Positions 1 through 63,635 of a stretch of DNA of 63,635 bases are shown here, in pieces (the stretch's first letter is position 1; each line of letters starts with the position of its first letter). The position numbers were made by a program, and so were the translations under genes. This DNA is from Pocillopora damicornis (Eukaryota). The DNA is taken from assembly GCF_003704095.1 (NCBI RefSeq), contig NW_020844094.1, positions 1 to 63,635 on the forward strand, given 5' to 3'. Under the pieces are notes generated by a model. The model was not told the DNA's origin. It saw nothing but the letters and a program-made list of their open reading frames with translations, and ran no database searches.

Positions 1-12043: not shown

Positions 12044-14522
12044 TTATTCCCTTATGCACCCTCTGATTCTTCTTCTAACACATTTTTGCACTAAATACCA
12101 AAATACTATATGTACTCTAAGCAATGGTGGCTTATTATTGATTTTGTCCAACAACAAATGTGGTCCAAAGAAGAAAGAAGAAAGAGGAATGAAAGAAGGA
12201 AACGAGAGAACTTCTGGATTCTATCCTCAGTCACAACAATTTGAGGTGAAATCTCTCACTGTTTCACCATCTTTGCCTCTCCAAAATTATTGGAATTATG
12301 AGCAAGCCCATTGCTTATTAAGTGAGACTGACCTAAAAAATTTAGATCACCTGAACTTGTGTGACACACTCCAGTTACCAATTAGATATTTACTTCCATA
12401 AATATTTTCATCATAACATGACACAGAATTAAAATCACCTGAATAGTCAGATTGCTGTACATCCCTTGCCACCTTTGGATCTCCTGCTTCCGACTCATTG
12501 GAGAAACAAGAAAATTAAAATAAGGAAAACTCAATAGTGATCAATAATCATTAATTTGCACAAAGCAGGAGCCTTATGACCGAGTTGTGAGCAGTCTATG
12601 CCACTGGAAGTTTTTAAGGGACTTAAGATGAAAAAAATGAGTGGGATTCACAAGGTAATTTGGTGTTATCAACTGAGTTGATAATATAATTATGTAAATT
12701 GGCCACTGTTAAGGTTTCAAAAGCTGATGTTTTGAGTGTTAGCCTTCCACTGATCAAAAGGAGACAGGCTAACACTCAAAACGTCAGCTTTTGAAACTCT
12801 TAATGGTGGCCACTAAAATGTTACCAACTCAGTTCATAAAACCAAATTACCTTGCTATACTCTCCCACCCACGCAGCACCATAGTTTCTTTAGAAACTTA
12901 ACCCTTTTATTATTGAGTAGGATTTTAGTCTGTCCCATTTCTACGGCCAAAAAACCAGCCATCTAGACCAAGTAATGAATCTTCATTGCAATACTAGTGG
13001 ACGAGCCCATTCCAGGCATTCAGTTGGTAAAATGGAGAAAAAAGTGAATAAAGAGGACATTTTCATAACTTTTTCTGTCACCAGTTGTAAAGTTGCACAA
13101 AATTATCCTCAAGAAAAAAAATTGGTTTATTAAAAAAGTATAACATATTTAATATACAATTATTAAAGCTTATAAAATATAATTACTGTCCTCACCTCTT
13201 TCTTCTGAACCAAAACAATTTGCCCACACATTCTTTTCCTGACAAACTGATACTGAATGAGCAGTTCATGATCTAAAGGTAAAGAGTGATTTCTCAAACC
13301 ATTATCATAACAAAAAATATAGACAACTTTATTGACACCTCTTTCAAGTAATTTAATTAAAATGAAGTTCTTGCTAACCAGGTAATGTTTCAGCACAATC
13401 ACATTGTGACATCCTATCATTTTTTCCTTTCTTCTTGCCTTTGGTTTCTGATGGAGCCAATACTCTTGCAAGAATAACATCCTGCAGTTTTGAAATCAAC
13501 CTCTATAGGTCATAAGCAAAATAAAGAAAATAAGAGCAAATTTTAGTAATTTTTTTTTTGTTCGTTAGCATACAATTAGTAATTTTTTTTTTTGTTTGTT
13601 CGCATACAATGAAATCACAAGCTACCTTCCACTCAGCCTCCAAAGCAGAGGTTTTGGTAACATTATACCCTAAATCAGATTTATACAGACTTTAAATGCA
13701 CAAGATCTGATTGTTAATTCTCTTCTCAAGCTGCTACACACTTTGTTGTCAATTAGTTCAGAAAATTTGGTGTTAGATCAAGACAACAACTTCTGCTTGT
13801 TAATTTAGAATATTTTTATCTGTTTGCTTGAAATGTAAGGATTTTGTAAGAAGAAGTTACGTTTTAATCACTCCGAGAAGTTAAAGGATTAATTACCATG
13901 ATAAATATTGGTACACATTCCAGAGGGCTTTGCATACAGCTTATGGCCCAAGTTTGGAGATAACTGGTCTGAAACACTTAACATGCGCATAGTATTCAGA
14001 AGTAATAGATGATCAATTATTACACAAAACTCTACTGACACGAAAGTGTTCTTCTGTAAACCACTTGTATTTGTTGTCTTTATTTTCTGTCGCTGGCTGA
14101 TTTCCAAGTGAACATACTGGATGTATAAAAACCTCCACCATCAATACCTTGCGATCAAGAACCTAAAAAAATAAATCCAAATCTATTTTCTAATGCAAAA
14201 AAAGCTTGTCACAGAGCTTGAGAGAAAAGAAAATGTATACAATTTCATTAGACGAATACCAGTTCTTGTTGCGATTTTTTACATTTCTCACAAATTAAAA
14301 GCTGAAACATGATTCAAATGAAATAAAAACCTGCTTTGCTAATTTGGAATTCGAAGTTAACTAAATAAGGTGAATTGTCGATTCAGGTTAATGACAGTTC
14401 AGTGTGTGTGTTATTGTAAAATTTAAATTCTACGTTCCATTTATCCATTAAGACCATCTAGCTAGGTGTACGTAGTATATTACCTTTGCATATACTATGC
14501 TTTTCTTTGAATTTGGCTTCAT
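7575..14522 (-). CDS. SLX4IP-like N-terminal domain + long disordered linker + PWWP3A/MUM1-like C-terminal helical domain, ~14 exons
   Basis: Phase-consistent exons: 14484-14522 MKPNSKKSIVYAK; 14040-14162 VLDRKVLMVEVFIHP...KWFTEEHFR; 13379-13502 RLISKLQDVILARV; ~13196-13272 HELLIQYQFVRKRMCGQIVL; ~12439-12493; ~11655-11755 CVFYPEKLHVTV; ~10978-11090; ~9785-10710 (low complexity); ~9361-9440; ~8875-8959 YTRELRDIFEGK; ~8531-8579 IYCRRHEDYKKGG; ~8069-8169 FSEEQRDRIMGVL; 7857-7940 YFDYVSKVLLPETLV; 7575-7616 AERLLLEGPTSSK*. The gene model is well supported; the domain identities come from recalled human sequences. Confidence 0.7.
11320..11532. mobile_element. TTAA-flanked MITE, family C (other copies ~6053-6245, ~17477-17684, 21508-21714)
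   Basis: TTAA|CCCTTTAC.TCC...GGAGTAAAAGGG|TTAA terminal inverted repeats; body atgagtgaccaagacagaatttctccttacaatatcaatacaatatcaa... found four times. Confidence 0.8.
11898..11931 (+). ncRNA. Minimal type I hammerhead ribozyme motif in a Penelope-type repeat (repeat extends to ~12045)
   Basis: GCT-CTGATGA-AGGGC TAAT GCTT-GAAAC-GTC-AGC: CUGAnGA and GAAAC core, helix II, palindromic ACGU helix III, GUC cleavage triplet, helix I GCU/AGC. Confidence 0.7.
12651..12908. mobile_element. Inverted (palindromic) pair of the Penelope-type repeat with decayed hammerhead cores
   Basis: caaggtaatttgg...aaaagctgatgttttgagtgttagcct / aggctaacactcaaaacgtcagctttt...ccaaattaccttg form a ~200-bp inverted repeat, followed by the same tail (ctctcccacc.acgcagcacc...gtttctttagaaact) as the 11898 and 31416 copies. 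Confidence 0.65.
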
Positions 14523-14849
14523 TGAGGTATTTCACTCTGTTATTCGCCTAGAAACTGTCGATCAAGGGAAGTAAACTGGCAAAAAGAAACGACCGCCATT
14601 TTGGAAAAGATTGGCGGGAAATCCTCAAAGAACACTGGGAGCCAGTAAAAAATGCCCAGAAGGTCTGGGGAGGAGCTATTTTAAAAATGGCGCTGAAAAT
14701 GGATATTATTTCATGAAATTCCGGAAAGGAAGCTGTGAAGTTAGCTGTTTATATCATGAATATTTTATGTGAAGTTGCCAAGCGTAATTCACCGTAGGCC
14801 TTTGTTTTAGTTGGGACGGTTGACTACCCTGTAATTGGGTAAAGGAAAT
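14523..14849. promoter_or_regulatory. Bidirectional promoter between the SLX4IP-like gene and Rab15
   Basis: Divergent start codons separated by 327 bp. YY1-like CCGCCATTTT (14593-14602) and AAAATGGCG (14684-14692) point in opposite directions; E2F-like TTGGCGGGAA at 14611-14620; ETS-like CCGGAA at ~14721. Confidence 0.6.
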
Positions 14850-17800
14850 ATGGCGAAAAGTTATGACTACCTGTTTAAAATTCTCCTGATTGGAGATTCA
14901 GGGGTTGGAAAAACTTGTATTCTCTGTCGCTTCGCCAACAACGAATTTAACAGATCACACATATCAACCATAGGTAAGCTGAAAAAAATCAGTCGGGGAA
15001 AAATCTTCCTTCGCTAGAATTATTCAGCAGGTTGTCACTGAAATACCTGTAATTTGCTGTATCAATTAATAATTCTGCATCTTTCTGTATTTTCTAGGAA
15101 TAGATTTCAAGATGAAAACGATTGTTGTCGAAGGGAAAAGGATCCGAATACAGATGTGGTAAGCCATCTTTAGATATCCAAAATCTTCTCTCGCAGTTTG
15201 AACGCTGGTTTCCGGTGTTAAGGCTTAACAACATTCTCACTATGGAGGTAAAGAGGACGGACTCCTTTGCCTTAATTTTGTTCTTAAATGATTTTTGATG
15301 TAGTTTTGCCATAAATCTAAGGTACAGTAATGCGAAACTAAGTTACATGTAGGTACTTTTAGTATCGAAACCATTTTACATAGCGCTTAAGCTACCGACG
15401 CTTGTGAAGAACTCGGGAACAACACTAATTTCACCGCTTCCTCTTTATCCGCGTACGAAGATGCTATTAAGATGATGTTAACGTTTCATAAAATAATTTA
15501 CCCCTATAGCTGTTTCATTGTTATTTACTCTACTTAATTCATTTGAAACGCCAGTCCGCGACTGTCTTCGTATGTCCCTAAATATACTTCTCCGAGACGA
15601 TCACGAGAAGATTTGGTATATTCTAGCTTTTTCCCTTTCGATTGAGAACAACTAAAAACTTTGTAATCCACATCGACTGGTTTCGTCTCATCAATATTTG
15701 GTCGTGTTTATTTTGAAGCGCATACATGAGGTGTTATTTTCGTCAAACTCGTTGGTGCAGTTTACCATATCGATTATAGCCAATTTAGATTTTATTACTC
15801 TATGCTACATTTAAATTTTATTGCGCCCATTAGAAGATTCTTAAGTGCCGCTCTTTCAGCGGGACATTTTGAGCTTCACCGAGATACGTCTCCTCGTCAA
15901 GAGTATTTAGTGGAAACAGTCAAATTTTAGCGGAATGTTACTTCCTTTTACGTTTCCTTAAACTATCTCAAAGTTAGTCAGACAATTACATCATTATGAT
16001 TATTGTAAAGTTAAGAAGGTTAAGATGCTATTTATTGTTTTATTGTCTGGATCAATTGCTCAGCCTTTTTCTGTTAAAAAGCTGTATTTAAAGGAATTAT
16101 CTTTAATGTGGTTGAACTCCAAGGAAATATACCCAAAGAAAGCAATCATTTTTCAGTAAAATCTTTATTGAATTTTCCAAACCAAGACCAAATGTTTTCC
16201 CTAATAATTACAGGGCCACTGAACTCTCCTTTGTTTATCTTATCATTTTCTAACCTTTGCTCGGATGACTGAGAACTGAAACTTTTTTTTTTTTGGACTA
16301 ATGGATCCCCTAGCAATTGCATGACAAGCAGTGAGACAATAAAATCAATCCAGGCCATAATTTGGGGTTAAATTTGCTTTGATTTGTCAAAGAGGATCTT
16401 TGTAAAGTAGTATGATTTAAATAAAGTGCTCAAGGTTTAATGTTTTGCTTGATTCATTGTTTATGTAGTGGAAATTATGATATTAAAAGAATGGTGGACT
16501 TTATCCATTTAAGTGGAGGGTCAATTATTTATATTTGAACTGATCTGTGCTTCTTAAATTCAAATGAGTACAACTATTCAGGATTTCTTGTTGTCTAGGG
16601 AACATCTTGTTTCTAAAAGAATGTTGGAAACCACCTGGGAAGTACTAGTAAAGTCGCTAGCAATTGCTGTTGACAGATGTGAAGTTATATTTGAACTGAT
16701 TTCTGTTTCCTGACTCTATAGGGATACAGCTGGTCAAGAGAGATATGAAACAATCACAACACAATACTACAGAAGAGCACATGTAAGTCTAGTGGTTGAA
16801 TTCATGTGCATATTTGTAAGATATGTAGTCTTTACTATGATTCTCATTATTATATAGTACAATCATATCTATGGACACAAATAATATTTTTTGAAGAGCA
16901 TGAAAAATTATTTAAATCTGTGAGAATGACCTCAACTCAGCTGGGGGACCAATCTATTTTCAGTTCTCTAGAATTACAATTAAAAAAGACTCATTAGTGA
17001 TGTTCCCTTTTGGTGAAATAAAAGCAAATATTGTGGGGGAAAAGAAGACAGGAACAGTTTCAGTGTAATGTGCCACAATTATCGAATGACTTACTTCAGA
17101 TGAAATGAATGTCAGAGGAAATAATTTTATGGCTTTGACTGGTGTCCAACCACAGGGGTTGATTAAAAGCAAATGTTACCTCCTTTTCCCCTTTCATCTC
17201 TCTTCTATATATTCTATGTGCCTATGAACATGCAGTATTGGTTGATATTTTCTTTACTACCTTTCAAACCTTTTAACTCTCACAAGTGATTAACACGTAA
17301 CTTCTTTTTACAATATTCCTACCTTATTCAGCAAACAGGTAACGAGAATACTCAAACTTATCATGTAGAAGTTGTTATCTTGATTTAATACCAGCTCTTG
17401 TAACTAGTTTACAAAGTAATTGGTAGCAGCTAGACAGGAGAATTGACAATGATATCATTGGAGTTAAGGGGCTAAATTAACTCTTTAACTCCCATGAATG
17501 ACCAAGACAGAATTTCTCCTTTCAATATCAATACAATATCAACCAGATAAGTGATGAGAATAAAGAAAAATATCCTCTTGAGGATAATTAGTGGATCCCA
17601 TACTAAATTCTTTGAACTAACATTATAAGAATTGTATGGTTGAAAGTAAGGAGAATTGCAAATTTGATCTGGGAGTTAAAGGATTAGTAAATCTACAACA
17701 GGGTCAAATTTTTTCTGGTGAGCAAATTCAAAAAGGGCTTGTTAACTTGAGTGTGAACTTGTCAGATTTATCAGCTGTGGATACCACATAATTTTAATTG

Positions 17801-19422
17801 ATATTTGCAAGTCCATCTGTGTCAATAACTTTGAATGAATTTCCTTTAAATTTTATTCTTCCTTTTTACAGGGAATAATTCTAGTGTATGATATAACAAG
17901 GCAGGAAACATTTAATAACATTAGGAAATGGCTTAGATATGTTGATGAGGTGAGTGTTACAGGGATTTTCCTGACTTTCTGTCCATCTTTAACTTGTTAA
18001 AAAACATTGGGTATGCCTTGGTTAACAGGTAATTTTTTTTTCTTAGCATGCTAACAACAATGTTCAGAGACTACTACTGGCAAATAAATGTGATGCTGAA
18101 GATGAAAGAAGAGTTTGGAAGGATCAAGGAGCAAGGGTTGGTATCCTTTGAAATCTTTCCATTCATTTGATATTTATTTAAAAAGAGGAAGGGCTACAAT
18201 TGTCTTTAATTTTTAGACTACAGAAACAACTCCTATGAGTTAAAGATCTATCAGTGATTTTCCAATACAGTATCTTGTAACACAAACCTTTGAAAAAGTG
18301 TTTGCATTTTACTTTTCAGCTTGCTGCAGAAAAAAATATCAAGTTCTATGAAACAAGTGCACAGTCCAATATAAATATAGATGAGGTAAGAGCCGAATTA
18401 CTGCCAAGTTTTAAATGGAAATTTATATCTCCATTTTACTTTTTATGTTGTTTTTCCAATCTTTCTCCCATTTTAAGGCCTTCACAGAAATATGCCGACA
18501 AATTTTACAAACTATGGATGTGCCTGACCAGGTAAAAGTTTGTCAGCTTAGACAGTGCAATATGTATGACCTAGTCTTATCTATAATAGCTGCTGATCAG
18601 TATTGATTATTGGTAACTGAGGATTTGAAGGGTCAAAACTGAGTTTGCATAGAGTTGTAGAACTCTTTACTGAGAAGTAGTTTACTAGTCAGTTAAGCTG
18701 AAATAAAAATAGGTTTCTCTCAGAGCCTGTTTGATAAAAAAAATTCGTGGCTCCAGAGACAAGAATTAGCCACATGCTATAAGTTGCAGTGAACATCAGT
18801 CAGAGTTCAGTGCCAGCCCACTGGACTCCAGATAGAAAAGACTAGGTTTTGTTCCTTGGACAGGTCACTGTGTCATGTTCTATGGTTAGATGCTTCTTTC
18901 TTCACTGGAAAACATGAAGGAGGAACTGTAGACTAGCTTTCCATCCAGGAAGAGTGGAGCACACTTTCTAATTGAATAGCATTAAAAAAAAATTTGGGAT
19001 TGACCAATCAGAAAAAAGGAAAAATTACCAGGAGCCTTAAAGTAAAAAAATAATCACTCAAGGCATGATTGGTTTTTGTCAATTTTGCATCTGATTCATT
19101 GAGAGGGTGAAACAAGCTTTGCTGAAACTTTCACAAGGTGAATTCAAACATAAGTATTTTAACCTTGGAAAACTTTTAAGACTTAATTTCAAGTCCCTAA
19201 ATGCTTTAGAACAAGAATTTATTCTGTCAGTAGTTGACCACTAGGCATGTATTGTTTACTTTAGAATGATTACTTTGCATATCATGTATTTCCTTATAAA
19301 GTGTATCTGATCTTATTCCATAGAATGGAAGAATACTCTCCTCTGCTGGTGAGATTGGATCAAGTGCAGTACTCTTGGACACGAAAAATGAAGTTCTGCC
19401 ACGGAGCTCTTGTTGTTATTAA
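14850..19422 (+). CDS. RAB15: Ras-related protein Rab-15 (Rab8 group), 8 coding exons
   Basis: Exons 14850-14973, 15098-15158, 16722-16782, 17872-17949, ~18047-18136, ~18320-18384, ~18478-18531, 19324-19422 give [54 protein letters not shown] and C-terminal SSCCY*. SHISTIG and QYYRRA are Rab15 hallmarks. Confidence 0.88.
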
Positions 19423-21299
19423 ATAAATTAATTATTAATGAATTTAGAAATATTTCTTATTATAAACTTATTGATAGATTTTGTAGCAAGACTACTAGTA
19501 TTTGGGATTATTAGCCTTGTAGAATCTGCCCATTTGGCTCACTTTTATAACTTGCATTTATCCAGAGATCTTGTTATGAATATTTTGTATAAAGATGGTT
19601 TAGAACTCAATGTGACTTATGTATGAAAAACAGGAATAGTTTTGAAACTTGAAATACTGAGTAAACATCTAACAGTTGCATTGTCAACTACTAAAAATTC
19701 TCTCAGCTGTTTCATGTTAGTATTAATTGTATTATAATTCTGTATCTGCTGCAAATGGAAATTCATCTGACACTCAGAAATAGGGTATTGAATCTAGTCT
19801 GTTCACAGACTTTATTTTTTTTCTCAAGAGAATCATTGTGCTTCTTTGCTAAGTACAGCAAAAAAATGTGTATGTCTCTGGACAAACTAATTTCATTCCT
19901 GTGCTTTATGTTCTGTTCTCCATATATGACAACATTAAATTAATAGGCTAACTTTGTAATACTTTTTATATTTAATTATTGGCCGGTCTATAACACCCTT
20001 TGCTGTTTTTAGGGACAGGTCAAACAGTCCACAGTTTGCCAGTAGTGAAGCAAAAGTAAACATATTTTGAATAAGAGCAAGTAATCAGATGATTTAAGGG
20101 GAAAGTATGAAATGAATGGGTCTCAATATAAATATAATCACTGTAAAATACAAGATGTGACTTAAGTCAGGGAAATAAGTACTTCAGCCATATATATTAA
20201 GAAAATTAAGGATGCACTGGCACTACTTTTTTTGGCAAAACTTTTTCATAACTACATTGTTGTAACTGCAAATAAAAGTAGTTTGTGAGGATTGTATACT
20301 TGCCTGTCTTTTGTCTTTTGTTTATTTTTACCAAATTAGTTATCATTCCCAATTATTATCATCAATAAACTTTGTTGCAGAGTGCTGATCTCCTTGCAAA
20401 ATTTCACTGAAATTGCATTGCACTATTCTCACTTCTGGATAATACAGGCTGTTGTGGGTTTTACAAAACACAAGTCATAATCAGTCATTCTACATGGAAG
20501 CTGATAAATGTTTACATTTTTGGCAGAAAACATCATCATTGTGGGAAATGCCCCATAATAGTGGGTGACACTTTCACAGCAAGTTTGGAAATAGGTGTAT
20601 TTCTGCTGAAAACCCTTATCCACCACCCAGGTGTTAATTTTTCTCATCATCTCCTTCACCCTAACTCTAAATCAAACATGGGCAGTCAAATTAATTATTG
20701 TGGGCTTGTAACATTAACTCTTCCTATCAAGACATCTGCATTGCAGGCTGAAGTAAACCACTTTTAACATCTTGGGATCCTTGTCACATCATGGTAAGTC
20801 TGTTGGTCTCTGGTATAACTTATACCACAGGCCAGCATTTAGTTGCAATTGTCAAGGTATCCATGGTTTATCCATTGAATAACACTGACGGTATATTTGC
20901 ATTTTTATTTTTACTTGAGCTATTACAGGAATGCTCAAGTCCAAGAATGAAAGCACTTTGTTTTTTTCTTCTTATCTGGTTGCCAAATCTGCATCATGGT
21001 CACAGGCATTCCTGTCACCTGTCTTCGGTCTTCAAGAAGTATCCAAGTACTTTGTGAATACTTGAACCCATGCACTGCTCAAAATACTTGCGAGATTTAT
21101 AAGATAAGTAAACACACAAGCCTCCTTAAAAATTTATTCTCTGACATTATTCAAGAATATTTTCCCAGCAAATTTAGATTGTTGTTTCATATAAAGAATT
21201 ACCAAAACAAAACAAACCAGTGCAGAGTTATGGTACAACAATATTTTATTGAAGAGAAAGCACCATTTACATGACTGTAATTCTGACAACTATAGCACT

Positions 21300-23248
21300 T
21301 CAGGGTGCATTTGAATTAGGTCCCCTTCTTTTTCCAAATCCAGCAACAACATTAACAAATCGCCTGTTGTATTGCATTCTTCGCTTGGCACGGCCAGTCT
21401 TCTTCTTTTTCTTTTCTTGCTTGTCAACCTTTGTAAAAGGTAGGAACCATGTTTATGTACCAAAAGCCAATAGTTTCTTCCATGGCCTACCTGCTGCATC
21501 TTAATTATTAACCCTTTAACTCCCATGAGTGACCAAGACAGAATTTCTCCTTACAATATCAATACAATATCAACCACATAAGTGATGAGAATAAAGAAAA
21601 ATATCAATTTGGGAATAATTGGTTGATCCAATACTGTATTCTCTGAACATTATAGGAATTGTATGGTTGACAGTAAGGAGAATAACATATTTGATCTGGG
21701 AGTTAAAGGATTAATATCAACAGGAACACAATGATATGGTAAGCTTACACTATGTACAGAGTTCATAAATGACAATGGAAAGCTCAGGGCAAAAACTCTT
21801 TATATCTAATTTCCTCCTTGATTTCACTTTGCTTCTTAGAAATATGGTACAGCATGTGGAAAAAAAAACAACAACAGAGAAAAACACTTTGATTTCCCTA
21901 GAAAGGTTCTTTAGCATGTTTTTATTGATAAGCGTGTTGACGAAGACAAGTTTAAAAAGACTACCTCAGCACTTTGACCACAAAGAGTGAGTAGCTTCTA
22001 GCTTCTCAATTCAGTATCCCCCCTGAGTCACACATTATGGTCATGAGAATAAAGGAAATGACCACCAACTAAAGGAGTTCTTGATAGTAAAACAAATTCT
22101 CCTAGTCAGTACTTTAAGAAATGTATAGAGAACAGTGTGGAGACAATGCATACAGAAGATAGGGTGTAAAGGGCCATTGGACAAAAGACAGAAACTTACC
22201 TTAGGTGTTTGTCCCTTCACTTTACCAGCACGAGCAAGTGAACCGTGGACCTTACCTATGTGAGAACAATGAATAGTTATGGATTTTCTCTAAAATTTCT
22301 TCCAGGAAAATGCCAAAATATAGTTTGATCAAATATTGAAAGGTTCCAGTCTGGGAAAGCTGTAGAGTCATGTCACCTTCACATACACTGTAGGTATCAT
22401 TGTAAGGATTGACAGGACTCTACATGAGCATGTAGAATTCTGTTGAGGTGATCCAGTGGTATTTAGTTGAATATAACTAAGATCCACAGCAAAATTACAG
22501 TGATAGAAAAGGCTTTAATACTCTAGTTTTCTCGCATAAATTTTCTCACACAACAACAAAAGATCATGGTTCTCACAGACAGCAGTATTTCTATTGCAAT
22601 AACCATAGAATTTCCTACATCAAATAATTAAAAATCTATCACACAGTAGTGTGTCAAAACCATATGTTACGACTGCCTTTTCCATCCATTAATATATTAT
22701 CGACAAATGTAAGGTGTAAATCATTTGTATCATAGCGATGCCAAAACAATAAAGAAAGAAAAAACTGCTGAGTCGTAATTAAATAACATGAAAAATTTCC
22801 TCACTTTTCTTCTGACCTTACAGCCGAATATTTTTGGTTTTCCCTGAAAATTTCCCTAACCATGTAGAATGCAAATTCACCACTTAGATCATCTGATAGT
22901 TTTTTGGAAAAAAAAACTAATACTCTGCTTTCTAAGAGTACAAAAATGTGACAAACAGAGCCCAACTCTTTGAAATGCAGAAAAATAGATCTAGCAATAT
23001 ATAAACAAATCGATTTAAGGGTTTATACCTCCGAGCAAGCGAAGCCCGACTTCCAAAGTAGCCAGATCAACTACCCCACAATCCACAAGGCTCAGTTCAT
23101 CCTCTAGAGGTTGTCCAGCGTAGAAGAGAACCTGTTCATCGACAGAGATGCCCTCAGCAAAGGCGATTTCATTCTTGAGATACTGGACACTCTCCGTGCC
23201 AGTGACATCGAAAGTATGAAGGTTTTGTCCGCGAACAAATAGCTGCAT
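21300..23248 (-). CDS. FAU: Ubiquitin-like FUBI / 40S ribosomal protein eS30 fusion
   Basis: Exons 23029-23248 ([12 protein letters not shown]...LRLLGG), 22200-22255 ([18 protein letters not shown]) and 21300-21428 ([42 protein letters not shown]); 405 nt, in frame. Confidence 0.97.
22358..22498 (-). ncRNA. Candidate intronic H/ACA-type snoRNA in a FAU intron
   Basis: On the host strand: a 5' hairpin, ACAGAA (ANANNA), then the hairpin AGAGUC.UGUCA...UGACA.GACUCU followed by ACA-GCU. About 140 nt, in a ribosomal-protein gene intron. Confidence 0.35.
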
Positions 23249-23366
23249 CTTGAATTACCTATCGCCAAAAGGAACAGCAATAATTACTGATACATTTTTC
23301 TGATAGAGAGCTCACCAGTGGACTCTCTGTAATGTAAATATAGCGAATTTATCCTTGCGTTCTTAC

Positions 23367-23548
23367 CGTTTACACGTGGTGGTGCAACCAAACTTTCGTA
23401 AAGGAAGATACCTTGCACTGCGCATTTATTTGACGCATGGCGCCAAGTGGCCGCCGGGAGTAGAGCCTGCGATGAGAATGTCAGCTGTGTAATCAAGATT
23501 CTTATAGATGTGTGGTGTTAATCTATGTTTAAAATTGCATTACACAAG
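23367..23548. promoter_or_regulatory. FAU non-coding first exon with 5'TOP/TCT-like start, and shared FAU/MRPL49 bidirectional promoter
   Basis: Minus strand reads tatcttcctttacg... (pyrimidine start ~23400-23408) then acg|gtaag donor at ~23367. The MRPL49 ATG, in AAGATGGCGGC (YY1-like), lies ~140 bp away on the opposite strand. Confidence 0.6.
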
Positions 23549-48837: not shown

Positions 48838-50429
48838 GGGGGAGGGGTGCAACGGGTACGTACGCACACTCCCACGGGCTGCGAAAGTCTTTTTACTAGC
48901 TTCCGGCGATTAAAAGAAAGCAAGTTATTACAAAAAAGGTTAAATCAAGGTAACTGTAATACTTTCGTTCTGACTCGTTTATTTTGTAGTTTGAAATGGA
49001 ACCTAATTAAATGAACTTTTCCATTTTAATACGTACAAAATGCAGTCTCATACGACCCAATTTTTCAAAATTTTCCGGGGGAGGATGTTACTCGTCAATA
49101 AGTGCCTTTGGCCTTCAAACCCCCCTTCCCCCCCTCTAATGCGAAAAAACCTGTTTACGAGTCTGGGCAAGGATGGAAATCACGCAACGTAGAACTTGCA
49201 ACTCTGTACACTCATAATTCTGTTCTATCACTGAAAATCGACTACAATCAGAATAAATGTGATTGGTTGATACAAACTAGAACTTTGAATGTCATTGGCT
49301 TATTGAACTGTACGATAACAACTTGGTAAGTAAATTAGTGAAAACCAATCACAATCGATGAAATTGTAATTTTTATGATTAAGAAATTTATAAAATATAA
49401 GTCATCGTTATGTTAAGAGCGCCCAAACTTTACTTTGATCTTCCCCTTACCAGTAATGATGACCTCTGATTCTCGAGATGTCANNNNNNNNNNNNNNNNN
49501 NNNNNNNNNNNNNNNNNNNNNNNNNNNNNNNNNNNNNNNNNNNNNNNNNNNNNNNNNNNNNNNNNNNNNNNNNNNNNNNNNNNTTTTTTCCCAGAGCGTT
49601 CTTTCCTTTGATGTGTTACTTTCTCAATGCTTTATTTTTGACTTAAGTTCTGATAATTACTAAGCAATGTTATTATTAATGAATATTGTTTTGATCAATT
49701 AAGATCCTCCATCCTGCTGATTTTCCATTTCTTAAAGCAAATCGATGGCGCCAACTCTTCATTATAGTCCAATTTTGAAGTTTTCAAGTGATGGCATTAA
49801 TTTCATACTATAGGGATTCAAATGAAATATGCTTTACAGGTAAATTTCCATTTGAAAGACGCAAATGGAAAGACATATGTTGCCGTTTACATCGTCCTTA
49901 ATGAGAATCACCTTGACCATTATCATTGGTAAATTTTCTTCAAAATTAAATCATTACAATAGGTGCATAATGACCTTTTTTCATCTAATAGCCAAAACAC
50001 AAACATAACCTTAAAATTATATGTTATTATTTTTTTCCTCTATCGATACCCAGGAGGTACGTTTATTATACAGCCAGCAGCGGCCGTAGGCAATGTGAAG
50101 CGAATCCTGTGTTCTGATGGGCTTGGGTTATTTTGCGACAAACACTGTTCGATCTCTTTCCCGGCTCTTGAAGTAAACGAGTCGTTCTTGATTTTTGTCG
50201 TATCGAAACATTGTTTGGCTGTATTAAAAATCCTTTATTGACCAAGCTTGTTCGGCAAGATGGCTGAATATTCGCCTCGTTCTTTTTTGCGTTTTTGTTG
50301 ACCTCAAAATCGTCTCAATCTGTAAAAACGTAAAAAATTAACTCGGCCATTATCTCGACCTCACACTTAGTCACTAACACATATACATTGTAACCAAAAT
50401 GGTTCGTAGAGTGAAGAAATTATATGAGC

Positions 50430-51344
50430 CTATAATGAACAAAACCATTTCCTTAATATGTCGTTCACAGCTTCTCTTACTTCTCCAATCTTCCAGCAGT
50501 AAAGAATGGGATTTAATGTTGAATTTAGGTAAACTAAAATGAACGTGATTTGAGCGGCGAGAAAGACTGATGTTTTAACATTGTCTGGATCATAAATGAT
50601 ATCTGTAATTTGAAATGGCAGATAGCAAGCTATTAATGCCAACTGCAGCCACAATGCACTCGAGACAGCCTTTTTATATCGGGCAATATCAAGTGTACTC
50701 GTCTGATTTGTCTGTACATGTAGTCGAGTTTGGTGTTGGCGGAGCCTCCAGAAAATCATTGAGTAGGAAAAAGTTGAGGTCGTTAAACTCAGTGATATAC
50801 CAATGTAGCCATACCATGTTGTGATTAGGGCATTCCATCGTGAGATCATTGCAGCCACTGTAGATACTATCCAGATAAGAGCCAGAGTCACGGAAATTCG
50901 CCTACACGTTACAACTTGTCTGTATCGCAACCCAAGCATTAGGGCGAGAAGCCTTTCCACGCTAATCACTGTCAGCGTCAACAAAGAAACGGAACCCAAT
51001 AAGTAACTAGCCATAAAAGTCAGAATACTGAATAATCGGCAAAAAGTCCAGTTTCTGACCACAATTGAGATCCAAAAAGCAACAGAGAGTGGCTGGGAGA
51101 TAAGACCAACGGACAGATCAGTTGTAGCCAGACAACGGAGCAAGAGTTTGGATGGCGGATGAAGGGAAGACTCGTGATGTAGAGCAACAAGAATCAGCGT
51201 GTTCCCAAGAATGGCTGTAATGGCAAGGAAAATGTTCACAACCGATAGAAAAGTTAGATGCCAACGTAAATCCCCTGTTAAATCTTCTGTGCACGAATCT
51301 GTCAATTTTCGCTCTGTGAACTCAGTATAGTTTTCGGTTGACAT
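50430..51344 (-). CDS. Intronless class A GPCR; complete (~304 aa)
   Basis: MSTENYTEF...LGNTLILVAL...CLATTDLSVG...ISVERLLAL...ACYLPFQ...STLNPILYCWKIGEVR...WFCSL*. Confidence 0.92.
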   Translation of the reverse strand: MSTENYTEFTERKLTDSCTEDLTGDLRWHLTFLSVVNIFLAITAILGNTLILVALHHESSLHPPSKLLLRCLATTDLSVGLISQPLSVAFWISIVVRNWTFCRLFSILTFMASYLLGSVSLLTLTVISVERLLALMLGLRYRQVVTCRRISVTLALIWIVSTVAAMISRWNALITTWYGYIGISLSLTTSTFSYSMIFWRLRQHQTRLHVQTNQTSTLDIARYKKAVSSALWLQLALIACYLPFQITDIIYDPDNVKTSVFLAAQITFILVYLNSTLNPILYCWKIGEVREAVNDILRKWFCSL

Positions 51345-51515
51345 TATTGTGGTTTTCTTTCCCGGGAAATGATGGCGCAAGTCTTGTGTAGCTTGATTGG
51401 AGCAGCTCACCCAACNNNNNNNNNNNNNNNNNNNNNNNNNNNNNNNNNNNNNNNNNNNNNNNNNNNNNNNNNNNNNNNNNNNNNNNNNNNNNNNNNNNNN
51501 NNNNNNNNNNNNNNN

Positions 51516-51867
51516 CACAAGTTCAAGACCTTATTAACCAACACGCGAACCCAACAAGTCCAATGAACACAGCTCCATACAGAAGAGCAGTGTTCAGTGC
51601 ACTTTGGCTACAGATAACCTTAGTGTGTTGTNNNNNNNNNNACGGAATCATGTCGGCTTTGCTGCGTCACAGTGAAGAATCTGCTGCTGCCTCTTTTAAA
51701 AGACATTATACAATAACTCTTGTTTTCACAAATTCGACTCTCACACCCGTTTATCTATTTCTTGATGATCAGGGAAGTTCTAAAAGCTTTCAGAGAAACA
51801 ATCACAAATCTTCTGAATATTCAGTGAAAACTCAGAGATGCACAATCCATAAGCCAAAGGCCCGTAG
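51516..51867 (+). pseudogene. GPCR 3' fragment with frameshift (paralogue of 48490-48837)
   Basis: YRRAVFSALWLQITLVCC...TNSTL, then actctcacacccgttt versus actcttaacccgttt breaks NPFIY. Confidence 0.7.
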
Positions 51868-52072
51868 NNNNNNNNNNNNNNNNNNNNNNNNNNNNNNNNN
51901 NNNNNNNNNNNNNNNNNNNNNNNNNNNNNNNNNNNNNNNNNNNNNNNNNNNNNNNNNNNNNNNNNNNNNNNNNNNNNNNNNNNNNNNNNNNNNNNNNNNN
52001 NNNNNNNNNNNNNNNNNNNNNNNNNNACCTTTTTCATTTTAATTCGTACGGAATGCAGTCTCGTACGACACA

Positions 52073-52162
52073 ATTTTTAATTTTTTCACAGTCACAACTT
52101 GTCTGTATCTCAGCCCTAATGTCAAGGCGAGCAGCCTATCCACGCTTATTGCAGTCAGTGTT
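52073..52162 (-). pseudogene. GPCR fragment (TM3-ICL2), truncated
   Basis: TLTAISVDRLLALTLGLRYRQVVTVKK, then runs into repeat sequence shared with ~49020-49070. Confidence 0.65.
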
Positions 52163-53189
52163 NNNNNNNNNNNNNNNNNNNNNNNNNNNNNNNNNNNNNN
52201 NNNNNNNNNNNNNNNNNNNNNNNNNNNNNNNNNNNNNNNNNNNNNNNNNNNNNNNNNNNNNNNNNNNNNNNNNNNNNNNNNNNNNNNNNNNNNNNNNNNN
52301 NNNNNNNNNNNNNNNNNNNNNNNNNNNNNNNNNNNNNNNNNNNNNNNNNNNNNNNNNNNNNNNNNNNNNNNNNNNNNNNNNNNNNNNNNNNNNNNNNNNN
52401 NNNNNNNNNNNNNNNNNNNNNNNNNNNNNNNNNNNNNNNNNNNNNNNNNNNNNNNNNNNNNNNNNNNNNNNNNNNNNNNNNNNNNNNNNNNNNNNNNNNN
52501 NNNNNNNNNNNNNNNNNNNNNNNNNNNNNNNNNNNNNNNNNNNNNNNNNNNNNNNNNNNNNNNNNNNNNNNNNNNNNNNNNNNNNNNNNNNNNNNNNNNN
52601 NNNNNNNNNNNNNNNNNNNNNGACTTAATGAGTTTTTGTATACTCAGTTTGGAGTTATATATCACTGCGAGCTACTTGCTCATTGGTCTTCGTGCAATTT
52701 AAATGCAACTGATATAGTTATTTATGGAATATTTAATTGTGACGTCTATCTTGAGGAAGGAGCGAACCATCNNNNNNNNNNNNNNNNNNNNNNNNNNNNN
52801 NNNNNNNNNNNNNNNNNNNNNNNNNNNNNNNNNNNNNNNNNNNNNNNNNNNNNNNNNNNNNNNNNNNNNNNNNNNNNNNNNNNNNNNNNNNNNNNNNNNN
52901 NNNNNNNNNNNNNNNNNNNNNNNNNNNNNNNNNNNNNNNNNNNNNNNNNNNNNNNNNNNNNNNNNNNNNNNNNNNNNNNNNNNNNNNNNNNNNNNNNNNN
53001 NNNNNNNNNNNNNNNNNNNNNNNNNNNNNNNNNNNNNNNNNNNNAGAATCACGGGTCTTTCAGGACTATAATTTTCTCGCCTATTTATTAGTAGATACAA
53101 GACCATGTCTCAAGACAAAACTTCGCCGTTTTCCTTTTATTTATTTTTTGCACCAGTTATTTTAGTTTCAAGCCTACACTTCTTTTCAA

Positions 53190-53221
<32 letters not shown>

Positions 53222-53811
53222 TTTCATCTTGTTTTCAGTCCTGAGCAGCTGTTATAAACTCAGTTCGAGCATGGAATGCTGAAAGTGATGGAAGGTGACG
53301 CTCGTCAACTGAGGCATGTGTTGAGGCCGAGAATTAAAATTCCTCCCAGTTTGCCAAGTCTGTGGCGGTCCTGCCTTTCAAAATTGCAATTAGTTTACAT
53401 AGTATCTACATTAATGTTGTAATTTCAACGAATAAGAAAACATTCTCCGTGCATGACACTTGAAAGACAAAAAATGAGGAAAGAGAAAAATGATTTAAAG
53501 ATTATTGATTAGCAAGAAAGTTTACTTAATAATATCTTGAAGAAACATCTGNNNNNNNNNNATCTATGGTATCTACTTTAATACCATACGTTTGTAACAT
53601 CTTTGAAATTCTACGAGCCTTATGACAAGCCTGTTAACTTCTATTAAATTTACAAACAGACGGTAGATCAAGGAGTAGTTGCTGTGATTGGTCGACGAAA
53701 TCTCTTTTGAACAGTGGGCGAANNNNNNNNNNNNNNAGACAGAGACTGTTCTGACTTTTCTTGTTCTTTCACATTGGAAACAAAGAAACAGCAGCCACAT
53801 TACTGATATCG

Positions 53812-55085
53812 TCATCTGTAACACTTAAGAACGCTATCAAACGTGGTGAAGTAGCCTCTATCAGGTCCACTGAGAGTTAATACAATAAACAAAAATATAC
53901 TTTGTCATTTTTAATGACACCNNNNNNNNNNNNNNNNNNNNNNNNNNNNNNNNNNNNNNNNNNNNNNNNNNNNNNNNNNNNNNNNNNNNNNNNNNNNNNN
54001 NNNNNNNNNNNNNNNNNNNNNNNNNNNNNNNNNNNNNNNNNNNNNNNNNNNNNNNNNNNNNNNNNNNNNNNNNNNNNNNNNNNNNNNNNNNNNNNNNNNN
54101 NNNNNNNNNNNNNNNNNNNNNNNNNNNNNNNNNNNNNNNNNNNNNNNNNNNNNNNNNNNNNNNNNNNNNNNNNNNNNNNNNNNNNNNNNNNNNNNNNNNN
54201 NNNNNNNNNNNNNNNNNNNNNNNNNNNNNNNNNNNNNNNNNNNNNNNNNNNNNNNNNNNNNNNNNNNNNNNNNNNNNNNNNNNNNNNNNNNNNNNNNNNN
54301 NNNNGACATAACATTACCCACCAGCTAAAGTATCTTTTTCCCTCATACGTTCCGTCGCGCCTACGGTAACCTAACCCAACCGGTTCTTCTGAATAAAGAA
54401 AAAATTTTCAGTTATCTAAAGCAAGAGAAAATCAATATAANNNNNNNNNNNNNNNNNNNNNNNNNNNNNNNNNNNNNNNNNNNNNNNNNNNNNNNNNNNN
54501 NNNNNNNNNNNNNNNNNNNNNNNNNNNNNNNNNNNNNNNNNNNNNNNNNNNNNNNNNNNNNNNNNNNNNNNNNNNNNNNNNNNNNNNNNNNNNNNNNNNN
54601 NNNNNNNNNNNNNNNNNNNNNNNNNNNNNNNNNNNNNNNNNNNNNNNNNNNNNNNNNNNNNNNNNNNNNNNNNNNNNNNNNNNNNNNNNNNNNNNNNNNN
54701 NNNNNNNNNNNNNNNNNNNNNNNNNNNNNNNNNNNNNNNNNNNNNNNNNNNNNNNNNNNNNNNNNNNNNNNNNNNNNNNNNNNNNNNNNNNNNNNNNNNN
54801 NNNNNNNNNNNNNNNNNNNNNNNNNNNNNNNNNNNNNNNNNNNNNNNNNNNNNNNNNNNNNNNNNNNNNNNNNNNNNNNNNNNNNNNNNNNNNNNNNNNN
54901 NNNNNNNNNNNNNNNNNNNNNNNNNNNNNNNNNNNNNNNNNNNNNNNNNTCTAACTCTACGCCGAGCTGATTTCCAAGTCCATAGACAGGTCCGACGTAC
55001 CTGGCTGTTCCTCGAACTTTCCATGACCAACCTGCAAACAATACCTTCATACCTACTTTAATATCATTAATTGATTTAGGCTTGA
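53812..55085 (-). CDS. Duplicated CAP-Gly terminal exon cassette (copy 2)
   Basis: ~54950-55085 KPKSINDIKVGMKVLFAGWSWKVRGTARYVGPVYGLGNQLGVEL; ~54322-54388 EPVGLGYRRRDGTYEGKRYFS; 53812-53869 CGPDRGYFTTFDSVLKCYR*. Together these match the CAP-Gly pattern G.V.YVG...GVEL...DG...G.RYF.C.P..G.F. Confidence 0.7.
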
Positions 55086-55319
55086 ANNNNNNNNNNNNNN
55101 NNNNNNNNNNNNNNNNNNNNNNNNNNNNNNNNNNNNNNNNNNNNNNNNNNNNNNNNNNNNNNNNNNNNNNNNNNNNNNNNNNNNNNATTTATCGTAATTA
55201 GGCGTAATTTCAGCGTCCTAGGACATTTCACTAAATTCATAATATTATCAAACTGACAGAAGCACAAACACTATTAGCCCTCCCTAGTAGTGGAAACCAA
55301 AACAATATCTATGCCATTG

Positions 55320-55440
55320 ATTCAGTATCTTTCGATCCATCTTTTTGATATCTTTCAGTATCTTTCGATCAATCTTTTGATATCTTTCAGTATCTTTCGA
55401 TCCATCTTCGGATATCTCTCAGTATCTTTTGATCTATTTT
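55320..55440. repeat. ~33-bp tandem repeat, about 4 copies
   Basis: ttcagtatctttcgatccatctttttgatatct and variants. Confidence 0.8.
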
Positions 55441-56138
55441 ACAGAATCACGGGTCTTTCTATAATTTACTCACCTATTTATTACTAGATACTACAGCTTG
55501 TCTTAGGACAAAGCTTTGCCCTTTTCCTTTTATTTATTTTTGCACCAGTTCATTTAGTTTCAAGTCTGTATTTCTTTTCGATTTGTTTTGTTTTGTTTTT
55601 TTATTTCATCGTGTTTTCAGTCCTGAGCAGCTGTTATAAACTCAGTGACGCTCGCCAACTGAGGCATGTGTTGAGGCCGAGGATTAAAATTCCTCCCAGT
55701 TTGCCAAGTTTGTGGCGGTCCTGCCTTTCAAAATTGCAATTAGTTTGCATAGTATCTACCTTAACAAATCAGAAAACATTTTCCGTGCATGACACTGGAA
55801 AGACAAAAAAATGAGGAAAGAGAAAAATGATTTAATTAGCAAGAAAGTTTATTTAATAATATCTTGAAGAAACATCTGGAAATTAAGAATCTATGGTATC
55901 TAATTTAATACCATACGTTTGTAAAATATTTGAAATTCTACGAGCCTTATGACAAGCCTGTTAACTTCTATTGAATTTGCAAACAGACGGTAGACCAAGG
56001 AGTAGTTGCTGTGATTGGTCGACGAAATCTCTTTTGAACAGTGGGCGAACATCTCAAGGTGGTAGTCAGAGACTGTTCTGACTTTTCTTGTTCTTTGACA
56101 TTGGAAGCAAAGAAACAGCAGCCACATTACTGATATCG

Positions 56139-59100
56139 TCATCTGTAACACTTAAGAACGTTATCAAACGTGGTGAAGCAGCCTCTACCAGGTGCACTGA
56201 GGGTTAATACAACNNNNNNNNNNNNNNNNNNNNNNNNNNNNNNNNNNNNNNNNNNNNNNNNNNNNNNNNNNNNNNNNNNNNNNNNNNNNNNNNNNNNNNN
56301 NNNNNNNNNNNNNNNNNNNNNNNNNNNNNNNNNNNNNNNNNNNNNNNNNNNNNNNNNNNNNNNNNNNNNNNNNNNNNNNNNNNNNNNNNNNNNNNNNNNN
56401 NNNNNNNNNNNNNNNNNNNNNNNNNNNNNNNNNNNNNNNNNNNNNNNNNNNNNNNNNNNNNNNNNNNNNNNNNNNNNNNNNNNNNNNNNNNNNNNNNNNN
56501 NNNNNNNNNNNNNNNNNNNNNNNNNNNNNNNNNNNNNNNNNNNNNNNNNNNNNNNNNNNNNNNNNNNNNNNNNNNNNNNNNNNNNNNNNNNNNNNNNNNN
56601 NNNNNNNNNNNNNNNNNNNNNNNNNNNNNNNNNNNNNNNNNNNNNNNNNNNNNNNNNNNNNNNNNNNNNNNNNNNNNNNNNNNNNNNNNNNNNNNNNNNN
56701 NNNNNNNNNNNNNNNNNNNNNNNNNNNNNNNNNNNNNNNNNNNNNNNNNNNNNNNNNNNNNNNNNNNNNNNNNNNNNNNNNNNNNNNNNNNNNNNNNNNN
56801 NNNNNNNNNNNNNNNNNNNNNNNNNNNNNNNNNNNNNNNNNNNNNNNNNNNNNNNNNNNNNNNNNAGTTGATACTTACAGCAGTCGATGTACCGTCTTTT
56901 TAAAAGTTTCAAGTTCACGAACTTTTCCACTTTTATCATGAGCAATAACCCTCACGTATTTTCATTAGAACATTTTAATCATCATATTACCTTCACCTGG
57001 ATCTAACACTATGCCGACGACCAAACCTAGTCCACATACAGGTCCAACGTACTTGACTGTTCCTCGAAGTTTCCCAAACCAACTAAACAATACCTTCATA
57101 CCAACTTCAATATCGCTGATTGATTTGGGCTTGAAGCCTGTTTCATAGTATTACATGCAACAAATAACAAAAACAACATATAAGTAAAACGACCATCATA
57201 CAATTTACATCACAATCATCAATTAGACTTCATTGATGTTTTTGGTCATCAAAGGCCCACCTAACCCAGTAGTTTTACTTGGACCGGAGTTCAAATGACT
57301 TAGCTCTGCGTAACATTATCTACAAACCAGTGCACCCCTCCCCCACCNNNNNNNNNNNNNNNNNNNNNNNNNNNNNNNNNNNNNNNNNNNNNNNNNNNNN
57401 NNNNNNNNNNNNNNNNNNNNNNNNNNNNNNNNNNNNNNNNNNNNNNNNNNNNNNNNNNNNNNNNNNNNNNNNNNNNNNNNNNNNNNNNNNNNNNNNNNNN
57501 NNNNNNNNNNNNNNNNNNNNNNNNNNNCGCCACAGTTTCTATAGAAACCTACCCTCTTTAACCTTGTCATTAGTTGCCCCTATCTTGTTTGTCTCGTCAA
57601 TGGTTTGGTTGGTCCTTTTGTCCATCAGCACAGCTTGGCCTGTCAGGCTTTCTACCTGCTGCACCAGACCCTGCACAGTGGACGTTAAACTGTCTATCTG
57701 CTGTGACTGATCATTCAACTGCTGTGACTGATCACTGAATATAGATGTCAATCGCTCAATCTGCTTTGACTGATCTTTAACCTGATTCTGAGTGGTCTCA
57801 AGGCTGCATACAGCTAAGTTCAAGTGGCTTTCCATGTGTGATTCTAAGAGAGATTTGGTCCTTGTTCTTTGAAACTAAAAAAAGACGATGAGGTTATTGA
57901 ACTCTTTTATTCAACTGCCACACTGGTCGGTAGGAATTTTTTAAACCCTACAGAATGAGAAAATGTATATTCATTTGACAATTCGCTGTAATTCGTTTTA
58001 TGATATGGTTATACAATACAAACGCACGACCTCTCCGCCAAACCTGCAATTGGATATCAACTGAAAGCTGTTTCATACCGCAATTTGGCATCCTAAGTTC
58101 TAAACAAAAAGATGAAAAAGACTTAGTCTTGAATGAGCAGCCAGAGAAATCCTCCCTCGTGCGTAGCGAAAAAAAATCATTCGGGGTCTCAAAATTACTC
58201 CTAAGATTTCGTAATTTATGAATCAGTAAATTGAAATTTAAAAATATTCCTTATAAGTCTTTCGCATTTTCCCTGTGAAGTTTAACGGAGAAAACCTCCT
58301 AGAAGGGATCGTAACGGTGTTATGGATTGTTTCCCTATCGTGGAGCTACCTAGATTAAATTCTGGCAGGCTCACTCATAGCAGAAAATAACGACCTTTAT
58401 ATCCTCTGAATGAAGCCAGAAAAACATTCACAACAGTATTACACATTCTCTAAACACTAGAGCACGGAACTCCTCCAATTGCTAACATAAAACAGGACTA
58501 AGCATGCGTTCTTTCATATAAAGTAGCACTATGTCCCATGCGGGCTGTGTGCATGAACTTTCAATTAAACTCTCGTTAAAATTACTGAGAATCAGTGAGA
58601 ATATTACATCTTACCTTTTCTCGTGAAAAAAATACTTATCAGACCACAATTGTTGGGACATTGAACCGGAAACTTTTGACAGACGTTATGATGTTGTTGA
58701 AGAAAATCGAAAAGAAGTTTTTTAAAATTTCAAAATTCTCTCCGTCTTATGAAAACTATGACCAATAAAGACAGGCTGTTGTACTAACGAAATTTATAGA
58801 GTAAAATACCCACTTTCTTATCAGTAAAGGACCAAAGTTCTCGAACCCAACATTAAAGCCCAACTTTACTAAGATATTTCTGTGTAATAATTTTATATCG
58901 AATAAGAGAAGATACCGAGAGCTCAACAAAATCTTGACTTAATAAAGATTGATAGTCGTCACCACTTTTCCACTTTGGATAAAAAGCAAAAGTTTGAGAT
59001 ACTGCCTTTGTAGAAGCTATATAAAGAATATGTTTTTGTTAACAAACCTGCTTGTTTTTCACGATAAATGATCCTCGACAATATTCACAACTAACTTCCC

Positions 59101-59880
59101 TCCGGACACATTCCGTTATCATGTGATTGTTCATATCTGACCTGGTGAGCTTCTTTTTACATCCTTCATTTGGACACCCCACCACTTTGAACAGGCATTC
59201 TGACTGATGTTTCTTAAGTCATAATTTATCGATAATAAACTGCACTGTAATCATGATCCAATCTGCTAAGACATACAACAGGCTAAAGAAAAGAGAGACT
59301 TGATTGACAGCGAAACAATCGGTTAACTGACGGTTTAGGATCTTAGAAAAGAAATGTGAAATTTACGTGTGACTTGTTGATAAAAATGATATCCCTAAGA
59401 CTAGTGATAAATATTAAATAAACGTTTAGTATAATAGGCACCTATCAAAGATTACCAGACAGGAAGAAAATCTGTCATGTTGTACGCAAACTGCCGACCA
59501 TGACGCCTCAGATTGCAAATACCAGAACAACACCGCTGTTCAGTCCAGATAGTTACTACTGTGCAAGAAACTGTTGAGTTGAGCTCCACAAGTTACCCTT
59601 ATCTGCTTCGTATAACATCATGTCTTGCTGCCTCGATGGTTAAGAGTAGCAGGAATAAGTGCAATGCTTGCTTATTATGAAGGAGACAAATTAAAATGTT
59701 TTAGATTTTTAATTTTTGGGATCAACTGCGAATGAAGTGATAGAGAACGCCCTTACGGTGAATATGACGTAGATACATTACCTGCACAGCTCGGAGTTCT
59801 CCAGTCCAAGGACACCCAACATAAGAACATTTCACCTCGAGATCCAGAATTTTGCGATGACAAGCGACATCTGGAAATAT
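56139..59880 (-). CDS. TRAF-type zinc finger / coiled-coil protein ending in CAP-Gly; 5' RING exons not seen; possibly degenerating
   Basis: 59782-59880 IFPDVACHRKILDLEVKCSYVGCPWTGELRAVQ; 59048-59212 KHQSECLFKVVGCPNEGC...HMITECVRREVSCEYC; ~58615-58696 HHNVCQKFPVQCPNNCG (AA instead of AG acceptor; 82 nt); 57553-57874 coiled coil; 56991-57137 IEVGMKVLF...RGTVKYVGPV...GIVLDPGE; 56139-56196 APGRGCFTTFDNVLKCYR*. Confidence 0.72.
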
Positions 59881-60263
59881 CTGATAACCCAGACACAAGG
59901 ATATGTTTTGTACTCTACTTGTAATAATTAAAGACAATTCTCCTTTTCCAGCATATCTCTCAGTGAACCGTTATCAATCACAGGCATTGGTGAGTAGAAG
60001 ATAATTAAGCGATGGAACGCACTTTCTATCGACTTACCGTCTCAATAACCCACCCATGATGTTGAGAGAACCCGAGAAACGTTTGTCAATCACTTGCCTC
60101 CGCCAGCTCGCGATTTACAAACTTTCCTCGTGTTCTTTCAACATCCCAAGTTGTTAAGCTGGTNNNNNNNNNNNNNNNNNNNNNNNNNNNNNNNNNNNNN
60201 NNNNNNNNNNNNNNNNNNNNNNNNNNNNNNNNNNNNNNNNNNNNNNNNNNNNNNNNNNNNNNN

Positions 60264-60481
60264 GGCTGCAGTTGGCATTAATAGCTTGCTATCTGCCATT
60301 TCAAATTACAGATATTAATTATGATTCGAACAATGTTACACCATCAGTCTTTCTCGCTGCTCAGCACACGTTTNNNNNNNNNNACCTAAATTCAACATTA
60401 AATCCCATTCTTTACTGCTGGAAGATTGGATAAGTAAGACAAGCTGTGAACGACATATTAAGGAAATGGTTTTGTTCATAA
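60264..60481 (+). pseudogene. GPCR 3' fragment, inverted copy of the 50430-51344 gene, with a premature stop
   Basis: LQLALIACYLPFQITDI...LNSTLNPILYCWKIG*VRQAVNDILRKWFCS (GAA to TAA). Confidence 0.75.
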
Positions 60482-61704
60482 TAGGCTTATATAATTTCTT
60501 CACTCNNNNNNNNNNTTTGGTTACAATTCGAGATAGGTGCTTCTTTGATATTATGGCATCGGGGGCTCGGTGCTTACTCGGGGAAGGGCGCTTATTAGAG
60601 CATGAGCGCTCATCGACATTTTNNNNNNNNNNCTTCATCGAAGGAGATGCAAGCGGTTACTGGCACAGACAACTCATTCACGACATTTCACAGCAATTGC
60701 CAAACAACAAAANNNNNNNNNNCAGCTAACCAATCAGTTTCCACTAGCCAGAAATATATTATTAAGGCCAACACCTCTTCCCTGGACTTAGTTGATGACT
60801 TCCACTATAAGTGGAGTGGTCAGTTTATTGCATGCTAGAAAATCAGTAACTGCGCAGGTCCATGAAAAAAAAACAACAACAACAACAAAATCGAAAAAGA
60901 AATGTGGACTTGAAACTAGAAGAACTGGTTCAAAAAAAGAAAAAAGAGGAAAACGGTGCGGCTTAATTTGTCATAGGACANNNNNNNNNNNNNNNNNNNN
61001 NNNNNNNNNNNNNNNNNNNNNNNNNNNNNNNNNNNNNNNNNNNNNNNNNNNNNNNNNNNNNNNNNNNNNNNNNNNNNNNNNNNNNNNNNNNNNNNNNNNN
61101 NNNNNNNNNNNNNNNNNNNNNNNNNNNNNNNNNNNNNNNNNNNNNNNNNNNNNNNNNNNNNNNNNNNNNNNNNNNNNNNNNNNNNNNNNNNNNNNNNNNN
61201 NNNNNNNNNNNNNNNNNNNNNNNNNNNNNNNNNNNNNNNNNNNNNNNNNNNNNNNNNNNNNNNNNNNNNNNNNNNNNNNNNNNNNNNNNNNNNNNNNNNN
61301 NNNNNNNNNNNNNNNNNNNNNNNNNNNNNNNNNNNNNNNNNNNNNNNNNNNNNNNNNNNNNNNNNNNNNNNNNNNNNNGCATAGGATGTTTGTTTTGGTT
61401 TCCACTACCAGGAAGGCTAATAGTGTCTGTATTTGTGTTAATTTGATAATATTATGAGTTCAATAAAATTTCTTAGGATGCTGAAATTTCGCCTAATTAC
61501 GAAAAATAAGCTGGTGTTTTATCAATACAAAAAAAACTTCCGATATGTTTACAGTTTCCTCAACAAAGACGTCATAATTAAATATTTCATGAATAATTAA
61601 ATTGCATTTTCATTACACGAAGACCAATCAGCAGGTAGCTCGTAGTGATATATAACTCCAAATTGAGTATAAAAACTCATTAAGTCATTTCTGTCGCTTA
61701 AAAC

Positions 61705-62113
61705 ATGACGATTTCCCAAAACATTACTGAAAATTTAGAGGAGAAAACCTACGAGCGGTTGTTTTGCTCTCAGGAAATAACTGCAGGAATACGCGGCTAT
61801 CTGATATTTCTTTCGGTGTTCAATGTTTTGCTGGCCATTTGTTCATCTCTGGGGAACATTCTGATCCTGATTGCCCTTCACAAAGCGACTACTCTTCACG
61901 CGCCATCAAAACTGTTTCTCAGATCCCTGGCTACAACTGATCTCCTTGTTGGTGTCATTTCTGAGCCTCTAACCGTCACGTACTGGATTTCAGCGGTGAG
62001 AAAACGATGGGATGAATGTTATAATATATTTCTCACCAGTTTCATTGTGGGGTATCTCCTCTGTGGCATATCTTTGTTGACAATGACTGCAATAAGCGTG
62101 GACAGACTTCTTG
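61705..62113 (+). CDS. Class A GPCR, 5' part (TM1-TM3), truncated by a gap; paralogue or allele of 39745
   Basis: MTISQNITEN...LGNILILIALHK...AISVDRLL; the upstream flank (61380-61704) is also similar to ~39293-39744. Confidence 0.85.
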
Positions 62114-63497
62114 NNNNNNNNNNNNNNNNNNNNNNNNNNNNNNNNNNNNNNNNNNNNNNNNNNNNNNNNNNNNNNNNNNNNNNNNNNNNNNNNNNNNNNN
62201 NNNNNNNNNNNNNGGCCTTTTCGATGAAAGTGAACGAGAGACCATGAAGTTGAGTCACATAAAAATGTTGAAAAGCTGTTGACGGCGGGATAAGCTTACA
62301 AGCTAATTATGATGACCGACGAATGAACACCTGCATCAAAANNNNNNNNNNNNNNNNNNNNNNNNNNNNNNNNNNNNNNNNNNNNNNNNNNNNNNNNNNN
62401 NNNNNNNNNNNNNNNNNNNNNNNNNNNNNNNNNNNNNNNNNNNNNNNNNNNNNNNNNNNNNNNNNNNNNNNNNNNNNNNNNNNNNNNNNNNNNNNNNNNN
62501 NNNNNNNNNNNNNNNNNNNNNNNNNNNNNNNNNNNNNNNNNNNNNNNNNNNNNNNNNNNNNNNNNNNNNNNNNNNNNNNNNNNNNNNNNNNNNNNNNNNN
62601 NNNNNNNNNNNNNNNNNNNNNNNNNNNNNNNNNNNNNNNNNNNNNNNNNNNNNNNNNNNNNNNNNNNNNNNNNNNNNNNNNNNNNNNNNNNNNNNNNNNN
62701 NNNNNNNNNNNNNNNNNNNNNNNNNNNNNNNNNNNNNNNNNNNNNNNNNNNNNNNNNNNNNNNNNNNNNNNNNNNNNNNNNNNNNNNNNNNNNNNNNNNN
62801 NNNNNNNNNNNNNNNNNNNNNNNNNNNNNNNNNNNGTGCATGAGTAAATGGAGACGTTACAGAATTAATTCCGTCCTTATCAATATATCTTACGCCATCG
62901 ATGTCATGTGACGTATAAATCAAATAAGAATTTCTGGGATAAAAAAATTATNNNNNNNNNNNNNNNNNNNNNNNNNNNNNNNNNNNNNNNNNNNNNNNNN
63001 NNNNNNNNNNNNNNNNNNNNNNNNNNNNNNNNNNNNNNNNNNNNNNNNNNNNNNNNNNNNNNNNNNNNNNNNNNNNNNNNNNNNNNNNNNNNNNNNNNNN
63101 NNNNNNNNNNNNNNNNNNNNNNNNNNNNNNNNNNNNNNNNNNNNNNNNNNNNNNNNNNNNNNNNNNNNNNNNNNNNNNNNNNNNNNNNNNNNNNNNNNNN
63201 NNNNNNNNNNNNNNNNNNNNNNNNNNNNNNNNNNNNNNNNNNNNNNNNNNNNNNNNNNNNNNNNNNNNNNNNNNNNNNNNNNNNNNNNNNNNNNNNNNNN
63301 NNNNNNNNNNNNNNNNNNNNNNNNNNNNNNNNNNNNNNNNNNNNNNNNNNNNNNNNNNNNNNNNNNNNNNNNNNNNNNNNNNNNNNNNNNNNNNNNNNNN
63401 NNNNNNNNNNNNNNNNNNNNNNNNNNNNNNNNNNNNNNNNNNNNNNNNNNNNNNNNNNNNNNNNNNNNNNNNNNNNNNNNNNNNNNGATCGATATTC

Positions 63498-63635
63498 ACC
63501 TTCACACGGATCTAATTCTACGCCGATGAAATGAAGTACACGTTCGTGTACAAGTACAGGTCCGACGTACTTGACTGTTCCTCGAAGTTTCCTAAACCTT
63601 TGAAAAAACAATACCTTCATACCTACTTCAATATA
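63498..63635 (-). CDS. CAP-Gly exon (copy 3), from another paralogue or cassette extending beyond the window
   Basis: IEVGMKVLFFQRFRKLRGTVKYVGPVLVHERVLHFIGVELDPCE, then a G|gtgaat donor. Confidence 0.7.

Follow-up and report, generated by a model that had tools for sequence, protein, structure and literature searches.

The TRAF proteins use a MATH domain to link immune receptors to ubiquitin signalling, and corals possess unusually large repertoires of both TRAFs and TNF receptors. TRAF6, like a canonical paralog found on scaffold C2822 of the Pocillopora damicornis genome, harbors a C3HC3D-type RING, a post-RING linker, successive TRAF zinc fingers, and a coiled coil. All of these recur in the gene family described here, whereas the TRAF-C/MATH domain does not. 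TRAF7, which is widespread in animals, consists of a RING, TRAF zinc fingers, a coiled coil, and C-terminal WD40 repeats, and so provides a precedent for the replacement of MATH by another C-terminal interaction domain. The coral family follows the same design, with one CAP-Gly domain instead of the WD40 repeats and with members found only in Pocilloporidae. We regard this likeness of architecture as an analogy, and homology of the C-terminal swap is not claimed.

CYLD is a CAP-Gly protein of the TRAF and NF-kB pathway, and its third CAP-Gly domain is the best structural match to the modelled domain of the coral family; neither its CAP-Gly domains nor those of the family carry the canonical GKNDG motif. 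However, CYLD, which lacks both a RING and TRAF zinc fingers, is a deubiquitinase of the USP type and carries three CAP-Gly domains, whereas the family fuses a single CAP-Gly to the ligase/adaptor side. The CAP-Gly domains of dynactin p150Glued and CLIP-170 share the strand pattern and the 'RYF.C....G.F' end motif with the family, and 1txq is the closest by sequence among solved structures (E 7.5e-5). They differ in that the family lacks the conserved GKNDG motif and groove tryptophan that hold EEY/F tails, and has an insertion of about 8 residues ahead of the GKNDG position.

The locus considered here lies within a window of 63,635 nucleotides, which is the whole stretch of P. damicornis DNA that was analysed (contig NW_020844094.1). 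It belongs to a family, which exists as such, of TRAF-type RING, zinc-finger, and coiled-coil genes with a CAP-Gly domain in place of the C-terminal MATH domain. Full-length members run from a RING through three to four TRAF zinc fingers and a coiled coil of about 90 residues to the CAP-Gly. The family is small, tandemly copied, and was found here only in the pocilloporid corals Pocillopora and Stylophora. The window copy is a member of this tandemly amplified TRAF6-like family, in which MATH has been replaced by a CAP-Gly domain, and is itself a shortened and partly decayed one. The features of the window copy and of the related elements around it are as follows.

59782-59880, minus strand: exon A, TRAF post-RING linker and start of zinc finger 1, phase 0 at both ends
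59048-59212, minus strand: exon B, TRAF-type zinc finger (zf-TRAF PF02176, 44.1 bits, E 3.4e-11)
58615-58696, minus strand: exon C, start of the second zf-TRAF (E 7e-4), degenerate
58080-58101, minus strand: C2 remnant, the last ~21 nt of the third zinc-finger exon
57553-57874, minus strand: exon D, end of the zinc-finger region and a coiled coil of ~100 aa, ending in phase 1
57348-57527: assembly gap within the intron between exons D and E
57138-57154, minus strand: ancestral 5' extension of exon E (relatives have 5 codons), which in the window copy is either intronic or out of frame
56991-57137, minus strand: exon E, first CAP-Gly exon, phase 1 at both ends, RNA joint at 56991
56214-56865: assembly gap, intronic, concealing the middle CAP-Gly exon of the window copy
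56139-56196, minus strand: exon F, last CAP-Gly exon, coding 56196-56142, stop 56141-56139
53812-55086, minus strand: second CAP-Gly cassette (E' 55086-54952, middle exon 54388-54322, F' 53869-53812)
63501-63632, minus strand: another first CAP-Gly exon, the third, incomplete because of gaps and the end of the window; 95.6% identity to full-length P0214
44384-44554, minus strand: solitary TRAF-type RING exon of the same family, no following exons detected

A preliminary description of 59880-56139, made from the letters, had recognized the post-RING segment, TRAF zinc fingers, and coiled coil, and all are present on the minus strand, as judged from profile matches and a TRAF6 alignment. Searches were made exon by exon or with database proteins, gap letters were left unfilled, and read ends extending loosely into the gaps were set aside. 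Exon A aligns to the TRAF6 post-RING linker and is joined to exon B (59782 to 59212) in RNA from 3 runs. Exon B passes the zf-TRAF cut-off of 27 bits and contains the Met codons with which the gene model of the ortholog begins. Exon D is heptad-rich, its profile matches being weak and confined to coiled-coil profiles, and has an internal alternative acceptor near 57670 that is used in RNA contigs X7 and L013. Exon E matches positions 2-34 of the CAP_GLY profile PF01302 (E 1.4e-3, 19 bits); alone it falls below the Pfam gathering score of 26.5 bits because the domain is split over three exons. The complete domain of the ortholog, P0076, covers the whole profile (1-65) at 46.5 bits, above the cut-off, so the identification of the C-terminal module as a CAP-Gly holds. 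The start of the last exon had to be corrected, since the residues 'VVLTLS' are intron: a gap-free paralog and an RNA joint both place the first base of exon F at 56196, behind an acceptor AG at 56198-56197.

The canonical gene on C2822 carries a RING, zf-TRAF, and, in one terminal exon, the coiled coil together with MATH (TRAF-mep_MATH, 57 bits); the exons that it shares with the family are 51-73% identical. In the CAP-Gly family this terminal exon has been cut behind the coiled coil. The coiled-coil exon now ends at a donor and is joined in phase 1 to a CAP-Gly cassette of three exons, the last of which closes with a stop. The phase-1 fit between the coiled-coil exon and the CAP-Gly exon at 57137 had been read correctly, and donor and acceptor phases at this junction agree in every readable copy. 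The frame closes after the CAP-Gly at 56141-56139 with no MATH, as also described, and a tblastn search of the 97-kb scaffold with the MATH part of the C2822 gene gave no match at E <= 0.05.

Logan contigs assembled from RNA runs of four studies contain the joints A-B, B-C, C-D, and D-E-middle-F, in which the coiled-coil exon is spliced to CAP-Gly exons and not to MATH. In contig L013, exon D is spliced in frame to exon E at the position equivalent to 57154. Contig X1 has middle-exon sequence between E and F, its record 4 appearing 2 nt short of frame at the D-E junction. The exact joint 57553 to 57137, which had been put forward as a check, occurs in no RNA contig. The spliced contigs are alleles or orthologs about 95% identical to the window copy that use the upstream acceptor, and the contigs identical to it are unspliced.

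The three pieces of the window copy are separate contigs linked by runs of N, and the scaffold is scrambled elsewhere: for example, an exon A lies above a RING exon (75-76 kb), and a stretch at 65-70 kb is duplicated in inverted orientation. A fragmented, repeat-rich cluster of this kind might have brought TRAF and CAP-Gly exons together merely through a scaffolding error across the gaps, but this is the most improbable of the explanations considered, and it is already contradicted. The 180-N gap in the joining intron, to which the preliminary description had drawn attention, is bridged by spliced RNA contigs that link D, E, the middle exon, and F, and the order of D before E recurs in a paralog of the same scaffold, within a single contig free of gaps (L005, 2214-2696 then 4529-4669). 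The same order is found in gene models of other assemblies, one of them chromosome-scale. Since the larger gap hides an exon, the frame over 56214-56865 cannot be followed in the window copy; in a second gap-free paralog on the scaffold, which has a complete three-exon cassette followed by a stop, this middle exon sits between E and F, giving a CAP-Gly domain of three exons, and the frame across it is intact both there and in the Pocillopora verrucosa ortholog.

RING exons are present elsewhere on the same scaffold. The second CAP-Gly cassette, at 53812-55086, is probably part of another gene copy. The idea that it supplies alternative last exons to the window gene is disfavoured because RNA joins it to a D-like exon different from the D of the window copy, and because the scaffold is scrambled.

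The ortholog of the window copy is P. verrucosa LOC131770249, whose models P0075/P0076 (230-232 aa) comprise a coiled coil and a CAP-Gly. Identity between the window copy and P0076 is 96.6% for exon B, 92.6% for D, 93.9% for E, and 100% for F. The model begins inside exon B and skips exon C. An exact protein look-up for the P. verrucosa locus (P0065, P0066) returned no record. Models with RING, zf-TRAF, coiled coil, and CAP-Gly occur in P. verrucosa, P. meandrina, and Stylophora pistillata, so that the combination of zf-TRAF with CAP_GLY anticipated for coral proteomes is found in three other pocilloporid corals. The full-length RING, zf-TRAF, and CAP_GLY models are P0215, P0214, P0189, P0190, and P0213, which bear automatic names such as "TRAF4-like" and "TRAF6-like". 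Pfam finds zf-TRAF in these relatives at 71-87 bits over two stretches, CAP_GLY in P0189 at 44.6 bits, and a RING in P0189, P0190, and P0215. The Pfam scans gave no MATH or WD40 match in the full-length relatives, and no USP/UCH match in these or the ortholog. Among 218 proteins retrieved, both halves of the architecture were matched only by entries from Pocillopora and Stylophora and by one further entry with no source given. With these models and the MATH-bearing paralog, the proposal of a domain-swapped adaptor family is borne out for the family; the window copy itself is not a full adaptor.

The decay of the window copy can be followed exon by exon. As the preliminary description had cautioned, RING exons are not visible for it, and none lies in the contig of exon A or within 3.5 kb upstream of that exon. 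The acceptor of exon C reads CAA, against CAG in a paralog, and the frame from exon C into exon D is broken by 4 extra T, which the paralog alignment reveals; the CAA is kept in an unspliced RNA contig 99% identical to the window copy, and the 4 T are absent from another contig. Exon C2, full-length in a paralog (C729:64857-64934), is deleted here but for its last ~21 nt, and paralog RNA contigs match the window at C2 over those 21 nt only. The normal family acceptor of exon E lies at 57154, 17 nt upstream of 57137, and here has CAT for CAG; one G is also missing, whereas the ortholog protein retains the additional residues of the 5' extension. Owing to this pair of changes, the acceptor at 57137 is the next AG, and in frame. 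If it is used, an open frame persists from a Met in exon B, with exon C skipped, through the coiled coil into the CAP-Gly.

These lesions raise the question of whether the window copy is a transcribed pseudogene, a decaying partial duplicate that yields no functional protein, in which case the architecture of the family would still be real. We hold this to be possible, though somewhat unlikely. Besides the absent RING exons and the damage to C, C2, and the ancestral acceptor of E, it would account for an exon C that is frame-broken in the ortholog transcript L013 too, for a CAP-Gly dN/dS near 1, and for the unspliced state of the RNA identical to this copy. On the other hand, the open frame from exon B to D, E, and F survives in both species, and the ortholog RefSeq models are RNA-supported with several isoforms. 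The loss of the E acceptor and the 1-nt deletion jointly preserve the frame, for which the chance is about 1 in 3, and all length differences among five E exons are multiples of three. It is very unlikely that the locus represents two genes, one a TRAF fragment without MATH and the other a small independent CAP-Gly gene, joined only by read-through transcripts. Some Stylophora models named 'tubulin-folding cofactor B-like' or 'chaperone E-like' would fit such an arrangement, as would short models with a CAP-Gly only or with a coiled-coil tail and CAP-Gly (P0112, 77 aa; P0201, 164 aa), and transcripts that keep the intron after exon D would stop just past the coiled coil. Yet the phases match at the junction in every readable copy, no start codon precedes the domain core within the first CAP-Gly exon, and the junction is in frame in RNA-derived ORFs and in five full-length models.

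The structure of the family was modelled with AF2 on the relative P0215 rather than on the window copy, from a 12-sequence alignment, with low overall confidence (mean pLDDT 59.7, pTM 0.26). The model contains a single long helix (residues 224-315, pLDDT 83-92) and a CAP-Gly fold (residues 361-446, pLDDT 75-85). Foldseek returned TRAF6 3hcs (1.9e-11) and CYLD CAP-Gly3 7owc_B, with an rmsd of 2.5 A over 78 columns, together with TBCB, dynactin, and CLIP CAP-Gly structures; among solved structures, the N-terminus of the family is closest to the TRAF6 RING-ZF 5vo0 (E 1.6e-33). The core residues of the CAP-Gly are conserved between Pocillopora and Stylophora, and its loops vary. The ortholog has G(YR)ECNG at the position of the ligand motif, whose counterparts are ECNG, ESNG, RRDG, and RHSG in Pocillopora and GNDG or ANDG in Stylophora; these data come from the ortholog, paralogs, and Stylophora, as the equivalent in the window copy falls in an assembly gap. 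The dN/dS ratio is 0.7-1.7 for the cassettes, whereas the RING, A, and D exons give 0.17-0.6. Classical EEY/F binding is doubtful on sequence grounds, given this ratio and the loss of GKNDG and the groove tryptophan. The earlier suggestion of a variable recognition module would fit the loop variation and a dN/dS near 1, but relaxed constraint explains them equally well.

On the explanation that we consider likely, full-length members of the domain-swapped family would form coiled-coil oligomers, presumably trimers as in TRAFs, with a TRAF6-type RING E3/adaptor head and with the CAP-Gly as the targeting end in the place of MATH. Ubiquitin-signalling activity would then be directed to a CAP-Gly ligand and not to receptor tails. 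Candidate ligands include an acidic-aromatic C-terminal tail, such as those of tubulin or EB, or, as for CYLD, ubiquitin or a proline-rich motif. If the short window copy is translated, its product would be a coiled-coil and CAP-Gly protein lacking a RING, which could co-oligomerise with its full-length paralogs or compete against them. A bolder reading, which we think improbable, takes the array as diversifying intracellular sensors in which a TRAF6-type K63-ubiquitin head is combined with CAP-Gly loops reshaped by positive selection, the loops concerned being the degenerate GKNDG region and the segment that precedes the central strand. If true, the CAP-Gly would recognise microbial or symbiont proteins by their varied C-terminal tails or ubiquitin-like surfaces, and pocilloporid corals would have a receptor-independent trigger of NF-kB-type signalling.

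Domain shuffling in an innate-immune adaptor has a clean natural example in this lineage-specific TRAF subfamily with its CAP-Gly targeting end, which fuses in one protein modules that vertebrates bring together only via separate proteins, namely CYLD with TRAF2 or NEMO. It also offers a testable lead to CAP-Gly recognition beyond the microtubule world. The family was not known to have been described. Literature searches for CAP-Gly with TRAF and coral, CAP-Gly with Pocillopora, and CAP_GLY with zf-TRAF gave no relevant paper on the architecture, and the P. damicornis genome paper names coral-specific TRAFs in general terms only. The proteins are nevertheless already public, but their automatic names, "TRAF4-like" and "tubulin-folding cofactor B-like" among them, conceal the architecture and split the genes, and TRAF7 is an earlier case of MATH replacement.

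The best single-CAP-Gly relatives of the cassette are coral proteins with a coiled coil and a C-terminal CAP-Gly (E 3e-9), represented in the same genome by C33 and in Montipora by the family of XP_068698134.1. They have no RING or TRAF zinc fingers, in contrast to the family described here, and possess a long serine-rich or coiled-coil N-terminal part. A phase-1 intron directly after 'PG(E/Q)' and the ending 'CY(R/G)' followed by a stop are common to both, and on account of these shared features and their closeness in sequence, such proteins are candidate donors of the CAP-Gly cassette.

Full-length members of the family carry a CAP-Gly domain in the place where TRAF proteins have their terminal MATH domain. 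The Pfam domains of these models run from RING to zf-TRAF (71-87 bits) to CAP_GLY (35-45 bits), and the following were recovered by word-based and exhaustive protein searches.

Protein models with RING, zf-TRAF and CAP_GLY domains
P0215, P. verrucosa, 446 aa, named "TNF receptor-associated factor 4-like"
P0214, source unstated, 475 aa
P0189, P. meandrina (CAH3159942.1), 427 aa, unnamed
P0190, S. pistillata (XP_022809455.1), 434 aa, named "TRAF6-like, partial"
P0213, S. pistillata (PFX13106.1), 468 aa, named "TNF receptor-associated factor 4, partial"

In a repeat scan of all 218 retrieved proteins, every exhaustive-search match among them, both a TRAF head and a CAP-Gly tail were matched in 12, 11 of them from Pocillopora or Stylophora and one of unstated source; a further 89 possessed a CAP-Gly domain without a TRAF head. 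Apart from the dual match of unstated source, no fusion was seen outside the Pocilloporidae among these 218 proteins. Since dual matches occur in both genera, the fusion is older than the Pocillopora-Stylophora split. We regard the architecture, its transcription and splicing and, among the retrieved proteins, its restriction to one coral family as established. The preliminary description had known of no earlier account of this architecture, and indeed no paper describing a TRAF + CAP-Gly protein was found, but the proteins themselves can already be found in public databases, where their names are automatic, misleading or split.

The window belongs to an assembly of 234,350,878 bases in 4,393 contigs (the draft genome of P. 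damicornis is given as 234 Mb; PMC6208414), whose proteins are 88-99% identical to Pocillopora database entries. It has a G+C content of 37% and contains 30 runs of N, and the two runs that fall within the family member at 59880-56139 occupy intronic positions.

Exons and gaps of the window copy
59880-59782, minus strand: exon A, TRAF post-RING linker, phase 0/0
59212-59048, minus strand: exon B, zf-TRAF (PF02176, 44.1 bits)
58696-58615, minus strand: exon C, start of a second zf-TRAF
57874-57553, minus strand: exon D, coiled coil of about 107 codons, phase 1 at its end
57348-57527: run of 180 N between exons D and E, intronic
57137-56991, minus strand: exon E, CAP_GLY positions 2-34, both ends in phase 1
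56214-56865: run of 652 N between exons E and F, concealing the middle CAP-Gly exon of this copy
56196-56142, minus strand: exon F, CAP-Gly end, with the stop at 56141-56139

All of the exons in the preliminary description were located on the minus strand, exon D does match E in phase, and the stop does come directly after the CAP-Gly end motif. The residues 'VVLTLS', which it had included in the frame, are intronic, since a paralog on the same scaffold places the acceptor of exon F at the AG at 56198-56197. Its finding of a TRAF-like adaptor with CAP-Gly in place of MATH is real at the level of the family, but the window copy, being damaged and shortened, is a poor representative.

A canonical paralog lies in a gap-free region of another scaffold, C2822, where two RING exons and exons of the A, B and C types are accompanied by a single terminal exon that encodes both the coiled coil and the MATH domain (57 bits against TRAF-mep_MATH). 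Identity to the window copy is 51-73% over its A, B and D parts. As had been proposed, MATH is absent from the CAP-Gly-bearing TRAF, in that tblastn with the C2822 MATH part gave no match in the whole 96,954 bases of C729, the scaffold of the window. Because the coiled coil and MATH share one exon on C2822 and no MATH match occurs on C729, the C729 genes look like TRAFs whose terminal exon was cut past the coiled coil, a new donor site leading to the CAP-Gly exons.

Exon D sequence is present in RNA runs of at least five studies. Splicing was followed in Logan contigs, which are assembled and not raw reads, from four runs of four studies aligned on window 53810-59809.

Exon joints in RNA contigs
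A to B, 59782 / 59212: three runs
B to C, 59048 / 58696: four runs
C to D, 58631 / 57876, separated by 10 letters: a single contig (run X1)
B to an internal D acceptor, near 57670: run X7
D, E, middle-exon sequence and F: one 494-nt contig (X1, record 4)

The middle-exon sequence from X1 was placed on a paralogous exon at 54322-54388, that of the window copy being hidden in the gap. In record 4 (window 57138-57550) there are apparently 12 letters, not the expected 14, between the D and E pieces, which would break the frame; the shortfall is either a real allele shorter by 2 nt or a reporting quirk. A second RNA contig, L013 (1036 nt, fetched via its ORF), is colinear with 59214-58614 and then spliced to 57672-57550, after which the D donor is joined to the equivalent of 57154 and the sequence continues through exon E; its ORF (P0079) is in frame over the junction. 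The expected splicing of coiled coil to CAP-Gly is thus seen in both X1 and L013. At about 94-97% identity to the window, the spliced contigs derive from close alleles or from sister species and cannot be assigned with certainty to the window copy itself; contigs that are 99-100% identical (X3 record 9, X7 record 25, X1 records 5 and 7) are unspliced.

Within the assembly, TRAFs of the CAP-Gly type are found on C729 only, in five copies, the window copy included, and three of the five CAP-Gly cassettes on this scaffold fall within the window. L005 1643-5303 is one contig without gaps, in which E and the middle exon come 1.8 kb after a D exon on the same strand. A full cassette of E, a 66-nt middle exon, F and an immediate stop, with phases 1 and 2 and canonical splice sites, is likewise free of gaps at L005 5404-6640 (minus). 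These paralogs indirectly support continuity across the gaps of the window copy, which the RNA joints back further, again indirectly. The tandem cassettes are more likely to be separate gene copies; that they are alternative last-exon sets of one gene is less favoured, as RNA connects the second window cassette to a D-like exon other than that of the window copy, and scaffold order is unreliable.

Family RING exons lie elsewhere on C729, at 44554, 75395 and 86356. The one at window 44384-44554 (minus) is a lone, intact-looking TRAF-type exon, 81% identical to that of full-length relatives, and no downstream family exons were detected after it. At L005 1643-7821 (C729:64642-70820) two family copies stand face to face in an inverted duplication about a 100-N gap (C729:68303-68402), with the flanking introns mirrored as well; the arrangement may be a genuine palindrome or come from the misjoining of haplotigs. 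Another copy (C729:94252-96495, plus; RING exon 2, A, B and C) is cut short by the end of the scaffold, and its B exon has lost one zinc-ligand cysteine ('CEYG' vs 'CEYC' in the others). Open frames or fragments of rhodopsin-type GPCRs, with DRL- and NPxxY-like motifs, are interspersed among the TRAF and CAP-Gly pieces of the window (41550-42206, 60272-60433 and 61705-62247, plus; 44846-45055, minus), so either the cluster sits within a GPCR array or scaffolding has mixed small contigs of two arrays.

Relative to its paralogs and orthologs, the window copy is damaged. A search of C729 for family RING exons placed none near exon A. The acceptor of exon C reads CAA, in agreement with a 99% identical RNA contig, vs CAG in the 82 kb paralog, and of exon C2, a third zinc-finger exon that is complete at C729:64857-64934, only the last ~21 nt remain (58101-58080). 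Exon C also has four extra T, breaking the frame into exon D; these may be a polymorphism or an assembly error, because one near-identical contig is without them. That RNA-library contig, 98-99% identical, has 4 fewer T than the 7-T run at 58621-58632, and also misses ~536 nt of the next intron (58418-57882). The acceptor that the family uses for exon E is found 17 nt further upstream than the one originally described; it reads CAT in the window vs CAG, and one G is missing from the following GGG. Jointly, these changes make the originally described acceptor both the next AG and in frame, through either compensation or luck, the latter with a probability of about 1 in 3. In P. verrucosa, the ortholog LOC131770249 (isoforms P0074-P0076, P0065 and P0066) matches exons B, D, E and F at 92-100% identity. 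It is modelled as a protein of 137-232 aa whose starting Met lies in exon B; exons C and C2 are skipped, and the coiled coil is followed by a complete CAP-Gly domain (46.5 bits, profile positions 1-65). Exon C is frame-broken in the orthologous transcript L013 too; thus in both species the locus is a shortened family member, which may or may not continue to yield a coiled-coil + CAP-Gly protein. That the window copy is a pseudogene is possible, though less likely than not.

The head of the family is closest to the TRAF6 RING-ZF structure (5vo0, E 1.6e-33), with every zinc ligand of the C3HC3D pattern retained in that alignment. P0215 was modelled with AlphaFold2 on a 12-sequence alignment; the model is poor overall (mean pLDDT 59.7) but confident for a 92-residue helix (224-315, pLDDT 83-92) and for the C-terminal domain (pLDDT 75-85). 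In Foldseek the modelled head matched TRAF6 (3hcs, 1.9e-11), and the modelled tail resembled CAP-Gly3 of CYLD best (7owc_B, rmsd 2.5 A), followed by TBCB, dynactin and CLIP. Among solved CAP-Gly structures, that of dynactin p150 comes nearest in sequence (E 7.5e-5); its GKNDG ligand motif aligns to G(YR)ECNG, preceded by an ~8-residue insertion; paralogs have ESNG, RRDG or RHSG at this position, and Stylophora copies GNDG or ANDG. The groove tryptophan ahead of the central strand is not conserved. Nei-Gojobori dN/dS, calculated per exon with counts summed and from small samples, was 0.7-1.7 for the CAP-Gly cassettes, 0.17-0.56 for RING exons, 0.3-0.6 for exon A and 0.45 for exon D. Every readable E, middle and F exon is open, E exons differ in length only by multiples of three, and between Pocillopora and Stylophora the fold-determining CAP-Gly residues are conserved and three loops vary. 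This fits a maintained core with loops that are free or diversifying, and decay of individual copies is possible.

In TRAFs, an E2 is recruited by the RING together with the first zinc fingers, the coiled coil serves for oligomerisation, and the partner is picked by the C-terminal domain. CAP-Gly domains have C-terminal tails of acidic-aromatic character as ligands; those of CYLD recognise proline-rich motifs and ubiquitin. By analogy with TRAFs, full-length members would recruit E2 through the RING and first zinc fingers and oligomerise via the coiled coil, to act as oligomeric RING adaptors directed at a CAP-Gly ligand rather than at receptor tails; the RING-less window copy could be their competitor or co-oligomer. 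We propose this CAP-Gly targeting only tentatively. Given the degeneracy of the classical ligand motif, tubulin tails are a less likely target than a CYLD-like or novel ligand. The family is not a canonical TRAF, since the defining MATH domain was looked for and is absent, nor is it CYLD, since it has no USP domain. It is alike in design to TRAF7, which also has a non-MATH C-terminal domain, although there it is WD40 and here CAP-Gly.

Among single-CAP-Gly relatives, the best is a coral coiled-coil protein that ends in its CAP-Gly domain (the P0118 family, which includes Montipora XP_068698134.1; E 3e-9). The P. damicornis assembly has a gene of this type on scaffold C33 (L011/L012, G000:C33:62906-67141), which shares with the TRAF-linked cassette a phase-1 intron just past 'PG(E/Q)' and an ending of 'CY(R/G)' followed by the stop. 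Such a gene is a plausible candidate donor of the cassette via exon shuffling. Proteins with 4 to 15 tandem CAP-Gly domains, unrelated to TRAFs, were also encountered in metagenomes and the foraminifer Reticulomyxa filosa (P0088-P0090, P0093 and P0103).
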